From: an uncultured delta proteobacterium
Lineage (GTDB): Bacteria > Desulfobacterota > Desulfomonilia > UBA1062
Reading direction: 5' to 3'
DNA length: 64,000 nt
Assembly (NCBI GenBank): GCA_963752595.1
Contig: CAVVYZ010000013.1
Location: 96,001-160,000 of the forward strand
Made by a program: the position numbers and the translations under genes
In this document: piece by piece, positions 1 through 64,000 of the stretch
Position numbering within the stretch: position 1 is the first letter of the stretch
Layout of the letters: each line of letters starts with the position of its first letter
Notes under the pieces: generated by a model
The model's database searches: none
What the model saw: only the letters and a program-made list of their open reading frames with translations
What the model was told of the DNA's origin: nothing

Positions 1-1944
1 CATCCTGTCGGCTTCCTTGTTCCCGTTGCCGTAACGGGGGAGCTTCGTTGCCAGCTCGACCCTTAAACCTTCCCGGCCGCGGAAGTTATCTTTCAATATA
101 TCGACGAAATCTTCCAGGCCCATGCGCTTCTCCTCGAAGACGATCCTGTTCAGGGCATACAGCGAATCGCCCGTATCGGCGAGGCCCGCCGCCTGGATGG
201 AGGTATAGTCGTAGAGGCCGCCTCCCCAGGTGACGTCCTTGCCCTTGTCGAGGCAGCCTTCGGTGAGGATCGAATTCACCGGCGTCGGCCGGACAGTGCG
301 GGATGCTTCTTCCAGCCAGCTTATTACCTTCACCAGGTCGTCGATCCCGTGGCGGACCTGAGCCCGGAAGGCCTGGAGGACATCGCCAAAGGTCTTCAGC
401 TCATACACCGGGGGCGTGGCGGCACCGAAGCGGCGCCTTCCCTCGATCCTGGCCTTGCCGTGGAAGCGCATGCCGCCGTTCAGGGCCAGCTCCAGGCAGA
501 GCGGCAGGTTGAAGAGCGCGGCATCCGAGGAGTTGTATGTGCGTCCCTGGCTCGCCATCTCCACGCAGCCGATGACCGCGTAGTCCCGGGCGTGCTCTTT
601 CGTCATACCCGCTTCCTCCAATGCCCTGACCACGGCCGTGTCTCCGAAGAAGGAGGGGCGGCTGGTGCCCAGCTGGAGAAGCTCCACACTTTTCCGGAAG
701 AACCAGTCCGGGGTCTTTGGATGGATGCGAACATGAACCGCGGGTTCACGGGTCAGGACCTGGGCGTATGCATTGAGGATCAGGCCGGAAAGCTCGTTGG
801 ACACGTCGTTGCCCTCAGCGTCGGTGCCGCCTAAGGTGAACGCCTGGGCCACGCCGTTGCCGCTGAAGAACCGGTCGACCCGCTGGGAGTAGAGCGGCAT
901 TGTCTCGCAGGCCTTCAGGCAGAAGCTTGCCGTTATCTCCACGGCCCGCTCGAAGGTCAGCCTGGCTTCTGCGATATCGGCGCGGTAAAGGGGGAGAAGG
1001 ATCTGGTCCATCCGGCCGAAGGACAGGCCCTGTTCGAAGTCTTCCAGGTTCATGGCCACGTGGACGAGCCAGACCGCCTGCAATCCTTCCAGATAGGTCC
1101 GGGCCGGTTCAAAGGGGACACGACGGCAGGCGGCCGCCGACTCCAGGAGCTCGGCCCTTCTCTGCCCGTGAACCCCGGGCAGGGAGGCTATCCTTTCGGC
1201 TTTGACAGCCAGATTCCCGGCCATCTCCCTGATGCCGTCGATCGTGATCACCACGGACCGGTAGAACGCCCTCTGATCGTCATCCAAAGGCGATCCGTCC
1301 GCGAGCCTGCCCTGCTCCAATCTCTTATTAGCCTCTTCATAAGGTGAGCGAAGGCCTTCTTGTACGACCATCCGATAGTTTCCCACCTGATGGGCAACAC
1401 CCGCTTCCTCAGTCACGAAGTGACGCTTGGCCCGGAAGAAATCCAGGAAGTAGGAAAAACGGCCGGGCCTGATGAGCGCTTTGGCGCCCACGCTTCTGAA
1501 GGCGGTTCTCAAACCCATGAGAAGAAGCTCCGCGGTCTCGGGGCCGGATAATTGTAAGGGTATGGCCCGTTTCCCCAGACGGGCCAAATCCTCCAGGATA
1601 TTGATCGACCCGCCCTCGATGTAGTAGTTGGCGGCGATCCGCTTGGATGTCATGTTGCCGATGATGAGCTCGCCGTCATAAATGCGGGGCTTGCGGTGGG
1701 AGAACACATACTGCAGGGCAAGGGCGCGGCGGACAAGGGGGTGCTCCTCCCCGGTGCTCCGGCGCCCTTCGGCCGACCGCCGGAATTCCTCCAGGAGCTT
1801 GGGCCTCTCCAGGCAGATCGAATACGGTGTTTTCAGCAGCTCCGCCCTGATGGCCGCAATGCGTGGAGTAGGGCCGATGAAGCCTTCACGCGGGGTTTGC
1901 GCCTCCAAAGCCCCGGATATCCTTTCGTTCGCTCCGGTAGTCAT
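1..1944 (-). CDS. Glycyl radical enzyme (PFL-like family), 3' end outside the window
   Basis: Not in the ORF track because it runs off the left edge. Open frame from ATG at 1944 (RBS AGGAGG) to base 1: MTTGANERISG...RIYDGELIIGN...GLSFGRMDQ...YAVIGCVEMA...LPRYGNGNKEADRM. GCVE is the thiyl-Cys motif; the Gly-radical loop lies beyond the window. Confidence 0.92.
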   Translation of the reverse strand, partial: MTTGANERISGALEAQTPREGFIGPTPRIAAIRAELLKTPYSICLERPKLLEEFRRSAEGRRSTGEEHPLVRRALALQYVFSHRKPRIYDGELIIGNMTSKRIAANYYIEGGSINILEDLARLGKRAIPLQLSGPETAELLLMGLRTAFRSVGAKALIRPGRFSYFLDFFRAKRHFVTEEAGVAHQVGNYRMVVQEGLRSPYEEANKRLEQGRLADGSPLDDDQRAFYRSVVITIDGIREMAGNLAVKAERIASLPGVHGQRRAELLESAAACRRVPFEPARTYLEGLQAVWLVHVAMNLEDFEQGLSFGRMDQILLPLYRADIAEARLTFERAVEITASFCLKACETMPLYSQRVDRFFSGNGVAQAFTLGGTDAEGNDVSNELSGLILNAYAQVLTREPAVHVRIHPKTPDWFFRKSVELLQLGTSRPSFFGDTAVVRALEEAGMTKEHARDYAVIGCVEMASQGRTYNSSDAALFNLPLCLELALNGGMRFHGKARIEGRRRFGAATPPVYELKTFGDVLQAFRAQVRHGIDDLVKVISWLEEASRTVRPTPVNSILTEGCLDKGKDVTWGGGLYDYTSIQAAGLADTGDSLYALNRIVFEEKRMGLEDFVDILKDNFRGREGLRVELATKLPRYGNGNKEADRM

Positions 1945-2161
1945 GGGACTGTTCCCTCCTCGCTCAATACCTAAGTATTATTATAACTTTCCTGTAGAAA
2001 AAAGTAAGACATTATTACAAAGAGATGATAAAGAAAAATTTAAATATCGTGTCATTATGTGCACTCTCATATGAAGTTATCCTTGTTATAGATATCTTTT
2101 TCAATATGGGTAAAAGGGAAGAAATCTGTACATAGACAGGAAGGTAGGCTTTTTAAAACAT

Positions 2162-2190
2162 TTGCCATTTCTATAACACTGGAGTATCAT
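2162..2190 (+). promoter_or_regulatory. Putative sigma70 promoter
   Basis: TTGCCA-17 nt-TATCAT upstream of the 2322 lipoprotein gene. Confidence 0.45.
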
Positions 2191-2321
2191 TACAATTTCA
2201 TACCAAGTGCGAGCCGTTTCATGCAGATCCTCCCCGTTGACGGTGACGACATTTGCATTTTGATAGAGAGAAACGCTTCTTCACAAGAGGCATACAAAAT
2301 ATAATCAGGGGGTGGCATATC

Positions 2322-3005
2322 ATGACATGGAAGTTCAAGGAGAGTTTTCTCATTCTGGTCCTGGTGGTCGTGATGCTCGCGGCAGGAGGGTGCGGTGGAG
2401 GAGGCGGGGGAAGCGATTCCGGCGGTCCTGTCAAGCCTGAAAATATTGAAGGTGATGCTATCTTAGATATTCGGATTGTCGACGGTGGCAGTAATAAAAC
2501 ACCACCAGCTCCGCCAGCGGGATACGCGTTGCTGGATATCGACCTGAATGGTGGTAACACCGGCGGGAATTATATCTGGCTTTATTATAAGGTCGGGAAG
2601 GCTGACGGGTCGGAAGGAGATCCGATAAGCAAGATCTACACAGTGGATGAGTTTGACGGCGAGAAGGATACCCAGGGAGGTACGCAGCTGCCGGTCAACC
2701 TGAACAATGGCGATATTGTGAAAAGCCACGAACCACTATGGCTCTATTACATTAAATCGGACTGGCCCGTAGTCCGATGCATCGCTGTCTACCAAAGAAA
2801 CGGAACGTCGAAGGTCGTTAAATACGGCCCGCCTGAGGCAGCCGGCCAATATGATATCGTGTGGGTGGAGGAGTTGTTGCCTGATGATTTGAAGTCTCCG
2901 TATGATGACATTCCTCCCGATGCCCAGGATCTGAACGAAGGACAGTCCAATCCTTTTATATTATTAATGAGCGATTACATATACATCGGGTACGGCATAG
3001 ACTAA
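2322..3005 (+). CDS. Lipoprotein with MABP-like (beta-prism) repeats
   Basis: Signal peptide ending in lipobox LAAGG-C, a Gly-rich linker, then three repeats: IDLNGGNTGGNYIWLYYK, VNLNNG...PLWLYYIK, QDLNEG...DYIYIGY. These match the DLNxG...Y(I/L)xLxY MABP repeat pattern. Confidence 0.7.
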   Translation: MTWKFKESFLILVLVVVMLAAGGCGGGGGGSDSGGPVKPENIEGDAILDIRIVDGGSNKTPPAPPAGYALLDIDLNGGNTGGNYIWLYYKVGKADGSEGDPISKIYTVDEFDGEKDTQGGTQLPVNLNNGDIVKSHEPLWLYYIKSDWPVVRCIAVYQRNGTSKVVKYGPPEAAGQYDIVWVEELLPDDLKSPYDDIPPDAQDLNEGQSNPFILLMSDYIYIGYGID

Positions 3006-3098
3006 ACGGGTCTCAACACTGCTTTGCATATAACTTTCGTGCCGCGGCGGGGCTAAAGATCTGGCCTATGGTTTATCCAGCTGTTTCTTACAATGGTC

Positions 3099-3139
3099 AA
3101 AAAGGGCAACCCCCGCCTTATGGCGAGGGTTGCCTTTTC
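3099..3139. terminator. Bidirectional rho-independent terminator
   Basis: aaaagggcaaccc..gcc tta tggc..gggttgcctttt hairpin between convergent ORFs. Confidence 0.75.
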
Positions 3140-3148
3140 ATTGATGAA

Positions 3149-3560
3149 CTATTGAAAGAAACCCCAATCCGTTATGAATTCCCGGTCATAGGCATCTGTA
3201 ACACTGAAAATCAACTCTGCATTTTCACTCGGAGCCGGTTTGCCTGTGGTATCAATAGTAAATGAGGTAGATCCGGTTTCGTAAGAACCAAAAAATACTT
3301 GAGAGCCAGATGCGGAATTATACCCGAATACAATCCAACCGGGTCTCGTGCCGGCAGGGGCAGAAACGTTCAGGCTTATAATTCCACCCAAATTGAGGTC
3401 TGACAACTCATGAGACGGGGGAGTGAGCGTGGCAAACATGTCCGAGTTGAGACTCTCCCAGGGCATCGGCCCTTTCTTGAGAGTGATCTTGTATGATTTC
3501 AATATAGTGGCTGTTGAAATATCTTTTCGCAGTACGAGCTCAGATGCCGTGTTCATGCAG
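3149..3560 (-). pseudogene. Probable C-terminal remnant of a secreted beta-rich protein
   Basis: Protein-like frame (ELVLRKD...SVTDAYDREFITDWGFFQ) ending at the terminator; no convincing start or RBS of its own. Confidence 0.35.
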
Positions 3561-3581
3561 AGGTTGAGCCCGGATCTTCCG

Positions 3582-3941
3582 CTATGCACCCTCTCTGCGG
3601 TCTTTCGGAATAAGCGGCAGCTTCGCGGCATGCCTGGCATGCGCACGGCCGAAATGCCATGCAAGCAACAGGGATATCGAGAGCGCTCCCAGCCCCACGA
3701 TCAGGGCATCAAAGGAAAATGCAAAGGCAAAGGGGCCGAAGCCTGCCGGCAGCACATATCCAATGACAATGTTCACGAACCCCCAGAGAACGTTCACCAT
3801 GGGAGAAGAGAGTCCTACAGTGGGAGGAGAGGCAAAAGGCGATTGAAAGGGTTGCCCGGAGATTCCGTGGACGAGGTGGGGGATGCTGTTTGCCAGGAAA
3901 ATGCCGGCAAAGAAATGAGCGAGATAGACGTACCACTCCAT
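3582..3941 (-). CDS. Small integral membrane protein, hypothetical
   Basis: RBS GGAGG then MEWYVYLAHFFAGIFLANSIPHLVHGISGQPFQSPFASPP; three hydrophobic segments. Confidence 0.75.
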   Translation of the reverse strand: MEWYVYLAHFFAGIFLANSIPHLVHGISGQPFQSPFASPPTVGLSSPMVNVLWGFVNIVIGYVLPAGFGPFAFAFSFDALIVGLGALSISLLLAWHFGRAHARHAAKLPLIPKDRREGA

Positions 3942-4100
3942 CCTGATACCTCCCTTTCGCAAAGAAATGAGAGATGCCTCAAGATTACATGAGTGGTCGC
4001 TTGTGAGAGAATTACAAGGGGAAGCTTCCCGGCATATTGCTTACAATTATGTTTATACTGCCGCCGGTTTTGTATAACGGCTGAGCCGGCTGCTTGGTGC

Positions 4101-4631
4101 TCAAGCGCTTATGCCGGATATCCCGAAAAACGGTTCCGCACCGGAAGCAGTGATGGTCAAAAAGAACGGTGCTTTGTTGCGGGCAACTTCGGCTTCGACA
4201 AGTGCACGTTGCGCGGCCGGGTTATTCTTCAATCGTTCGTATTCAGCGGCATACAGACTGAAGTGTTCTGCAGCCCGCAGCAGGCTCGATTCCGCCGAGA
4301 TCTTCGCATAGCGTTGCTGCAATTCGGGAGTATCCTTGAATAGTTGTTCGATCCTGTCTTTATCAGGGTGGTCGTTGGCTACCCGCACATATCCCTGGGA
4401 ATCGTTAGTGAGGACAGGATCGGGCGGCACGCGGATGCCGGCATCATGAAATTTTTTCCTGACCTCTGCGGCAAAATCTGCCGTATCCTGGGCCAGTGAT
4501 TCGCGAGTGGGTATATCCAGCGGCGTAAGTTTTAAGCCCGCTTGTGCTGCTTGTGCATGAGACGAAGTGGCTGAGCGGGCGAATGTAATGGGCTTGTAAG
4601 CTGCCGGTGCCGTAATAGCAGTGACGTTCAT
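4101..4631 (-). CDS. Hypothetical protein
   Basis: RBS GGAGG before MNVTAITAP; helical protein-like composition. Confidence 0.65.
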   Translation of the reverse strand: MNVTAITAPAAYKPITFARSATSSHAQAAQAGLKLTPLDIPTRESLAQDTADFAAEVRKKFHDAGIRVPPDPVLTNDSQGYVRVANDHPDKDRIEQLFKDTPELQQRYAKISAESSLLRAAEHFSLYAAEYERLKNNPAAQRALVEAEVARNKAPFFLTITASGAEPFFGISGISA

Positions 4632-4814
4632 ACTTGGACCTCCTTCACTATATACCAATTATAAGCAAACACCATGCCCGCAATCCGGTTTCCGGATTTG
4701 CCCGAACGTATCAGTGGAAAAGCTCACCGGAATGGCTCTGCCGCGTCTGTAAGCCATCCGCTGGAGCTGGAGAGGGTTTTTAGAAAAAAATCTGTCCGCT
4801 TTTTCCTAAGAAAG

Positions 4815-5290
4815 CTATTTCGAAATTCCTTTGGCCACGATGCGCTGCAGATCAGCGTTTTCCCATGCGCGAATATTCTTCTCAATCCATGCCCTGCCGA
4901 TACCATTGGCAAACTGCGCCAGTGTTGCGGGATTGCCTTCTTCCTTATTCAGGATCATATAAGCGGCCTGCTCCCGATTACTCTGATCGATGGAGGTGTC
5001 ATCCGGCTTTTGGCAATCAAACACCACTGACTTCAACAGCTGGAGTTTATCATCAGGTGAAGCATTTTCCGCCTGTACCGGCTGGCCCATAACGAACTTT
5101 ACCACCTCTTTGGAATTATTTGTCTGGATCGCTTGTTTGACCGAGGTAATGGCCAATTGGGGTTGCACCCTGGTCCCAGCGGGCAGCTGCCCCGCCGGTA
5201 AGACCTTAGCCGCTTTGAATCAATCCGGAATAGAAAAGGCGCATGCACCGGAAAACATTAAAAACCTTTTAAAAACTTCCTGCGAATCAT
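4815..5290 (-). pseudogene. Possible degraded Tat-exported protein
   Basis: RBS AAGGAG then MIRRKFLK (twin-Arg-like), followed by a frameshift and an in-frame TGA before the 117-aa ORF 4815-5168. Confidence 0.35.
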
Positions 5291-5346
5291 CTTATTTCTC
5301 CTTTCTTCAAGGTTTATCAACAAAATGATAAAGTGACGATTATTGT

Positions 5347-6282
5347 TCAGACGGTCAACACCTTACATACGGCATCGATCTCCGTCTTGTACGTTCCGAC
5401 CAGCTTCTTTGCCTCGCTCTTGAGGTTTTCGATGTTCCCGTTCGTCGCGTTGTCCATGTCATCGGAAGCAACGGTTAGGCTTGTTTGAAGCCGGACGTAT
5501 TGTTTGCCGAGAAACAGGTTCATCTGGTAGTTTGATGCGTCTGCCAGGCCGTCAAACATGCAGCTCAAAAGGGGAGCAACCCAGCCTGCTTTGCCCCAGT
5601 CTTTGGCTTCCGCATAAGCAATCGGCCGGATCAATTCACCTGTCCCGAGCGATAAAACAAAGAAGTCGTTTTCGTCGGGAAAGATCCTTTTTGCTTCAGC
5701 GTATGCAGAAACAGACGGAGAGTTGATAAAAACGCCTCCGTCGACCAATGCCCTCGTCGCTCCGCCGACAGGGACGAGAGCCGGTTCAAAATACGTAGGG
5801 GCAGCAGACGTTGCCCGTGCTGCGTGCTTCATCTGCACCGAGCGGTACTCTTCCCGCCAGCTCTTGAAAAACAGCGGCTCGCGATTCTGGATATCGTAGC
5901 TGGTGATCAATGTTCTTGTTAAGCACGATCCCAGCGGCTCATCCCCGAAGTACTCATCCAGGACCTTCTCAATTCCGCTGTGGGAGTACGTCTCATCCGC
6001 CAGACCTGCTACCGACGACACGCCTTTCCACAGGGAACGCGAGAAGATCTCCTTCCCTCGCGACTGATAAATGTCGGCCAGATCCTTTGCAGAATACTGC
6101 GCCTTGCCCTTGCCGTTATCTTTGGAAAAGCCCAGCGCGAGTATCCCGCCGGTGGAAGTGCCGGCTATCAGGTCGAAGCTTTCCGCTGTCGGTCTCCCGG
6201 TCTTTTCTTCTATTTTCGAAAGAACAAGGGCAGGGATAAGACCACGGATACCACCTCCGTCAATACTAAGGATTTTCTTCAT
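5347..6282 (-). CDS. Patatin-like phospholipase
   Basis: DGGGIRG oxyanion loop, GTSTG nucleophile motif, catalytic DGG; RBS GGAGG. Confidence 0.95.
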   Translation of the reverse strand: MKKILSIDGGGIRGLIPALVLSKIEEKTGRPTAESFDLIAGTSTGGILALGFSKDNGKGKAQYSAKDLADIYQSRGKEIFSRSLWKGVSSVAGLADETYSHSGIEKVLDEYFGDEPLGSCLTRTLITSYDIQNREPLFFKSWREEYRSVQMKHAARATSAAPTYFEPALVPVGGATRALVDGGVFINSPSVSAYAEAKRIFPDENDFFVLSLGTGELIRPIAYAEAKDWGKAGWVAPLLSCMFDGLADASNYQMNLFLGKQYVRLQTSLTVASDDMDNATNGNIENLKSEAKKLVGTYKTEIDAVCKVLTV

Positions 6283-6436
6283 CTTACCTCCTGCGATTAA
6301 ATTTCAATAACGCGCATCAGCGGTCGTGACCGTGACGCAGACCGTCTTATTACAATTGTCCGGTCAGCCGTTTTAATCGTGGGCCGACCTCTATGGCATG
6401 AAACGCCATGTATGTTCCTTTAGCTTTATTCTAAGG

Positions 6437-6493
6437 GGTCAATGTGCAGATCAGTTGCGGCTGAAAGCCGTCCGGTGGATTAACGGGTTGGGT
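6437..6493 (-). mobile_element. attC site (degenerate)
   Basis: Same core as the other sites (gatcagt-gcggctgaaagccgtccggtggat). On the minus strand it reads ACCCAAC...ATTGACC, so the R' GTT is mutated. Confidence 0.7.
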
Positions 6494-6502
6494 TTTTTGC
6501 CG

Positions 6503-6823
6503 CTACTGTACTTCTGGACGATCTGTGCCGCATTGCCAACAAGTCGTGAATTGAGGGCCGAGTAATTCACGGCATTTTGGGCATTTCCACGAATGGCCTT
6601 TGATACCAGGTGAGCCTTCATCGTTAATGTATCTGGATGTTATTGATGCAGCTATCTCGAATTGGCTATCATCTAAAATCCATACCGAAGGATGACCGTC
6701 TGTTGTAGCTTGCCCTTTTAATAGAGATTCATTGCGAATTAAAGACAAGATACCTTCAGCCTCAAGAAGAGTTTTTACAAAGTATGCATCGCTTAATCTG
6801 TAAGCTGTAAAGACTTGCTTCAT
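6503..6823 (-). CDS. DUF2007-like protein with C-terminal zinc ribbon (cassette gene)
   Basis: AYFVKTLLEAEGI.IRNE N-terminus; WKCPKC...QFTTCWQCG. Confidence 0.85.
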   Translation of the reverse strand: MKQVFTAYRLSDAYFVKTLLEAEGILSLIRNESLLKGQATTDGHPSVWILDDSQFEIAASITSRYINDEGSPGIKGHSWKCPKCRELLGPQFTTCWQCGTDRPEVQ

Positions 6824-6876
6824 TCACATCTCCTGGAAATCCAGAGTCAGTCATGACCTTCGGTTGAAAGCCATAA

Positions 6877-7057
6877 TACACCCCCAAGAAAAGTTTTGGA
6901 ATTGGAGATGGACACGAATAGATTACAGAGTCTTATATTGCTAAAGAAGGGAACTGAGTTTCCATGTGAACTTCCCCAATTACCCCCCCTATGAAACTAT
7001 GCAAATGTGTTACCCATGTACCCAGAATATTCTGTTACCTATGTCCCCGTTCGCTCA
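6877..7057 (+). mobile_element. Probable IS481-family remnant (ends only, no transposase)
   Basis: Direct repeats tgttacccatgtaccc (7008-7023) and tgttacctatgtcccc (7033-7048), 25-bp period, ending ..CA at 7057; this resembles IS481 right ends. The left boundary is tentative. Confidence 0.5.
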
Positions 7058-7062
7058 ATGTG

Positions 7063-7383
7063 TTAATTATTGAAAACATCATAGATGGATTGCTTGAATT
7101 GCCCTTTCTCAACAAACTTATCAACAACTATGCGATAGAGATCCCAATTCCACTCGTTGATGCTAAATGGTTTTTTCCCATAACGCATGAAAAACAAAAA
7201 TTCCTTTAGTTCCTCTGCATAACTTGTGCTTCCCATCTGACGATTCCTCACCGCTCCTTTTATGCGGTAAGAAATACGTTCAACGGAATTCGCTTCTTCT
7301 TCTGCAACTTGGATAATCTCATGGTAATCTTTGTCTTTGATACGATCGATGAAATCAGAGAAACTGGATCTTCTGTTTGTCAT
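7063..7383 (-). CDS. Hypothetical protein (cassette gene)
   Basis: RBS GAGGAG; AT-rich ORF starting immediately after attC 7408-7464. Confidence 0.8.
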   Translation of the reverse strand: MTNRRSSFSDFIDRIKDKDYHEIIQVAEEEANSVERISYRIKGAVRNRQMGSTSYAEELKEFLFFMRYGKKPFSINEWNWDLYRIVVDKFVEKGQFKQSIYDVFNN

Positions 7384-7407
7384 AGCTCCTCTCTTTCAAA
7401 GGCAATG

Positions 7408-7464
7408 GTATAACGCCACGCGTCACCGGCGGCTTAAGCCGTCCGGTGGATGCGATGGTTAGGC
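7408..7464 (-). mobile_element. attC site
   Basis: Minus strand GCCTAAC...GTTATAC, 57-bp imperfect palindrome; the upstream gene's TAA stop lies inside R''. Confidence 0.9.
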
Positions 7465-7852
7465 TGCTCTATCCAAAAGCCTCAATGCATCTTTTTTTAC
7501 AGACAGCAAAGAGATCCCAGCTTTCTGGATCTGCTCAGCATTCCATGTATCCGGATCACGCCAAAATCTACTTTTATCATGCAATCTAAAGGCAAGTTTA
7601 CGATCAATTCTCATTACCAGGAATGAAGTATTAGACCATAATTCAGCCAATTCATTTTCTATTCTTCTATCTCGGTCTGCACCCTCAGCCCTTAGTCTAC
7701 AATATGTCTCCAGTTTTCTCCGCTGCTTCGACAACGACACGTAAAGTTTCAGCAGTCTTGCTGTTACGGGTAACTTTTTTTGCTTCAATATATGCCAAGA
7801 AAGCAGTAACAGCAGAAACTAATGATATCCAATTTGATATTTCATCACTCAT
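7459..7852 (-). CDS. Hypothetical membrane-anchored protein (cassette gene), 1-nt frameshift near 7711
   Basis: RBS GGAGG, then MSDEISNWISLVSAVTAFLAYIEAKK...EAAEKT; removing one G continues into ETYCRLRAEGADRDRRIENELAELW...KSRFWRDPDTW, with the stop inside attC. Confidence 0.7.
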
Positions 7853-7907
7853 AGATCCTCCAAGCACTCATTTGATTAAGAATTGAGATTTCAAATTATA
7901 TGTTAAA

Positions 7908-7961
7908 GCCTAACGTGCGGATCAGCGGTGGCTGTAAGCCGTCCGCTGGATTTGGTTGGGC
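7908..7961 (-). mobile_element. attC site
   Basis: Minus strand GCCCAAC...GTTAGGC, 54 bp; nearly identical to 10454-10510 apart from a 3-nt deletion. Confidence 0.88.
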
Positions 7962-7965
7962 TGTA

Positions 7966-9274
7966 TCATAATGTCCCAATATGTACAGAACTCGACATGA
8001 CTCCAGGAATCTTTGCGACAGCATCGACAATTAAATTAATCCTGTGGAAGTCCTCGACTATCAGTACTGCGACTAGGTCTACCGAGCCCAATGTACGGGT
8101 AACTTCTAATACTTCCCGGAAATGCTTTGAGTTCATTCTCGACATCTTCAAGGAATTTAGGGTGAGAGAGTGTAAGGTTCGCGTACACCTTAATCTTCCC
8201 CCCTCTTGGCGGTATAACTCCTTGCTGTGTAGTCTGCTCTTTTGACCACTTCTTATGAATTGTTTCAATTAGCTGATCCGTTGCACGGCCTACATTACCA
8301 TCGCGTAAATCGAGATATACAACGTCACGGAGAAGGGGTGGGATCTCAACATCATCCAGCAAGATTGGCAGTAGTATTGCTTGCCCCTGGCCTGAGATTT
8401 GCCAACTCATTGCTGCATTCAATTCTTTTTGAGCCCAAGCACTGCTTAGGGATTTGTTCGAAATAAAGAATGCAACAAAATCGGATGAATCTAGTCCATG
8501 GGCGATGTTTTGAATCAGACTATCGCCTGTCCTAATTTCTGCTTCATCAATCCATACTTTTATACCGCCTTGTATAAGCAGCTCAGCCACATTGCGGACA
8601 ATACCCTTGTCAGCATGAGAGTGACTGAGAAATACCGTTGGCTTTTGGTCAGCGTTTGCAGTAGCCGCAACTCTAATAGTACGGCGAATGGTCGACAAGA
8701 TAAGGTCGCGTGACAATCCAAGTTTTTCAGATTCGCCCACGAGTTCCTCTATATCAGACTGCTTAAGGCCAGAGTTGGAGTGGCTTTTCCCGAATTCCTC
8801 AATGGTCTGCATTGTACGCCCAAGGTCAGCAGCCACACGAACAGCCAAATCATGCCCATTTTTGAAGTATGCAACTGTGTGACGTTCCTGAAGAACACTT
8901 TTCCATCGGTCGAGTAGACGAATTTTTTCAGGATCGCGTTCTATGTTTCTTGGCAAAACCGGAGTGTTCTCATCAAGCATATAGACGAGACATGGCTTCC
9001 TTAGTCGAAATCCTTCCTCATATTCGGCTTCCGAGAAAGAGATGCTAAGCCCCGATACAAGACTTCCATAACGATGTCCAACTATCACAACGAGAATATC
9101 GCTCTTTCTTACCTCCGCTAAACAGGTCTCGATTGGCACATCTGGACGGGCACCAAAAAATTCCATTGAATCATGCTGCAACTGCAATTTCCGAACAGCA
9201 TCCAACACAGCCTCTCGTTCGTCCGCCAAGTCAGAAAACGTGCTGCATAGAAATACCATCAAGTTTCGTTTCAT
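7966..9274 (-). CDS. DUF4062-TIR-(Lrp/AsnC RAM-like) multidomain protein, 1-nt frameshift near 8116 (cassette gene)
   Basis: DUF4062: VFLCSTFSDLADER...CLAEVRKSDILVVIVGHRYGS...SEAEYEE. TIR: VFLSHSHADK...VWIDEAEIRTGDSL...SAWAQKEL. The tail continues in the 7966-8268 frame (see findings). Confidence 0.85.
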
Positions 9275-9293
9275 CTGATCGTTCCTGTTATAT

Positions 9294-9354
9294 GCCTAAC
9301 GCTAGGCATCAGCCGCGCGGCTATGCCGCGTCGGCCTGGATGCGCTGGTTAGGC
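9294..9354 (-). mobile_element. attC site
   Basis: GCCTAAC...GTTAGGC, 61-bp imperfect palindrome; contains the TAA stop of the 9349-10416 gene. Confidence 0.92.
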
Positions 9355-10416
9355 TTTTACTCGTCTGACTAAGGACCGAACCCATGACATAGCAGACTCA
9401 ATGGCCCAGTCAGTTTGAGGTTGTGTGAGCGTTGGCATTGGCTCTGATCCCGGGCCATGCCCAAGTGAGTTCCGAACCTTCCGAAAATAGTCTTTTAATA
9501 TCTCACCCTCCCACGGAGCGAGGAGGCTACCATTGTTCTTGCTCACTAGATTATCTATGTACGCGGCAGCGCCGGTTTCAGTTCCACGTGTCCAACCCTT
9601 TATGTCTGAAACGATTTTTATTGCGCTTTCAAGCGCCTTTGCTGCGAATATGGCTGGGTCTTTATCATTTGAATCTCGACGATCAAGCGCCTCCTTCATA
9701 TCGATGTCCACGTTCGCCCAAATCGGGTCAGCAACTAGCTCCCAAAAAGGCTTTGCGATGTTCTGCTCGATCGTCTGATCGTGGGAAACTTGAATAAAAC
9801 CGTTGTGATATGTCAAAGGTGCTCCGGCGCGGCGAAAGCGCTCGTTGAGTTCGGTAACTTGTTCACGAAACACGTTATTAATGGACGCATTCCAAGCTTT
9901 GGCTCCGTCCACTGCACTTCCCTGGACCCTGAAAGCTCTACTTGGAGTGAGATTGCGGAATGCCGCAACATCAAGTGTTTGGGGTGATTGTGCGTTAATT
10001 CTGGCGACTTCTTCCTCTCGTAAACGCATTGCGAGTTCGATGAAGCTGAGCCTATCTTTGATGTAACTGTCAGGATCTTGAAGTCCAAGGTGAGGTTTTG
10101 CTGTGACGAACTGCTCGCAAACATGGTCCCAGCCAAACCAACCTGAAATTGGGAACTCTTGCCCTAAGGCATTCTTTTGTGTGTATGAATAGTAGCGTTG
10201 AGCAAGCTCTTTGAGACCGAGTTCTCTAGCTAGCCTGTCGTGCAAACCCTTCCACTTAACTTTGTTTGATGCGTGTTCCTTGCCGTCAGAGTCATAGTAG
10301 GGGAATAGGTCCCTTGCGATAGCGATTGTTTGCGTTAAAAGACGCCCCTCGTGCTCTGTATAGGTGGACCAGATTGGGAACTTGAGATACCTATATGCAA
10401 ATATGTCTGTCAGCAT
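9349..10416 (-). CDS. AbiJ-like (NTD4-type) protein with C-terminal HEPN domain (cassette gene)
   Basis: N-terminus MLTDIFAYRY...LHDRLARELGLKEL; ELNERFRRAGAPLTYHNGFIQ; AAKALESAIKI; HEPN R-x4-H motif RNSLGH. Confidence 0.75.
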   Translation of the reverse strand: MLTDIFAYRYLKFPIWSTYTEHEGRLLTQTIAIARDLFPYYDSDGKEHASNKVKWKGLHDRLARELGLKELAQRYYSYTQKNALGQEFPISGWFGWDHVCEQFVTAKPHLGLQDPDSYIKDRLSFIELAMRLREEEVARINAQSPQTLDVAAFRNLTPSRAFRVQGSAVDGAKAWNASINNVFREQVTELNERFRRAGAPLTYHNGFIQVSHDQTIEQNIAKPFWELVADPIWANVDIDMKEALDRRDSNDKDPAIFAAKALESAIKIVSDIKGWTRGTETGAAAYIDNLVSKNNGSLLAPWEGEILKDYFRKVRNSLGHGPGSEPMPTLTQPQTDWAIESAMSWVRSLVRRVKA

Positions 10417-10453
10417 TTTTCGTCCTCTGCGAATATTCGATTTGTGTCCTTAA

Positions 10454-10510
10454 GCCTAACGTGCGGATCAGCGGCGGCTGAAAGCCGTCCGCTGGATTTG
10501 CTGGTTGGAT
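10454..10510 (-). mobile_element. attC site
   Basis: Minus strand ATCCAAC...GTTAGGC, 57 bp, with internal stem cagcgg.cggc tgaaa gccg.ccgctg. Confidence 0.92.
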
Positions 10511-10537
10511 TTTTTCATATACGAAATCACTTAACAA

Positions 10538-11263
10538 TTATTTATTTCTATTCTTCAGCTTTGCTTTGCCCTGCGGACCTTCTGGCCTAACTTCAATGTT
10601 TACCCACACAGCTGATCCTTCACCTTTTTCAATTTTGTGGGATTTTACAGCATCAAAACCTAATGCAAAAAGTTCGTGAACTAAAGCCTTTGATGCTTCT
10701 ATACTTTGTTTATCACCTGTACTTGCAATTGTAATTCCTGTTTCATTAGGTGATACTGAACCAAAAGGCGCACCAGATTGTGCTAAATTAATTTTCGATG
10801 CAGGTGAAAAAACAATCCATTTTGCAGACTGCAGGGCACTACCAAGTTCCCATGCTAAAGTTTCAGCTTCTTTATCGCCCGCACCATACCATATGCTGAC
10901 TGGCTGTCCTGAAAAAGATGCAAGTTTCGTGGTGATTAATTGTTGTTGTTCTTTCGATAACCGTCTCCAAGCGAGATCCTCTTCAAGTCTTATGCGTTCC
11001 AATCTTTCACTCTCTGCTTTTTCATTTGCTTCCGCTGCGCGTGCATCAGCATTAGAAACAGCAACTCTTAGCTCCGTAGATTGTTTTTCAAGAGTTGCAG
11101 TGCGTTCACGAGAGTCAGCGAGCTCCCGATTGAGATATTCCTCTTTAACATTTCCCATCCAAACAACCAATACGGTTGAAATGATGCCTATAACGAGACC
11201 AATAATTAATCCAACATTTGAGACGTCATATAACCATATTGCGGTCTTCAAAGGTGGCCACAT
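10538..11263 (-). CDS. Single-TM coiled-coil hypothetical protein (first cassette gene)
   Basis: RBS AAGGAG, MWPPLK..., TM segment GLIIGLVIGIISTVLVVW, coiled coil (ADARAAEANEKAESERLERIRLE), then an alpha/beta domain. Confidence 0.8.
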   Translation of the reverse strand: MWPPLKTAIWLYDVSNVGLIIGLVIGIISTVLVVWMGNVKEEYLNRELADSRERTATLEKQSTELRVAVSNADARAAEANEKAESERLERIRLEEDLAWRRLSKEQQQLITTKLASFSGQPVSIWYGAGDKEAETLAWELGSALQSAKWIVFSPASKINLAQSGAPFGSVSPNETGITIASTGDKQSIEASKALVHELFALGFDAVKSHKIEKGEGSAVWVNIEVRPEGPQGKAKLKNRNK

Positions 11264-11574
11264 ATTTTTTCTCCTTGGTTCTGTCAAGTAACACTGATGA
11301 CAATCCAACGATTACTATACTGCATATTTGCAGCCCAATATGATAATAGGGGTAGTTTTACGACTATATTGGGAAAAACTTATGGACTTGATCAAGTTCT
11401 ATTCCTCCGGAAAATGAGTGCACTCCGTACATGCTGGGTGAGCGTTATTTTTGATGGTAATCTCCTCTTCATTGCATGATTCATTCGATCCTGATGTGGT
11501 GGGTCCGGGATGTATTGCATTATGATCTTGTTGCTGAATGTTAACAGAGGGTTAAGGCAAAGTAAAGGGAGGAT

Positions 11575-11608
11575 AATAAAAGAAGAGCCCGGAGAAAGGT
11601 CCGGGCTC
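11575..11608 (-). terminator. Rho-independent terminator of the 576-aa gene
   Basis: gagcccgga-6 nt-tccgggctc stem followed by a U-rich tract on the minus strand. Confidence 0.75.
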
Positions 11609-11649
11609 ATGCCATAGAATTATCTATCCGGAAAATCCGGTATAATTCT

Positions 11650-13380
11650 TCAGTTCCTTGTTTTGGATTGTGCCATCATCGTTTCCGTGATCGGGTGCTC
11701 TTCCGGCAGATGATCCGGCAGGGATTTCTCCACGAGCAGCGTGTCGTTGTTCTCTATCGGGAGCACGTTGAGCGTGTCGGCAAAGGATATCCAGTGGGGC
11801 AGGTTGAGCTTCTTGCCCTCCGGGTGGTTCCAGGTGCGGTACCAGAAGAGGTCGTTGACCGATTTCCTCTTCTCCATTGCCTGGCGCTCCGCGATCATGG
11901 CGTCCTGCTCGCGCTTGGCGCAGATCGAGATGACCGCCTGCATCTTGTCGCCCGGCTTGATGGCAGGGGCGAGGACGTCGGCAAATCCGACCGCGGTGCT
12001 CGTTACAAGCTGCTCTTCGCTGTCGAGGAGCTCGGTGGAATGGATCGGGCCGGTCATGCAGAAGGCGCCGTATTTCAGGTCGTCGCCCTCGGGGATGTCG
12101 GTCGTCCCGTCGAGGTGTATGGAGTTCAGGCCGCACTGGATCGCTTCGCCCACGGCATGCTCCACGACATCGATCGCCAGTTTGTACTTTTTCACCATTG
12201 CCATGTCGATGGCGAAGAATACCACCCTGTGGCCGTCCTCCCTGGGTTTGAGAACCTTCTTACCCATTTCGACGATGATCTTCGCATACTGCTTGTAGGT
12301 CTCGAAATCGCAGGCGCTGAACCTGGGGTCTTTCTTGTTTATTTCAAACGCATCGAGCACCTCGATGAATGCCTTGTCCATGCCTCTCTTGGCGCGGTTT
12401 CTCATGAGAGAAAGGATCAGCTTGCCCTTGGGCGTGGTGCCGTCCATGATGTGGAGCTTGACTGCCTCGCGGACGCCCAGCCTGCTGAAGGTGTAGTTGC
12501 AGCTGCCCACGAAGTTGTCGATGACCCTGTCCGGAACCGTCAGGCTGAAATCGGCATTCCGGCGCTCGCTCTTGCGCTCGATGAGCTTGGCGCCTGCAAC
12601 GGCCATCATCTGGGGGTCGAAGGATGCCCTGTCCTCGATCTGCTTGAATCCGAGCTGGACGATGGTCACGATCTTTCCGCCCTGGTCCATGCCCGGGAGC
12701 ATGACGAGGTTTTTCAGCATCTTGTAGCCCTCGCTGTTCAGGCCGTTCGCGAGCTCCTCGGACAGAGAGTGCCTGATCACGTTCATCCCGATGTTTCCGC
12801 CGAGCACTGCGCCGATCCCATTGATGAGGTTGTGCTCGAAGGTGCCCATGTCGAGGTTCTCCAGGCTGCGGACGCTGGGAGGGATGGGCTTCCGGCGTAA
12901 GCCGAGAATGTCCATGAAGTCTCCCTTGTAGCCCGTGTTTATCAAAACCACCGTTGCAAAGGCGTTTTCTGCAAACCTCTCGCATGCCTTGACCACCTTC
13001 ATTTTCGAGAAGGCTTCTTTGCATTCGGTGTTGAAGGTCCAGTCGAAGTACATGCCCTGCCAATGCTGGGAATAGGTTGCGCACGAGGCCTTCAGCCCGC
13101 ATGCCAGCACCTGGCCGAGCCTGTATTTGTTCGGCGTCTCCTTGATGTTGAACGGTGCGAAGTCCTTGCCCTTATAGAAGCTCGAGCGCCAGATGTGGCG
13201 GATGGCCTGGTTCTGCTTCTCCGTGATGGAGGTGGGGCAGATCAGGTAGGGTATCTCGCAGGTGCCGGGGTGGCGGGCGGGATACCATTGCGACCGGTGT
13301 ATCGCAGCGTTGCCCTCCCTGGCGATCTTCCTTCCGTCATTTTTCCCGTATACTCCGCTTTCGCCCTGTTTTTTAACCAT
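11650..13380 (-). CDS. Hypothetical 576-aa cytoplasmic protein, family not recognised
   Basis: Long ORF with host-like GC3 bias, strong RBS AAGGAGG and its own terminator. Confidence 0.88.
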   Translation of the reverse strand: MVKKQGESGVYGKNDGRKIAREGNAAIHRSQWYPARHPGTCEIPYLICPTSITEKQNQAIRHIWRSSFYKGKDFAPFNIKETPNKYRLGQVLACGLKASCATYSQHWQGMYFDWTFNTECKEAFSKMKVVKACERFAENAFATVVLINTGYKGDFMDILGLRRKPIPPSVRSLENLDMGTFEHNLINGIGAVLGGNIGMNVIRHSLSEELANGLNSEGYKMLKNLVMLPGMDQGGKIVTIVQLGFKQIEDRASFDPQMMAVAGAKLIERKSERRNADFSLTVPDRVIDNFVGSCNYTFSRLGVREAVKLHIMDGTTPKGKLILSLMRNRAKRGMDKAFIEVLDAFEINKKDPRFSACDFETYKQYAKIIVEMGKKVLKPREDGHRVVFFAIDMAMVKKYKLAIDVVEHAVGEAIQCGLNSIHLDGTTDIPEGDDLKYGAFCMTGPIHSTELLDSEEQLVTSTAVGFADVLAPAIKPGDKMQAVISICAKREQDAMIAERQAMEKRKSVNDLFWYRTWNHPEGKKLNLPHWISFADTLNVLPIENNDTLLVEKSLPDHLPEEHPITETMMAQSKTRN

Positions 13381-13466
13381 AAATCCTCCTTCTTAAGATG
13401 GTGTAATCATCGATGCTGAAAGATAGACGATCCTTTGTTTGGTGTTCCTCCGGAACGAAAAGAGCC

Positions 13467-14483
13467 CTATGCGCTCCGTTCCTCCGGCGGGATGAAAAAC
13501 CGTTTCCCGCCGGCTTTTTCCCCGACAAACCCGTTGAACAATGTCTCGAGGATTACAGGCAGCTCCTCCTGCAGGGAATGTCCCATGCCGGACTGCAGCC
13601 ATTTGTATACAACCCCGTCGATGAAACCCATGATGCCGTAAAATGTCGTATAGAAGTTCATGGTCTTCACCTTGCTGCCGGTGTTCAGTGCAACGATGCG
13701 CTCTTTGAGCATGGGCAGCCGGTGAAGGATGGTATGATAAAACATTGCCTTTCCTCCCGGCCGGTACATGATCTCCTCTTTCTGGATCAGGCGGTAGAGC
13801 AGGTGGTTTTTTTCGATGAACAGCACCCAGCACGAGAGCGCTTCCTCTGCCAGCGTGAGAATGTCGTCCGCCTTCAGGAGCACGTCGTTGAAGATAGCCA
13901 CGATCTCGTTGATTTTTTCAGCCAGGAGCTGCTCTAAGAGGTCTTCTTTGGTCTTGAAGTTGCGGTAGACCGTCCCTTTGCCGACGCCGCTCAAGGATGC
14001 GATCTCATCGACCGTGGTGTTGTGGAAACCCTTTTCGACGAACAGCTGCAACGCGGCGGTGAATATGTTTTCCCGGTTCACCTGCGGAGCGCCCTTCTTG
14101 ACTTTCTGCGCAGGCGGCTGGGTGTGGGTCAGGACCATGCGGAGCCTCTCGGGAGGGACCGAGATCTTGCGTACGTTTGCCAGGGATGCCTCCTCGACCG
14201 CGGCACGGAAAAGCACGGAGGCTTCTTCGTTCAGGCCCTTTTCCTCCAGGTAGCCGGTGATCTTTTCCAGGAGCGAGGAAAGCCATTCCCCGGCCTGGTT
14301 CTCGAAGTCATCCCTGTTCTTGGCTTTTGCGTTTATGAGTGACATGTTTTCCCTGATGTGGGTGCGGAAGGTATCTTCGTCCGGGTGTCCGTCCGGAGAG
14401 AAATATTTCCCTACTTCGGCGTAGAGATCGAATCGCCTTCCCCCGGATTCGAAATGTAATGATCCTTGATCGTCCTTATCCAT
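13467..14483 (-). CDS. TetR/AcrR-family regulator with ~135-aa N-terminal extension
   Basis: HTH RENIFTAALQLFVEKGFHNTTVDEIASLSGVGKGTVYRNFKTKEDLL; RBS GAGGAG before MDKDDQ. Confidence 0.92.
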   Translation of the reverse strand: MDKDDQGSLHFESGGRRFDLYAEVGKYFSPDGHPDEDTFRTHIRENMSLINAKAKNRDDFENQAGEWLSSLLEKITGYLEEKGLNEEASVLFRAAVEEASLANVRKISVPPERLRMVLTHTQPPAQKVKKGAPQVNRENIFTAALQLFVEKGFHNTTVDEIASLSGVGKGTVYRNFKTKEDLLEQLLAEKINEIVAIFNDVLLKADDILTLAEEALSCWVLFIEKNHLLYRLIQKEEIMYRPGGKAMFYHTILHRLPMLKERIVALNTGSKVKTMNFYTTFYGIMGFIDGVVYKWLQSGMGHSLQEELPVILETLFNGFVGEKAGGKRFFIPPEERSA

Positions 14484-14511
14484 TCTCAAACAGCTCCTCA
14501 TATAAAACATA

Positions 14512-14525
14512 ACGGACTAGTCCGT
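14512..14525. promoter_or_regulatory. Putative TetR operator
   Basis: Perfect 14-bp palindrome ACGGACTAGTCCGT just upstream of the TetR gene. Confidence 0.65.
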
Positions 14526-14688
14526 CCTATAAATTATTCCCGGCCCTTTGTCAATGAATATTACACAAAATAAAGTTACATATGCAAAGAACGGTTAAGG
14601 CCGGTAATATAAACGAAACATGTGCCTGATAAATACGTCTAAGTTACACACAATGGGGCATGTGATTATGCGCCGTGTGGTTCTCCTG

Positions 14689-14733
14689 CCCCCTCTTCCC
14701 CGTTTTCGGGGGAGAGGGATGGGGAGAGGGGGC
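14689..14733. repeat. REP-like GC-rich palindrome
   Basis: cccctcttccccgttttcgggggagagggatggggagagggg, from the CCCCTC-x-CCC-x-CCCTCTC repeat family. Confidence 0.55.
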
Positions 14734-14809
14734 AGCAGGGCTTTATTGAAAATTAATTCGGGATTAATCAGGGTAGTATTTACTCTGTAAGGCCTTATTA
14801 TTAAAACAC

Positions 14810-14865
14810 CCCCTCTCCCTGTCCCTCTCACGACCCGCTTTGCGGGTGCCCCGGGGTAGAGGGGA
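14810..14865 (+). repeat. REP-like repeat, copy 1
   Basis: cccctctccctgtccctctcacgacccgctttgcgggtgccccggggtagagggga; near-identical to the reverse complement of 22080-22134. Confidence 0.85.
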
Positions 14866-14912
14866 CGTGGGGAAAAACAAAAAAGGGATATTTTTATCAG
14901 GAGGTTTATCGC

Positions 14913-15275
14913 ATGAAGAGGATTTTCGGGACATTGCTGCTCATCGTTTTAATCGGCTGCGGCACTGTTGCCTATGCCGAGGATCTGGATGTTGACTGTG
15001 ATTGCAAGAAGGGCGGGCTGGGCCTTCCCATCGGGAAGTTCATCATCGGCATCGGCTTCAGCCAATTCAATGCAAAACCAGGATGCGACCAGAGCATCGG
15101 GGTGGGCATCGGCATTGGAAAAGAGACCCATCGCATCCAGCTGGGGGCCGGGTATAATCAGGGAGTCTTCGGGCTGGGCATAGGGTTCAAAGGCCCTGAA
15201 AAGGTAACGGTAATCGGACCGGTTATAGGCTATGACTATGGAGACTGCAGGCTGGTCTGGCCCTATGAAGAATAG
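14913..15275 (+). CDS. Small secreted Gly-rich protein
   Basis: RBS AGGAGG; signal peptide ending AYA; repeated IGIGF/VGIGIG/LGAGY/LGIGF/IGYDY strands; four Cys in the mature part. Confidence 0.8.
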   Translation: MKRIFGTLLLIVLIGCGTVAYAEDLDVDCDCKKGGLGLPIGKFIIGIGFSQFNAKPGCDQSIGVGIGIGKETHRIQLGAGYNQGVFGLGIGFKGPEKVTVIGPVIGYDYGDCRLVWPYEE

Positions 15276-15377
15276 TTTTCATTGTACAGCCGGAAGGCAA
15301 TGCTTTATTGTATTGATATCGAGTGTCTGGACATAATCATATACTGATACGACAAAGGGTTTTAAAAGGGGGTTTTG

Positions 15378-16269
15378 ATGCATATTCGTAAGGTCCTGCT
15401 GCACGTTCTGCCCCTGGTGGTTTCGGTCAGCCTTACGGGAGGATGTGCCGCGAAGATCGCCAGAATGTCGGTCGACGGCATGAAGCCCATCATGGTGGAG
15501 ATGCGGGGCGCCACGAACAAGAACCGCGACTCGCAGCTGGTCATGGATGCGATGCCGGCAATGCTCATCCAGATGGACGGCTTCATAGGGGTATCGCCGG
15601 AAAACCGGTATCTCCTCACGAGCGCGGCAGAGGCCAACATGGGGTATGCATTTTTCGCCGTGGAAGACAAGAACAAGGAACGCGCGAAGTTCCTCTATCT
15701 CAAGGCACGGGACTATGCATTGAGAAACCTCATGCTGAACAAGACCTTCAAGCAGGGCTTCGCGCAGGATGATATCGAGGTGTTTACCCGCGCCCTGAAG
15801 ACCGTCCACAAGAGGGACGTCGCGCCGCTGTTTATAGCGACGAACAGCTGGATGTCGTGGATCAACCTCGCGCATGCCGACAACCCGTCGGCCCTGAAAG
15901 ACCTTCCCAAGGTCGAAGCCATGATGGACCGCATCCTTGCAATCGATGATACATACTATTACGGCGGCGTCCATGCGCTGCTCGGTACGTACTACGTGCC
16001 CGGCCCGAGATGTTCGGCGGCCGGCCTGAAGAGGCGAAAGAGCAGTTTCAGGAGGCCTTCGAGATATCGGAGTCCAAGTACCTTCTGTGGCAGTTTCTCT
16101 ATGCAAGGTATTATGCGGTCCAGACCAAGGACAGGGGGCTTTTGTCGCCACCTTGAACAAGATCGTCTCCTCGCCGCCGGATATCCTGCCGGAAGATGCG
16201 TTCGCGAACGCGGCGGTAAAGAAGAAGGCGGCGGAACTGCTGCTTCACGTCGACGACTATTTCCAATAA
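15378..16269 (+). CDS. TRAP-T TatT-family lipoprotein (frameshifted)
   Basis: Lipobox LTGG-C; LPKVEAMMDRILAIDDTYYYGGVHALLGTYY; across frameshifts it continues MFGG..EEAKEQFQEAFEIS..KYLLWQFLYARYYAVQ...ANAAVKKKAAELLLHVDDYF. Confidence 0.85.
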
Positions 16270-16331
16270 ACCATGGCCGTATTCGCGATTCCGTCCTTCA
16301 GTGAATATGGCCGCAGCATGCACAGGAAGCC

Positions 16332-17294
16332 ATGAGACAGTACATCCTCAGGCGGATTCTCTACTCGTTTCTCATCCTTTTCTTCATATCGATCTTCATC
16401 TTTACGCTGGGAAGGGTGCTTCCCGGAGACCCGGTGCAGGCCGTGCTCATGACTTCCCGGATGGGCCCGGTGGATGCTGAGGTCATGGAGGATCTCAAAG
16501 CCCAGTTCGGCCTGGATAAGCCTCTGCCCGTGCAGTACCTCGTCTGGGCCGCGAACTTCATCCGGGGAGACTGGGGCATTTCCATAGCGAGCGGCGAGGA
16601 GGTGCTGCGCCATGTTCATGCACCGGCTGCCCATCACCCTGGAGCTTTTTTAGGCTCGGTGCTTCTGGGTCGTGCATCATCGGGTTCCCGTTCGGCATCA
16701 TCTCTGCGCTCAGGCGCAATTCACGGCTCGACGTCTCGCTGACGATCGGTGCCATCATCGGCATTTCCATCCCGGTGTTCTGGGAGGGGATCGTCATGAT
16801 CTATCTCTTTGCCGTGATGATTCACATCTTTCCGCCGTCGGGCTATGTGCCCTTTTCCGAGAGCATGAGCGGCAACCTCCTCTCCGTTGCCATGCCCACC
16901 TTCATCATGGGCACCCAGGGGGCAGGGCTCCTCTGCAGGTTTGTACGGTCGAGCCTGCTGGAGGTTCTGGGCCAGGACTATATCCGGACGGCATATGCCA
17001 AGGGCCTGCACAGGACAGGCGTGATCCTCCGGCATGCGGTGAAGCCTGCAATGATACCCGTGGTCACGATCGCCGGCCTTGCCTGGGGCTATGTGGTGGC
17101 CGGGTCTTTTCATCGTGGAGTACATGTTCGCCATCCCGGGCCTGGGGCGCATGGGCGTAAACGCGATCTTCGCAAACGATTTCCCGGTCATCCAGGCTAC
17201 CCTGGTCATGGTTGCGCTCAATATCCTGACCGTGAACCTCATGGTCGATCTCCTGTACGGATACATCGACCCGAGGGTGAGGATGCAACAATGA
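16332..17294 (+). CDS. dppB: Dpp/Opp-type ABC permease B (frameshifted)
   Basis: YILRRILYS...LPGDPV...GLDKPLPVQY; RSSLLEVLGQDYIRTAYAKGL; DLLYGYIDPRVR. Confidence 0.88.
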
Positions 17295-18200
17295 AGCCGG
17301 ATAGAGATTCTTCGACCGGGATGACGTGCCTGCTCCGCCTCCGACCCCCTCACAAGCTGTATTCCGTGCCCTGATACGACACAAGATAGCGCTCATAGGC
17401 ATGGCCATCATGCTGTCTTCTCATGCTTGTAGCGGTATTCGCGCCGCTCATCCTGCCCCGTACGACCCGAACGAGCAGGACCTCTACCATGTCCTGGAAG
17501 GCCCATCCCGGCAGCACCTGCTCGGTACTGACGACGTGGGCCGGGACCTGCTGTCGCGGGTCATCTACGGTTCGCGGGTAACCCTGATGATGGGCGCCGT
17601 CTCCACCCTGTTCTCGGGCCTTATCGGCGTGTTGCTCGGCCTGGTAGCGGGCTACAAGGGCGGGATCATCGATATGGTCATCATGCGCATCACCGACACC
17701 TTCATGTGCATGCCTGCCCTGGTCCTGATCCTTGCCATCATGGCCGCCATGGGCCCGGGCATGGAGAGTGTCATCCTCTCCATCACGATCCTTGCGTGGA
17801 CCGCGTTCGCGCGCATCGTGCGGGGCCAGGTGATGCTGGTGCGCGAGCTCCCCTATGTGGAGGCGGCCCATGCCATGGGCGCCTCGGGTTTCAGGATCAT
17901 ATTCCGGCACCTGCTGCCCAATGTCATGGCCCCGATCATCGTTACCACCACCATCGCGCTGGGCGGAAACATCATGCTGGAGAGCGCGGTGTCCTTCCTG
18001 GGCTAGGCGTCCAGCCGCCCACGTCGAGCTGGGGAAACGAGCTGCGGATCGGCTATTCCTACCTGGAGATCGTGCCGCTGTTTTCCATTGCGCCGGGATT
18101 GATGATAACCCTGGCGGTCCTGGCCTTCAACTTCATGGGCGACGGCCTCAGGGATGCCCTCGACCCGCGGCTCCGCGGAAATGACAGGATGATGAAATAA
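17291..18200 (+). CDS. dppC: Dpp/Opp-type ABC permease C (frameshifted)
   Basis: HLLGTDDVGRDLLSRVIYGSR; YVEAAHAMGAS..RIIFRHLLPN; FNFMGDGLRDALDPR. Confidence 0.88.
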
Positions 18201-18210
18201 GGTAAAAGAT

Positions 18211-19179
18211 ATGCTGCTCGATGTGCAGAAACCTGACCACGCATTTCCTTACCGATAACGGCATCGTCAAGGCCGTGGACGATGTCTCCTACGGTCTGGA
18301 TGAAGGAGAGACGTAGGCCATCGTGGGCGAGAGCGGCTGCGGCAAGACCGTGAGTGCCCTTTCGCTCCTGGGCTCATCCCGGACCCGCCGGGCAGGATCG
18401 TCAAGGGCGAGGTCCTGTTCGAGGGCAGGGACCTCCTGAAGACTGAGCGAAGACGAGATCTGCCGCATCCGGGGCAACCGGATCGCCATGATCTTCCAGG
18501 AACCCATGACCTCGCTCAACCCGGTGCTGACCATCGGAAGCCAGGTCATGGAGCCTCTGATGCTCCACAAGGGCATGAACAGGAAGGAGGCGCTCCGGGA
18601 ATGCATCGAGCTGCTGAAGATGGTGCGGATCCCCGATGCCGCGAGCCAGGGTCAACGCCTTTCCCCACCAGTTCAGCGGCGGCATGCGGCAGCGGGCCAT
18701 GATCTCCATGGGGCTGGCCTGCAACCCCAGGCTCATCATTGCCGATGAGCCCACCACGGCCCTGGACGTGACCATCCAGGCCGAGCTCCTGGAGCTCATG
18801 AAAGGATCTCACCCGGGACCACGGGACCGCCCTGATCATCATCACCCACAACCTGGGCATCGTGGCCCGGTATGCGGACAGGGTCATGTCATGTATGCCG
18901 GAAAGATCATCGAAAAGGCCGTGACCAGGGACCTCTACCGCGACTCCGCTGCACCCGTACACGGTCGGGCTCATGGAATCCGTGCCCCGGCTGGACCAGG
19001 ACATCAGGCAGAAGCTCATGCCCATCGAAGGTCAGCCCCCGGACCTCTGCCAGGCTGCCCCGGGCTGCGCCTTCCACCCGCGGTGCAGGCATGCGCTTGA
19101 CCGGTGCAGGGAAGAGGCCCCTGTCTCTGAAGGAAGATCGCCGAAAACCATGAGGCGGCGTGCTGGACTCGATGCATGA
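18211..19179 (+). CDS. dppD: Dpp/Opp-type ABC ATPase D (multiple frameshifts; end approximate)
   Basis: GESGCGKT Walker [47 protein letters not shown]. Confidence 0.85.
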
Positions 19180-20208
19180 CATGAACAGAGTGATGTCCTC
19201 ATCCGGGTCAAGACCTGAAAAAGCATTTCCCCATCTATCAGGGAGTGATCTTCAAGAAAAAGATCGGCGATCTCAAGGCCGTCGACGGCGTGAGCTTCAC
19301 ATCCACAGGGGGAGACCCTCGGGCTCGTGGGCGAGAGCGGCTGCGGCAAGACCACCACCGGCAGGACCATCCTGCAGCTCGAGCGACCGACCTGCGGAGA
19401 GGTACTGTTCGAGGGCACGGACATCACCGGGCTCGGGAAGTATGAGCCAGGAAGCTCAGGAAGCACATGCAGATCATCTACCAGGACCCCTTCGGTTCCC
19501 TGGACCCCCGGATGACCGTCGGCGACATCGTGGGCGAGCCCTTGATGATCCATCAACCTGGCAAGGGGAAGAGGCGAATACGCCGACCGGGTCGGAAGCC
19601 TGCTGGAGACGTGGGCCTGAACCCGGCCATGGCCGTCGAGGTATCCCCACGAGTTCAGCGGCGGTCAGCGGCAGCGCATCGGCATAGCCCGGGCGCTGGC
19701 GGTCAAGCCGGACTTCATCGTCTGCGACGAGCCGGTATCCGCCCTGGATGTGTCGATCCAGGCCCAGATCATCAACCTCCTGGAAGACCTGCAGGAAAGG
19801 TTCAGCCTCACCTACCTCTTCATCGCCCACGACCTGCCGTGGTCAGGCACATCAGCGACCGGATCGCCGTGATGTACCTGGGCGAGATCGTCGAGATCGC
19901 GGACCGGCGGCGACCTGTACCATAACCCGGCGGCACCCCTACACCCGGGCGCTGCTCTCGGCCGTGCCCATCCCGGACCCGGAAGTCGAGTACGACACGG
20001 GAGCACTGCATGATACAGGGGCGAGGTGCCGAGCCTGCTCAATATCCCGGACGCGTGCAGGTTCCATCCCCGCTGCCCGCTGGCGCAAACGATCTGCACG
20101 GGAGACCAAGCCCGTGCTGAAAGCACTGGATACAAGCGGGCACATGGTCGCCTGCCATTTCGGGATGATAAGACGCTGAAACGTTTCAAGGAGGTCATGA
20201 GGAACTGA
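19176..20208 (+). CDS. dppF: Dpp/Opp-type ABC ATPase F (multiple frameshifts; start approximate)
   Basis: [64 protein letters not shown]. Confidence 0.85.
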
Positions 20209-21993
20209 TGCGAAAAGATACTGTTCACGCTATCCTGCATCGCAAGCGGGGTGCTCATCTTCCTTGGGGATGATCGCCCTGCCGCCTGCCCGGGCGCAGG
20301 AAAATCCGAAGGCGAGACCGGGCTGGATGGAATGGGGCCCGAAATATTCTCCCGCAAAGCCTGTCAGGGGCGGGAACCTGCGCATAGCCTTTCCGGTATA
20401 CATCGGGGTGATGAACCCTAATCACTTTCCTGTCCTGGACTGGCCCACCATGAGTTATATGTACGAAAGGCTCATCCACTTCGACAGCAGCTACAGGCCG
20501 ACGCACCCTGGCTCGCCGAGTCGTGGAAATACATCGATGACGTTACCGTGGTCATGAAGCTAAAGAAGGGCGTCATGTTCCACGACGGGTCCCCGTTCAA
20601 TGCCCGGAGCCTCAAATACCAGATGGACTGGATCATGGACAGGGACAACATGGCCTGGACCAGAGCCTGGATCGAACCCCTGAAGTCGGTCGAAGTGGTG
20701 GACGAGTACACGGTCAGATGGCATTTCAAGAGGCCCTGGGGATCGTTCCTGGGGACCATGGCAAGCGTTCCCGGGTATGCCGTCTCGGCCAAAGCCCTTG
20801 AACGCGATGCCGCAAGAGCAAAGGCGAAAAGGATCGAGCGGGAGCTCGTCACTGCGCGGCGCAAGGCCAAGAATGGAAAAGACCCGGATAAGGCGGCCAA
20901 GGCGGCTCAGCTCACGGTCGACCTGGAGGCGCAGCTGAAGAAATACACGGAGCTTGCTAAGGGCGCCGGGCCGCTCGATATCAACCCGGTCGGCACCGGG
21001 CCGTATATGTTCGAATCTGCCAGCACGGATAATTACATACAATTGAAGCGCAACCCCGACTGGTGGTTCGGCAAGAGCATAGGGCATCCCGACATGCCGT
21101 ATTTCGACGGGATCCGGGTCTCGGTCATCCCGGATCCGTCCGTCCGGCTGGCAAACCTCAAGGCGGGCAAGCTCGATTTCATTCTGCTCGATGCCACCCA
21201 GTACCGGCTCGTGAAAAACGATCGGAACTTCAACTCCGGAGCCATGCCCATGAACTGGCTGGTGTTTCTCACCTTCAACCATGCGAAGGGGCCGTGCTCG
21301 GACATCAGGGTCCGTCAGGCCATCTCCCATGCCATAGACCGGAAGGCCCTGGTCATGGGGACCCAGTTCGGGCTCGGAAGGGTGTCGAGCTGCGTGTACC
21401 CCGACGACCACTGGGCACATAATCCGGACCTGAAGCCCGTGAGCTATGACCCCGGGCTGTCGAAGAAGCTTCTTGCCCAGGCCGGGTATGCGAACGGGCT
21501 CACCATAAAAGGCTTTACCCTCAATACACCCGAGGCCCAGGCCTTTGCAAAGGCCGTGATGGCCATGCTGGCAAAGGTCGGGATCACGTGGCAACCGGTC
21601 TTTCTGGGCATCACCGGGATGATCGAGCCTTTCCGGAAGCTGGACTTCGACGTGATCGGAAACCTCTACCCCTGGATTCAGGAGCCGGACCACGCCGCCA
21701 CGCTGCTCTACGATCCTGCCAGCCCCTTGAATAACGGCAGGAGCAATAACCCGAAGGCGTTAGCACTCATCAAAGAGGGAAGAACCACGGTGGACGAGGC
21801 AAAGAGGGCAAAGATCTACCATGAGCTTGAAAAGGTGCTTTACGGCAATTACGAAGATGCCTGGCTGTGGTGGCCGACGGCGGTCCTGGTCAGCAGCAAA
21901 AATGTCATGGGATACAATAAGGACATGCACCGGCAGTATGGGGAAGGCTATATTTTTTCGCATCCGCAGTGGTTCAGGGACGGGCATCCGTGA
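20208..21993 (+). CDS. Family-5 ABC substrate-binding protein (5' part frameshifted)
   Basis: KPVRGG.L; LKKGVMFHDGSPFNA; PVGTGPY; DIRVRQAISHAIDR. Confidence 0.9.
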
Positions 21994-22079
21994 TCTGACC
22001 CATTCAGGTCGGACCAGGTACCTTGTCAATTTTGCATAAGGGGAGACAATAATAGCCCCCTGGCCAAAGTATTTCAAGT

Positions 22080-22134
22080 TCCCTCGCCCCCGGGGCACCC
22101 GCAAAGCGGGTCGTGAGAGGGACAGGGGGAGGGG
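22080..22134 (-). repeat. REP-like repeat, copy 2 (inverted relative to copy 1)
   Basis: Reverse complement reads cccctccccctgtccctctcacgacccgctttgcgggtgccccgggggcgaggga. Confidence 0.85.
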
Positions 22135-22161
22135 ACTTAGGTCTAACAATCCGAGGGTACT

Positions 22162-23502
22162 TCATTTGTCCGGCTCCGGTTCTCCCTTTTCAGTCGGCCT
22201 TTGGGAAGGCAGCGGCTTTATCCGCACCTGGTCCACCCGTTTGCCGTCCATCTCCACCACCTCGAAGCGCTTGTCCGCGTACTCGAAAGCGTCACCCTCG
22301 GTAGGAATCCGGCCGAGCATGGCCATGACGAACCCGCCCAGGGTGTCGAACCCTTCTTCTGCCTCCTCGGGCAGTTCTCTCATATCGAGGTGCTCCATGA
22401 ACTCCTGGAGCGGCAGTCGGCCGTCCATGAGCCATGCCCCGTTTTCAAGCCGTATCGATTCGGGCTCTTCGGGCAAGCCGGGGCTGCGGATCTCTCCTAC
22501 GAGCGCTTCCACGATATCCGTCATGGTCACCAGGCCGTGCGTGCCCCCGAATTCGTCGATTACCAGGGCCATGTGCTGCCCCGATTGCTTGAACAGCTCC
22601 AGCATCTCAAGCGTCGATTTGCTCTCGGGCACGAACACCGGGGGCTTCATGAGCGTGCGTATGTCGGCGGGCGGGCTCATGAGCTGCCGGGTGAGCACAT
22701 CGCGGCCTCCCACGACGCCGATGACATTGTCCAGATTCTCTTTCGCCACCGGGAATGAGGTATGCGGGCTGTTCACGACCGTGGCCAGGATGTTTTCAAA
22801 GGCGTCGTCGACATCCAGCCAGACAACCTCCATGCGCGGGGTGATGATCGCGCTCACTCGCAGGTCGTCAAGGCGCAGGGCGCTCTCGATGATATCCTGT
22901 TCCGTGGGCTCGAATATGCCCGCCCGTTCGCCCTGTTCGAGCAGGATGCTGATCTCTTCGGCGGTTACCGGCAGCTCCTTGGCCTGCCTGATTCCGAGCA
23001 GCCGGACGAGCAGGTCTGTCGAAGCGCTCAGGAGATAGACAACCGGGGCAAGGAGAACCGAGATAAACCGCATGGGCCGGGCCATGGCCGAGGCGAGGCC
23101 TTCGGGGTTGCTCAGTGCGATCCGCTTGGGCAGGAGCTCCCCGATAACCAGCGTCAGGTATGTGATGACCAGCACCACTACTCCCAGGCTGACGGCATAG
23201 GCATAGGGTCCGAGTACCGGAATCCACATCAGTTCAGCCGAGAGGAACCCTGCGACAGTTGCACCGCCGAATGCTCCCGCCAGTATGCCGACCAGGGTGA
23301 TGCCGATCTGAACGGTCGAAAGGAATCGCGTAGGCTCGGATATCAGTGCCAGAGCCATCCGGGCGCCTTTGTCACCGGTGTCGGCACGCTGCTGCAGACG
23401 CGCCCTGCGGGCTGAGATCACGGCTATTTCAGCCAGGGCGAACACGCCGTTTGCGATGATCAGCAGCAGGATGACGAGGGAGTCTATAAGGAAGCTTGAC
23501 AC
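22162..23502 (-). CDS. HlyC/CorC (CNNM-CBS-CorC) family transporter
   Basis: NGVFALAEIAVISARR, FLSTVQIGIT, GELLPKRIA, VIDEFGGTHGLVT, DTLGGFVM, DGKRVDQV. Confidence 0.95.
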   Translation of the reverse strand: MSSFLIDSLVILLLIIANGVFALAEIAVISARRARLQQRADTGDKGARMALALISEPTRFLSTVQIGITLVGILAGAFGGATVAGFLSAELMWIPVLGPYAYAVSLGVVVLVITYLTLVIGELLPKRIALSNPEGLASAMARPMRFISVLLAPVVYLLSASTDLLVRLLGIRQAKELPVTAEEISILLEQGERAGIFEPTEQDIIESALRLDDLRVSAIITPRMEVVWLDVDDAFENILATVVNSPHTSFPVAKENLDNVIGVVGGRDVLTRQLMSPPADIRTLMKPPVFVPESKSTLEMLELFKQSGQHMALVIDEFGGTHGLVTMTDIVEALVGEIRSPGLPEEPESIRLENGAWLMDGRLPLQEFMEHLDMRELPEEAEEGFDTLGGFVMAMLGRIPTEGDAFEYADKRFEVVEMDGKRVDQVRIKPLPSQRPTEKGEPEPDK

Positions 23503-23962
23503 ATCCCATACCTGATACGGTCAGTTTTTATACAATAAAGTCTAATGGGAATAGCCAAGCATTCAAGTAAATGCACCGGCATCCTATGAGGAAGGCCGGG
23601 AAGAATCGTCACTTTTCCCTCAAAGTGAAGCAGAAAGGAACAATATATTATTGAAATAAAGCATGGCTCACAAGTGACTCCATGGGCCGGTAGAGAGGCA
23701 GAATAAACCGACTTGAGATATATACTGCACCACATATTATAACTTACACGAGCCGTATGCATTACCCGGAAGGGATGAGTAACAGCCAGCCCGAAAAGGA
23801 AATACATATGGCTCGATTTTTGTCATGGCCCGGTCCGGACAAGACACTTTGGATATATACCGGACCGCCTGCACATGGACAACCGGTATCCATGCATGAT
23901 CAATAAGCCAAGCCGTGGTGAAAAGCCGACAGCAGATCGATTGAAAAGGAGAAGTAAAATCC

Positions 23963-24121
23963 ATGCCGATCTTTTTTCTTATCGCAGCCATCATTTCCGG
24001 CATACTTGCCTTTAAAATCTTTTTCGGGCTTGTATCCCTGCTGTTTAAAATCCTGCTCATCCTGTTTTTTATTCTCTTTATCGTGACGTACTTCAGGGGG
24101 AGGGGACGTGCAATAACATAA
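23963..24121 (+). CDS. Small membrane protein, DUF1328/YtjA-like
   Basis: RBS AAGGAG; 52 aa MPIFFLIAAIISGILAF...FKILLILFFILFIVTYFRGRGRAIT, below the ORF-track cutoff. Confidence 0.6.
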   Translation: MPIFFLIAAIISGILAFKIFFGLVSLLFKILLILFFILFIVTYFRGRGRAIT

Positions 24122-24484
24122 CCTCCGGACCGACGGGCAGGGATATCGATTTTCAATCCCCTAAGCCACCTGTGTCCTGCGAACGGTCTTTGTTTCAGGC
24201 GCATTTTCTCAAGCCTCATCCGCTGCTTGTAAAATTATCCACACCTCTTATCATCAGTTATACGAGCCATCTGTACCTCCTTGAGGATCAATTTCCTCCT
24301 ATGCCGAACGGAGATGCTTTTGGCTCGTTTTACTGTGTATCGGAGGTATGGGAATCAGGTTTTCACAGCGTACCATACGGGTATTTGAAATCGGGAAGGA
24401 TACTTCTTCTGCACATCTCTTCCATACCCGTCTTTGTATAACTGGCGGTCCAGCTCATAAACCAATAAACAATGGAGTAATGCC

Positions 24485-26035
24485 ATGGATGATCAACGGA
24501 AAAAACTGCCGGAAACAAAGGCAGACCTGCAGGGAAAGCCCACAAGCCTCTGGACTGATACTACGCCGGAGACCGATTTTCCCAAGCCGGGTCATGACCT
24601 CCATGTGGATGCGGCGGTCGTTGGAGGAGGCATAGCGGGTCTGACCACGGCCATGCTGCTGCAGGAGGGAGGCCTGAATGTCGCGGTGATCGAAGCCCGA
24701 GGCATCGTCACAGGGGTGACAGCAAACACGACGGCAAAGATAACCGCTTTGCACGGAACTGTCTACAAAAGCCTGATATCCACGTTCGGACGCGAGGGAG
24801 CCCAGATCTATGCCCAAGCCAATCAAACGGCCATCGATAAGATCGAGGACTTTGTTGATAAGGAAGGTATAGACTGTGATTTCCGTCGTGATTTCTCCTG
24901 CACCTATACCTCTTCTGATAAGATGGTCAGCCGGATAGAAGAGGAGGTCAGAGCTGCCGAGAGTGCAGGGCTTCCTGTGTATTTTACGGAAACCACCACG
25001 CTGCCGTATCCTGTCAGGGGAGCGGTTTGCTTGAAAGACCAGGCCAGGTTCCACCCCAGGAAATATCTGCTGGGAATGGTCCTGAAATTTACGGGAGCAG
25101 GGGGAAAGATCTTCGAAAATACCCGGTGCAGAACCATTCGAAAAGGCAAGTCCTTTTCTGATGTGGTAACGGATAACGGCATTGTGCGTGCAAAGGATGT
25201 TGTTATTGCCACAAATTATCCTTTCTATGACCCGGCCTTTTATTTTTCACGGTTGTATCCCTACCGGTCGTATGTCCTGGGGGTAAGGCTGAACACCCCT
25301 TGCCCGGAGGGGATGTATATCAGTATCGAAGAACCGTTTCGTTCCGCTCGCAGAAATCCCATCGAAGGTGGGGAGATACTCATCGTAGGAGGGGTGCATC
25401 ATAAAACCGGCATGGTAGAAGATACCGTACGACTCTATAAGGATCTCGAAGGATTTGCCCGCAGCAGCTTCGATGTGAAGTCCATCGATTACCATTGGTC
25501 AACCCAGGACAATTCTACCCCGGATCACGTCCCCTATATCGGGCAGGCCTCGCCGATTCACAAAAATATTTATATCGTTACCGGATTTAAAGGATGGGGA
25601 ATGGCGCACGGCATGGTGGCGGCAATGATTCTCTCGGATGCCATCCTTGGGAGGAAAAACGACTGGGCTTCCCTCTATGACCCTTTGCGCTTCAAACCGA
25701 GCAGCGCCTTCGAATTTGCGAAGGAAAACCTGCAAGTTGCAAAGAGCTTCGTGAAAGATCGCCTGCTGCCGATTTCCGATCATCTGGATACGCAGAACCT
25801 GAGGCCGGGAGAAGGGGGAGTCTTCCAGGGTAAAGATGCGAAAACGGCGGTTGCAAAGGACAGCCAGGGAAACCTTCATGCCGTTTCTCCGGTATGCGTG
25901 CATATGGGGTGCATGCTTTCGTGGAACAATGCGGAAGAAACCTGGGACTGCCCGTGCCACGGGTCACGGTTCGATGCTGACGGGCATGTGATCCAAGCCC
26001 CTGCGAACAGGGACCTGGAGAAAAAATCAATCTAG
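24485..26035 (+). CDS. FAD-dependent oxidoreductase with C-terminal Rieske domain (YhfW-like)
   Basis: VVGGGIAGL, TANTTAKIT, WSTQD, Rieske CVHMGC...WDCPCHGSRF. Confidence 0.95.
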   Translation: MDDQRKKLPETKADLQGKPTSLWTDTTPETDFPKPGHDLHVDAAVVGGGIAGLTTAMLLQEGGLNVAVIEARGIVTGVTANTTAKITALHGTVYKSLISTFGREGAQIYAQANQTAIDKIEDFVDKEGIDCDFRRDFSCTYTSSDKMVSRIEEEVRAAESAGLPVYFTETTTLPYPVRGAVCLKDQARFHPRKYLLGMVLKFTGAGGKIFENTRCRTIRKGKSFSDVVTDNGIVRAKDVVIATNYPFYDPAFYFSRLYPYRSYVLGVRLNTPCPEGMYISIEEPFRSARRNPIEGGEILIVGGVHHKTGMVEDTVRLYKDLEGFARSSFDVKSIDYHWSTQDNSTPDHVPYIGQASPIHKNIYIVTGFKGWGMAHGMVAAMILSDAILGRKNDWASLYDPLRFKPSSAFEFAKENLQVAKSFVKDRLLPISDHLDTQNLRPGEGGVFQGKDAKTAVAKDSQGNLHAVSPVCVHMGCMLSWNNAEETWDCPCHGSRFDADGHVIQAPANRDLEKKSI

Positions 26036-26048
26036 GGAGGCACAAAAA

Positions 26049-26117
26049 ATGGTGAAAAAAAAGCGTTGCTGCAGGCTCATTGCAAGGAGACGCAAGAGAC
26101 GTTGTTGTATCGTTTAG
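26049..26117 (+). CDS. Putative 22-aa Arg/Lys/Cys-rich peptide
   Basis: RBS GGGAGG 8 nt before ATG; MVKKKRCCRLIARRRKRRCCIV. Confidence 0.5.
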   Translation: MVKKKRCCRLIARRRKRRCCIV

Positions 26118-26225
26118 CCCCGGCAGAGGTTGTCCTTGGCTGATGAAGTCAGTTCATCGTAACCTTTTTCGAAACAGTACGGGAAAGAGACAGCACCTAA
26201 AAGGGTGAAGGAGGGTGTAAGCAGC

Positions 26226-27263
26226 GTGAAGATTGCCCAGGTTGCACCCCTATATGAGCCTGTGCCGCCAAGGCTCTACGGAGGCACGGAAAGGGTTGTA
26301 TCCTATATTTGCGAAGAGCTTGTCCGGAGAGGGCATGAGGTTACGCTCTTTGCAAGCGGCGACTCCAGAACAAAGGCGGAACTCCGCAGTGTGATACCCA
26401 ATGCCATCCGGCTGGATGATCATGGGCCCGATCCCTACGCGTTTCACGTTATGGAGCTGACGGAGGTCTCGGCAAAGGCTGATGTGTTCGACATCATACA
26501 CTGCCACCTGGAATACCTTGCATTTCCCTTCAGCAGGTTCTTCGGGACGCCATCCGTACACACCCTCCACGGAAGGCTCGATCTTCCCTACTGGGAACCT
26601 ATGCTGAAGATTTATCCTGATATTTCTCTGGTATCCGTAAGCAACAGTCAGCGACTCCCTCTGGATGGTTTAGAGGCGCACTGGATGGATACCATCTATC
26701 ACGGTCTGCCCGATCACTGCTTCCGGCTCTATCCCGGCAAAGGAAAGTATCTGGCATATTACTCCAGGATGTCCCGGGAAAAACGTCCCGACCTGGCGAT
26801 AGAGGTGGCAAAGAAAACGAACATTCCCCTGAAGATGGCCGGGAAGATCGGCAAAGAAGACGAAGACTATTTCACCCGGAAAATAGAGACGGAACTGGAT
26901 CATCCCCTGATCGAATTCATCGGTGAGATCGGAGATAAGGAGCGGGCAGTTCTGCTCGGGAACGCCATGGCGCTTCTCTTTCCCATAGAGTGGCCCGAGC
27001 CCTTCGGGCTGGTGATGATCGAAGCGATGGCCAATGGAACGCCGGTGATCGCACGCCCCTTCGGCGCGGTCCCGGAGTTGATCGACGAGGGAGTGACCGG
27101 TCTGATCGCACACGATGTGGACGGACTGGTGGAAGCGGTCGGAAAAGTCGGACAGATCGACCGAGAGGGCTGCTATCTTAAGGCTCGGGAGCGTTTCTCG
27201 GTGAAAGCCATGGTCGACCGGTATGAAAAGGTATACCTGGCACTCATGGGCGAGGGGATGTGA
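26226..27263 (+). CDS. Glycosyltransferase family 4
   Basis: KIAQVAPLYEPVPPRLYGGTERVV; WPEPFGLVMIEAMANGTPVI. Confidence 0.95.
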   Translation: MKIAQVAPLYEPVPPRLYGGTERVVSYICEELVRRGHEVTLFASGDSRTKAELRSVIPNAIRLDDHGPDPYAFHVMELTEVSAKADVFDIIHCHLEYLAFPFSRFFGTPSVHTLHGRLDLPYWEPMLKIYPDISLVSVSNSQRLPLDGLEAHWMDTIYHGLPDHCFRLYPGKGKYLAYYSRMSREKRPDLAIEVAKKTNIPLKMAGKIGKEDEDYFTRKIETELDHPLIEFIGEIGDKERAVLLGNAMALLFPIEWPEPFGLVMIEAMANGTPVIARPFGAVPELIDEGVTGLIAHDVDGLVEAVGKVGQIDREGCYLKARERFSVKAMVDRYEKVYLALMGEGM

Positions 27264-27279
27264 CCTAAGAGATTTACGC

Positions 27280-29454
27280 ATGGAAGATGTCATCAAGGTT
27301 TCCGGCAATCATTATGTCCTGGCAACGTCTGCCCTGGGCGCTGAACGGAACCGCATCGTAAAGCAGTCGCATACGTTTGCGGTGTTTGACAGCCTTGGCG
27401 ATATCCGCTCGGTCGTCTTCGACAATCAGGGCATCTTCCACAACGGCACCCGCTATTTATCGGGGCAGCAGTTTTTCATCGAAGGCAAACGGCCGCTGCT
27501 CCTGAGCTCGGATGTCACGAGGGACAACCACCTGATTACCGTAGACCTCACCAATCCTGATCTCATCTTGAGCCCCGATGATCAGATCCCCAGGGGCACG
27601 GTCCATGTATTCCGTTCCAAGTTTCTCTGGGAAGGCCGGTGCTATGAAAAGTACCGCATCAGGAATTTCGGCCTGGACAGGCTGTCAATATCCGTTACAC
27701 TGAGGTTCGCGTGCGATTTTGCAGACATCTTCGAGGTCCGGGGGATGAAGCGCGTCCGGAAAGGCGAATTCCGTGAAATCGTTACAAGCCCGCGCTCACT
27801 TGAATTTCCCTACCTGGGGCTCGACGGGATCCTGCGCACGACCCGCATCGAGTTCTCGCGGGAGCCGGATTCTTTACAGCGAGACGAAGCGGCGTTCGAT
27901 GTCGCGCTGGATACCCATGGGGAGATGGAATTCGAGACCGTGATATCCTGTCTTTCCGAGGGCGATGAATATATCGGGCCGATGCTTTCCTATGTCGATG
28001 CATATACGTCATCCTCCCGGTTTTTCCGCATGGCTCGCGGCAAAGAGTGCAGCATCAGGACCTCGAACGAGTATTTCAATACCGTCATGGAGCGTGCCGT
28101 CTCGGATCTGAGGATGCTGCTCACCGATGAGGGCGGTAATGTCATGTACCCCCATGCGGGTATCCCCTGGTTTTCCACTCCTTTCGGGCGGGACGGCCTT
28201 ATCACGGCCATGGAGACGCTCTGGTTCAATCCTGACATCAGCAAAGGCGTTCTGGAGTATCTGGCGAACAATCAGGCGAAAAGCTTTAATGACACCCAGG
28301 ATTCCGAGCCGGGAAAGATCCTCCATGAAATACGGATGGGGGAAATGACCAACACCCAAGAGCTTCCCTTTGCCAGGTATTACGGCAGCGCCGACTCCAC
28401 GCCTCTCTTCATTCTGCTTGCAGGACGGTACCTCCAGAGGACCGGGGACATAGGGTTTGTCGAAACGATCTGGCCACATATCAAGCGGGCTCTTGACTGG
28501 ATCAATATCTACGGCGATACGGATGGAGACGGGTTCGTGGAGTATGCGAAGAAAGCCGAATTCGGGGTCAGGAACCAGGCATGGAAGGATTCTCCCGACT
28601 CGGTCTTCCATGAAGACGGCAACCTGGCCGAAGCCCCCATCGCTATCTGCGAAGTGCAGGCATACATCTTCGCGGCAAAGAGGCAGGCTGCTTTCATTGC
28701 CCAGCACCTCGGGCTCCAGCAGATTGCATTCGAGATCCTTACCCAGGCAAAAGAGCTGCAGAGGAACTTCGAACATATCTTCTGGGATGAGAATCTCCCG
28801 GGGTATGTCCTCGCGCTTGACCGGGAGAAAAAACCTTGCCGGGTGAGGACATCCAACATGGGACACTGCCTGTTCGCGGGCATCTCCTCCAATGAACGGG
28901 CACGCATCGTTGCCGAGTCTCTGATGGACGAATCCTTTTTCAGCGAGTGGGGCGTGCGGACCCTTGCCAAGGGCCAGCCGCGCTACAACCCCATGTCGTA
29001 CCACAACGGCTCCGTCTGGCCCCACGACAATGCCATGATTGCCGAAGGGTTTTCCCGATACGGCTTCAAGGAGCAGACAGGGCGCATCATGAACGCCATG
29101 TTCCACATGAGCCAGTTTACCGAGCTGAACAGGTTTCCCGAGCTCTTCTGCGGCTTTGAGCTCAGGGCAAACCAGGGGCCGACGCTCTACCCGGTCGCAT
29201 GTTCGCCGCAGGCCTGGTCCGCAGCGAGCATCTTCTCACTCCTGCAGTCCTGCCTCGGACTCACCATCCATGCCATGAACCGGCAGATCATATTCAGCCA
29301 GCCCTATCTGCCCGAGGCTCTGAAAGCGGTATTCATAAGAAACCTTGCCGTAGGGGATTCGGTTATCGATTTTGCCGCAGAGCAGCACGAAGACAATGTC
29401 ATAATCAAAGTTCTGAAGCGTACCGGCGATATTTCCGTGATTGTCAGCAAGTGA
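27280..29454 (+). CDS. Amylo-alpha-1,6-glucosidase / glycogen debranching enzyme
   Basis: AGIPWFSTPFGRDGLIT, EPGKILHE, YYGSADSTPLF, NQAWKDS, YHNGSVWPHDNA, YPVACSPQAW. Confidence 0.95.
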   Translation: MEDVIKVSGNHYVLATSALGAERNRIVKQSHTFAVFDSLGDIRSVVFDNQGIFHNGTRYLSGQQFFIEGKRPLLLSSDVTRDNHLITVDLTNPDLILSPDDQIPRGTVHVFRSKFLWEGRCYEKYRIRNFGLDRLSISVTLRFACDFADIFEVRGMKRVRKGEFREIVTSPRSLEFPYLGLDGILRTTRIEFSREPDSLQRDEAAFDVALDTHGEMEFETVISCLSEGDEYIGPMLSYVDAYTSSSRFFRMARGKECSIRTSNEYFNTVMERAVSDLRMLLTDEGGNVMYPHAGIPWFSTPFGRDGLITAMETLWFNPDISKGVLEYLANNQAKSFNDTQDSEPGKILHEIRMGEMTNTQELPFARYYGSADSTPLFILLAGRYLQRTGDIGFVETIWPHIKRALDWINIYGDTDGDGFVEYAKKAEFGVRNQAWKDSPDSVFHEDGNLAEAPIAICEVQAYIFAAKRQAAFIAQHLGLQQIAFEILTQAKELQRNFEHIFWDENLPGYVLALDREKKPCRVRTSNMGHCLFAGISSNERARIVAESLMDESFFSEWGVRTLAKGQPRYNPMSYHNGSVWPHDNAMIAEGFSRYGFKEQTGRIMNAMFHMSQFTELNRFPELFCGFELRANQGPTLYPVACSPQAWSAASIFSLLQSCLGLTIHAMNRQIIFSQPYLPEALKAVFIRNLAVGDSVIDFAAEQHEDNVIIKVLKRTGDISVIVSK

Positions 29455-29538
29455 ATTCTTATCCGGGATCCTGATCCTGGGGGTATCAACCCATTCCCTG
29501 AACTGATCGAGAACCGTCATGCGCTCCTCGGGAGGAAC

Positions 29539-29880
29539 ATGGCGGTCGGCATCATCATCGGGGCGGCATTCGGAAAGATAGTCTCCTCGCTTGTTGCGGA
29601 CGTGGTCATGCCTCCCATCGGCATGATCATAGGAGGGGTCGATTTCACGGACCTCGTGTTCACCATGAAGGCAGCGAGCTTAGGCGTGCTGGCCGTTGTG
29701 CCGGCATACGGCAAGTTTATCCAGACCGTCGTTGATTTCACCATTATCGCGTTTGCAATCTTCCTTTTGGTTAAGGGGATCAATGTAATAAGACGTCCTG
29801 AAGAGAAAAAAGCCGCCGGTCCGTCGAAAGAAGAGACGCTGCTCACCGAGATACGCGATCTGCTCAAGGATAGACGGTAA
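29539..29880 (+). CDS. mscL: Large-conductance mechanosensitive channel, N-terminally truncated
   Basis: [28 protein letters not shown]...[19 protein letters not shown]...[10 protein letters not shown]; the usual ~15-aa N-terminus (EFKxFxxRGNVxD) is absent. Confidence 0.85.
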
Positions 29881-29904
29881 GGAGGGAAAGGCCATTCGCA
29901 AATC

Positions 29905-30135
29905 CACTTCTCACCTGCCTGCTCTGCCTCACTGATGAGGTCCCAGAGACCGTGTACGCCTTTCCACTGATCCGGATGTTTTTTCACATATGCCTGGAAT
30001 GCAGCCTTTTCAATATCCGTCATCCTGAAGTAGAGGGTCATGGGCTGCACCAACCCGTCCCTCTCCCTGCCTATTTCATAGGACGCTCCTGCGTGCGCCG
30101 CCATATCTCCGTCTCCCGTACAGTCGATAATCTCC
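29905..30135 (-). pseudogene. Internal fragment of an FAD-dependent oxidoreductase
   Basis: IIDCTGDGDMAAHAGASYEIGRERDGLVQPMTLYFRM; no start and no proper end. Confidence 0.7.
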
Positions 30136-30492
30136 TGCGCTGATAGCATATACCATCACGGGCGCCCCGACCTCATGGGCTATGGCGACTTCCCGTAAAT
30201 AGGTCTTTGCATCTGCATCGTAAATGATCCCTCCTCCTCCGAGGATGAAGAGATCAAGCCCTTCAATCTCGGGAATGACCTCGCTCCGAGTCAATTCCCC
30301 TGGATCCACTGCCTTCTTCACGGTATACCGGCGCATGGTGTCTGAAGGGTTGCGGGAAAAGACGGTTATCCCGACAGGCAGGGAACCCTGAAGCCGGGTG
30401 ATGATAGACTCGAGGATTGCCTCATCGCCCATATTGAGGCCGCCGTAGGAACCCGAGATGACTACGCGGTAAGTCAGGTTATCGCTCTTCAT
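30136..30492 (-). pseudogene. 5' fragment of a polysaccharide pyruvyl transferase (CsaB-like)
   Basis: VVISGSYGGLNMGDEAIL, ILGGGGIIYD, VMVYAISAG, then an abrupt switch to unrelated sequence. Confidence 0.75.
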
Positions 30493-30747
30493 GCGTCGTG
30501 CACCCATCAAACAGATTTTTTTACCTTCCGTGTGCCTGCCCACGGGGAAAACTGCAGAGGGGGAGTGGAATGAGACACTTCACGATGCCCCTTTTAGAAA
30601 ACATACTGTATGGTGGAGATCGGGAATTCAAGCCGTGGCATGCCCGGAAGGATCTTAAAAGGAGAAAACTTTGATTTTTTCTGGTGTGCCGCACGCTGAT
30701 AAGTGGTAGTATTCAAAAGATAAGATGCTGCTCCGGGAGGAAATACG

Positions 30748-31053
30748 ATGCTTACCGTAATAGCCGTGCTCAAGGCGAAAGAGGGCAAGGAAAAGGAATT
30801 GGAGAATGCGCTTTCAGGGATCGTTAATAAGGTTGAGGCAGAGGAAGGCACCCTTGCCTATGCGCTTCACCGTGCCAAGAAGGAACCGGGCAAGTTCCTT
30901 TTCTATGAAAAATACAAAGACAAAGCGGCCTTAAGCGCCCACAGCTCCACGCCGTATTTCATAGAGCTTTTCGGAACGATCGGCCCGCTTCTCGACGGCA
31001 ATCCCTCGATAGATATCTATGAGGAGATCGCATCCATCCCGTCCAAAGGCTAA
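30748..31053 (+). CDS. ABM-domain protein (putative quinol monooxygenase)
   Basis: VIAVLKAKEGKE...EEGTLAYALH...FLFYEKY...AHSSTPYF. Confidence 0.9.
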   Translation: MLTVIAVLKAKEGKEKELENALSGIVNKVEAEEGTLAYALHRAKKEPGKFLFYEKYKDKAALSAHSSTPYFIELFGTIGPLLDGNPSIDIYEEIASIPSKG

Positions 31054-31057
31054 TAAG

Positions 31058-31325
31058 GAGCCTACCCGGCGCTGGCAGGTTTGCATGGGCCGGATAGCCC
31101 TCGGGGTGTGCATGCGAGCCTGAGCTTAGGCGCCAAGCCCTAAATCGACGTTCTTTTACAAAAGGACGGAGAATCCTTATAGCTACAAGTCTTACGTGCA
31201 CTTTGCCGTTTGCGGGTATGACAGAGAGCATGTACGCTCTCGCATATCAGCAGGTCTGTGCGCTCGCGGCTTTCGAGCCTCCATTGCCGCATCTGTCGGG
31301 TACTGGTCGGTATTCCGGCTATGTT
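31058..31325. ncRNA. Candidate structured non-coding RNA, family unknown
   Basis: Intergenic stretch with at least seven consecutive stem-loops and no credible ORF (details in findings). Confidence 0.35.
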
Positions 31326-31405
31326 ATGGTTCTGACCGGCATTGATGAATAAAAACGTTTTCTTATAATGAAATATTATTGATTGATATGAAGAGAGGAA
31401 GGCAG

Positions 31406-31942
31406 ATGAAAAATACCCTTGTAAAAACAGGCATGTTCCTTGTTTTATTCCTGATAATCCAGATGGGCTGCAGCATGCCGGGGAAGGTGTGGCCACAGAA
31501 GGATATAGAGCTTTTCCAGGTGAACGATCCTTCGACCAAAACCCGGGTTTTGGTCGCTTCGCGGGAAAGCGGGTTCAAGAGCGCCCTCGTGAAGAGGATC
31601 CGGGGATATTATGAGGGCAGACCCGTGTATGTGAAGTGTACAGGCATTGATGCGCTCTCCCGGGAAAATGCCGGGGATTATTCATGCATCGTGCTCGTCA
31701 GCACCTGTATCGCCCGGGGCCTGGATCCGGAGGTGCTGAATTACATCGAGGCAAACCCGTACTATTACGAATTCATCGTTCTGACCACTTCCGGAAACGG
31801 TGCCTGGATGCCGGAAATAAAACATGAAGAGGTGGATACCGTCTCTTCGGCTTCTGTGATGGCAGATGTCGATGAAAAGGCACTCGAGGCCGTTACCCTG
31901 ATCGATGAGCACCTGAAGGAGAACTTAAGGCTGGTCCAATGA
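31406..31942 (+). CDS. Hypothetical lipoprotein
   Basis: MKNTLVKTGMFLVLFLIIQMG-C lipobox; alpha/beta pattern. Confidence 0.75.
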   Translation: MKNTLVKTGMFLVLFLIIQMGCSMPGKVWPQKDIELFQVNDPSTKTRVLVASRESGFKSALVKRIRGYYEGRPVYVKCTGIDALSRENAGDYSCIVLVSTCIARGLDPEVLNYIEANPYYYEFIVLTTSGNGAWMPEIKHEEVDTVSSASVMADVDEKALEAVTLIDEHLKENLRLVQ

Positions 31943-33934
31943 TCAGGCGACTTTATTGAGGGCTTTCCTCGCCTCATGCCTGGTCTCGTAGATGTGGGGC
32001 GCGAGCTTGCGCTCTTTCAGCGCGTCTCCCAGCTTCATCCTCAGGAAGGTGTTCGTGGTGTAGCGGGTCACGCCGGTATAGTACCTGTCAACGAGCCTCT
32101 TGACCATGTCGGTATACTCATCCACGAGCTCGGGCAGGATGTCGAAATTGTCATAGTTCACGACGGTATAAACCTTTCTGCCAAGGGGCGAGAGGATGCC
32201 TGCGACCATTTCCTCGACTTTCTCGATGTCTTCCTGGGTCCGTATCTTGTAGCCTTCGAAGTTGACGAAGAAGAGATCGTCCTGCGCGTCGTAGGTGAGC
32301 CGCTCTTCGAGCGTCAGGCCGAAGATGCAGTCTTTGAGGTTCATGGGCCCTTCTTCGAATATCCGCTTGTCCATGAGCTTCGGGGGCTTGTCCATGAGCG
32401 GCACGAATTCCATATTCTTCAGGATGTCTTTCTCGATATCGATGCCGGGAGCAACCTCGACGAGCTCCATGCCTTTATCCGAGAGCCTGAACACGCACCG
32501 TTCCGTCACATAATAGACGGGCTGGCCTTTCATGGCTGCATACTTGCCGCTGAAGGTGATATGCTCCACGCGGTCGCGGAACTTTATCTCCCTTCCTTCC
32601 TTCTCGATGGCAAGCTTTCCGTCCCGGACCGATACTTCGAGGCCTCCTGCCGTGAAGGTGCCGACGAACACCACCTTCCGGGCGTTCTGGCTGATGTTGA
32701 TGAACCCGCCCGCGCCTGCCAGCCTGGTGCCGAATTTGCTCACGTTCAGGTTCCCCTCCTTGTCGGCCTGGGCGAGGCCCAGGAAGCAGCAGTCCAGCCC
32801 CCCTCCGTCATAGAAATCGAACTGGTACGGCTGGTCGATGATGCAGTCCGGGTTGGTGGCTGCGCCGAAGCTCATGCCTCCTGCCGGTACGCCGCCGATG
32901 ATGCCCGGCTCCGCGGTCAGGGTTATATACTCGATGATCTTCTCCTCGTTGGCCACACTGGATACACCCTCGGGCATCCCTATGCCCAAGTTGATGATGC
33001 TGTTTCCTTTGAGCTCGAATGCTGCCCTGCGGGCGATGATCTTCCGTGCACCCATCTCCATGGCCGGCAATGACCCCATGGGGGCCTTGACCTCGCAGCT
33101 GAACGAGGGATCGTACTGCACGGCAAAGGTCTGCCAGTGATTCTCGGGCTGAGAGACCACGACGCAGTCCACCAGGATGCCCGGGACCTTGACCTGCCTG
33201 GCATTGAGCGTTCCGCTTTCGGCTATACGCTCGACCTGGGCTATGACAAACCCGCCTGAGTTCTTTGCCGCCATGGTGATGGACAGGACCTCCTGGGTCA
33301 ATGCCTCCTTTTCCATGGTGATGTTGCCGTCCGTGTCGGCGGTCGTGCCCCGGATGATCGCCACGTTGATGGGAAAGGTTTTGTATGCCAGGTAATCCTT
33401 GCCGTCGAAGTTCATGATCTCGACAAGGTCTTCCTGCGTGACGCTGTTGATTTTCCCTCCGCCCAACCGGGGATCGACATAGGTCCAAATGCCTACCGTG
33501 GTCAGCGTGCGGGGCTTGTGGGCTGCAATATCCCTGAACATGTGGGAGATGACCCCCTGGGGGAGGTTGTAGGCCTCTATCTTGTTCTCTATCGCCAGCT
33601 TGCCGAGCTTCGGCACCAGGCCCCAATGTCCTCCGACCACCCGCTTGACCAGTCCTTCGTGGCCGAAATGGTTCAGCCCCCGATCCTTGCCGTCACCCTG
33701 ACCTGCGGCATAGACCAGAGTCAGGTTCCCGGGCTTTCCCGTCTCGAGAAAGCATTCCTCGATATGGATAAGGATCTCTTCCGGGACCCCGATGCTTACG
33801 AAACCGCCGGTCGCGATTGTATCTCCGTCCTGGATTGCGCGCACTGCCTGTTCGGCCGATACCACCTTGCCTCTCCGCATCCGAGACGGCGGCAGCGTGG
33901 AAAGCATGGGATGGATATTGGTGTTTCTCGCCAT
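31943..33934 (-). CDS. Acyl-CoA:acetate CoA transferase (YdiF/Pct-like) with extra C-terminal domain
   Basis: [32 protein letters not shown] (catalytic Glu), [28 protein letters not shown]. Confidence 0.93.
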
Positions 33935-34168
33935 GGACAACCTCCGGTCCTTGTCTTGATGTACCTCATGACTGGTGCTGTTTGTGTTTTACTGGTCGTT
34001 CCATTTTTTAGGGTTTGCGCCTGTTTGTCAATAGGCGAACCTTTAACACCGTGCAAGGCCCGGCCTCAATGTCCTGTCGTATATCCTGTAACAATCCGTT
34101 AAACCCCTGGATATTTTTCCCGGTATCTGTATCTTGTTAACCTGGGAAGGAAAAATGAGGGCACGAGC

Positions 34169-35779
34169 GTGAGCACAAAAAAGATCCTGCCGGAAGAGGT
34201 TATCCCCTGGGAGCAGTATCTGCATATCGACCGGGTGTGCAGCGGCAATCAGGGGGTGCAGGCCCTGCCCGTCATTGCCGCATTCCTTGAAGATCGAGGC
34301 CTGGCGAGGATCGAGCTCGACAGGGATATCGTTGCAGGCTATGTCTCGGACAGCTCGAACCTGCCCGGGAGCGCAGCTGCCCTGGCAAGGCCAAGGTCTG
34401 TGGGGGAATGCGCCGCCCTTTTCCGGGCATGCTTTTCTGCGGGGATACCGGTTACCGTTTCCGGCGGCCGTTCGAATCTCACCGGCAGCGCAACTCCGGA
34501 AGGGGGCATGGTCATCTCGCTCGATGGCATGAAGCTTCCACCGGTCAGTACGGACAGAGACGACAGGATCGTCAGGAGCCCTGCAGGGATTATACTCGAA
34601 GATATGCGCAGCACCGTCCTCGGACAGACCGGGAATACACTGATCTTCCCCGTTGATCCCACGAGCAGGGCCGATGCCATGGTGGGCGGAACCATTGCCG
34701 GCAATGCCTCGGGGTTCACCCCCGGGGAGGAAGGCGCCATGAGGCACTGGGTAGCCGGCCTCGACGTGCTCCTGCCCAGCGGGCTCATGGTACGTTCCCG
34801 GCGGGGACAGCATGTATCGGAAGACGGCTCCTTCCTGCTCTGTCACCGCGGATCGGAGACCGTGCTCCCCGTACCGAGATATCGGAGGCCTGCCATAAAG
34901 AACGCGAGCGGCCCTTTCTCATCCCCGGACGGGTTGATGGATTTCATCGACCTGATCGTAGGAAGCGAAGGCATTTTCGGCATCGTGACCGGATGTACCT
35001 TACGCCTGAAGCAGCGGCCCCAAGACTATCTCGACATCTTCTTTTCCCTGCCCGATGAGAATGTGGCGGTCGCATTCCTCTTCTACCTCAAAGAGTTCTT
35101 CTCCGGAGACTTAAGCGCTCTCACGGCGGTGGAATACTTCGGGGTGAACAGCCGGAAGTACATGGATCATGAGAAGAAATTTTTCAGCTCCGAGCATCAG
35201 GTGGGGATCTACATTCAGGTGCCTCTCTATGACAAGCCCCTGGAGCAGGCAGCCGGGGAGTGGCTGGATATCCTTATTGGCAGCCCCTGCTCCATCGAGG
35301 GGGAAGCGGTCAGGATCATGGCGACGGACCGTGATCGTGCGCTCTTTCTGGATGCAAGGCATTCGATGCCCGCCAATTCCATCGAGGTCGTGAAGAGACG
35401 GGGGACCCATACCATCCTGACAGATACGGTCGTGCCTCCCGGGCATTTTTCCGAGTTCCTGCGCTATACGAATGAGCTCATCGGCTCCGAGGGGCTCGAC
35501 TACCTCTCCTTCGGCCATCTGGGCGACTGTCACCTCCATTTCTCCATCATGCCGGAAAAGGACCAGCTGAGCAAAGCCCTGGAGGTGTACGATAAGATCG
35601 TGGAAAAATCAGCTGCCCTTGGCGGGGTATACTCGGGCGAGCACGGCACCGGAAAGCGTAAAAAAAAGGACTTTCTGAAATGCTACGGCAATGGGGCTGC
35701 AGATGAAGTCAGAAATACCAAGAGGTCGCTTGATCCCCTCTTTCTCCTGAACAGGGGGAATGTTGTCGATCCACGCTGA
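34169..35779 (+). CDS. FAD-binding oxidoreductase (GlcD/D-lactate dehydrogenase-like)
   Basis: SGGRSNLTG, FPVDPTS, GSEGIFGIVT, FGHLGDCHLH, SGEHGTGK, LDPLFLLNRG. Confidence 0.92.
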   Translation: MSTKKILPEEVIPWEQYLHIDRVCSGNQGVQALPVIAAFLEDRGLARIELDRDIVAGYVSDSSNLPGSAAALARPRSVGECAALFRACFSAGIPVTVSGGRSNLTGSATPEGGMVISLDGMKLPPVSTDRDDRIVRSPAGIILEDMRSTVLGQTGNTLIFPVDPTSRADAMVGGTIAGNASGFTPGEEGAMRHWVAGLDVLLPSGLMVRSRRGQHVSEDGSFLLCHRGSETVLPVPRYRRPAIKNASGPFSSPDGLMDFIDLIVGSEGIFGIVTGCTLRLKQRPQDYLDIFFSLPDENVAVAFLFYLKEFFSGDLSALTAVEYFGVNSRKYMDHEKKFFSSEHQVGIYIQVPLYDKPLEQAAGEWLDILIGSPCSIEGEAVRIMATDRDRALFLDARHSMPANSIEVVKRRGTHTILTDTVVPPGHFSEFLRYTNELIGSEGLDYLSFGHLGDCHLHFSIMPEKDQLSKALEVYDKIVEKSAALGGVYSGEHGTGKRKKKDFLKCYGNGAADEVRNTKRSLDPLFLLNRGNVVDPR

Positions 35780-35857
35780 CGTGTGACCTTCCGCAGGTTT
35801 CAGCCCATATCTACTGCAGGAGCGCCTTCAAACCGCGATAAAGGAAGAGCTCGTTTT

Positions 35858-36682
35858 TTAGAAGATTACAGCCGAAATGTATCCGACGACCGAGGTGTTG
35901 TCGCCGGTGATGTGCCCGGAGTGGGCATACTTGAGTATCTTCGCTTCCGTCCGTCCAAGGGCTTTTGCATAGCTGAGTGCAGTCATGATGGGCCCGCCGC
36001 CGCAGGCCTCGCTCTCAGACCCGCTCAAATCGTTTTCCAGGGATTGTATGGCCAGCTGCTCGATGTTTTTTGCGACACGGGCATCCATGGCCTCTGCGGT
36101 TTTGGCAGGATGGAAGTGCGAGAGGTCGGAACTCGCCACGATGAGGACATCTTCAGGATTATCGATGGAAGCCATCAGGGAGTTGCTCAGCTCCCGGCAC
36201 AGCTCCAGGTCCTGCCGGCCCATGATCAGCGGGCAGAGCCTGAAGGAGGGCAGGACGGTCTGGAGAAACGGCAGCTGGATCTCCAGGGCGTGTTCGGTTT
36301 CATGGGGCCGGGTGTTGTCGGTAAAGATTACAGATGCATCCATGAGTTTTTCACATAAGGCCTCATCCACCTCGATGCTTCCCAGAGGCGTGGAAAAGGA
36401 CCCTTTGGGCCACACGGAGACATACGGGAAATAGGCCCGGTGCGAGGGACTGATAACGACCACGGTGTTGTAAGCACGGCCTGCTACGGCCTTGTATCCA
36501 TGGGCAGCCACCCGGCCTGAATACATATATCCCGCATGAGGGCTGATGATCGCGGCCGGTTTGCGGGGGATATCCCCGATAACAGCCTCTTCGAGAAAGC
36601 GGGTGATTTCATCCCGCAAGGTAGCAGGATCGTCAGGATACCAACTCCCGGCAATGACAGGTCTGCGTACGGGATCGCTCAT
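35858..36682 (-). CDS. amrB: AmmeMemoRadiSam system protein B (MEMO1 family)
   Basis: RRPVIAGSWYP, PHAGYMYSG, EHALEIQLPFLQ, ASSDLSHF, EACGGGP, VVGY. Confidence 0.93.
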   Translation of the reverse strand: MSDPVRRPVIAGSWYPDDPATLRDEITRFLEEAVIGDIPRKPAAIISPHAGYMYSGRVAAHGYKAVAGRAYNTVVVISPSHRAYFPYVSVWPKGSFSTPLGSIEVDEALCEKLMDASVIFTDNTRPHETEHALEIQLPFLQTVLPSFRLCPLIMGRQDLELCRELSNSLMASIDNPEDVLIVASSDLSHFHPAKTAEAMDARVAKNIEQLAIQSLENDLSGSESEACGGGPIMTALSYAKALGRTEAKILKYAHSGHITGDNTSVVGYISAVIF

Positions 36683-36825
36683 GATCGTACCTCCACAGTA
36701 TGCCAGTATGGTGAAACTCTCTTAAGTCGGCTTATGAAACCCTACGGATCAATGACAAGACGGGTCTCCCTGATGATGCTCCCGTGGAAGCCCTGTATAA
36801 TAATTTCCACTTATACTGCTTAAGA

Positions 36826-37857
36826 TTAAGGGAATAGGGGTAGGTAGTCAAGACCCTGGGACTCAGGCAAGCCGAACATGATGTTCATGCTCTGGACAGC
36901 CTGGCCCGATGCGCCCTTGGTGAGATTGTCGATCACGCTGACAATGACGGCATTTTTCGTCCGGTCATTCTTTGCAAGGCCGATGAGGCAATTGTTCGTC
37001 CCCCGGACATCCTTTGTCGAAGGGAAATCCTGCTTCCACACATGGACGAAACGCGAATCCCTGTAGTAGGAGGTAATGCAGTCCTTCAGGGAGGATTCAT
37101 CTGCTTCCGTAGATACATAGATCGTGGAGAGCATGCCCCTGGTGATGGGGATCAGGTGGGGCGTGAACTCGATGGTGACCGGCTTTCCTGCAGCAACGCC
37201 GAGCTCCTGTTCGATCTCGGGGATGTGGCGGTGCGAACCTCCGACCTTATAGGCCAAGAAAGATTCTCCGGTTTCGCAGATATGGCTTTTCAGGCTCAGG
37301 CCCCTGCCGGCGCCCGATACGCCGCTCTTGCTGTCGGCTATGATCCCGTCTCCGTCAATCATCCCACCTTTCAGGAGCGGTATCAGGGGGAGCAGGATGC
37401 TCGTGGGGTAGCAGCCGGGATTGGCAACGAGTGAGGCCTGCCCGATTTCCTCCCGGTATACCTCGCACAGGCCGTAAACAGCCTTCCGAAGTGTCTCGGG
37501 AGAGGTATGCTCGCCGTACCAGGCCTTGTAGGTATCGAGATCGCGGATACGATAATCGGCGCTCAGGTCGATAACCTTGACCGGATCCGCTATCCGGGAG
37601 ATGAAATCCATGCTTGTGCCGTGCGGCAGGCAGCTGAAAACGACGTCGCACCGGTCATGCACGGCCTGGGCATCGAAATCTTCAAGGACGATATCGAAGG
37701 TACCCTGAAAAAAGGGCAGTATATCGGCGATCTTTTTACCGTTATACTGTCTTGAGGAGCAGTAGGTGATCCTGGAGCCCTCGTGATTGTGCAGGATTCT
37801 GATGAGTTCTGCACCGGTATATCCTGTGGCACCCAGGATCCCTATAGATAGAGACAA
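36826..37857 (-). CDS. argC: N-acetyl-gamma-glutamyl-phosphate reductase
   Basis: GATGYTGAEL, ANPGCYPT, SGVSGAGR, IDNLTKGASGQA. Confidence 0.97.
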   Translation of the reverse strand: MSLSIGILGATGYTGAELIRILHNHEGSRITYCSSRQYNGKKIADILPFFQGTFDIVLEDFDAQAVHDRCDVVFSCLPHGTSMDFISRIADPVKVIDLSADYRIRDLDTYKAWYGEHTSPETLRKAVYGLCEVYREEIGQASLVANPGCYPTSILLPLIPLLKGGMIDGDGIIADSKSGVSGAGRGLSLKSHICETGESFLAYKVGGSHRHIPEIEQELGVAAGKPVTIEFTPHLIPITRGMLSTIYVSTEADESSLKDCITSYYRDSRFVHVWKQDFPSTKDVRGTNNCLIGLAKNDRTKNAVIVSVIDNLTKGASGQAVQSMNIMFGLPESQGLDYLPLFP

Positions 37858-37863
37858 GGAGAA

Positions 37864-38256
37864 CTACCTCTTACTGAACTGAGGTCTCTTTCGTGCTTTG
37901 TGAAGCCCGAACTTTTTCCGCTCCACCATTCTGGGGTCTCTGGTGAGAAACCCTGCAGACTTGAGCCGAGGCCTGTACTTCTCTGTGTCGAATTCGGACA
38001 TGGCCCGTGATATGCCGTGGCGGAGAGCGCCTGCCTGACCGGCTATACCGCCGCCGCTCACCGTGGAAAAGACATCGAAGTATCCTTTCGTATCCGTTAT
38101 TTCAAACGGCTGCATGGCGGACATCTTCAAGGTTTCCCTGCCGAAATATTCGTCGAGAGGTCTTCCGTTTATCGTGAACTGTCCTGTTCCGGGGGATAAC
38201 CATACCCGTGCCGTCGAGTTCTTCCTTCTGCCGGTAGCATAGATCCGTTCTGCCAT
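37864..38256 (-). CDS. rpsI: 30S ribosomal protein S9
   Basis: [11 protein letters not shown]...[12 protein letters not shown]...QFSKR. Confidence 0.98.
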
Positions 38257-38274
38257 AGTGTATCTTCTTCCCTT

Positions 38275-38703
38275 TTAAAGATTTATCGCCTGTGGCTGCT
38301 GAGCCTCATGGGGATGGGCTTCGCCTTTATATACCTTGAGTTTTTTCAGCATGCTGTTCCCGAGGCTGTTCTTGGGAAGCATGCCTTTGACTGCATGTCT
38401 GATGATCTCCTCAGGCCTCGTTTCCATAACCTGACGAGCCGTACGCTCCCTGAGTCCGCCCCTGTATCCGCTGTGGTTGTAATACATTTTCTGTTCCATT
38501 TTGTTTCCGGTGAGCTTGATCTTCTCGGCGTTGATGATCACGACAAAATCTCCCACATCGGTATGAGGCGTATAGGTGGGCTTTGTCTTGCCCCTCAAGA
38601 TGGATGCAACATCGGCAGCAAGCCTGCCCAGGACTTTGTCCTTGGCATCGACGAGCACCCAGTTTCTCTCGACCTCGTCTTTCTTTGCGATGAACGTACT
38701 CAT
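38275..38703 (-). CDS. rplM: 50S ribosomal protein L13
   Basis: WVLVDA...LGRLA...YTPHTDVGD...AVKGMLPKN...HPHEAQQP. Confidence 0.98.
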
Positions 38704-38933
38704 TCTTAATTCTCCTTACCTGCTAAATAGGGTTCGGATATAGCCGACATTGTGCATGGATGTCAAGCATTGATCGAAAATTCATAGGCATTCTCGTATG
38801 GAGAAGCGCCCCTGGGGTAAAAACATAGCCGGTGCTGCCTTTTAGGCATACATAATATATAATGGTTAAGTGATCGGGAAATAGTACGATACATTCTTAT
38901 AGAACCGATATATTTGATAAGTGGGAAGGTTTT

Positions 38934-39314
38934 ATGAAAAAAGTGCTGATAGTCGATGATGACCCCGGTGTTCACAGCATCATCAATGCGATCATCCAGA
39001 AGATGATGAAGGAGTGCACTTTTCTTTCCGCTTATAACGGTCTGGATGGAATCCGGACAGCAGTAGAAGAAAAGCCCGACGCGATCCTGCTGGATGTCAG
39101 CATGCCCGGCATCGACGGCTTTGAGACGTGCAGGCGCCTTAAATCCGATGAGCATACCCGCCATATCCCGGTCATCATCTTTACCGGCATGGCAACTGAT
39201 TCGGATGGGCTCTGCTCGTCAACGGACTGCGGCGCTGATGCGGTCCTGGCAAAACCGATACGGAAAGACAGACTCATCGAAAAGCTCACATCGGTCCTTG
39301 AAAGCCGAAGATAA
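38934..39314 (+). CDS. Single-domain response regulator
   Basis: VLIVDDD, LLDVSMPGIDG, IIFTG, AKPI. Confidence 0.92.
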   Translation: MKKVLIVDDDPGVHSIINAIIQKMMKECTFLSAYNGLDGIRTAVEEKPDAILLDVSMPGIDGFETCRRLKSDEHTRHIPVIIFTGMATDSDGLCSSTDCGADAVLAKPIRKDRLIEKLTSVLESRR

Positions 39315-39459
39315 TCACATCGTTTTTATATCCTCAAAATGTTTATCATTTGATTTACTTTCGAAACTGCATTATCTCTTAAGATATGCCCGGTTCGATC
39401 AGGAGATACAGGGATCAATCATCTTGACATAGTTAAATCTTTTTTATTGATAGGGGATT

Positions 39460-40392
39460 ATGGGAGTCGATGTCGTAATTACTGCCGGTGACGGAAGAGC
39501 CGCACGTAAGGTATTCAAAAAGAACAAAGCGCTGCTCGATGTGGCCGGGGAACCGATTATCAGGCATATCGTGGAGGTGCTGCTGAAGTGCGACGAGATC
39601 GATAATATCGTCGTGATCGGTCCCAAGGAGGCATTTGAGGAGGTCATCGGCGATCTCGATGTGCGGATTGTCCAACAGAAAAGAAGCCTTGCCGAGAACG
39701 GCTGGGAAGGGTTCCTCAACACGATTGACGAATACCGGCAGACGGGCAGGCTCACTCCAGAAATTATCGAGGCATACCGCAACAAGCATGTCCTTTTCGT
39801 TTCCGGTGATATCCCCCTCATCTCTGTGAAGGAGATCCGGGAGTTCATATCCCAGTGCGATATGGAGAAGTATGATTATGTTGCAGGGGCAACCTCCGAG
39901 GAGATCCTGAAGCTCTTCGGCCCAAGAAAGGGGAGGCCGGGGATCAAGATGGCCACGTTCCACTTGCGGGACGGCAACGTACGGCAGAACAATCTTCATA
40001 TGGCAAGGCCGTTCGTCCTGCTGGAGAGCATTGATCTGGTGCTCAAGGCATATGAGTACCGCTATCAGAGGGAGCCCTTCTATATCATACGTTCTCTTGG
40101 CGAGATCATCAGGCTCGGGAAAGGGAATATCATCCAGACCCTGTGGATATACCTTGCACTCCAAATTTCCGCAGGCCTCTCGGCCATAGGTTTCGGGCGG
40201 GCCGCCCGCATCGTGAGCTTCCCTGTTACCCAATCCCGGATCGAGCGGTTGATCTCCCGGATACTGAATGCACGGTTCAAAATCGCGAAGACGACCGTAG
40301 GAGGCGCTGCGCTCGATGTGGACAATGAGAAGGACTACATCATCCTCTCGGTGATGTACCGCGACTGGATGAATCAGATCAGCGAAGCATGA
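39460..40392 (+). CDS. MobA-like NTP transferase family protein
   Basis: VVITAGDG..KNKALLDVAGEPII; VSGDIPLI; ALDVDN. Confidence 0.8.
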   Translation: MGVDVVITAGDGRAARKVFKKNKALLDVAGEPIIRHIVEVLLKCDEIDNIVVIGPKEAFEEVIGDLDVRIVQQKRSLAENGWEGFLNTIDEYRQTGRLTPEIIEAYRNKHVLFVSGDIPLISVKEIREFISQCDMEKYDYVAGATSEEILKLFGPRKGRPGIKMATFHLRDGNVRQNNLHMARPFVLLESIDLVLKAYEYRYQREPFYIIRSLGEIIRLGKGNIIQTLWIYLALQISAGLSAIGFGRAARIVSFPVTQSRIERLISRILNARFKIAKTTVGGAALDVDNEKDYIILSVMYRDWMNQISEA

Positions 40393-41385
40393 TCACCATT
40401 TCGCAAAGTGGTCCTCTGCGAAGCCCGGGCACAAGTCGATGCGGATTACCTCACCTTCATCCGTCTTCAAAGTCCCTTCGAAGACCCCGAACAGCTGGGT
40501 GAACCTGGTGGCAATGAGCAGGGCGTTGATCTTCTCCTCGCGGGAGGCCTCGGGATGAAAAGTCAGGTCGATCTTTTTGTCGCAGGAATGGATGTGCCAC
40601 GGCGAAGAGAGATTCCCGCGTTCGAATTCGAAGTCAACCGTGTCCACCTTGGTCATGATTCCGTTGATCCAGAATACGTTTTCCGTATAGCTTGTTTCAT
40701 TAACCCCGCAGGAGAGGTTTAATCCGAGGCTTCTCCCATCGTCGAGGCTGAAGGCAGTCGATGCCCAGTTCCAGCAGGTATTCCTCCGCATGAAGCCGCA
40801 TGTCCAGTCCGAGAGTGCCCAATAGGCAGGGGATGAGAGGTCGTGCCGGCTGGATCTGTGTGTCATGCTCCCTTTTATGCGCATAGGACTTGTCTTCTGG
40901 GTATACACCCATCCCCTGTACCCGGCCCTGGTACATATCCTTAAAGGAGAGGTCGAATTCGGGTCGAGCGAGACCTCGAGGGACAGGTCTTTCCCCAGCG
41001 CTTTCAGCGAGTCTTTTTTCATGTCGATGACCATCTTGCCGCTTCTGAAAACGCTTCTCGGCTTCTCGGGGAACGGGTCGATGGCAGTGGATGAAAAGGG
41101 AAGGGCGATCTTTTTCGTTTCCGTGATTTCCCCGGTCTCCCGGTCATAGAGGTAGAAAAAACCGTTTGAGAGATACTTGAGATCCACTATCCCGATCCCT
41201 GCAAGGATCTCCGGGCCGATGATCCCGATGAAATGGAACTGGTTCGCCAGAAACCTTCTGAATACGGAGGGGATGCGCAAGCCGAGAGGCGTTTCCAGAG
41301 GATAATCCTCATAGTTGATCCTGCCCACAGGCTCGCTGTACATTCCCCATTTCACAAGGCCTCTACCGTTGACGAGTGCATCCAT
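40393..41385 (-). CDS. DUF2804 family protein
   Basis: GWVYTQK, DWTCGFMRRNTCWNWAS, GLNLSCGVNE...ENVFW, EDHFAKW terminus. Confidence 0.85.
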   Translation of the reverse strand: MDALVNGRGLVKWGMYSEPVGRINYEDYPLETPLGLRIPSVFRRFLANQFHFIGIIGPEILAGIGIVDLKYLSNGFFYLYDRETGEITETKKIALPFSSTAIDPFPEKPRSVFRSGKMVIDMKKDSLKALGKDLSLEVSLDPNSTSPLRICTRAGYRGWVYTQKTSPMRIKGSMTHRSSRHDLSSPAYWALSDWTCGFMRRNTCWNWASTAFSLDDGRSLGLNLSCGVNETSYTENVFWINGIMTKVDTVDFEFERGNLSSPWHIHSCDKKIDLTFHPEASREEKINALLIATRFTQLFGVFEGTLKTDEGEVIRIDLCPGFAEDHFAKW

Positions 41386-41498
41386 GGCAACCTCCGGTGA
41401 TTCATAATGGCAAAGCAGAGTATACTGTAATTCCCTTATCATACATGTATAATATTGGATAGGCAGGAATCTAGCGAGAGGATGAAAAATGGGAGGGG

Positions 41499-43445
41499 TT
41501 AATCGAGATAATCTTCGAAGCCTGGTGTACCTGAGGACGAGGGTTTTCCGGAGACGGTCGTGATGTCTTTGCTCAGCTCTTTTACCTGCTGTTCCATGTA
41601 ATCCTCGAACCCCGGGTTGTCGGTGCCCATGGCCGGTTCTTTTTTCTCTTCGCCGGATGTCTTTGCGTTCTGATGTTTACTATCAAGATAATCTTCAAAG
41701 CCGGCTGCATCTTCATGAAACGTCTTTTTAGGATTTGCGTGTGCATCAGCCGGCTGCTGCTTCGGCTGCTCAGGAGTGTGGTGAAGATCCAGCATTTTTT
41801 CATTCTTGATGTAGTTGGTTTCCACCACATCAGAGATTTCCAGCATCTTTTTTACGACATTTTTGATTTTGATTGCCTCGGCCTTGACTTCATTCAGGTT
41901 GCCGATCATGTTCTTGTTCGCGCTCGCCTCTTTGGTGAGCATATCGAGCTTGAGGAGTATCGTGGTAAGGGGTGAGTTGATTTCATGATTGGCCGCTATG
42001 GCTGTCTTTGAAACCGCAGCGAGTCTCTGGGCCTTGATGTTCTTGGTGATGAGCATTGCCCTCTGGATAGCCTGGGCCCCGACCTCGGCAATGGTTCGAA
42101 GAAGCAGGAGTTTCTGGTTCATTTCATCCTGCCCTGCATGTTCCTGGGGCATGGCTTCGATCACGCCGATGACCTTATTGTCCACCCTCAGCGGCGCGTG
42201 GATGAAACTGATGCCCTTGGGGTAGACGCCGTTCGTGCGGTCGAGCAGTTCCTTGGTCCCGCCTGTCATCCCGCTTTTCGTCTGGGGGGTATTGCTGATC
42301 CAGAAGGATTCTGTAATCATGATCCTTAAATTGTTCAGGCGCATGAGGCACCGGGTCTTTTTTGCATCGAGGATGGTGAGCGCACTCGCAGTGAGTATGT
42401 TGAGAATGTCGGAGAGCTTCAGCGATGACTGGAGCTGGCTGCTCATCTGGTTGAGGCTGGAGAGCTCGACGGTCCTCCGTTCCAGGGCCATTTTTTTCTG
42501 TTCGAGGTCGAGGCTCAGCTTCCCGAGCTGGGCATTCGCGTACTGCAGGACTTCAAAATACGTTTTCGGCTCTGCCTTTGGTATACCCATTTCTTCGCTG
42601 ATGCTGGATATGCTGTCTTTCAGCGAAATGGAGACATCCTGAATATCGTGGCTTGTCAGGTTCATCTGGGAGAGGAGAGAAGGATCGACAAACCCTCTGT
42701 CGGATTGGCCTATGCCGAGCCCCAGGTGGTTTGTCACGATATCGGCAACATGCACGATGGCGCAGAGCCGTCCGGCTTCATCGTCATTGGTAACTTCGGC
42801 GATGCTGTGGTGGTACCCCACGGTCTTGCACAGAATCGCAGGCAGGTTCCATTTCTCCATGAGACACCTGCCCAGGCTTGCATGGTCTACACCGATGATG
42901 TTCTGCTCTACCTCGATTATATCGGTGTTGGCGCGATTCATGACCTCCAGCACCTCGGAGTATTCTCCATTCTTGCACAGGACCTGGTCGGCTACCACCT
43001 TGCCCAGATCATGCAGAAGCCCGGCAATGAAGGCATTCTCCGCCGATGAGGGGAAGATCTTCGCAGCAATATTTTTTGCGCATACCGCACAGGCGATACT
43101 GTGCTGCCAGAATTTGTAGAAATCCAGGGCACATTTGTCCTTGCTGCTGAACATATTGATCACGCTTATGCTCAGGACGATGCTCTTAAGCACATTGAAC
43201 CCCAGCAGCACCACGGCCCCACGGATGGTGGATATCTCCTGAATCCTCCGGTAAAAAGGCGAGTTTGCCACTTTGAGCACCTTGATTGACAGTGCCTGAT
43301 CTTTTTCCACCAGATCGGCTATCTGTTTGGCGCTCACCTTCGAGTCGAGGGTCTTCTCCATGACGGCAGTCGCGATAGAAGGTAACGTAGGGATATCGAT
43401 GTCATCCAGCATCGATTTAATCTCGTCAAGTGCTTTTCTCATCAT
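41499..43445 (-). CDS. HDOD-domain signalling protein with HisKA-like helix and repeat tail
   Basis: IPTLP, KVLKVANSPFY, FWQHS, AGLLHDLGK; H-box NHEINSPLT; no HATPase domain. Confidence 0.9.
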   Translation of the reverse strand: MMRKALDEIKSMLDDIDIPTLPSIATAVMEKTLDSKVSAKQIADLVEKDQALSIKVLKVANSPFYRRIQEISTIRGAVVLLGFNVLKSIVLSISVINMFSSKDKCALDFYKFWQHSIACAVCAKNIAAKIFPSSAENAFIAGLLHDLGKVVADQVLCKNGEYSEVLEVMNRANTDIIEVEQNIIGVDHASLGRCLMEKWNLPAILCKTVGYHHSIAEVTNDDEAGRLCAIVHVADIVTNHLGLGIGQSDRGFVDPSLLSQMNLTSHDIQDVSISLKDSISSISEEMGIPKAEPKTYFEVLQYANAQLGKLSLDLEQKKMALERRTVELSSLNQMSSQLQSSLKLSDILNILTASALTILDAKKTRCLMRLNNLRIMITESFWISNTPQTKSGMTGGTKELLDRTNGVYPKGISFIHAPLRVDNKVIGVIEAMPQEHAGQDEMNQKLLLLRTIAEVGAQAIQRAMLITKNIKAQRLAAVSKTAIAANHEINSPLTTILLKLDMLTKEASANKNMIGNLNEVKAEAIKIKNVVKKMLEISDVVETNYIKNEKMLDLHHTPEQPKQQPADAHANPKKTFHEDAAGFEDYLDSKHQNAKTSGEEKKEPAMGTDNPGFEDYMEQQVKELSKDITTVSGKPSSSGTPGFEDYLD

Positions 43446-43513
43446 CTAAGACCTTATCGTTTAAAGATGTTCCAATCTTGAGTCCGAAGGATGAATATGA
43501 TAGTCAAAATGTA

Positions 43514-44578
43514 ATGAAGTCCCACCGAGAGAAAACGAAAAGGATTTTTCTGGGTTCCGTGCCCATAGGCGATGGCGCACCTGTTACGATCCAGTCCATG
43601 ACGAATACGGATACGAGGGACAGGGGAAAGACCATATCCCAGATCCATTCCCTTGAAAAAGCAGGCTGCGACATAATACGCATCAGCATCCCGGATGGGG
43701 AATCTGCATCAGCCCTTAAAGATATCAAGAAAGATGTCCGCATCCCTGTCGTGGCAGATATCCATTTCGATTACAGGCTCGCCATCGCTGCAATTGAAAG
43801 CGGGGCGGACGGCATCAGAATAAATCCCGGAAACATCGGCGGCTCGGAAAAGGTCATGGCCGTGGCCAGGGCAGCTAATGAAGCAGGTATCCCGGTTCGC
43901 ATCGGGGTAAACCTGGGTTCGGTGAAGAAGAGTATCCTCGATGCATATGGAAACGACCGGATTGGAGCCCTGGTGGAGAATGCCAGGCAGTATGTGAGCA
44001 TGCTTGAAGATATGGGCGTGCAGTCCATCAAGGTTTCTCTCAAGTCCTCGGATGTGCTGGAGACCATCGAATCCTACCGGCGTTTTGCCCGTATCTGCAC
44101 CTGGCCGCTCCATCTGGGCGTGACCGAAGCGGGAACCCTTTTTTCGGGTGCGATCCGTTCCTCTGTCGGCATCGGGGCGCTCCTGCTGGAAGGTATCGGA
44201 GACACTATCCGGATATCGCTGGCCGCAGATCCTCTTCAGGAGGTTCTTGCAGGCCGGGTGCTCCTGGAGAGCATAGGTCTACGGAAGGAAGGGGTGCGGG
44301 TCATCGCCTGCCCCACCTGCGCCCGGACGAATGCCGATGTTGCCGCTATCGCATCAGAAGTCGAAGATGCCTTGAAAGATGTGAAGGAACACCTGGTGGT
44401 GGCAGTCATGGGATGTGTGGTGAACGGCCCCGGAGAGGCGAGGATAGCGGACCTCGGGGTTGCCTGCGACAAGGGCGGCGCTATGCTGTTCGTCCGCGGG
44501 GAGCCGTTGCGCAGGATCGAGACATCGGAAATCACGAAGAGTCTGTTGGATGAAATAAAGAAGGAGTTATCGAAATGA
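43514..44578 (+). CDS. ispG: HMBPP synthase
   Basis: IQSMTNT, VADIHFDY, RINPGN, LHLGVTEAG, CPTCAR, MGCVVNGPGE. Confidence 0.97.
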   Translation: MKSHREKTKRIFLGSVPIGDGAPVTIQSMTNTDTRDRGKTISQIHSLEKAGCDIIRISIPDGESASALKDIKKDVRIPVVADIHFDYRLAIAAIESGADGIRINPGNIGGSEKVMAVARAANEAGIPVRIGVNLGSVKKSILDAYGNDRIGALVENARQYVSMLEDMGVQSIKVSLKSSDVLETIESYRRFARICTWPLHLGVTEAGTLFSGAIRSSVGIGALLLEGIGDTIRISLAADPLQEVLAGRVLLESIGLRKEGVRVIACPTCARTNADVAAIASEVEDALKDVKEHLVVAVMGCVVNGPGEARIADLGVACDKGGAMLFVRGEPLRRIETSEITKSLLDEIKKELSK

Positions 44579-46290
44579 AATTATCTTCCATGTTTTTGCA
44601 TACGCTGAAAGAAGACCCGCGGGATGCGGAGGTCATAAGCCATAAGCTGATGCTTCGCGCCTCCATGATCAAGAAGCTCGCCTCCGGCATCTACTCCTAC
44701 CTTCCCTATGGGCTTAAGGCCTTAAGAAAGGTGGAGAAGGTTATCCGGGAGGAGATGAATACGGCCGGCGCCCAGGAAGTTCTGATGCCTGCGGTGCAGC
44801 CTTCCGAGGTCTGGAAGGAGAGTGGCAGGTGGAACGTGTACGGAAAGGAACTCTTAAGGTTCCAAGACAGGAAGGGCGGCGAGTTTGCCTTGGGTCCGAC
44901 ACACGAAGAGGTGATCACCTCCATCGTCAGGGACGAGGTGCATTCCTATCGTGACCTCCCGGTCAACCTTTACCAGATCCAGACGAAATTCCGCGACGAG
45001 ATCAGGCCCCGGTTCGGCGTCATGCGATCCCGTGAATTCATTATGAAGGATGCCTATTCCTTCGACATCGATGACCAGGGGGCAGAGAAGAGTTACGAGG
45101 CCATGTACAAAGCCTACGAGCGCATTTTCAGCAGATGCGGGCTCAAATTCAAGCCGGTTGAGGCAGACACCGGCCCCATCGGGGGCAACTTCTCGCATGA
45201 ATTCATGGTCCTGGCCTCTACCGGAGAGGACATCATCCTGAGCTGCGCGAAATGCAGCTACGCAGCGAATCTGGAAAAGGCCGAGATCGCACGGCCCGCG
45301 TCCCTTGACCTGCGGCCATCCCCTGCAGGCAGCCCTGAAAAGGTACATACCCCGGGTGTCAGGACAGTGGAAGAGGTATGCGGGTTTCTCGGGGTTACCC
45401 CGAAAGACCTCGTCAAGACCCTTATCTATACAACTGACAAAGGGATCGTCGCTGCCCTGGTGCGGGGTGATCACGAGGTGAACGAGGCAAAGCTCAAACG
45501 GGCGGCAGGCTGCGAGACGCTGGAACTGGCCGATGAGGCTACCATCGAGAAGTATACAAAGGCGCCCCGGGGATTTGCCGGCCCCGTCGGCCTTTCCATA
45601 AAAAAGATCGCGGATTTCGCTCTCCTGGAATCAGGTTCCAGCGTCACCGGGGCCAACGAGGAGGATTACCATCTCAGGAACGTATGGCTTTCCCGCGATG
45701 CTCAGATCAATCTTATAGCGGATATCAGGAATGCACAGGAAGGCGACACTTGCCCCCGGTGCGAAGAGGGGACCCTGGGCGCCATACGGGGTATCGAGGT
45801 CGGGCATATCTTCAAGCTGGGCACAAAGTACTCGAAGGCCATGAATGCATGCTATCTCGATGTGAACGGCGACCTCAAGCCCATCATCATGGGATGCTAC
45901 GGGATCGGGGTAAGCCGCGTGCTGGCTGCTGCAATCGAGCAGTATGCGGACGAGAACGGGGTTGTGTTCCCTGTCCCAATCGCGCCCTATCCGGTCGTTG
46001 TGCTTCCGGTGAGTATTACCGATGAGAAGGTCATGAGCGAGGCGCTCCGGATCTATGACGAGCTGAACCGTCGAGGGATCGATACCCTCATGGACGACCG
46101 GGATGCACGGCCCGGGGTGAAATTCATGGATGCGGACCTCATCGGCGTCCCCTACCGGATAACCGTAGGGGCGAGAGGATTGAAGGAAGGCATTGTCGAG
46201 GTAAAGGAGAGGAGCTCCGGAACCGTTGAAAAAGTCCCCCTCCAGGAGGTAATAGACTACTGTTTTGCACGAGTGAAGGTGTTAGGATAA
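44575..46290 (+). CDS. proS: Proline--tRNA ligase (bacterial type with INS editing domain)
   Basis: LGPTHEE, KFRDEIRPRFG, GIEVGHIFKLG, MGCYGIG. Confidence 0.98.
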   Translation: MKLSSMFLHTLKEDPRDAEVISHKLMLRASMIKKLASGIYSYLPYGLKALRKVEKVIREEMNTAGAQEVLMPAVQPSEVWKESGRWNVYGKELLRFQDRKGGEFALGPTHEEVITSIVRDEVHSYRDLPVNLYQIQTKFRDEIRPRFGVMRSREFIMKDAYSFDIDDQGAEKSYEAMYKAYERIFSRCGLKFKPVEADTGPIGGNFSHEFMVLASTGEDIILSCAKCSYAANLEKAEIARPASLDLRPSPAGSPEKVHTPGVRTVEEVCGFLGVTPKDLVKTLIYTTDKGIVAALVRGDHEVNEAKLKRAAGCETLELADEATIEKYTKAPRGFAGPVGLSIKKIADFALLESGSSVTGANEEDYHLRNVWLSRDAQINLIADIRNAQEGDTCPRCEEGTLGAIRGIEVGHIFKLGTKYSKAMNACYLDVNGDLKPIIMGCYGIGVSRVLAAAIEQYADENGVVFPVPIAPYPVVVLPVSITDEKVMSEALRIYDELNRRGIDTLMDDRDARPGVKFMDADLIGVPYRITVGARGLKEGIVEVKERSSGTVEKVPLQEVIDYCFARVKVLG

Positions 46291-46294
46291 ATTA

Positions 46295-48400
46295 TTGACA
46301 GTACGGATCAATGACATACTCGATGAAGTGTCTGCATATATCTCGGATGCAGACAAGAGGATCATAGAAAAGGCGTACGTTTTTTCCGCCCGGGTACACC
46401 AGGGGCAGACGCGGCTGAGCGGCGAGCCCTACCTGAACCATCCCCTGGAGGTCGCTTATCTCATCGCTCAGATGCACCTGGATACAACCGCTGTGGTGGC
46501 GGCACTGCTCCACGATGCCATCGAAGACTCCTTCACCAAGCTGGAGGATATCAGCGCCCAGTTCGGAGAGGAGGTCACCCAGGTCGTGGACGGGCTTACC
46601 AAGATCTCCAAGATCGACTTCCGATCCAAGGAGGAGCAGCAGGCTGAGAACTTCCGGAAGATGATCCTTGCCATGAGCAAGGATTTACGGATTCTCCTCA
46701 TCAAGCTCACCGACCGGCTTCACAACATGCGCACCCTCCAGTACCACAACTCGGCCTCCCAGCAGAGGATTGCCCGGGAAACCCTCGACATCTATGCGCC
46801 GCTGGCAAACAGGCTGGGCATCTACTGGCTCCAGGTTGAGCTCGAGGAGCTGAGCCTGAAGTATCTCGACCCGCAGGGGTATAAAACACTGAAGACCAAG
46901 CTCGACTCCATTGCCAAGGCCAAGGAAGAGTACCTGAAGGAAGTAATGGGCCAGATCCAGTCTAAACTGGGTGAGTCAGGGCTCAAGGCCGAGGTCAAGG
47001 GCAGGATCAAGCATGTTTACAGCGTGTATCAGAAGCTGAAAAAGCAGGGGATCCCCTTCGAAGATGTGTATGATGTCCTCGGGGTAAGGGTACTCGTCGG
47101 ATCCGTGGCGGAGTGCTACGAGACTTTGGGCATTATCCACTCCGAATGGAAGCCGATTCAATCGAGGATCAAAGATTTCATCGCCATGCCCAAGACAAAT
47201 ATGTATCAGTCGCTCCACACAACGGTTTTCGGCCCCGGCGGCGAGCGGATAGAAATCCAGATCCGAACCAGGGAGATGGACTTCTTTGCAAACGAGGGGA
47301 TTGCGGCTCACTGGCGGTATAAGGACGGGACCCGGGTGAGCGAGCAGGACGGCGAAAAGCTTACGTGGCTCAGGCAGCTCCTGGAATGGCAGAAGGAGCT
47401 CAAAGACCCCAGAGAGTTCCTCCAGAGCGTCAAGATAGATCTCTATCCCGAGGATGTCTATGTATTTACCCCCAAAGGGGAGGTAAGGCGTTTCCCGGTG
47501 GGGGCAACGCCTCTGGATTTTGCCTACAGCGTGCACACCCAGCTCGGGAACCAGTGCACCGGCGCCAAGGTAAACGGCAAGATCGTGCCGCTCCGGTACA
47601 AGCTCAACAGCGGAGACGTCATCGAGATCCTCAGGTCATCCAAGCAGCGGCCGAGCAAGGACTGGCTCCGTATCGCCAAAACGTCCCGGGCAAAGACAAA
47701 GATAAAATCGTGGCTGAGGACCCAGGAGATCGAGCAGAGCATCGCCCTGGGCAGGGAGATCCTGGAAAAGAAGATCAGAAGTCTGCATCTGGTCAAGGAT
47801 CTCGATTATGAAGAGCTTGCAAAGGAGGCATCCCATAAAAATGTAGATGACCTCTTCATGGCCATCGGCTTCGGCAGGATCTCGGTAAACCAGGTGCTGG
47901 CCAAATATGCGCCTGAAGAGCAGAAAAAAACCCAGAAAACGCCGGATCACAAAAAAAAGCAGGACTCTTCGAGTATTGTCGTCAAGGGGGTGGAGAACCT
48001 CCTCGTGCGGTATGCAAAGTGCTGCAGGCCGATACCCGGAGACGATGTCATGGGATTCATCACACGGGGGAGGGGCATCACGGTTCACCGGTCCAATTGC
48101 TCATATGTGGCAGAGATAGATGCACAGCGTCTCATCCCCGTCGAGTGGGACACGGAGATCTCGGAAAGCCACGAGATAGAATTTTCGGTGACGTGCGTAG
48201 ATAAACCGGGCATGCTGGGTCTCATTACCGCAGCCATCGGGGAGAAGAAAATCAATATCTCAACCATGAAGGCCTTCTCCGTGGTGCACGGGAGTTCGGT
48301 ATGCATCTTCAGGGTTATGGTGAAGAATCTCTCGGAGCTTAAGGATCTTTTTAACGATATCAGAAAATTAAAGGGCGTTGAAAAGATCGAGCGGCAATAG
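46295..48400 (+). CDS. spoT: Bifunctional (p)ppGpp synthetase/hydrolase (Rel/SpoT)
   Basis: GEPYLNHP, intact HD motif LLHDAIED, RIKD, YQSLHT, TGS, AKCCRPIPGD, ACT. Confidence 0.96.
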   Translation: MTVRINDILDEVSAYISDADKRIIEKAYVFSARVHQGQTRLSGEPYLNHPLEVAYLIAQMHLDTTAVVAALLHDAIEDSFTKLEDISAQFGEEVTQVVDGLTKISKIDFRSKEEQQAENFRKMILAMSKDLRILLIKLTDRLHNMRTLQYHNSASQQRIARETLDIYAPLANRLGIYWLQVELEELSLKYLDPQGYKTLKTKLDSIAKAKEEYLKEVMGQIQSKLGESGLKAEVKGRIKHVYSVYQKLKKQGIPFEDVYDVLGVRVLVGSVAECYETLGIIHSEWKPIQSRIKDFIAMPKTNMYQSLHTTVFGPGGERIEIQIRTREMDFFANEGIAAHWRYKDGTRVSEQDGEKLTWLRQLLEWQKELKDPREFLQSVKIDLYPEDVYVFTPKGEVRRFPVGATPLDFAYSVHTQLGNQCTGAKVNGKIVPLRYKLNSGDVIEILRSSKQRPSKDWLRIAKTSRAKTKIKSWLRTQEIEQSIALGREILEKKIRSLHLVKDLDYEELAKEASHKNVDDLFMAIGFGRISVNQVLAKYAPEEQKKTQKTPDHKKKQDSSSIVVKGVENLLVRYAKCCRPIPGDDVMGFITRGRGITVHRSNCSYVAEIDAQRLIPVEWDTEISESHEIEFSVTCVDKPGMLGLITAAIGEKKINISTMKAFSVVHGSSVCIFRVMVKNLSELKDLFNDIRKLKGVEKIERQ

Positions 48401-48450
48401 GAAGCGGCAATCTGCCCGTCATCCGGGCGACCTTTCTCGTGCTGCGTTCC

Positions 48451-48927
48451 TTACAGCTGGGTCCTGATCTTTTCGATGATCCTGTTCTCGATGACCTTAT
48501 TGGAAATGCATTCATGCCATTCCTGGGAAACATTCCTGTCGTAGGCCTCTATATGTGCCGTGACTTTGACCTTGGTGCTCATATCGTTGATGGGGGTGAT
48601 CAGGATGCTTAAGGTATATCCCACCTGAGACCATATCGCCAGCCTGGCTGCGGAAGGTTTCTGGGCAATGGCATCGATATCATGGTGCGCCTGGGGGCCG
48701 ACAGAGTAGTTTACGAACTTCGTAATGATGACGCCCCTGTCCTTGTTCATGGAATCAATGGGGATCGATTCCTCGCTTAAGGTAACTGTGGCAGCGTCCC
48801 AGATCTTATCAAAACGTGCAAGGTAAAATGCAGTGTCATCGACCGGTTTCACGGGCTTGGGTGAGGATGCACACCCGGATATGAGAATGAGTGCCAGCAA
48901 TGCCGCTATATACGATACGTTCTTCAT
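48451..48927 (-). CDS. Hypothetical lipoprotein
   Basis: Lipobox ISG-C; FDKIWDAA..L....I.....DRGVIIT pattern. Confidence 0.75.
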   Translation of the reverse strand: MKNVSYIAALLALILISGCASSPKPVKPVDDTAFYLARFDKIWDAATVTLSEESIPIDSMNKDRGVIITKFVNYSVGPQAHHDIDAIAQKPSAARLAIWSQVGYTLSILITPINDMSTKVKVTAHIEAYDRNVSQEWHECISNKVIENRIIEKIRTQL

Positions 48928-49260
48928 TTTCTTCTCCTCACTGCAATACCATGCACGGAATCAAAAATGGTTAATTATCAGAATTATACCAGACTTACAA
49001 GGGAAAATACAGCAGCCTTTGATGCAACAAAGGGTTCCCCCGGATAGGTGTTGAGATGCTTTGTGCATCCGGGGCCCGGTCTGAACCCCATAGACTCCGG
49101 GTATTCGCTTTTTAATGTTTACGAAATATACCCGTTAAACGATGATCTAAAAAGGCTGCAGAAAAGACCCCAAGGGATGAGCCCGGATAAGGCTCCCCTT
49201 TCATTGGATTTTCTCATGAAGCATGGGAAAGGAGGTAAAGCTTGCCTGGATAAAAAAGAA

Positions 49261-49455
49261 TCAGGCCGTATGTTTCTGTATTCTTCCAGATTTGATGCAC
49301 TGCGTGCATACGGTTACTCTCCTGGCGCCCTGAGATGTATCGACCCGCACTCTCTGCAGGTTGGGTAGCCAGACCCGTTTGGTTTTGTTCTGAGCGTGAG
49401 AGACGTTATGTCCTGACTGCGGGCCCTTTCCACAAATATCACACTTTCTTGCCAT
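49261..49455 (-). CDS. rpmB: 50S ribosomal protein L28 (Cys-containing form)
   Basis: [34 protein letters not shown]...VCTQCIKSG. Confidence 0.97.
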
Positions 49456-49495
49456 GTATTCCTGACTCTCTCTTTCTTGAGTATCGTATAAAATT

Positions 49496-49582
49496 TGGTG
49501 CCGAAGCCGGGATTTGAACCCGGACGGGCGTAGCCCACTACCCCCTCAAGATAGCGTGTCTGCCAAATTCCACCACTTCGGC
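49496..49582 (-). tRNA. tRNA-Leu(GAG)
   Basis: GCCGAAGTGGTGGAATTTGGCAGACACG-CTATC TT GAG GG GGTAG, long variable arm, GGGTTCAAATCCC, CTTCGGC-ACCA. Confidence 0.96.
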
Positions 49583-49597
49583 GTAAGTCCGGTTTTG

Positions 49598-49626
49598 TTA
49601 ATAACAACCAAAGCCACCACTGTCAA
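49598..49626 (-). promoter_or_regulatory. Sigma70 promoter for tRNA-Leu/rpmB
   Basis: TTGACA-17 nt-TATTAA on the minus strand. Confidence 0.6.
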
Positions 49627-49850
49627 TATGGAAAATCAGGTGGGAATAACTGTACAATCGTCTTAAGGCTTGATCAGAAATTGACATTTTTACCATGACT
49701 CAAAGTTGATATGTTCTGCCGTCAAAGTCTGTTCAGCTCGTCTCCCGGCATCATCAGAGACTGTATCCATGCACTTTTTACATTAGCCGGATTTGACTCT
49801 TCAACCTCATGGATTATTAAAGATCTTGTTGTAATAAAATAAGTAATTAC

Positions 49851-49888
49851 TTGACAGATAGGATACTAATAGGAATGATTATCATTAA
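49851..49888 (+). promoter_or_regulatory. Promoter with Fur/PerR-type box
   Basis: TTGACA at 49851; inverted repeat AATGAT-T-ATCATT (49874-49886) over the -10 region, upstream of the oxidative-stress cluster. Confidence 0.65.
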
Positions 49889-49910
49889 CAAATAAGTGGA
49901 GGATATGGGC

Positions 49911-50291
49911 ATGACGAAAAGCCTTGAGATTTACAAGTGCGAAGTATGTGGAAACATCGTTGAGGTAATTCATGAGGGCAAGGGTGAACTGGTCTGCTGC
50001 GGACAGCCCATGAAGCTTATTACGGAAAATACCGTTGATGCAGAAAAAGAGAAGCACGTGCCGGTCATGGAAAAAATATCTGACGGGTATCGTGTAAAGG
50101 TTGGGAGCGTGACACATCCCATGGAAGAAAAGCACTACATCGAGTGGATCGAGCTCATCGCCGACGGCACGACATACCGCAGGTTCCTCAAGCCGGGAGA
50201 AGCTCCCGAAGCGTTTTTCTGCATCACTGCAAGCCGGGTAACGGCACGGGAATACTGCAACCTCCACGGCCTCTGGAAGGCAGACCAGTAA
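49911..50291 (+). CDS. dfx: Desulfoferrodoxin (superoxide reductase)
   Basis: YKCEVCGN...LVCCGQPM; EKHVP; [12 protein letters not shown]; YCNLHG. Confidence 0.96.
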
Positions 50292-50322
50292 GGAAAAGAA
50301 GGTAAAATACAAGGAGAGTGCC

Positions 50323-50838
50323 ATGATCAATAAAAAGGTCGAAACAGCAATCAATAAACAGATAAATGCCGAGATCTATTCAGCATATCTGTACCTTTCC
50401 ATGAACGCCTATTTCAATTCCGTCAACCTCATAGGGTTTGCAAACTGGATGCGTATTCAGGCCCTTGAGGAGCTGACCCATGCGGACAAGTTCTACAATT
50501 TCATCGTCAGCAGGGGCGGCAGGATCAAGCTTGAAGCGGTTGCAGGCCCGCCGGCGCAGTGGAAATCGGCGCTGGCTGCTTTCGAGGATGCACTGAAGCA
50601 TGAGCAGAAGGTTACCGGGCTTATCAATGATCTCGTCGATCTTTCTCTCAAAGAGAAGGACCACGCGACAAACAGCATGCTGAAATGGTTTGTCGATGAG
50701 CAGGTCGAAGAAGAATCCAATGCCGAAAACATCATCCAGCAGCTCAAACTCATGGGCGAGAGCGGCCACGGGCTGCATATGCTCGACCGGGAACTCGCCC
50801 AGCGTGTTTTTGTCCCTCCTGTTCAGGCGCAACCATGA
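50323..50838 (+). CDS. ftn: Non-heme ferritin
   Basis: QINAEIYSAYLYLSM, EELTHA, HEQKVT, WFVDEQVEEE, LDREL. Confidence 0.95.
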   Translation: MINKKVETAINKQINAEIYSAYLYLSMNAYFNSVNLIGFANWMRIQALEELTHADKFYNFIVSRGGRIKLEAVAGPPAQWKSALAAFEDALKHEQKVTGLINDLVDLSLKEKDHATNSMLKWFVDEQVEEESNAENIIQQLKLMGESGHGLHMLDRELAQRVFVPPVQAQP

Positions 50839-50878
50839 CATAATAGGATAAAAATATTAAATAAGGGAGATCGCGACC

Positions 50879-51367
50879 ATGAAATTATATTTCAATGCAG
50901 ACGAAATATTTGAGATGGCAGAAGAGATCGAGAGGCAGGGTGCCCGTTTCTACCAGAAAGCCGCTTCCTTGTTCAATGAGCCGGAAATAAAGGAAATGCT
51001 TTCCGGTCTGGCATCCATGGAGATCGGACATGAGGAGGCGTTCGCAGGAATGCGCTCCAAGATCCTGAGCGACACCTATAAAGGGTACGACCCCGATGAG
51101 CTGGCAGCTTCGTACATCAGGGCCTTTACCGACGGAAAGGTCTTTGATCTCAAAAAGAATAAGGCTGATCTGATATCCGATAAATCCGCACTGGACGACA
51201 TCCTGAAGATGGCAATCGATGCAGAGAAGAACTCGATCGTATTTTATACGGGCATCAAGAAGGCGGTGCCTGAGCTTCTGGGTAAGGATACCATCGACCA
51301 GATCATTGCCGAAGAAGTGAAACATATTGTCATGCTCGTGGAGAAACTGGGGAATCTATCCTTATAG
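50879..51367 (+). CDS. Rubrerythrin-like ferritin-fold protein
   Basis: MAEEIERQGARFY...MEIGH...AEKNSIVFY...EEVKH. Confidence 0.88.
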   Translation: MKLYFNADEIFEMAEEIERQGARFYQKAASLFNEPEIKEMLSGLASMEIGHEEAFAGMRSKILSDTYKGYDPDELAASYIRAFTDGKVFDLKKNKADLISDKSALDDILKMAIDAEKNSIVFYTGIKKAVPELLGKDTIDQIIAEEVKHIVMLVEKLGNLSL

Positions 51368-51376
51368 GGGGGTTGC

Positions 51377-52579
51377 ATGCCTGTCTTCAAACCGATAAAA
51401 TTGACCGACCATGTTTACTGGGTGGGCGCCATAGACTGGACGATCAGGGATTTTCACGGTTACACGACCAAACGCGGGAGTACCTACAACGCCTACCTCA
51501 TCCTGGCGGATAAGATCACCCTCGTGGATACGGTCAAAGCGCCCTTCAAGGAATGAGATGATGGCCCGGATGGCATCCCTGGTCGACCCCAAACGCATCG
51601 ATTATATCGTATCGAACCACTCCGAAATGGATCACTCCGGATGCCTTGCCAGAAGTCATCGATGAGGTCCGGCCGGAAAAGGTCTTTGCCTCCGCCATGG
51701 GCGCCAAGGCGCTGAAGGAGCATTTCAGAATCGACCGGGAAATCGTGCCGGTCAAGGACGGCGACGGAGCTCAGTCTCGGCAACCTCACCCTGTCCTTTA
51801 CGGAAACCCGGATGCTCCACTGGCCGGACAGCATGTTCAGCTATCTCAAGGAGGAAAAGCTCCTCTTCTCCCAGGATGCCTTCGGGATGCACCTTGCATC
51901 GTCGGAGAGGTTTGCCGACGAGGTGGACGAGTCGATCCTCGATTACGAAGCGGCAACCTACTATGCCAATATTCTCCTGCCCTACTCGCAGCTCATCATC
52001 AGTCTCCTGGATAAGGTGGAAAAGGCGGGCATTCCCATCGATATCATCGCCCCTGACCACGGACCGATATGGCGCAAGGACTTGGGCAGGATCCTTTCCG
52101 GTACCGGAAGTGGGCCCTGCAGAAGCCTGGAAACAAGGCGGTCGTCCTCTATCACACCATGTGGCACAGCACCGAGCTCATGGCGAGGGCCATCGAGGAA
52201 GGCCTGAGAGAAGGGGGGCACCGCGACAAAGGTCATGTCCATGGGCTCGTTTCACCGGAGCGATGCAGCCTACGAGGTCCTCGACGCAGGAGCGCTCGTT
52301 GCCGGGTCATCAACACTCAACAATAACATGCTTCCCGCCATGGCGGATGTCCTGACCTACCTGAAAGGTCTGAAGCCGAAGAATCTGATCGGCGCGGCAT
52401 TCGGGTCCTACGGCTGGAGCGGGGAAGCAGCCTCGCATATCAGGGATATCCTTGCAGAGATGAAGGTAGACCTTGTTGCGGAGCCGGTAAAAGCGAAGTA
52501 TGTGCCGGATGAGGAGATTCTGAAGGCATGCTTTGAACTGGGGAAGACCATTTCGGCCAAGCTTAAAGAGATTGCGTAA
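51377..52579 (+). CDS. fprA: Flavodiiron protein (FprA/ROO), frameshifted
   Basis: [70 protein letters not shown], spread across several frames. Confidence 0.92.
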
Positions 52580-52617
52580 GGAATCAGAGTAATTTAAAAA
52601 ACCATGTGGAGGAACGA

Positions 52618-52779
52618 ATGCAGAAATACGTGTGTCAGGTGTGCGGCTATATCTATGATCCCGAGGAGGGAGACCCCGAGGGCGACATCGCTGCAGGAAC
52701 CCCGTTCGATAAATTACCGGATGACTGGGCCTGCCCGGTGTGCGGCGCTTCGAAGGATGAATTCTCCCCTGAGGCGTGA
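52618..52779 (+). CDS. Rubredoxin
   Basis: [20 protein letters not shown]...[23 protein letters not shown]; 53 aa, missed by the ORF track. Confidence 0.97.
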
Positions 52780-52916
52780 TCTCCTGATCCTGTCGCAATG
52801 GCGGGCTTCCAGAGGATCGATCATTGAAAAGAGAAAAAGGTAACGATTTGCAGGAACGGCTTGAAAGTGTGAAAACGAGAAAGGAATTGCAGAGGGAACG
52901 GATACCTTCCCCCGGC

Positions 52917-53708
52917 ATGAGGGTATTCATTCAAGAGATCTACGAGAGATACCACCGTGCCGAATTCATCTCTCCCGATCCCCTGGAGGTGCTCTATTTT
53001 TATGAGGACCCTCTCGATCGCGAGGTCGTAGGCCTGATCGCCTCTTCACTTGCCTATGGAAGGGTTCCGCAGATACTCAAGAGCGTGGGAAACGTATTGA
53101 AAGCGATGGGTCCGTCTCCGAGGGGGTTTCTCGAAGATGCCTCCGAAGCCTCTTTGAGGGAGGCATTCCGCGGATTCAAGCATAGGTTTACGACGGACGC
53201 CGAGCTTGTGGATCTCCTCCTCGGCATTCAGGGTGCTGTCCGGAAATATGGATCGCTCCAGGCATGCTTTCTCGCGGGGTTTAACCTTAATGATGAGACC
53301 GTCCTGCCGGCGCTGTCTGGCTTTGTCCGGGAGATAGGGAAGAGAAGCGGCCGCGAGTACACCAGCCTCGTCTCGATACCGGAGAAGAAGAGCGCATGCA
53401 AAAGGCTCAATCTTTTTCTCCGATGGATGGTCAGGTCGGATGAAATCGACCCCGGATGCTGGACAGGCGTTTCTCCGGCAAAGCTGATCATACCCCTCGA
53501 TACCCACATGTTCCGTATCTGCACAGGGCTGGGCATGACTTCGAGATCACAGGCCGACATGAGGACCGCCCAGGAGATTACGGCATGGTTTCGAAAGATC
53601 AATGGAAAAGATCCCGTGCGGTATGACTTTTCGCTGACCAGGCTGGGTATACGCAAGGTCGGAGGATTGTCAAGTGTGTTGAAAAAATACACAGGTCCTT
53701 TGGTATGA
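52917..53708 (+). CDS. TIGR02757/DUF2400 family protein
   Basis: FISPDPL, ASSLAYGRV, SACKRLNLFLRWMVR, IPLDTH, DPVRYDFSL. Start uncertain (52824-52917). Confidence 0.88.
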   Translation: MRVFIQEIYERYHRAEFISPDPLEVLYFYEDPLDREVVGLIASSLAYGRVPQILKSVGNVLKAMGPSPRGFLEDASEASLREAFRGFKHRFTTDAELVDLLLGIQGAVRKYGSLQACFLAGFNLNDETVLPALSGFVREIGKRSGREYTSLVSIPEKKSACKRLNLFLRWMVRSDEIDPGCWTGVSPAKLIIPLDTHMFRICTGLGMTSRSQADMRTAQEITAWFRKINGKDPVRYDFSLTRLGIRKVGGLSSVLKKYTGPLV

Positions 53709-53730
53709 GGCCGGAGGAGAGGAGGGTGAT

Positions 53731-54228
53731 ATGGATGACAGAGTGCGTGAAGCCATGTTTCAGGCCTATACAGGTGAATCCAAAGCGAGCCTGAGATTGA
53801 AAGTCTATGCGGATAAGGCTCAGCAGGAAGGGTATCCCCAGCTGGCAAAGCTCTTTCAAGTGATCTCGTTTTCAGAGGAGCTTCATGGCAAGAGGGCTTT
53901 GAGGCTGCTCAAGGAGATTAAGAGCACGGAAGAAAACCTTGCAGCCAGCTTCGAGTCCGAAACAAAAGTCGCGGGCGTAGCCTACGATCAGTTCATCAAG
54001 TATGCTGAAGAAACCGGTGACAGGGCTTCGTCGCTCTATTTCAGCCAATCCAAGGATGTAGAGGAAATCCATGCCAAATTATATAAGGAGGCGATGGACC
54101 ACGTCCTGGAAGAGAGAGAGACTACCTATTTCGTCTGTGATGTCTGCGGTTTCGTATCAGACGGCGTTCTCCCTGATGAGTGTCCGGTCTGTGCTGCGAA
54201 AAAAGAACGGTTCGTCGCATTCGAATAG
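53731..54228 (+). CDS. rbr: Rubrerythrin
   Basis: AYTGESKA, EELH, EEIHA, C-terminal CDVCG...CPVC. Confidence 0.93.
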   Translation: MDDRVREAMFQAYTGESKASLRLKVYADKAQQEGYPQLAKLFQVISFSEELHGKRALRLLKEIKSTEENLAASFESETKVAGVAYDQFIKYAEETGDRASSLYFSQSKDVEEIHAKLYKEAMDHVLEERETTYFVCDVCGFVSDGVLPDECPVCAAKKERFVAFE

Positions 54229-54332
54229 GGTCGTGAAGGAATCGAAAGGCGGGACCGAAACAAGGGAATATTCTCAACGAATGGTACATGGCTTTCGAAG
54301 ATAATACAAAGGTGTGAGGCGTTCCTTTGTCT

Positions 54333-54506
54333 TTAAAATTCAGTGATCAAGGATTCGCTCTGATCGGACACCAGACTGCGGGCAGGACGCCCCAGGATAT
54401 CCGACCAATAGGCCTCGTATTCGCGGCAGCCCTTTTTCAGGCCGCCTAGTGTCTTGATGCCGAGTCGTGCAAGCTGTTCCAAGATCTCTCTTCTTGTCAG
54501 CGACAT
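54333..54506 (-). CDS. Small hypothetical protein (57 aa)
   Basis: RBS GAGG; MSLTRREILEQLARLGIKTLGGLKKGCREYEAYW... Confidence 0.5.
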   Translation of the reverse strand: MSLTRREILEQLARLGIKTLGGLKKGCREYEAYWSDILGRPARSLVSDQSESLITEF

Positions 54507-54639
54507 GATCTGCTACCTCGCGTTACGCCCTCATATCCAGTTCAATACAGTACTGACACATCTCTATATATCAAAAGAGGAGAACCCTGCCAAGGAAATA
54601 ATGAGTGTTCAATGTTGCTTCTCTTTCCGAAGGCCGCTG

Positions 54640-55929
54640 TCACTCTCTTTCCGGGGAGGAGGCCCATCTCCAGTGCAAAAGGTCCGACAGGAATCCGACC
54701 TGTCCATACTCCGGGCCTCGTTCATAGGAGAAGAGGAACGACAGGCAAAAGCGCGATTCTGCATTTTTTCTGCAATAGGAAACCGTATGCCACAGGATAT
54801 CCAGCTCCGATGATTCGGGAGTGTTTTTTCCATTGGCCAGGGTCAGCAGGGGGAGGTAGTTTTTCCTGAAGCCTTCATCATGAAAGGGAAAGACCCAGGG
54901 GAAATACCACAGTGAATGATCGGGAAATTTGTGTTTGTGCCACAAAGGCCACACGGTGAGGGATTCGGATTCGACCACCTCTTTTTTTATCGTTTTTGCT
55001 TTCGAACCCAAGATCAGGATACTCATGGTATCCTGCCGGATATTCGTACGGGAATCAAAGCTTGAAACGTGCCGGTAAAAAGGCCAGAGGATCGTCTGCA
55101 TCCGATAGGCATCCCCGTCGATCTTCGACCAGTAGAAGGGGAGGAACTCGCGTTCTTCATATGCGCCGGAGGCATAGCGTACAAGGGGCCACGGGAAGCT
55201 TACGCTCGTATGCTCAGGACTGGTGTTGCGGTTGTAGGTAAAGAACGGCCAGAGGATTGATATTCCCCGGTAGGTGTCGTTCCGGCTGTAATAGAAGAAG
55301 GGGAGGAACGCGTCTATGTTCTCGACCCCTCTCCTGTGGTGGATAAAGGGCCAGAGGACGTAGTCATGCCGGTAGTTGATGGTCTTTTCATAACCGTAGA
55401 GGGGGAAGATCTGGAATTCCCTGCCGCTCGAATACTTCAGGAACGGCCAGAGGATAGAGTAGGTCTCCTGGTCGTCATCGACGGTCTCGGTGTAGAGAGG
55501 CCAGAGGACGAAACGGATCCTGTCGTGGCCGAAGCGGTTCAGCAGGTTCCCGTAGAAAGGGAAAAACCCTCCATAAGTCTGATCATGGTATCTGCCGTAT
55601 GTGAAGAGCAGAAGGTCAAAGGTTTCTACATCTTTCTGATCCGAATGCTTGAACAGGGGAACGAAATATGAATTATTTGCTGTGCTCCGGCCAAGGGGAT
55701 AGAGGATGTCGGTTTGGGTATCGTCCCGGTAGAAAAGGGGTCGTACTGCCGTTGAGCCGGATGAAAACTCCAGGAGGGGGCCGGCGATCGAGAGGTCATA
55801 CTGCTGGTCGTCCGATTCGTAGCGTAAAAGGGGGGAGAAGTTGATATGTGCGGCACGCACACCGTCCGCGCCGGGAAAAGAAATCATCACGAGGCTGAGA
55901 GTCAGGAAGGCAATCAGCCGGTAACGCAT
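54640..55929 (-). CDS. Exported aromatic-rich protein with (I/V)LWP(F/L) repeats, probable outer-membrane protein
   Basis: Signal peptide MRYRLIAFLTLSLVMISFPG; many LWPF/FFPF/LLPL repeats. Confidence 0.75.
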   Translation of the reverse strand: MRYRLIAFLTLSLVMISFPGADGVRAAHINFSPLLRYESDDQQYDLSIAGPLLEFSSGSTAVRPLFYRDDTQTDILYPLGRSTANNSYFVPLFKHSDQKDVETFDLLLFTYGRYHDQTYGGFFPFYGNLLNRFGHDRIRFVLWPLYTETVDDDQETYSILWPFLKYSSGREFQIFPLYGYEKTINYRHDYVLWPFIHHRRGVENIDAFLPFFYYSRNDTYRGISILWPFFTYNRNTSPEHTSVSFPWPLVRYASGAYEEREFLPFYWSKIDGDAYRMQTILWPFYRHVSSFDSRTNIRQDTMSILILGSKAKTIKKEVVESESLTVWPLWHKHKFPDHSLWYFPWVFPFHDEGFRKNYLPLLTLANGKNTPESSELDILWHTVSYCRKNAESRFCLSFLFSYERGPEYGQVGFLSDLLHWRWASSPERE

Positions 55930-55936
55930 GTCTTGC

Positions 55937-56962
55937 TTACCAGATGAAGCCCAGGATCGTTCCCATGACCGTGATGGGCACCTGTTCGTTGAGACCCTGT
56001 GCGGCAAGGTTCGCATTCCGGACCGCTTCGTTGAGATTCACATACAGCTCATCGTCCGAAAGTATCCGGCCCAGGGTGCCTTTCCCGGTTGCGAGGTTAT
56101 CGGTAATGATCTTGATGTTCTCGGAAACGGTTACTAGGTTGTTGTAGAGAGTCGGGTCGCTTAGGAGCATGCTCAATGATCCGTCTTCCTCTATATTCGA
56201 GGAGAGCTTCTGGAGCGATTCCAGCGAGCTCTGGAGCGAAATGTAGAGGCTGTCGTCATACACCAGTTTTCCGATCGTGCCGTTGCCCGATTTGACCGTG
56301 CCCATGATATCGTTTAAATCCCGGGATGTACCGGTAAAATTCTCGGAAATATCTACCAGGGCAACGCTCACATCTTTCATGCTCGTTATGATTGTCGAGA
56401 TGTCTTCTTTGTTTTCGGCTATTAAGCTCGCAGAGTCTTCACTGAGCTGCTGGAAGTTGCTCAATATCGCGTGCAGCCTTTCTTCATCTCCGAGGGTGTT
56501 GTTCAAGGCTCCGGTCAGCTCTGTCAGATTGCTTGCGATCTGACCGATCTGTTCGAGGAGGCTGTCCAGGGAAGGGGGAACGGAGGTACGGGCAAGGTTG
56601 CCTTCGGGTTCGATCGTATTCTTGGAAGTGCCCGGCTTTATGATGATGACCTTATCTCCAAGCACGCCTTTTGTGGCGATCGATGCCGTGCTGTCGATGG
56701 GGATCCTGATATCCTCGTCGACTGCCGCCGTTACTACCGCCGAATAATCTTTATTCAGGGATATCCCCTTTACGCTCCCGACCTGAACTCCTGCCAGTTC
56801 GAGCTGAGAGCCTATTTTCAGTCCCTCGACCGTTGAGAAAACCATGGTGATGTTGTACGTTGCTTTCTTCCCGAATTGCAGCTCACCTATCTGGAAAGCC
56901 AAAACGATAAAGGTAACGATGATGGCTACGACAAAGATGCCCACCTTGACTTCATTATTCAT
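55937..56962 (-). CDS. MlaD/MCE family protein with long helical tail
   Basis: EVKVGIFV TM; GLKIGSQLELAGVQVGSV; GVLGDKVI; repeated GTIGKLVYDDSLY. Confidence 0.9.
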   Translation of the reverse strand: MNNEVKVGIFVVAIIVTFIVLAFQIGELQFGKKATYNITMVFSTVEGLKIGSQLELAGVQVGSVKGISLNKDYSAVVTAAVDEDIRIPIDSTASIATKGVLGDKVIIIKPGTSKNTIEPEGNLARTSVPPSLDSLLEQIGQIASNLTELTGALNNTLGDEERLHAILSNFQQLSEDSASLIAENKEDISTIITSMKDVSVALVDISENFTGTSRDLNDIMGTVKSGNGTIGKLVYDDSLYISLQSSLESLQKLSSNIEEDGSLSMLLSDPTLYNNLVTVSENIKIITDNLATGKGTLGRILSDDELYVNLNEAVRNANLAAQGLNEQVPITVMGTILGFIW

Positions 56963-56989
56963 AGACACCCCGTACTCCGGCACATCAAG

Positions 56990-58552
56990 TTATTTGAGCA
57001 GCTCATGTATCTTCTCTTTCAGTTCATCGCGCGGCTTCGTACTCAACGCAGAAGACTTGAGATAATAATCGAGGGCCTTCTTGTTTTTCCCCATGCTTTT
57101 CAGAATATCTCCCATGTGTTCATGGATGGTAGGATCCGTATCGAGTTTTTCAACGGCTTTCTTAACGTATTCATATGCCTTCTGCAGCTTTCCCTGCCTG
57201 TAGAGAACCCAGGCCATGGAATCGAGGATATAAGGATCATCGGGCCGTGCTTTCAGTGCCTCTTTGATCATCTTATATGCCTTGTCCAGCTTTATTCCCT
57301 GGTCTGCCAGGACGTATCCGACCAGATTGAGTGCAACCGGGTCATGGGGATTGCTCGAAAGGAGCTTGTTGGCGATATCAAGTCCTTCATCCCTCCTCCC
57401 CACGGTGTCCAGCTCGGTGGCAAGCTGATATCCCACCTCGTTGCAGGCGGTTTTCGGTGAGAAATAATCCCATGCGGAAAGCAGCTCGTTGATGGCCTCT
57501 TCCTGTCTGCCGAGCTCTTTTAAGATGGATGACCTCAGCATCGCAGTTTCGCATCCGAACCTGCTGGTGACAGGAACTTCGGAAAGTGCATCCAGCGCAT
57601 CTTCAAACCTGTTGAGCTTGGTATAGGTAATGGCGAGATAATACGAGTCTTCGATCGTCGGTTCCTTGATGGCGGCAAGGTTGGCCAGGGCATCTTCATA
57701 GTTGGCTTCCTGAAGATTGAGCAGTACGAGCTTTCGCACGATCTGAACGTCGTCATTGAGCTGCTTGAGCTTTATGAGCTGTTCGATGGCGTCTTTATAC
57801 CTGTTCGTCGAGATGTAGAGGTCGGTAAGCGCGATGAGGGCTTCCAGCGAATACGGTTCGAGCTCAAGGTACTTTTTATAGGTAGCTTCTGCCTGCTTCG
57901 TCTCTTTCGACAGCTCATAGGTCTTACCCAGGTCGAGGTAAGCAGGGGCGAATTTCGGATTCTGTTCGATAACCTTTTTCAAGGCTTCTTTGGCACAGAC
58001 GTAATCTTTACTCCCCTGGCAGGCCTTGGAAAGGGTATACAGGATCATGCCGTCATCCCCGTTCTTTAAGAGGCCGCGAAGGAGTTTTTCCGCACCCTTG
58101 AAATCGGATACGATGATCTTGAGATTGGCAAGGAACAGCTTGAGCTGGCCATTGTCAGGGTATTTTTCCGCGAGGACCTCGGTGTCCTTGATTGCCTGCT
58201 GCCAGTCGCCTTTGCGGGCATAGATCTTGGTTCTGAGTTCAAGCGCCTCATCGACATGGGAACCTGTTTCGATGAGCCCATCGACAAATTTTAAAGCATT
58301 GTCCGGCTGATTGAGGATAAAGTAGATCCTTGCCTGGGCCAGCAAGGCAAAGGGATCTTTGATCTTCGCGTAGAGATCCAGCGCCGTGCTCCAGTTTCCC
58401 TGATTCTCCTCATACCGTGCAAGGAGAAGCTGGAGATACGGGTTGTCCGTCTGGCCGGGTGAAACAGCAGCTTTATCGGGAGAGACGTGTGCGCATCCGA
58501 CAATGCTGAAACAAAAGGCAGCAGCAACGATCAGGTTAATGAATCTGGGCAT
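56990..58552 (-). CDS. TPR-repeat lipoprotein
   Basis: Lipobox IVG-C; multiple TPRs; ALNLVGY..AD...PDDPYILDSMAWVLY...DPTIHEHMGD. Confidence 0.9.
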   Translation of the reverse strand: MPRFINLIVAAAFCFSIVGCAHVSPDKAAVSPGQTDNPYLQLLLARYEENQGNWSTALDLYAKIKDPFALLAQARIYFILNQPDNALKFVDGLIETGSHVDEALELRTKIYARKGDWQQAIKDTEVLAEKYPDNGQLKLFLANLKIIVSDFKGAEKLLRGLLKNGDDGMILYTLSKACQGSKDYVCAKEALKKVIEQNPKFAPAYLDLGKTYELSKETKQAEATYKKYLELEPYSLEALIALTDLYISTNRYKDAIEQLIKLKQLNDDVQIVRKLVLLNLQEANYEDALANLAAIKEPTIEDSYYLAITYTKLNRFEDALDALSEVPVTSRFGCETAMLRSSILKELGRQEEAINELLSAWDYFSPKTACNEVGYQLATELDTVGRRDEGLDIANKLLSSNPHDPVALNLVGYVLADQGIKLDKAYKMIKEALKARPDDPYILDSMAWVLYRQGKLQKAYEYVKKAVEKLDTDPTIHEHMGDILKSMGKNKKALDYYLKSSALSTKPRDELKEKIHELLK

Positions 58553-59191
58553 TTGCAATCTCGAACATCTCCTTGATAGTATTTTCCGGAGAGCTGCTGT
58601 TGAATATGCTCGACCCGGCAACGACCACCCCGACCCCCTTGCGTAAGACCAACCCGAGATTATCCTTTCCTATTCCGCCGTCGATCTGGATGAGGATATC
58701 CTTACCCGATACGAGCTTGGCCGCCTTTTCGATCTTGGGGAGTACGGCATCGATGAATTTCTGTCCGCCGAACCCCGGGTTGACGCTCATGATCAATACG
58801 AGGCCGGCAGCATCCAGACAGTACTCTATGGTGTCCAGAGGGGTTGCGGGGTTCAGGGACACGCCCGGAGTGCATCCCAGCTCTCGTATCCGCGTGAGGG
58901 TCCGGTGAAGGTGGGTGCATGCCTCCACATGGACGGTGATCCCGTTTGCCCCTGCTTCGGCGAATGCCTCGAGGTATCTGTCAGGGTCTGAAATCATCAG
59001 GTGGCAGTCAAGGTATGCTGTGGTAACGGCCCTGAGTGCCGTACCACAAGGGGGCCTATCGTGATGTTGGGCACGAAACAGCCGTCCATGACATCCACAT
59101 GGATCCATTGTGCCCCGGCCGATACGACCTTTCCGATCTCTGCTCCGAGGCGGGAAAAATCAGCTGACAGTATTGACGGCGCAAGGATCAT
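58536..59191 (-). CDS. rpe: Ribulose-phosphate 3-epimerase (frameshifted)
   Basis: [45 protein letters not shown]. Confidence 0.93.
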
Positions 59192-59316
59192 CTTTGCATT
59201 TCCCTTTATTTTCACCTTTTCGATCTCTGATAATTCGATCAACCTGATATTTTCTCTCTCTTCCTACCACGTATCCTTCAAGATTGCTGCACATATTTTG
59301 CCCGATATTACCGGCC

Positions 59317-60258
59317 TTACATCCTGCCCAGCATCATTTCCCTCGCGTGGAGCCCGACGGAAAATGCATGGCCGTCCATTGCCTTCTTCCCTTCGAGCTG
59401 CAGATTTTCAGGGACGATGAATCCCCCGGAGCAGGCAATCTTCAGGCCCTGTCCCGTCTTTGAGCATTGTCCCGACGGGCCGTGCTCATGAGTGCCGAGC
59501 TAATATCTGCTGCGCAGGATTTTTAATATCTTTGCCTCCAGGTACGTATACGCACACGGCCAGGGAACAAGCCCCCGGACCATGTTATGGATTGTCTTCG
59601 GATCCTTTCCCCAGTCGATCTCTCCTTCTTCCTTTGCGAGCATGGGGGCGTAGGTGGCTTCCTCGTGCCGTCTGAGGCACAGCCTTGATATTGCCCTGCC
59701 CGAGAAGCTTCAGTGTCTCAAGGAGTTTTTCGGCCCCGAGTTCGCTCAGTCTGTGAGACAGGCTTATCGCATCATCTTCATCCGTGATCGGGGCTTTAGC
59801 TTCGAGGAAGACAGGCCCTGAATCCATGCCGGAATCGATCTGCATGATGCTCACGCCGGTGATGGTGCATCCTTCTATGATCGCCCGGTTGATCGGGGCT
59901 GCGCCCCTGAAGCGTGGGAGCAGCGATGCATGGACGTTGACGAAGCCGTGCTTCGGGAGGCCCAGCATCCTGTCAGGAATCATCTTCCCGTATGCGACAA
60001 CGATGACCGCATCTAGGTCTTCCTTTTTTGACGGCCTCGAGAATTTCAGGATTTCCTTTGAGCTTCTGGGGCTGGAGCACCGGGATGCCATGCTCCAGTG
60101 CAAGAAACTTGACCGGGGGCATCTGGAGCTGCACGGCCTCTTCCTTTAGGTTTGTCCGGCTGGGTGATGACTATTGACACCTCATGGGCCTTTTCAAGGA
60201 TCAATGCCTTGAGGGTCGGCAGGGCAAACTCCGGAGTGCCCATGAAGGCCAGTCTCAT
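59317..60258 (-). CDS. fmt: Methionyl-tRNA formyltransferase (multiple frameshifts; end approximate)
   Basis: [44 protein letters not shown]. Confidence 0.92.
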
Positions 60259-60756
60259 ATCTTCCCTTTTCTTCTCTTTTTCAGATAGATGGATCTTTTC
60301 AGGAAGGAGGCATAGTCCAGAATAACGACGCCGTTGAGGTGGTCTATCTCATGCTGAAATATTCTTGCAAGGAAGCCTTCGGCCTCTATCCGCACCTCTT
60401 TGCCCTTGAGGTCGATACCCGAGTACCAGGATCCTCGTTGACCGGGTGACATCGACGGATGTCTCGGGTACGCTTAAGCACATCTCGCTGTCCGTCTCGG
60501 CCCCTTCTTTCTCGATGATCACCGGGTTGGCAAGCACGATGAGCCTATTCTCTTCCTTGCCGGTAGTCGGGTCGACAACAATGAGCCGCTTATGCTGTCC
60601 GACCTGGGGCGCGGCGAGACCCACTCCGGGGGCGGCATACATGGTCTGTGTCATGTCTTCGGCAAGGTTGACGATATCAAGATCGATATTTTCTACCTCG
60701 TCAGCCTTGGATTTGAGGACACTGTCGGGATAGAGTACGATTTCTTTTTTCGGCAT
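60255..60756 (-). CDS. def: Peptide deformylase (frameshifted)
   Basis: [26 protein letters not shown]. Confidence 0.94.
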
Positions 60757-60815
60757 AATAAATATAAAATAAGACTAAAGGTCTTACTCTGTCAAGTAGG
60801 CCTATTCCTTAGAGT

Positions 60816-60953
60816 TTACCTGTTGGGGAATAATGGGGGATTCCGGTACTTCTGGTATTGGGAACACTTAGTATTGTACCTGCATACCTTGCAGACATCG
60901 AGTGCTACCTTGGGTGATCCTTTGCGTTTATGGCATAAAATATATGTTCTCAT
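60816..60953 (-). CDS. Putative 45-aa four-Cys protein
   Basis: MRTYILCHKRKGSPKVALDVCKVCRYNTKCSQYQKYRNPPLFPNR; weak RBS. Confidence 0.45.
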   Translation of the reverse strand: MRTYILCHKRKGSPKVALDVCKVCRYNTKCSQYQKYRNPPLFPNR

Positions 60954-61169
60954 GGAGTTTTGTATCCTAAAGATGAAAAAGCTGTTCTTGTGATGTCGTC
61001 CGATACCTTAAAACACGGCCTGGAGCTTAACAAATCCATCTTCACTCCGTGATTTCACCATAGCATATCCGGAGACGAGGTCAAGCCTATGATGAAGGGT
61101 CCCATTGGATAAAGAGGCTCCCGTCGTAACCATCGCGATGAGCCCGATTCAGTACGGAAAGCATACGGC

Positions 61170-61984
61170 ATGTACCGTCATCTTTTTTCCCGGACTTCTG
61201 TTCGAGGTGAAGAGCACCTCCCCCGCCTTCCCTGGATGAGGAAGTCGGAAACTTGCCGGTAAGCGGGGTGGGCTCCCAGTTGATCTCGATCACATGGCAG
61301 TTCGACTTCATGCAGTGGGATACCCCCGATCCCCCTGAGGAGGGAATTCATCCCTTGGCGATCCTGGGCAGGGAAGCGGCGGGCTCCACCTGGGCGGAGG
61401 TGCCGATCACGAGCATGAGGTCGCAGTCGTCCGCCTCACGGAAGGATCTCTTCAGCGCATCCTGGGGTATCGCCTCGCCGAAGAAGACTGCATCGGGCTT
61501 CAGACCCCTCTGCACCTGCATTTCGGCGTGAACGGCCCTTTTCCAGCTCCTCGAGCACATGCTCATAGCCATATTTTTACCGCATTTCATGCACCTTGCG
61601 AAGAGCATGTTGCCGTGGAACTCGATGACATTGCGGTTGCCGGCCTTCTGGTGGAGGTTGTCCACATTCTGGGTGATGACGGTCTTGACGATCCCTATTT
61701 TCTCCAGATAGGCCAGCGCCTTGTGGCCCGGTATTCGGCTGGGCATCCCAGAGCGTGAACTCGCTGGATCGGTGCATATCGAGCATGCACCTCCAGACGT
61801 CTTCAGGGTCGGCGAGAAAACGTTCGATGAAAAACATGGTAGGATCGTACCGCTCCCATATCCCGCCGGGGGATCTGAAGTCAGGCACGCCGGATTCCGT
61901 GGATATCCCGGCACCGGTGAGAACGACTGCATGGGCTGCTTCCAGCAGGAGATCCACGGTCTTATCAATGAGGCGCAAATCCAT
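61170..61984 (-). CDS. cobB: Sir2-family NAD-dependent deacylase (frameshifted; end approximate)
   Basis: LTGAGISTESGVPDFRS, ITQNVDNLH, EFHGN, KPDAVFFGE, IGTSAQVEPAA, IEIN. Confidence 0.9.
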
Positions 61985-62045
61985 GAAATCGCTTTATCAG
62001 AGGCGGCAGTTAAGGTCAAATAGAAGATACCGTCAGGCAATAGGA

Positions 62046-63574
62046 TTATAAGATCATCTCCTCATTCCTGCGGTCACTGCCGAGCACCAGGAATATCCCC
62101 GCAAGCAGGACGTATCCCAGACTGATTGCATAGTGGGCAGTCGATGCAACCTTCCAGGGAAGGTAAACTTCCCCTGTGGGCAGAATGGAGTGGATGATGC
62201 CGAACAGGGTAAAGACGGCACAGGTGATGGCATACAGAGCCGCCATCCTCGGCTTGCGGTCAATGACAAAGGCCACCATGCCTCCCCAGAGCAGGGCAGT
62301 CATGATAAACCCGTTGCTGAGGACCGTTAAGGACTGGAGCATGACCTGCAGACGTACCGGAAGCTTGTCAGGGGTGATCCCGCCGGCTCCCAGATATTGT
62401 CCGAGTATGATCATGATCAGGCTGGCGATCACCGGCAGGAAGCTGAAGCTCACCGCTTCGGAATGCTCGGGAGGAGACTCTTTATAGGCCTGGCGCACGA
62501 TCTCGAATCCGATGAACAGGAAGATCGGTGCCAGCACTGCACGGGGAATAAGGCTCACTCCCAGGGACAGCAGGCCCACCAGTGATCCCAGACCCACCAG
62601 CAGCCCGGTGAGCAGGGTGTACCACTAGGTTGCGCCCATCTTCTTATACGCCGGATGCCCGATATAAGGCGTTGTCTGGGCCACACCCCCGAAAAAAGCA
62701 GCGATGAGCGAAGTGAATGCCTCCGTGAGCAGGATGTCCCGGGTCCGGTACTCGTCTCCGGCCAGCCGTGCGCTTTCGGTATTATTGATCCCCCCGATGA
62801 TGGTCAGGATGCCGAACGGAATGGCCATGGGCAGATACTGAATCGCCCTGGGCAGGGCCGTCAGGAATCCAGGGAAAAGACGGCAGGCACAGGCTTGTCT
62901 CAAAGGAAGGTTTCTGAAATTCTGGGAGATACCCGTTGTATCCCAGGATGAAATGCAGTCCGGTCCCAAGCAGTACGGCTGCCAGAACCCCGGGGAATCC
63001 TTCCGGGAAGCTCGAGCCGTCCGAGGAAATACGGCAAAAATAAGGCCCAGCGCCACCATGCCCACTACGACCTCGTTGAAGATCTCGATCATGGGCAGAA
63101 AACCCAGGAGCAGGAGGCCCACTCCGGCGATGGAGCCCAGGAGGCCTGCCGTGGGAATGACACGCTGCACGAGCCGCCGATAAAGGAGGTGATGACCTTG
63201 ACGATGCCGATCATGAAAAGGGTGGCCATCCCGATCTGCCAGGTGAGCTCGGCATCGCGCGTGGCAATATAGGCCGGCCCGATCACGGCGTAGGCCAGGC
63301 CGATGGATGACGGGCGTATCCAGACCCAGGGGCATGGCGGTGACGTCTTTCCTGCCTGTCTTTTTCCCAGCCGGAGGGCCAGCCAGGTGTAGATCAGATC
63401 CCCGAAGAGAACGCCCATGGCCGTCCCGGGGATCATGCGCTTCAGGATGATCTCGGCCGGATAGTTGAAGGTGAAGATGAGGATGGAGCTTAGGAAGACG
63501 AGCACTCCGAGATTATCGAGGAAAAGGGCCAGGAATGCGGTCGTTTCACCCCAGAATCTGTTCCTGTCACGCAT
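62046..63574 (-). CDS. Xanthine/uracil (NCS2/AzgA-related) permease-like protein, frameshifted
   Basis: Multi-TM; MPLGLDTP, GLLGSIAG, ESARLAGDEY, TTPYIGHPAYKKMG. Confidence 0.8.
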
Positions 63575-63631
63575 GGATACTCCCTTCATGCCTTCCCTTA
63601 AGCATCCTTGCTCGGGCAGACGCACCTGAGG

Positions 63632-64000
63632 TTATCGTGATTTCAAATGCTCCATGACCACCTGATGCATGAGCTCGACAGGGGCTTCCTGGCCGGTAAA
63701 CAGCTCGAACTGCAGGGCAGCCTGGTTGATGAACATCTCGGCACCGGAGATCACGGCAAGTCCGTATGCCCTGGCATCGCGCAGCAGCTTCGTTTCAAGG
63801 GGGTTGTAGACGATATCGAGCACCACCTGATCCGGACGGAACAGGGAAGAGGGTATGAGGGAGACATCCTCATTCGGGTGCATGCCCACGGGTGTACAGT
63901 GGATAATGATATCGGACGTCTTCATGGCCTCTGCGAGCGAGTCCCGGCCCAGGGCGGCAGAACTGATGCATGCATCCGTGCCGGCCTTAAGGTCGGCTGC
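63632..64000 (-). CDS. aroE: Shikimate dehydrogenase, 5' part outside the window
   Basis: IIIHCTPVGM, DIVYNPLETKLL, GAEMFINQAALQFELFTG. Confidence 0.92.
   Translation of the reverse strand, partial: AADLKAGTDACISSAALGRDSLAEAMKTSDIIIHCTPVGMHPNEDVSLIPSSLFRPDQVVLDIVYNPLETKLLRDARAYGLAVISGAEMFINQAALQFELFTGQEAPVELMHQVVMEHLKSR

Follow-up and report, generated by a model that had tools for sequence, protein, structure and literature searches.

The cassette array described here lies on the minus strand of a 64,000-nucleotide stretch (the window) of contig CAVVYZ010000013.1 (C13) from an uncultured delta proteobacterium, and it is a real integron gene-capture array in which the recombinase gene is absent and the capture site is kept. 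Taken alone it is an ordinary CALIN, the class defined by at least two attC sites with no neighbouring integrase gene (intI), of which half occur in genomes that carry intI and for which loss of intI is one proposed origin (Cury et al. 2016, PMC4889954). As a whole, the window holds an attI followed by five attC-bounded cassettes; comparisons with related genomes suggest that its intI was probably lost by deletion, that the array is probably still loaded in trans by the integrase (IntI) encoded on contig C20 of the same genome, and that it would be expressed through a leader resembling the ops element.

Extent of the array, attC sites and cassette genes

No match to IntI (TIGR02249) or PF00589 occurs on the whole 249-kb contig, which extends the earlier observation that no tyrosine recombinase is present in the 64 kb, and the array satisfies the IntegronFinder definition of a CALIN, the class to which the earlier note had assigned it. 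It is nevertheless not a bare attC cluster, since attI and an upstream leader are retained: of the parts of a complete integron, an attI at the array head is recognisable by its homology to attI sites adjoining intI, while an adjoining intI is absent. The genome contains five attI-headed arrays and, in a genome-wide search, one intact intI, on C20. The attC sites of the genome, searched with an attC profile of our own, are grouped in six loci. The earlier note held that its sites would not be attC if they lacked extrahelical bases and occurred genome-wide independently of gene ends; such bases are present, and the sites are confined to these loci. The array reaches further left than the five attC sites, to a half site and a decayed attC-like site (Table 1). 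In four other relatives (G011, G003, where the contig ends, G006 and G007) no attC was found beyond the flanking 576-aa gene. At gathering scores Rfam matches nothing in the window, and at E<=5 nothing in 4600-11700.

Table 1. Features of the array on contig C13, in window coordinates; cassettes lie on the minus strand, and the plus strand is the attC bottom strand.
Feature	Position	Strand	Remarks
Intrinsic-terminator-like hairpin	11585..11608	-	end of upstream 576-aa gene
Sigma70-like promoter candidate, extended -10 type	11538..11566	-	predicted, faces array; 8.8 bits (modest)
Ops-like leader motif, CACC-N8-ACGGAGT-N-Y-R (cassette strand)	11419..11442	-	exact core 11422-11440
attI, type C	11303..11385	-	R box GTTGGAT 11309-11303; crossover between G and TT, 11309/11308
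Cassette 1, 241-aa membrane-anchored coiled-coil protein	10538..11263	-	no Pfam, PADLOC, NCBIfam or PHROG match
attC	10454..10510	-	first from attI; fold and alignment
Cassette 2, AbiJ_NTD4 + Abi_C protein, defence-like	9349..10416	-	PF18863 + PF14355; 1131 homologs
attC	9294..9354	-	R'' contains cassette 2 stop codon (9349-9351)
Cassette 3, DUF4062-TIR-Lrp/AsnC fusion	7966..9274	-	Pfam; frame broken near 8117 in assembly
attC	7908..7961	-	intact site
Cassette 4, 130-aa-type hypothetical (phrog_12412-like)	7459..7852	-	frame broken near 7714 in assembly
attC	7408..7464	-	R'' contains cassette 4 stop codon (7459-7461); R' GTTATAC
Cassette 5a, 106-aa ORF	7063..7383	-	
Tandem TGTTACC repeat, IS-end-like	7008..7049		one related copy on C26
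Cassette 5b, DUF2007-like, C-terminal zinc ribbon	6503..6823	-	PF09413 25.0 bits, cut-off 25.7
attC, degenerate R'	6437..6493	-	ATT, not GTT
attC left half	6305..6345	-	R' + L' only; right half not recognisable
Patatin phospholipase, akin to CBASS effectors	5347..6282	-	NF041079 191 bits (cut-off 200); PADLOC effector HMMs
Gene fragment	4815..5168	-	weak NB-ARC match 0.0038
Decayed attC-like site	4714..4779	-	nhmmer E=0.04

The five attC sites (54-61 bp) were recovered where the earlier note had placed them, as were the two stop codons that it had seen inside R''. All of them have R''/R' and pairing L boxes, and the GTT crossover is present in four of five; the description of four intact RYYYAAC...GTTRRRY ends stands for the crossover and is relaxed for the 7408 site, where R' departs from strict RRRY. 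Against 300 dinucleotide shuffles, the folding z-scores of the four intact sites are -4.2, -3.6, -2.8 and -3.3, and that of the 6437 site is -1.0. In an alignment of 26 attC sites from the source genome and its relatives, 92.3% of cells are paired (83.6% when shuffled, 28.6-38.8% in slid controls) and 40 cells are changed on both sides compared to 17.8 when shuffled, while the number of pairs with two-sided change, six, is reached in 58 of 500 shuffles. The extrahelical T of the bottom strand is invariant (26/26), and each of the five sites in the window has G as its extrahelical L-box base. The lineage-specific attC type suggested earlier does recur in relatives, but it is not peculiar to the window array: because it is common to all arrays of the genome and its relatives, it is a family-wide type.

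With 37-49% GC compared to 53% for the genome, the array genes are only moderately AT-rich, and to that extent the earlier picture of each attC following a single AT-rich, co-oriented gene holds; it fails at 6494-7407, which contains two ORFs and the IS-end-like stretch. The repeat in that stretch resembles an IS end, and RNSLGH in cassette 2 has the form of a HEPN-type RxxxxH motif. Searches with cassette 1 gave no match in Pfam, PADLOC, NCBIfam or PHROG, and only hypothetical clusters in the Atlas; cassette 5a had no usable match in any of the five. The homologs of cassette 3 are single 435-aa ORFs with PF01037 (64-84% identity), and since frame switches also affect 3 of 23 housekeeping genes of the same assembly, the breaks in cassettes 3 and 4 may be assembly indels. 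Contigs from two low-share DNA sequencing runs cover only pieces, include no joints and neither frame break, and were left out of the evidence. The patatin gene, which has a match at E<=1e-40 in one of 52 family genomes, is probably an old cassette; it has no adjoining CD-NTase, and the only SMODS gene of the genome is on C5, paired there with a 2TM effector. The gene fragment is a probable decayed cassette, and its kinship with the C26 TIR was rejected, as there is no similarity.

Capture site, probable integrase loss and probable capture in trans

The window attI aligns with the attI of C20 with a score of 60 (maximum 31 in 3000 random windows), is matched by a profile of nine attI sites from other genomes (E=1.4e-7), and is 77% identical to the attI adjoining a truncated intI in relative G005. 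The attI pattern occurs at three places in the source genome, each at an array head; a metagenome scan for type-C attI returned two loci, the window locus not among them. Since intact integrons have attI sites homologous to that of the window, the array is most likely an integron with a deleted intI, and it is judged very probable that a complete integron once occupied the locus. Intermediate stages of such a loss in the same lineage are represented by intI-B on contig C2, which is internally deleted, by G004, where the orthologous locus retains an intI stub of 85 nt, and by the truncated intI that adjoins the type-C attI in G005.

An indication that such sites can be used in trans comes from one intI-less locus, with attI and leader motif, that is present in five relatives (G002, G005, G006, G007 and G020). 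Its copies are identical at 210-238 of 238-239 nt, the identity ends exactly at the crossover that follows AAC, and the first cassette differs in all five; tblastx found no cassettes in common between the five arrays, and each of the five genomes has an intI match elsewhere. The G020 copy is identical to that of G002, though G020 is classed in another genus. The finding of the same intI-less attI with five different first cassettes supports capture in trans, and a sister genome likewise carries different cassettes at the window locus; the window attI probably still accepts cassettes by this route. The likely source of the activity is the 324-aa IntI of C20, which scores 458 bits against TIGR02249 and contains the segments RLTE, DGKG, HTFRH, LGH and IYTH. 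The window attI differs in type from that of C20, however, and an IS (C20:131410-132824) lies 60 bp upstream of the start of the intact intI; expression of the C20 IntI, or its cross-recognition of the window site, may therefore be poor. Type itself varies at the window locus, which has attI-C in the source genome and attI-B in G004. The IntI elsewhere that the earlier note proposed as acting in trans is supported by the intact gene on C20.

These observations bear on three other explanations of the array. If intI had been lost long ago, with IntI-A ignoring the window attI and the cassettes decaying in place, then the two broken frames, the degenerate 6437 site, the half site at 6305, the fragments to the left, the attI mismatch and the IS upstream of the sole intact intI would all be accounted for; such a dead relic is rather improbable, because the four proximal attC sites and the attI core are intact, the frame breaks may be artefacts of assembly, and cassettes differ in the sister genome and turn over at orphan attI sites in relatives. 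Seeding at a secondary (attG) site, or separation from another integron by rearrangement, has been proposed for CALINs in general (PMC4889954), but is very improbable here and is largely refuted by the attI homology, since the array is flanked by a bona fide attI homolog at the first-cassette crossover and by a motif that normally stands behind intI. Nor is the array likely to be a bank devoted to anti-phage cassettes, the view put forward in the earlier note. Defence-associated domains are found in three of eight genes (AbiJ_NTD4-Abi_C, DUF4062-TIR-AsnC and the CBASS-like patatin), defence-like matches among the 18 ORFs tested in the complete C20 array are limited to toxin-antitoxin genes and one methyltransferase, and a literature abstract does describe integron cassettes as a documented source of phage defence. 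None of the eight genes, on the other hand, passes a curated PADLOC or NCBIfam defence-family cut-off; the TIR and patatin matches are partial and neither PADLOC nor NCBIfam gave a full-length named anti-phage system; TIR, CBASS and HNH-WYL cassettes are found on C26 and C5 as well; and no element of the platform selects for function, so that the enrichment is modest.

The leader motif and a proposed mode of expression

The core of the leader motif lies 110 bp upstream of attI and is the sole match in the 64 kb, where 0.01 is expected, although a profile built from other genomes ranks this copy ninth in the genome (E=1.9). In the family the exact core is found 15-171 nt behind 25 of 31 intI matches, whereas control sequence from these loci (187,897 nt) contains none, and 11 of 14 IntI clusters, with pairwise identity down to 40%, are linked to it; these counts come from related genomes and are not independent, since the genomes are kin. 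Two IntI clades have the motif in other genera and are without it in genus g12, which has none genome-wide; this suggests that the motif is a signal of the host. Two of the three exact non-integron copies in the source genome head long polysaccharide operons. A response-regulator/PP2C-STAS pair and short genes are among the further targets, and at several loci the motif is followed by an ordinary short gene, such as one for an aquaporin-like or membrane protein. Neither of two orphan attI loci (on C16 of the source genome and C15 of G004) has the motif. Outside the family, a shorter pattern is present in 24 of 69 genomes of another family, in 1-3 copies, near the control level.

The motif is bipartite and quasi-palindromic with a variable spacer of 7-8 nt, and the closing pair of its hairpin is G-C in 35 and C-G in 7 of 48. 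At positions that were not selected for, 24 distinct copies have G-11 in 21, G-10 in 20, Y-1 in 24 and G+1 in 23. Family copies thereby match the letters of the elemental pause consensus, the pattern that ops obeys; the window copy departs from both the family and the pause consensus at -10 and +1. The promoter candidate lies 97 nt upstream of the motif and about 230 bp upstream of attI; it was not recovered in a stricter promoter scan, and between motif and attI no promoter score exceeds 4.5 bits. The best predicted promoter stands 83-107 nt upstream of the motif in 21 of 25 intI-linked loci, and scores of at least 11 occur on the motif-facing strand at 14 of 41 loci compared to 1, 0 and 0 elsewhere.

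The ops element has the pairs C3:G8 and G4:A7 together with T11 and G12, and ops matches the consensus pause (bioRxiv 10.1101/324400, PMC7593976, PMC7819879). With RfaH-ops as so described, the motif shares its leader position, polysaccharide-operon targets, a hairpin core of C:G and G.A, the 3' register AGnnTG, and the pause-consensus bases; it differs in its extra conserved upstream CACC and in lacking the flipped-out T6 recognised by RfaH, its loop being GGA without T. Placement in a 5' leader, the non-template strand and long xenogeneic or polysaccharide operons are features of ops that it has by prediction only. Canonical ops was considered and rejected: it matches in 44 of the 52 family genomes, but the controls give equal or higher figures, so that no enrichment is seen. 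A stand-alone NusG paralog (C9:93099), predicted to act in trans on xenogenes as RfaH does, has RfaH as its best model, but at 95.5 bits falls below the cut-off of TIGR01955, the RfaH equivalog (144.5), and at 62 bits below that of UpxY (100). It is nearly universal in the family, including genera without the motif, with no obvious residue split, so that its co-distribution with the motif is uninformative. UpxY in Bacteroides recognises a multipartite opsX signal of non-template hairpin and upstream duplex DNA at -16 to -36 (PMC11685472), as is suggested here, but UpxY genes lie inside their own operons whereas this paralog stands alone.

A joint model can be put forward, with confidence somewhat short of even. 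Cassette transcription would start about 230 bp upstream of attI, shielded from read-through by the terminator-like hairpin, and would pass the motif; in intact integrons of the family this promoter would stand past the 3' end of intI. At the motif RNA polymerase would pause, the NusG paralog would bind the non-template hairpin (S-AC-GGA-GT-S) and the upstream CACC, and the modified polymerase would resist Rho while it transcribes intI in antisense, some 1.2 kb without translation, and then the foreign AT-rich cassettes. Deletion of intI would leave promoter, motif and attI together, as in the window, as a minimal expression-and-capture platform, which the intact IntI of C20 probably still loads and shuffles in trans. 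A need for antitermination to cross the attC hairpins was dropped from the model: these are reported not to be terminators (PMC8876359), which leaves only Rho-type polarity as such a need.

The motif might instead be an ordinary transcription-factor operator or a leader-RNA element for envelope or stress genes, co-opted by the integron or merely neighbouring it. Its bipartite quasi-palindrome and variable spacer, its regulatory and short-gene targets, its lack of T6 and the independence of paralog and motif distributions all suit this explanation, which is possible but less likely than not. What counts against it is that the motif stands 40-120 nt downstream of the promoter without overlapping it, that pause-consensus bases occur at unselected positions, that orientation is strict, and that there is neither a covarying RNA structure nor an Rfam match; as a structured RNA on the plus strand the motif was rejected, having three invariant pairs and no covariation.

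Relation to known integrons and significance

The window array resembles the CALINs of Cury et al. (2016) in its attC sites and the lack of a neighbouring intI, and differs in that attI and the upstream putative promoter and leader are kept, which would still allow insertion and expression of cassettes, and in that five attI platforms here have one intact integrase between them. The sedentary chromosomal integrons of Xanthomonas (bioRxiv 10.1101/2025.06.18.660453) share the inactivation of intI by deletions and CALINs at conserved loci, for which mobilisation in trans is stated; in the present family, by contrast, several distinct types of attI and IntI replace one another at given chromosomal loci, always beside the leader motif. 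Known Pc promoters likewise face the cassettes and may be convergent with intI, but those described are located in attI or inside the 5' portion of intI (PMC8876359), whereas the promoter predicted in the present family is placed past the 3' end of intI and precedes a conserved leader signal. Integron arrays were not found as RfaH targets in the literature searched.

A platform in which attI is kept, intI is lost and the first cassette turns over constitutes sequence evidence on the origin and activity of CALINs, and the motif offers a handle on orphan attI sites beyond the reach of current search tools, IntegronFinder being unable to search for unknown attI (PMC4889954). More tentatively, the integrons of the family may be wired into a host antitermination regulon of the RfaH type, with unrelated integrases settling repeatedly behind a T6-less ops variant; deletion of intI would then leave docking stations at several loci, and a single integrase would go on loading them in trans, so that the integron would be distributed and would have several first positions with strong expression. 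A NusG paralog that acts by processive antitermination would be an undescribed remedy for the integron expression problem, in which promoterless foreign genes are silenced by distance and Rho. If this is true, integron arrays, including defence cassettes, would join the targets of RfaH-like factors, and an uncharacterised NusG paralog would be supplied with a recruitment site.

attC sites and the sole intact integrase

The source genome, an assembly of 4.1 Mb in 31 contigs which is 84% complete, contains the window at C13:96001-160000. The five palindromes lie in the window sequence where the earlier note had reported them, and the genes preceding them are indeed all on the minus strand; the attC bottom strand is the window plus strand. 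Folding z values lie between -2.8 and -4.2 for four sites; for the 6437 site, where R' is ATT, the value is -1.0. When 26 attC sites of this genome and its relatives are aligned, the R-box/L-box structure is paired in 92.3% of 441 cells, compared with 83.6% in shuffled and 29-39% in slid controls, and the extrahelical T is invariant. The earlier note had named genome-wide occurrence, independent of gene ends, as part of what would undo this reading; the sites are not genome-wide repeats, because all 31 matches at E<=0.03 to a profile trained on 22 sites from this same genome fall in six loci (14 sites on contig C20, five on C13, four each on C16 and C26, three on C2 and one on C5).

No integrase was found on contig C13, in agreement with the absence from the window claimed earlier. 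The sole intact IntI of the genome (324 aa, 458 bits) is encoded on C20 beside the 14-attC array, the sites of which are of the same attC type as those of the window, and a multi-copy IS is positioned between attI and this intI, 60 bp upstream of its start. In the C2 array, the intI alongside attI is internally deleted.

Coordinates of array features and associated observations (bare numbers are window positions)
Feature	Location	Observation
attC palindromes	6437, 7408, 7908, 9294, 10454
Decayed attC-like site	4714
attI, type C	11303-11385
Leader motif	11422-11440	ACTCCGT-N8-GGTG, 110 bp upstream of attI
DUF4062-TIR core (P0002-P0013)	7966-9274	C-terminal domains interchangeable among 506 homologs: Lrp/AsnC in the closest, PF02954 in others
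576-aa protein	11650-13380	Present in 14/41 relatives; no Pfam, NCBIfam, PADLOC or PHROG match
ABC-transporter genes	15375-20000	Several frame switches, which suggests local assembly indels
Palindrome adjoining type-A attI	L039, L040, L042, L043; 11330-11360	Conserved in relatives, altered in the window type-C site (11330-11360); possible regulator site or accessory IntI site
Multi-copy IS	G000:C20:131410-132824
Further ISs	C20 array	Interrupt the array, two of them within attC sites
Weak single attC-like sites	G000:C13:233897-233961; C9:279004-279047	Beyond the arrays
Cassette-like CBASS (SMODS-AGS_C cyclase, SLATT_6 effector) and HNH-WYL gene	G000:C5:102983-106503 (L031:2983-6504)	Directly after a single attC; no attI recognised at the locus
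RVT_1 reverse transcriptase ORF	G000:C2 array (L030:9411-10730)	Internal to the array; probably a group II intron
Three cassettes in a row with near-identical ORFs	L107:466-2716	Behind type-C attI; ORFs presumably restriction-endonuclease-like
ThsB-like TIR cassette	L059:945-1550 (G005:C84)	First position; type-C attI with truncated intI
Type-B attI with short intI stub	L115 (G004:C18), L026 (G004:C13)	In sister genomes, the two loci are occupied by attI sites of other types; attI modules appear exchanged among motif-bearing loci

Cassette genes

Defence-associated domains occur in three of the eight genes between attI and the decayed attC-like site: one gene combines AbiJ_NTD4 and Abi_C, one is DUF4062-TIR-AsnC, and one encodes a patatin near CBASS effectors, which scores 191 against a cut-off of 200 and beside which no cyclase was found. 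None of these three passed the curated cut-offs when the eight array genes were searched. The defence enrichment claimed by the earlier note is modest. Defence cassettes in integrons are already known, and among 38 ORFs from the other arrays of the genome PADLOC detected a TIR (C26), a cyclase-2TM pair with HNH-WYL (C5) and a methyltransferase (C20).

Cassettes 3 (the DUF4062-TIR-AsnC gene) and 4 (a 130-aa-type hypothetical) each have one frame break relative to single-ORF homologs. These breaks may reflect assembly error just as probably as decay, because frame switches also turn up in 3 of 23 housekeeping genes when their counterparts in the sister genome G004 are used for comparison.

attI sites and possible capture in trans

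The window attI aligns to the C20 site between intI and the first cassette with a score of 60, compared with a best score of 31 among 3000 random windows, and its GTT crossover is located exactly where cassette 1 begins. Nine attI sites of other genomes were combined into a profile; this profile, for which two of the nine sites had first been found using the window as query, matches three places in the source genome at E<1e-6, namely C20, C16 and the window (1.4e-7). Another type of attI stands at the head of the arrays on C2 and C26, which makes five attI-headed arrays in the genome versus one intact intI. We infer from these comparisons that the window array is a former complete integron which has since lost its intI, because the window keeps an attI, 77% identical to a G005 attI that adjoins the 5' end of a truncated intI, and because an intI stub is found in G004. 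In that genome the same locus, with a flank 85% identical over 3 kb, has an array (only 1.3 kb of it present on the contig) whose cassettes are not those of the window and at whose head are an attI of another type and the 85-nt stub.

Five genomes have in common an intI-less stretch from attI to the leader motif at a different locus, next to a glutamine-amidotransferase gene; 210-238 of its 238-239 nt are identical. Identity stops at the attI crossover, the first cassettes are different in all five, tblastx among the arrays detects only an IS in common, and each genome has an intI match elsewhere (that of G002 is partial, at a contig end). The combination of a shared intI-less attI, differing first cassettes and intI elsewhere supports a history in which this lineage first lost intI here and cassettes would have been loaded afterwards. 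For the window attI this falls short of proof of capture in trans: the site is of another type than the attI of the C20 integrase, and the C20 intI has an IS upstream of it. Mobilisation by a distant IntI, which the earlier note proposed for the window array, has been stated in print for CALINs (PMC4889954; bioRxiv 10.1101/2025.06.18.660453).

A leader motif and predicted promoter behind intI

The leader motif has a single match in the 64-kb window, versus 0.01 expected, and seven in the genome, versus two in the control. Four of the seven are at attI loci (C2, C13, C20, C26), two head 13-16 kb polysaccharide operons on C5 and C7 that encode glycosyltransferases, sugar transferase and flippases, and one is within an ORF (C6). 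Of the 52 family genomes, 34 contain a longer form of the motif, versus one in the control. The exact core is found 15-171 nt behind the gene, in a single orientation, for 25 of 31 intI matches (26 genomes), with no match in the remaining 187,897 nt of the same loci; the six exceptions comprise four in genus g12 (for one of which the test window was still inside intI), one with 165 nt of flank only and one in G020. When IntI is clustered at 75% identity, 11 of the 14 clusters include motif carriers. Because two IntI clades carry the motif in other genera and lack it in g12, its distribution indicates that it follows the host.

On the far side of the motif and facing it, a sigma70-like promoter is predicted with a score of at least 11 in 14 of 41 loci, compared with 1, 0 and 0 for the other strand and side combinations, and the predicted promoter-to-motif distance is 83-107 nt in 21 of 25 intI-linked loci. 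This promoter would place the motif in the leader of a transcript that crosses intI in antisense on its way to the cassettes. Known Pc promoters are described either within attI or in the 5' portion of the intI gene (PMC8876359), whereas the predicted promoter is behind intI.

The sequence of the motif on the transcribed strand is CACC-N6-GG-ACGGAGT-C-T-G. Among 24 distinct copies chosen by the core alone, G-11 is present in 21, G-10 in 20, Y-1 in 24 and G+1 in 23, which is the elemental pause pattern. The ops element conforms to that pattern (PMC7819879), and its non-template hairpin is described with C3:G8, G4.A7, a flipped T6 and the end T11 G12 (bioRxiv 10.1101/324400); the motif shares the C-G-G-A-G core and the AGnnTG register with ops, but T6 is missing. 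The closing pair of the putative motif hairpin covaries (G-C 35, C-G 7, unpaired 6; n=48, the copies being kin and not independent), and the position of the upstream CACC, -21 to -18, corresponds to that at which UpxY contacts upstream DNA (PMC11685472). The source genome also has a gene for a stand-alone NusG paralog; the model that it matches best, below cut-off, is RfaH, a factor that counter-silences xenogenes silenced by Rho and NusG (PMC7593976). Against an ops-like reading, the paralog is present in nearly all 52 genomes, motif-free genera included; canonical ops shows no enrichment in the family genomes; the window copy deviates at -10 and +1 and has E=1.9 with an outside profile; two orphan attI loci are without the motif; and attC hairpins are reported to be non-terminating (PMC8876359). 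That the motif is an ops-like element is accordingly considered possible, at a little under an even chance.

Among the papers listed by searches of the open-licence PMC and bioRxiv literature, no link was found between integrons and RfaH, a NusG paralog, ops or antitermination, nor a Pc behind intI, so that a promoter with a possible ops-like signal in this position is apparently undescribed there. The window array itself is a known kind of system, and the retention of attI together with cassette turnover in trans fits one proposed origin of CALINs.

Follow-up and report, generated by a model that had tools for sequence, protein, structure and literature searches.

A single-gene integron cassette was found to encode a protein in which a NIR (DUF4062) domain, a linker, a TIR domain and an Lrp/AsnC-type RAM domain are fused in one chain (7966..9274, minus strand; 435 amino acids when one extra base is skipped). 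The gene lies in the window, that is, the whole 64,000-nucleotide stretch of DNA analyzed, from an uncultured delta proteobacterium. It belongs to a NIR-TIR family that is apparently undescribed and integron-mobile and that appears to combine two distinct NADase-type families within a single polypeptide. With a probability of roughly 0.5, the protein is interpreted as a single-gene abortive-infection NADase effector in which RAM would serve as an accessory clustering module and the trigger would be phage-derived. Catalysis, clustering, trigger and defence are read across from the biology of Swarozyc, Cat1 and Lrp. Upon phage infection, the protein would cluster and NAD+ would be drained by the NIR-linker-TIR core. 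RAM would act as a dimer or oligomer module rather than as a textbook amino-acid sensor, and a phage protein or infection product is considered a more likely trigger than a free amino acid. The C-terminal slot, whether occupied by RAM, a Fis-HTH or another small domain, may tune assembly or the range of triggers.

The annotated open reading frame (9274-8036, minus strand) encodes 412 amino acids. Homologue alignment and reading frame point to a probable inserted base in a GGG run (8115..8117, minus strand). A previous sequence-only reading of this DNA had described the end at 8036 as unlike protein and had proposed that dropping one G at about 8116 restores the frame; both points held. The nearest intact homologue among the best 119 of 506 proteins from the homologue search (P0002, 435 amino acids) shows 84% identity before the break. 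Past the break, the read-through tail matches it at 40 of 49 positions and the annotated tail at 1 of 26. Once the frame is carried across the GGG at 8117-8115, the tail matches PF01037 with E 1.2e-9 and covers positions 4-69 of this 73-position profile, which bears out the AsnC-type domain that had been proposed, and the other-frame stretch 8115-7969 matches this profile by itself (25.2 bits, cut-off 25). The restored frame ends in TGA at 7968-7966. This stop adjoins the downstream attC core in the manner of a cassette, as had been claimed, although the gap is 4 nt and not 5 bp. A ribosome-binding-like AGGA (9283..9286, minus strand) is located 8 nt 5' of the ATG, within the cassette, and a promoter scan gave nothing better than chance.

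An assembly error is the most likely cause of the break in this copy, since rpoB in the same assembly is also shattered: it lies in 7 pieces here, whereas 4 of the 5 congeners searched have it in one piece and the fifth gave no match. Aligned to one congener, rpoB has about 28 frame-breaking gaps (21 insertions), some close pairs of which may be alignment noise. A paralogue scan, run without a control genome, counted 309 apparent shifts in 1.17 Mb of paralogue-covered DNA, and the tail past the break in the cassette gene has not drifted. A frameshift that is genuine in the host is therefore unlikely. The copy would then be NIR-TIR with a 26-residue junk tail, or would be decaying in an integrase-less array. 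In its favor, the interval 8070-8203 is spanned by no read or contig from three sequencing runs, the array has no adjacent integrase, and the next cassette (7853-7459) likewise looks +1 shifted. The errors of this assembly must also be patchy, because they have spared rpoC and gyrA. A junk-tailed copy would equal the tail-less majority of relatives, and the matter concerns the copy, not the family. Programmed +1 frameshifting was set aside, as the intact homologues are all in frame. Elsewhere in the window (16332-20357), peptide ABC-transporter-like genes are split over several frames, which fits assembly indels.

The first domain is a TIR-like NADase-type NIR domain (residues 3-158; 8801..9268, minus strand), assigned from Pfam and from its match to the Swarozyc protein KpSwz. 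DUF4062 (PF13271) covers residues 7-87 (E 6.2e-22, 78 bits against a cut-off of 24.7) and residues 4-120 match KpSwz (E 2.7e-7). The predicted catalytic Glu84 (9025-9023, minus strand) lies in S-F-S-E-A-E-Y, a region of the form S-[FY]-[TS]-x-x-E-[YF], and is aligned opposite an Ala of the deposited KpSwz construct that is taken to be the E97A site. A helical stalk or linker follows (residues 159-211; 8642..8800, minus strand; model helices 140-166, 172-184 and 189-204), which is variable (37% mean identity) and shorter in P0134. The third domain is a canonical bacterial TIR (residues 212-345; 8240..8641, minus strand) that matches TIR_2 over residues 214-335 (E 5.5e-29). Its best solved matches are Cat1 (E 1.9e-13), a second bacterial TIR and AbTir (5e-12), with which the W280-x3-E284 motif is aligned (Glu at 8425-8423, minus strand). 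ThsB models are also matched (best E 4e-14), over the TIR fold only. The corrected protein thus matches all of PF13271, PF13676 and PF01037, and the glutamates that the sequence-only reading had placed at catalytic positions in EAEY and WAQKE are present as E84 and E284. That reading had also regarded DUF4062 as a nucleotide-acting fold. DUF4062, renamed NIR, has since been described in anti-phage systems as an NADase that resembles TIR (10.64898/2026.05.01.722283; 10.64898/2026.09.04.749371; 10.64898/2026.06.25.731849), which strengthens the immune interpretation. In the accessible text of two of these preprints, the bacterial NIR systems with NAD+ read-outs all deplete NAD+ and abort infection (10.64898/2026.05.01.722283; 10.64898/2026.09.04.749371).

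Family counts cover 120 proteins, namely the query and the best 119 of 506 homologues ranked by closeness to it. All 120 share the NIR-TIR core. E84 (with Y85) is invariant (120/120), E284 is present in 119/120 and W280 in 114/120; the conservation of the two glutamates indicates selection on both active sites, irrespective of which tail is present. P0002 was modelled with AlphaFold2 (pLDDT 71, pTM 0.42, with unreliable relative placement of domains), and the model contains two alpha/beta domains that resemble TIR, together with a helical linker and a tail of beta-alpha-beta-beta-alpha-beta topology. When the whole model was compared by Foldseek, phosphoglycerate dehydrogenases came out on top at TM 0.15-0.18, which was treated as an artefact of domain order; the likeness was rejected because sequence searches place the tail in Lrp/AsnC and gave no ACT match.

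The tails attached to this core vary. Among the query and the best 119 of 506, 65 proteins have none, 16 an LYRNQ-type tail, 15 RAM, 14 a Fis-HTH, 6 an RDYENV-type helical domain and 4 another tail. The tail-less class comprises proteins ending no more than 35 residues past TIR, some of which are possibly truncated and several of which are directly followed by attC. Because most relatives carry nothing else, the NIR-linker-TIR core is regarded as the working unit. The combination of PF13271, PF13676 and PF01037 was found precomputed in 13 of the best 119 of 506, and P0009 adds a weaker RAM, giving 14. Homologues ending after TIR had been named beforehand as evidence against the fusion; such endings are indeed in the majority, and the fusion is nevertheless intact in those 14. 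In a core tree of the 120 proteins, the RAM rows all fall to the same side of one branch, which has an SH-aLRT support of 95. A second core tree of 51 rows, which included P0134 and kept every third non-RAM row, gave a branch support of 93/88. RAM is kept in all 16 rows of the RAM clade. The placement on one side of a branch fits a single acquisition of RAM that has been retained since.

Other tails were characterized in part. The LYRNQ...ATHLHS tail is an unnamed domain of 95 residues (L001:7000-7344 in P0030; also in P0015-P0018, P0021 and P0022); its model is confident (pLDDT 87), yet the best structural match reaches only Z 5.1, nothing viral matched below E 0.3 and the Atlas gave no match, so that its fold stays unassigned. 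Fis-type HTH tails (PF02954) occur on NIR-TIR at L008:177-1442 and L011:664-2046, and such proteins are a candidate DNA-sensing variant of the core. Close NIR domains are also fused to tails that, by eye, we take to be an HD-GYP phosphodiesterase-like domain (L058:1024-2298), beta-propeller repeats (L067:2063-3892) and a TRAP-type solute-binding piece (L073:4944-5798).

RAM was also seen on other immune-type proteins. P0182 is an unrelated TIR protein (23% identical) with RAM and an intact T-x-T; it forms a two-member cluster, and the other 119 matches listed for it lack PF01037, with one weak profile match. P0236 is a TPR-nSTAND1-HEAT protein bearing two RAM copies. Judged by sequence, RAM has been recruited to immune-type proteins sporadically but independently (P0182, P0236). 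Two RAM copies are also carried by a membrane-anchored helical protein (P0222). A search of 1.84 billion representatives returned 1428 matches, and 32 of the best 150 were Pfam-scanned. A RAM-only word search among proteins of 239-762 amino acids, a very insensitive search, returned the query alone. A search for the gene itself found it in none of 11 congeners and in 1 of 60 relatives. Named hosts of its relatives belong to the Proteobacteria, Deltaproteobacteria, Chloroflexota, Bacteroidota and Planctomycetota, and among viral contigs 176 pattern matches yielded no relative. Databases already group the core automatically, as a 90-member cluster labelled 'DUF4062/TIR'.

The gene is the single open reading frame between hairpin-folding attC sites with RYYYAAC/GTTRRRY cores, which makes it a gene cassette. 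The attC of the upstream cassette (9294..9354, minus strand) supplies the GTT that forms the 5' end of this cassette, and the cassette's own attC is 54 bp long (7908..7961, minus strand; GCCCAAC...GTTAGGC). Both are part of an array of five attC sites (6435..10510, minus strand; 10510-10454, 9354-9294, 7961-7908, 7466-7406 and 6495-6435). No integrase was detected on contig C13, and the sole over-cut-off integrase is on C20, where a complete integron with an intact integrase and at least eight attC-like sites was seen (G000:C20 117749-133845). Further attC sites occur on contigs C2, C5, C16 and C26. An attC-like hairpin directly after the stop was found at 10 of 30 related loci and after 1 of 250 long host open reading frames. 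This test was strict and included some near-copies; it started from 33 loci, with duplicate or truncated L050-L052 excluded beforehand, and 3 were dropped for short downstream DNA. Both RAM-bearing loci (L006 and L057) carry attC after the stop. The 20 of 30 loci without attC were counted against the preferred interpretation. Streamlined defence genes have been reported to abound in sedentary integron cassettes (10.1101/2024.07.02.601686), and integrons have been described as defence stores elsewhere (10.1101/2024.07.02.601719).

Neighboring genes were compared with PADLOC models. Matches were found for 15 of 108 neighbor open reading frames (10 of 19 loci) and for 2 of 50 window open reading frames outside the array; the enrichment is modest, the control is one window, the loci are non-independent and six L006 frames were hand-picked. 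The matched types include ThsB, type II R-M, OLD/AAA, SEFIR, TIR-TM and others. The upstream cassette (9349-10416, minus strand) matches AbiJ_NTD4 (E 1.3e-16), and its C-terminal R-N-S-L-G-H fits the HEPN R-x4-H motif; it is likely an AbiJ-like RNase defence gene. The flanking cassettes gave no Thoeris match. The next cassette (7459-7853, minus strand) has an ATG and a GGAGG site leading to 51 amino acids, with a second frame continuing to a stop in attC, and no relative was found in 100 genomes of the class. A small cassette gene (6503-6823, minus strand) encodes DUF2007 with a zinc-ribbon-like end. Just beyond the last attC lies a patatin phospholipase gene (5347-6282, minus strand) whose product fits PADLOC models of CBASS phospholipase effectors (E 3e-67), with no adjacent cyclase seen.

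The RAM domain (residues 360-435; 7969..8197, minus strand; beta-alpha-beta-beta-alpha-beta) was assigned from PF01037 and the model. The P0002 tail also matches PF01037 (E 5e-10), and the RAM profile matches solved structures of FL11 (E 1.7e-11) and of stand-alone RAMs (E 1e-9). At E 0.05, neither P0002 nor the window protein matched any HTH family. In Lrp-type proteins, ligands have been reported to shift RAM assemblies between dimer and octamer, with Ile driving DM1 to octamers and Met favoring dimers (PMC2995911), and Grp has been shown to hold the amino-acid backbone by G99, D102, T132 and T134 at the dimer-dimer interface (PMC2504300). Is the protein an amino-acid-gated immune NADase? 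A ligand at RAM dimer-dimer interfaces would then shift the dimer/octamer state and gate NIR and TIR, and infection or starvation would alter the amino-acid pool and fire the enzyme. This is considered doubtful, even though the domain is a true Lrp/AsnC RAM, TIR activation by ligand-driven filaments is described for Cat1 (PMC12162218), and RAM also occurs on the unrelated P0182 and twice on P0236. Ligand gating may be real in part of the clade because RAM is kept in 16 of 16 fusions, G396 and D399 are invariant (16/16) and T-x-T is intact in 7; T394 is kept in 15 of 16. The equivalents of T132 and T134 in this copy are S428 and V430 (Ser-x-Val), however, and the pocket of P0002 is also eroded. 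Of the 16 fusions, 7 have hydroxyls at both of the carboxylate-binding Thr positions; among 77 stand-alone RAMs drawn from the best 150 profile matches, 71 do (Fisher p 4e-5, overstated by kinship). On the fusion-clade tree the T-x-T state changes at least five times, and it is intact also in the deepest branch (P0029, P0077) as well as in P0004 and P0012. RAM has the lowest mean identity of the folded domains (41%, against 75% for NIR and 61% for TIR). For several Lrp-type proteins a lack of amino-acid binding has been reported or predicted (PMC2995911), the tail-less relatives outnumber all tailed ones in the sample of 120, and P0182 belongs to a cluster of only two. The partial erosion of the pocket residues speaks against this copy being a canonical amino-acid sensor. 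The pocket data are compatible with a possible sensor in the pocket-keeping branches or with a changed ligand, and true amino-acid gating in those branches is a tentative suggestion. The one-gene system proposed by the sequence-only reading therefore stands in that the gene alone fills its cassette, and its amino-acid control is weakened by the S-x-V pocket and by RAM being optional. RAM-driven assembly is plausible.

Two further explanations set the core or the biological role in a different light. Simple NAD+ depletion does not explain the retention of two NADase-type domains, and plain redundancy poorly accounts for both active sites being kept across tail types. The domains may instead divide the labor: TIR would sense or signal, perhaps with a ThsB-like ADP-ribose isomer, and switch on the NAD+-draining NIR, with RAM tuning the threshold. 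The tail-less majority must sense via the core, the TIR matches ThsB models, and one NIR preprint speculates on signalling variants (10.64898/2026.09.04.749371). The ThsB matches are restricted to the TIR fold, however, the best solved relatives of this TIR are of the NAD-hydrolysing Cat1 and AbTir types, and neither the protein nor the cassette contains a SLOG or Macro domain or any other domain known to bind signals, so that such a division appears rather unlikely. A role apart from phages is quite improbable. In that case the protein would be a metabolic or stress-related NAD-cleaving toxin or dormancy switch connected to ordinary regulator domains such as RAM and Fis-HTH, and integrons would carry it because it stabilizes cassettes or aids survival under stress. 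Two tail types do derive from transcription regulators (PF01037 and PF02954), and 9 of 19 loci have no PADLOC neighbor. Yet the gene is alone in its cassette with no antitoxin partner, its spread is patchy and cassette-borne, and the characterized bacterial NIR proteins are described as anti-phage, with the exception of Eva02, which did not protect against the phages tried (10.64898/2026.06.25.731849).

The putative NADase effector and its relatives offer several lines of work. A series of tails (none, RAM, Fis-HTH and two unnamed domains) on one core provides a test of how modules are attached to NAD-depleting effectors. The RAM branch contains pocket-intact and pocket-eroded homologues that allow amino-acid-gated immunity to be tested side by side. 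An immune protein that reads amino-acid pools, with RAM gating two NAD-consuming sites by a dimer-octamer switch, is an unlikely prospect. If true, RAM would have been recruited more than once (to NIR-TIR, an unrelated TIR and an NLR-like STAND protein), the repeated pocket changes would mark ligand shifts and not decay, and feast/famine sensing would have been repurposed as an infection alarm.

In the literature searched, neither an NIR-TIR tandem nor an immune effector fused to RAM was found described, in agreement with the novelty first claimed for this architecture. The main text of the three NIR preprints does not mention AsnC, Lrp or integrons; their architecture figures or supplements may still show the NIR-TIR core. 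DUF4062 anti-phage NADases named to date in these sources are Swarozyc, Vulcan, Vesta and Evangelion. Swarozyc (KpSwz) is likewise a single gene with an N-terminal DUF4062 NADase-type domain, in which E84 is aligned to E97, followed by a helical stalk and a C-terminal auxiliary part (10.64898/2026.05.01.722283). KpSwz ends in an HTH/winged AUX that is reported to bind phage portal (10.64898/2026.05.01.722283), whereas the C-terminal half of the window protein consists of TIR_2 with its own Glu and PF01037; KpSwz was not matched by TIR or RAM queries. Evangelion, Vulcan, Vesta and NIR-Avs share a NIR core with a variable C-terminal module and are mobile (10.64898/2026.06.25.731849; 10.64898/2026.09.04.749371). 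NAD+ depletion is reported for them and predicted for the window protein, and the C-terminal domain of VstA has been proposed to be ligand-binding (10.64898/2026.06.25.731849; 10.64898/2026.09.04.749371). They differ in that the NIR-TIR tandem is undescribed in the accessible text of their preprints. Evangelion, set beside the window protein by description only, has a DUF4062 core, a short AUX and a Q/W/E motif. The window protein has the E-Y region, with W124 (107 of 120, query plus best 119 of 506) not aligned to Eva W162, and in place of a short AUX a C-terminal part of 280 amino acids with a second enzyme domain.

Outside the NIR systems, a close parallel is Cat1 (TIR-CARF), in which a small oligomerising ligand-binding domain on TIR drives assembly and NAD+ cleavage (PMC12162218). 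Cat1 needs type III CRISPR cyclic oligoadenylate and has one catalytic domain (PMC12162218), whereas the window protein has RAM and its cassette contains no signal-making partner. Thoeris differs in having separate ThsB and ThsA-type genes, where a single gene lies between attC sites here. With the Lrp/AsnC proteins FL11 (PH1519) and DM1, the window protein shares the fold and sequence of RAM, including the G and D of the ligand loop (PMC2995911; PMC2504300). It departs from them in lacking an HTH, in having S and V in place of T132 and T134, and in the fusion of RAM to two enzyme domains.

Follow-up and report, generated by a model that had tools for sequence, protein, structure and literature searches.

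TatT lipoproteins are normally part of TRAP transporters, which raises the question of what such a protein does at the head of an ABC importer operon. This arrangement is found in the 64,000-nucleotide stretch of DNA analysed here (the window), where, as described in the earlier note, tatT lies 62 bp ahead of dppB-C-D-F and a gene for a family-5 solute-binding protein (SBP), the tatT TAA being at 16269 and the dppB start at 16332 (Table 1). The same note had reported dctP, dctQ and dctM to be absent from the window, and a genome-wide search bears this out, with DctP and DctM matches confined to contigs C1, C12 and C19 and neither found on the window's part of C13. The locus thereby lacks the dctP/tatP and dctQM genes that accompany tatT in a TPAT operon. 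Two further tatT genes are present in the genome: the one on C12 lies within a complete tatT-dctP-dctQ-dctM locus, whereas the one on C1 has no transporter neighbour. We propose that the cluster probably encodes an ATP-driven importer in which TatT docks on an insert of the SBP and hands over a poorly soluble substrate.

Table 1. Positions of the cassette genes and associated features in the window
Feature	Position	Strand	Description
orf120	14913..15275	+	Secreted protein, 120 aa, with four invariant Cys; belongs to no known family
tatT, TatT-family lipoprotein	15378..16269 (ATG 15378, TAA 16269)	+	PF16811; PDB relatives 8g52 and 3u64
dppB-like permease	16332..17294	+	Frameshifted in the present assembly
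dppC-like permease	17291..18200	+	Probable start shares ATGA with the dppB stop
dppD-like ATPase	18211..19179	+	ABC_tran match in one piece
dppF-like ATPase	19172..20179	+	Ends approximate because of indels
Family-5 solute-binding protein (SBP)	20208..21993	+	PF00496; cleavable-type signal peptide
SBP helical-hairpin insert, 52 aa	20809..20964	+	First helix is the predicted TatT docking site
AT-rich motif, AAATTAAT core	14743..14758	.	Upstream of orf120; candidate regulator site

The assignment of the first gene to the TatT family is confirmed by Pfam, since the three frame pieces of the protein each match TAtT (PF16811; E 2e-36, 3e-11 and 3e-6; 126, 43.5 and 27.2 bits against a cut-off of 26.5 bits) and together span profile positions 2–263 of 263. 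Intact orthologues match the same family. The N-terminus carries a lipobox, LTGGC, followed by Ala at position +2, and G21 and C22 are nearly invariant across 116 aligned rows. In E. coli, lipoproteins with a residue other than Asp at +2 are sorted to the outer membrane, and since the +2 residue here is Ala, TatT is likely to be anchored there.

The tatT reading frame appears to be broken twice, near 15999 and near 16144, and relative to the orthologous locus in genome G004 a total of 48 non-triplet indels are distributed from tatT through the 5′ part of the SBP gene, with none in the flanking orf576, tetR, orf120 and corC. Such a distribution would be expected if the operon were a decaying pseudogene cluster in the present organism, whatever its role in relatives. 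However, pN/pS against G004 is alike in the broken (0.15–0.30) and intact (0.16–0.30) genes, insertions outnumber deletions (30 versus 18) and the polA gene of C12 shows the same kind of breakage, which makes decay very unlikely. Errors in the assembly are the most likely source of the frameshifts.

The remaining genes encode a Dpp/Opp/Nik-type importer, comprising two BPD_transp_1 permeases, two ATPases and one SBP_bac_5 protein. The dppB and dppC products match BPD_transp_1, BPD_transp_1_N and OppC_N in Pfam, and the dppD orthologue of G004 retains intact Walker A, signature, Walker B and H-loop motifs. The dppF piece in the window has no Pfam match, and its intact G004 orthologue is OppF/DppF-like. 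Positions 20548–21990 match SBP_bac_5 (E 7e-66), and we place the SBP start near 20208 instead of 20548. The predicted SBP structure (pLDDT 94) adopts a family-5 SBP fold in a fold search (TM-score 0.65–0.76), the nearest solved structures being 17–24% identical. The system thus resembles E. coli DppABCDF in its two permeases, its two ATPases with intact motifs and its SBP fold, but differs in that the SBP is encoded last, lacks the arginine loop of DppA and carries a hairpin of 46–68 aa. The NCBIfam scores listed for the importer proteins all lie under the curated cut-offs of the named members, the SBP falling far short of that of DppA. In DppA, the peptide ends are clamped by an Arg loop (R383) and an Asp (D436), according to the title of PDB 8z1z. 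The Arg loop falls within a gap of the SBP alignment, which sets the SBP apart from DppA, and the D436 column lies, less certainly, in or beside a gap. The insert is seen directly in the alignments, has no counterpart in DppA-type SBPs and is predicted to fold as a helical hairpin. A TatT-specific origin of the insert was considered and rejected; it also occurs in sister SBPs of operons without tatT and therefore predates the TatT partnership.

The linkage between tatT and the ABC genes is conserved, the order tatT-dppBCDF-SBP being kept at 14 other loci (15 in all) with TatT identity down to 43%, and is therefore not a chance arrangement. All seven GTDB loci found by TatT alignment read orf120-tatT-dppBCDF-SBP, and at two of them the contig ends inside the SBP gene; an SBP-seeded search yielded 79 metagenome loci, four of which add a tatT directly 5′ of dppB (43–47% identity), and 351 genomes of the order of G450 contributed three more. 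In G036 the stop codon of tatT overlaps the start of dppB, and in L050 the two are 2 nt apart. Short gaps and overlapping stops and starts suggest that the genes of the cluster are co-transcribed; promoter and terminator scans of the locus gave nothing decisive. On the upstream side, orf576 and a TetR gene adjoin the cassette in G000 and G004 only, with more distant TetR matches at a few other loci, and are for this reason not counted as parts. Individual loci were handled as follows: L065 and G365 (99.99% identical) were counted once, L047 (a tatT-dctQ-dctM locus on a truncated contig) and L181 (a duplicate of L026) were omitted from residue counts, L056 (identical to L057) from SBP counts, L031 and L032 from the first clade-diagnostic comparison and L032 from later trees.

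The tatT-linked SBPs all fall in one clade (13/13, SH-aLRT 100), with 16 tatT-less SBP rows outside it. Among the 15 operons of this clade with visible upstream DNA, 13 contain tatT. The two exceptions, G648:C89 and G562:C38, have no adjacent tatT, yet their SBPs keep the arginines R179 and R186 discussed below; both TatTs of G562 are TRAP-type. Strict coupling of the SBP clade to tatT is rejected by these two cases, and TatT is an accessory that some operons of the clade have lost. Genomes G782, G739 and G713, which carry related TatTs without a transporter neighbour, showed no SBP of this type. On the TatT side, an exclusive ABC-linked clade was recovered with 42 rows (95/93) and lost with 112 rows; its exclusivity was not rejected by an AU test (p 0.31).

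Prediction of the TatT–SBP complex, using the intact G004 pair, gave a score of 0.70, as compared with 0.00 for the best of three controls, and passes a mark that 116 of 157 solved complexes attain, as do 2 of 215 mismatched pairs; with the custom alignments used here these rates are a rough guide. The model runs share at least 90% of contacts, with partner pLDDT of at least 88. TatT is predicted to dock on the SBP hairpin, where the best-resolved contacts link TatT positions 183, 186, 190 and 225 to insert positions 179, 182, 183 and 186 (R179 at 20839, V182, T183 and R186 at 20860, in trimmed G004 chain numbering), such that acidic TatT residues face arginines of the docking helix. The predicted interface also takes in the C-terminal end of TatT and both SBP lobes, and in this respect resembles the alignment of the TatT pore with the TatP cleft described in PMC5812351.

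The residues at this interface distinguish ABC-linked from TRAP-linked TatTs. Asp183 is present in 13/14 of the former compared with 4/71 of the latter, whereas position 225 is basic in 67/71 TRAP-linked but in none of 14 ABC-linked TatTs. On the SBP side, R179 and R186 are found in 17/17 members of the clade, as against 6/15 and 5/15, respectively, of the insert-bearing sisters. The three loci found last keep D183 in two cases, E225 in one (Q in the other two) and R179 in two; D183 also occurs in six of ten related TatTs without a transporter neighbour. The window's own TatT has acidic equivalents of D183 (15927–15929) and E225 (16052–16054). D183 and E225 had already been singled out as diagnostic of the clade when the complex prediction came to be inspected. 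The complex model and the conservation are not independent, because the alignments given to the model held the same conserved residues. The overlap between diagnostic and interface residues (3/7, p 0.016) was likewise discarded as an independent test, its thresholds having been set after the interface was known. The change of surface charge at TatT positions 218 and 225 argues, indirectly, against binding to a DctP-type protein.

The earlier suggestion that TatT is coupled to an ABC binding protein is therefore supported by the 15-locus linkage and the complex model, with the qualification that the coupling is not obligatory (2/15 without tatT). Contrary to the outcome that the note named as refuting its idea, the linkage is conserved and TatT yields a passing model with a partner other than a DctP. 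We envisage that TatT, likely anchored in the outer membrane, docks on the helical insert of the soluble SBP and likely delivers to it a substrate of low solubility, probably of acyl type, which the DppBCDF-like complex would then import at the expense of ATP. The hand-over step is proposed by analogy with Tp0956–Tp0957. Alternatively, tatT may be co-located and co-regulated with the ABC genes while its product works apart, serving a DctP/TRAP system elsewhere or acting as a lone lipid buffer. A DctP could act in trans, given that a tatT-dctP locus, such as the full TPAT on C12, is present in most cassette genomes checked, and both the two ABC operons without tatT and the close TatT relatives without a transporter neighbour would fit. 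Yet the C12 TPAT has a tatT of its own, the ABC-linked TatTs do not have the basic residue 225, the TatT–SBP model passes its controls and the gene order persists down to 43% identity; we regard separate function as improbable.

We judge similarly, if slightly less severely, the idea that TatT binds the SBP in order to tether or modulate it, for instance by keeping it close to the outer membrane, rather than to donate a ligand, or that the cargo is no lipid but an aromatic compound, cofactor or metal chelate. The best-resolved contacts in the model do involve the insert and are remote from the ligand site, family-5 SBP ligands are very diverse and the nearest structures distant, most loci have no acetoacetate-decarboxylase-family or acyl-CoA dehydrogenase neighbours (see below), and ligands vary within the TatT family, BstC binding sterols and two TatTs long-chain fatty acids (PMC11713862). 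On the other hand, the modelled contacts extend to both lobes and the TatT C-terminal end, the characterised TatT-family proteins all bind lipids in the literature consulted, and a number of the substitutions specific to the SBP clade introduce aliphatic residues, although others go the opposite way.

SBP-dependent Dpp/Opp-type ABC systems are importers, and outward lipid movement or recycling of envelope lipids, as proposed for BstABC, accordingly appears very improbable here; the neighbours scanned include catabolic genes and no RND or lipid-synthesis gene. The precedent for export is BstC, a TatT homologue that, along with an SBP-like partner, forms part of a putative sterol exporter (PMC10942540). 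In Methylococcus capsulatus BstABC, as at our locus, the TatT homologue lies outside a TRAP operon and beside an SBP (BstB), but BstB is of the phosphonate type (PF12974), in contrast to the full family-5 ABC importer found here. The membrane protein of the cluster is not of RND type, and no sterol-synthesis genes are present among the neighbours scanned. The membrane part of BstABC itself is RND-type.

To our knowledge, the uptake of fatty acids and related compounds is poorly understood in hosts of the kind that carry the cassette, which are anaerobic Desulfobacterota-like bacteria (deltaproteobacteria). A gene of the acetoacetate decarboxylase family (ADC) and an acyl-CoA dehydrogenase gene flank 5/15 loci on the same strand; the window's own genome has no match to the ADC gene and encodes a FadL-type channel. 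The TatT of Enhygromyxa salina (PDB 8g52) belongs to the same family (E 4e-13, the similarity being confined to residues 177–285). It holds palmitate and is assigned to TRAP-type fatty-acid transport (Zhai 2023, as cited in PMC11713862), and on this basis we consider a fatty-acid-like substrate an evenly balanced proposition. The Treponema pallidum TPAT (TatT Tp0956, TatP Tp0957, TatQM Tp0958; PDB 3u64, 4di3, 4di4) is likewise encoded by an operon whose first gene specifies a TatT-family lipoprotein (the present TatT matches 3u64 at E 2e-11), and in both systems TatT is predicted to meet the binding protein through its C-terminal face. Here, however, a family-5 SBP of ~600 aa that carries a cleavable-type signal takes the place of the DctP lipoprotein, the membrane part is ATP-driven DppBCDF rather than ion-driven DctQM, the predicted docking helix belongs to an insert, and a gene for an additional small β-protein lies upstream.

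This gene, orf120, adjoins tatT, belongs to the cassette and was overlooked in the first reading. It precedes a tatT at 10/11 genomic loci, was also seen before a TRAP-type tatT in G235, and was not found in G609 or G682. Its homologues form 60 clusters, with no family match in Pfam or NCBIfam and Atlas matches under 0.8. The model (pLDDT 86) is a six-stranded antiparallel sheet with large hydrophobic residues on one face and glycine on the other, which is reflected in the column profile by 23 outward positions with at least 75% large hydrophobic residues and 13 inward positions with at least 80% Gly. Together with the signal peptide, the antiparallel strands of 9–11 residues with an alternating hydrophobic face conform to outer-membrane strands. 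With six strands per monomer, a closed barrel of eight or more would need an oligomer, and the model thus makes orf120 a candidate subunit of an oligomeric outer-membrane barrel or pore. Structure searches returned no Foldseek match at E 0.001 and none with Z of 5 or more, the best being Z 4.1 (rmsd 3.7, 77 aligned) and OmpW reaching 2.9; a longer, fused form was looked for and not found, which is weak evidence. An optional role for orf120 in the outer membrane, either as the entry pore or as an anchor for TatT, seems to us a little short of an even call.

A TatT–ABC pairing would constitute an undescribed uptake route: we found no description of TatT with a family-5 ABC system in the literature searched, although the neighbourhood analysis and supplements of Zhai 2023 may list ABC neighbours. 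It would name one predicted partner for TatTs outside TRAP operons, about 25% of TatTs having no PQM neighbours (PMC11713862), provides a residue-level predicted interface with intact genes in several genomes, and suggests that, aided by a chaperone, importers of the family-5 ABC type can handle lipid-like cargo. A candidate outer-membrane partner of TatT emerges as well in orf120, an unclassified protein family. More speculatively, and on balance rather unlikely, the components could form an envelope-spanning chain for hydrophobic acids, leading from a glycine-lined oligomeric orf120 pore via the acidic face of TatT and the arginine hairpin of the SBP to ABC import. In that case TatT would serve as a general lipid adaptor of the periplasm, interchangeable between TRAP and ABC transporters, and orf120 would supply the outer-membrane partner so far missing from some TPAT systems. 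Upstream of orf120, the AAATTAAT core recurs, with kinship uncorrected, within 300 bp at 6/10 orf120 loci, as compared with at most 3/10 in 2000 mononucleotide shuffles.

The operon around tatT in the window holds no dctP, dctQ or dctM, the genes that accompany tatT in the operons of TatT-associated TRAP transporters (TPATs), so the system is not a TPAT, though it likely works like one. The cluster is real and conserved and represents a new form of TatT-assisted transport, with a family-5 ABC importer and a specific, testable predicted interface; a literature search that covered the primary TatT papers in part returned no published description of TatT with such an importer. According to a review, the TatT pore of TPATs lies in line with the TatP cleft (PMC5812351); FadL-like channels are proposed upstream of the TatT step (PMC8407342), and some 25% of TatTs are stated to pair with something other than PQM, with BstC as the example named (PMC11713862); BstC adjoins a phosphonate-type solute-binding protein (SBP) (PMC10942540).

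The earlier note had read a tatT gene 62 bp ahead of dppB-C-D-F and a family-5 SBP gene, in a window devoid of dctP and dctM, and each part is borne out by Pfam, by the coordinates and by a search of the source genome (G000, 84% complete; the window is C13:96001-160000), where DctP and DctM matches are confined to other contigs. The homologues carry names from Desulfomonilia and Desulfobacterales and, given this taxonomy, the host is likely an anaerobic member of the Desulfobacterota.

Features of the window and of loci fetched for comparison
Feature	Location	Strand	Observation
orf120	window 14913-15275		gene overlooked earlier; signal-peptide-like start, four invariant cysteines
tatT	window 15378-16269	+	three frame pieces, every one matching Pfam TAtT
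dppB, dppC, dppD, dppF, SBP	window, SBP end 21993		order dppB-C-D-F-SBP
palindrome	window 14512-14525		perfect, 14 bp, directly upstream of tetR start
576-aa protein	window 11650-13380	-	past tetR; 85% identity in G004
AbiJ N-terminal domain 4 protein	window 9349-10416	-	
tatT (L009)	G000:C1:151537-152400		no transporter neighbour; IS200-like transposase gene adjoins (ORF read by eye)
polA (G000:C12)	L010:1269-3186		split over several frames
dppD copy (G032)	L040:9820-10650		apparently short by ~43 residues, Walker B included
tatT-dctP-dctQ-dctM (G235:C13)	L169:7090-11376		canonical operon preceded by orf120
orf120 homologue (G365:C66)	L172:7222-7584		divergent, stand-alone
L171 locus	L171:6711-9459		resembles dctP-less tatT-dctQ-dctM loci

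TatT is present in 25 of 61 close genomes, and among the 28 foreign tatT loci listed the next gene is dctP in 21, dppB in three and neither in four. A GTDB scan with three intact TatT orthologues as query found orf120-tatT-dppBCDF-SBP in 7/7 loci; a search of metagenomes that started from the SBP found 79 loci, four with tatT ahead of dppB (43–47% identity), and a broad profile detected no further clear TatT in these loci, where many contigs are too short to judge. Across the phylum, 96 of 401 genomes have a TatT match, the best 30 loci being dctP-linked (27), dppB-linked (two) or cut (one), and among 351 genomes of the order of G450 the best 30 loci include four dppB-linked ones, three of them new. 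The ABC linkage reported in the earlier note is seen in total at 15 loci including the window (L065 and G365 entered once). A reciprocal SBP search of the 351 genomes returned seven matches: four with tatT, two of the same clade without adjacent tatT and one outside the clade. Accordingly, tatT is carried by 13 of the 15 SBP-clade members having visible upstream DNA; the system is rare and conserved, and not obligatory.

In the SBP tree, all tatT-linked members group together (SH-aLRT 100) on a long stem, separate from 16 tatT-less rows; two tatT-less exceptions were later placed inside it. The first 11 ABC-linked TatTs likewise formed a single clade at first (95/93). In a 112-row tree, 14 ABC-linked TatTs fall within a 28-row group that has no dctP-adjacent members and otherwise holds four tatT-dctQ-dctM loci and ten other loci, and the data neither establish nor reject an exclusive ABC-TatT clade (AU p 0.31). 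At the four loci (L221, G713:C2; L227, G609:C96; L228, G562:C24; L229, G682:C110) dctQ and dctM come directly after tatT, and the fetched region contains no dctP; their TatTs form one clade (92/92) inside this group, their genomes hold 4–6 DctP genes, and TatT may either feed DctQM itself or borrow DctP from elsewhere. Five TatTs of the group (L220, L224, L225, L226, L236) head operons encoding a Tat-signal-like aldo/keto reductase, DUF6599, DUF362 and a 4Fe-4S membrane protein. Three tatT genes (L230, L231, L232), whose products are acidic at positions 183 and 225, lie in divergent orientation to phaC, the PHA synthase gene (confirmed by Pfam in L230), and transporter genes are absent nearby. 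The tatT genes of L009, L038 and L042-L046 form a separate family-wide clade without transporter neighbours.

The SBP model adopts the family-5 fold (pLDDT 94; closest structures 17–24% identical) and has an additional helical hairpin spanning residues 162–217 of the trimmed G004 chain. This insert spans 46–68 residues in the tatT-linked clade, is shared with some tatT-less sister SBPs and is missing in the remaining ones. The DppA arginine loop is absent from the alignment, so dipeptides appear unlikely as cargo, and the NCBIfam scores shown fall under the cut-offs of the named Dpp, Opp, Nik and Gsi members. L069 and L073-L134 represent a wide, uncharacterised tatT-less sister family, some members bearing the insert. 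The L069 locus encodes two SBPs, together with an acyl-CoA dehydrogenase that shares 61% identity with the one linked to the cassette.

Complex prediction with the intact G004 TatT and SBP scored 0.70, versus 0.00 for the best of three controls, a predicted binding that accords with the TatT-SBP pairing put forward in the earlier note. This mark is attained by 116/157 solved complexes and 2/215 mismatched pairs, counts that are only rough here because our own alignments were used. Contacts agree by at least 90% between runs (partner pLDDT at least 88), and the model supports TatT-SBP binding without demonstrating it. TatP, the solved TatT partner, belongs to a different SBP family and lacks this insert, which makes a pass by model memory of TatT-TatP less likely. 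The tightest predicted contacts join insert residues 179, 182, 183 and 186 to TatT residues 183, 186, 190, 201 and 225, while the TatT 208–218 loop and residues 293–294 approach both SBP lobes more loosely.

TatT D183 and E225 had been marked as ABC-specific before the complex result was read. D183 occurs in 13/14 ABC-linked versus 4/71 TRAP-linked TatTs, and position 225 is basic in 0/14 versus 67/71. On the SBP side, R179 and R186 are present in 17/17 clade rows versus 6/15 and 5/15 insert-bearing sisters, and position 182 is V/I in 15/17 versus charged in 15/15. The window's own tatT and SBP keep the contact residues. Three points weigh against the contact: the last three loci found have D183 in 2/3, E225 in 1/3, R179 in 2/3 and R186 in 3/3; D183 is also found in 6/10 related TatTs without transporter neighbours; and the complex model was given the same alignments as these counts.

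With orf120 the system adds an unclassified candidate outer-membrane partner to TatT-assisted transport. The gene occurs in 4/401 phylum genomes and 2/351 genomes of the G450 order; nine of 11 genomic loci precede an ABC-linked tatT, one a TRAP-linked tatT (G235, which showed no cassette-type SBP) and one stands alone (G365, whose tatT-ABC cassette lacks orf120). The model is a six-strand meander (pLDDT 86) with large hydrophobic residues on one face (23 positions), glycine on the opposite face (13 positions) and all four cysteines toward the side of both termini. Such a sheet fits a putative outer-membrane strand array that would need to oligomerise for closure; it stays a hypothesis since structure searches gave no fold match. 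The 60 homologue clusters of orf120 include none with a Pfam domain. The cassettes of G609 and G682 lack orf120, and G000 encodes a FadL-type channel. Genes near the stand-alone homologue look, by sequence, like a benzoyl-CoA-reductase-type cluster.

We favour as probable a path in which cargo would cross the outer membrane, perhaps through orf120, reach TatT, pass through the hairpin contact to the SBP and be delivered to DppBCDF. G000 has three tatT genes: the one in the window, the one on C1 and one on C12 that belongs to a full tatT-dctP-dctQ-dctM operon. That the window TatT is itself TRAP-directed, or independent of the ABC genes, we regard as unlikely. Two TatTs bind fatty acids of long chain length, and BstC binds sterols (PMC11713862). 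An acetoacetate-decarboxylase (ADC)-family gene and an acyl-CoA dehydrogenase gene flank 5/15 loci on the same strand, immediately past the SBP in G609 and G682, with an ADC gene at a greater distance past the SBP in G648; these genes are absent from the visible flanks of the window, G004 and seven other loci, and a genome search found no ADC match in G000. An acyl-type substrate is our best guess, at roughly even chances. That TatT is a tether, or the cargo non-lipid, we regard as unlikely. Export is very improbable.

A cassette pseudogene seems equally improbable. Between tatT and the 5' SBP, G000 differs from the intact copy in G004, a genome of the same genus, by 48 non-triplet indels, and four flanking genes are free of them; the pN/pS ratio ranges over 0.15–0.30 in the broken and 0.16–0.30 in the intact genes, and the split polA reveals patchy indel errors in the assembly. 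The frameshifts are most likely assembly errors. The shortened dppD of L040 could be either a true deletion or an assembly collapse.

Upstream of the cassette, the palindrome is single-copy in the genome, is retained in G004 and is likely the operator of the adjacent TetR. The 576-aa protein has no Pfam or NCBIfam match and no Atlas match above 0.8, and the AbiJ-domain protein is possibly a defence gene.
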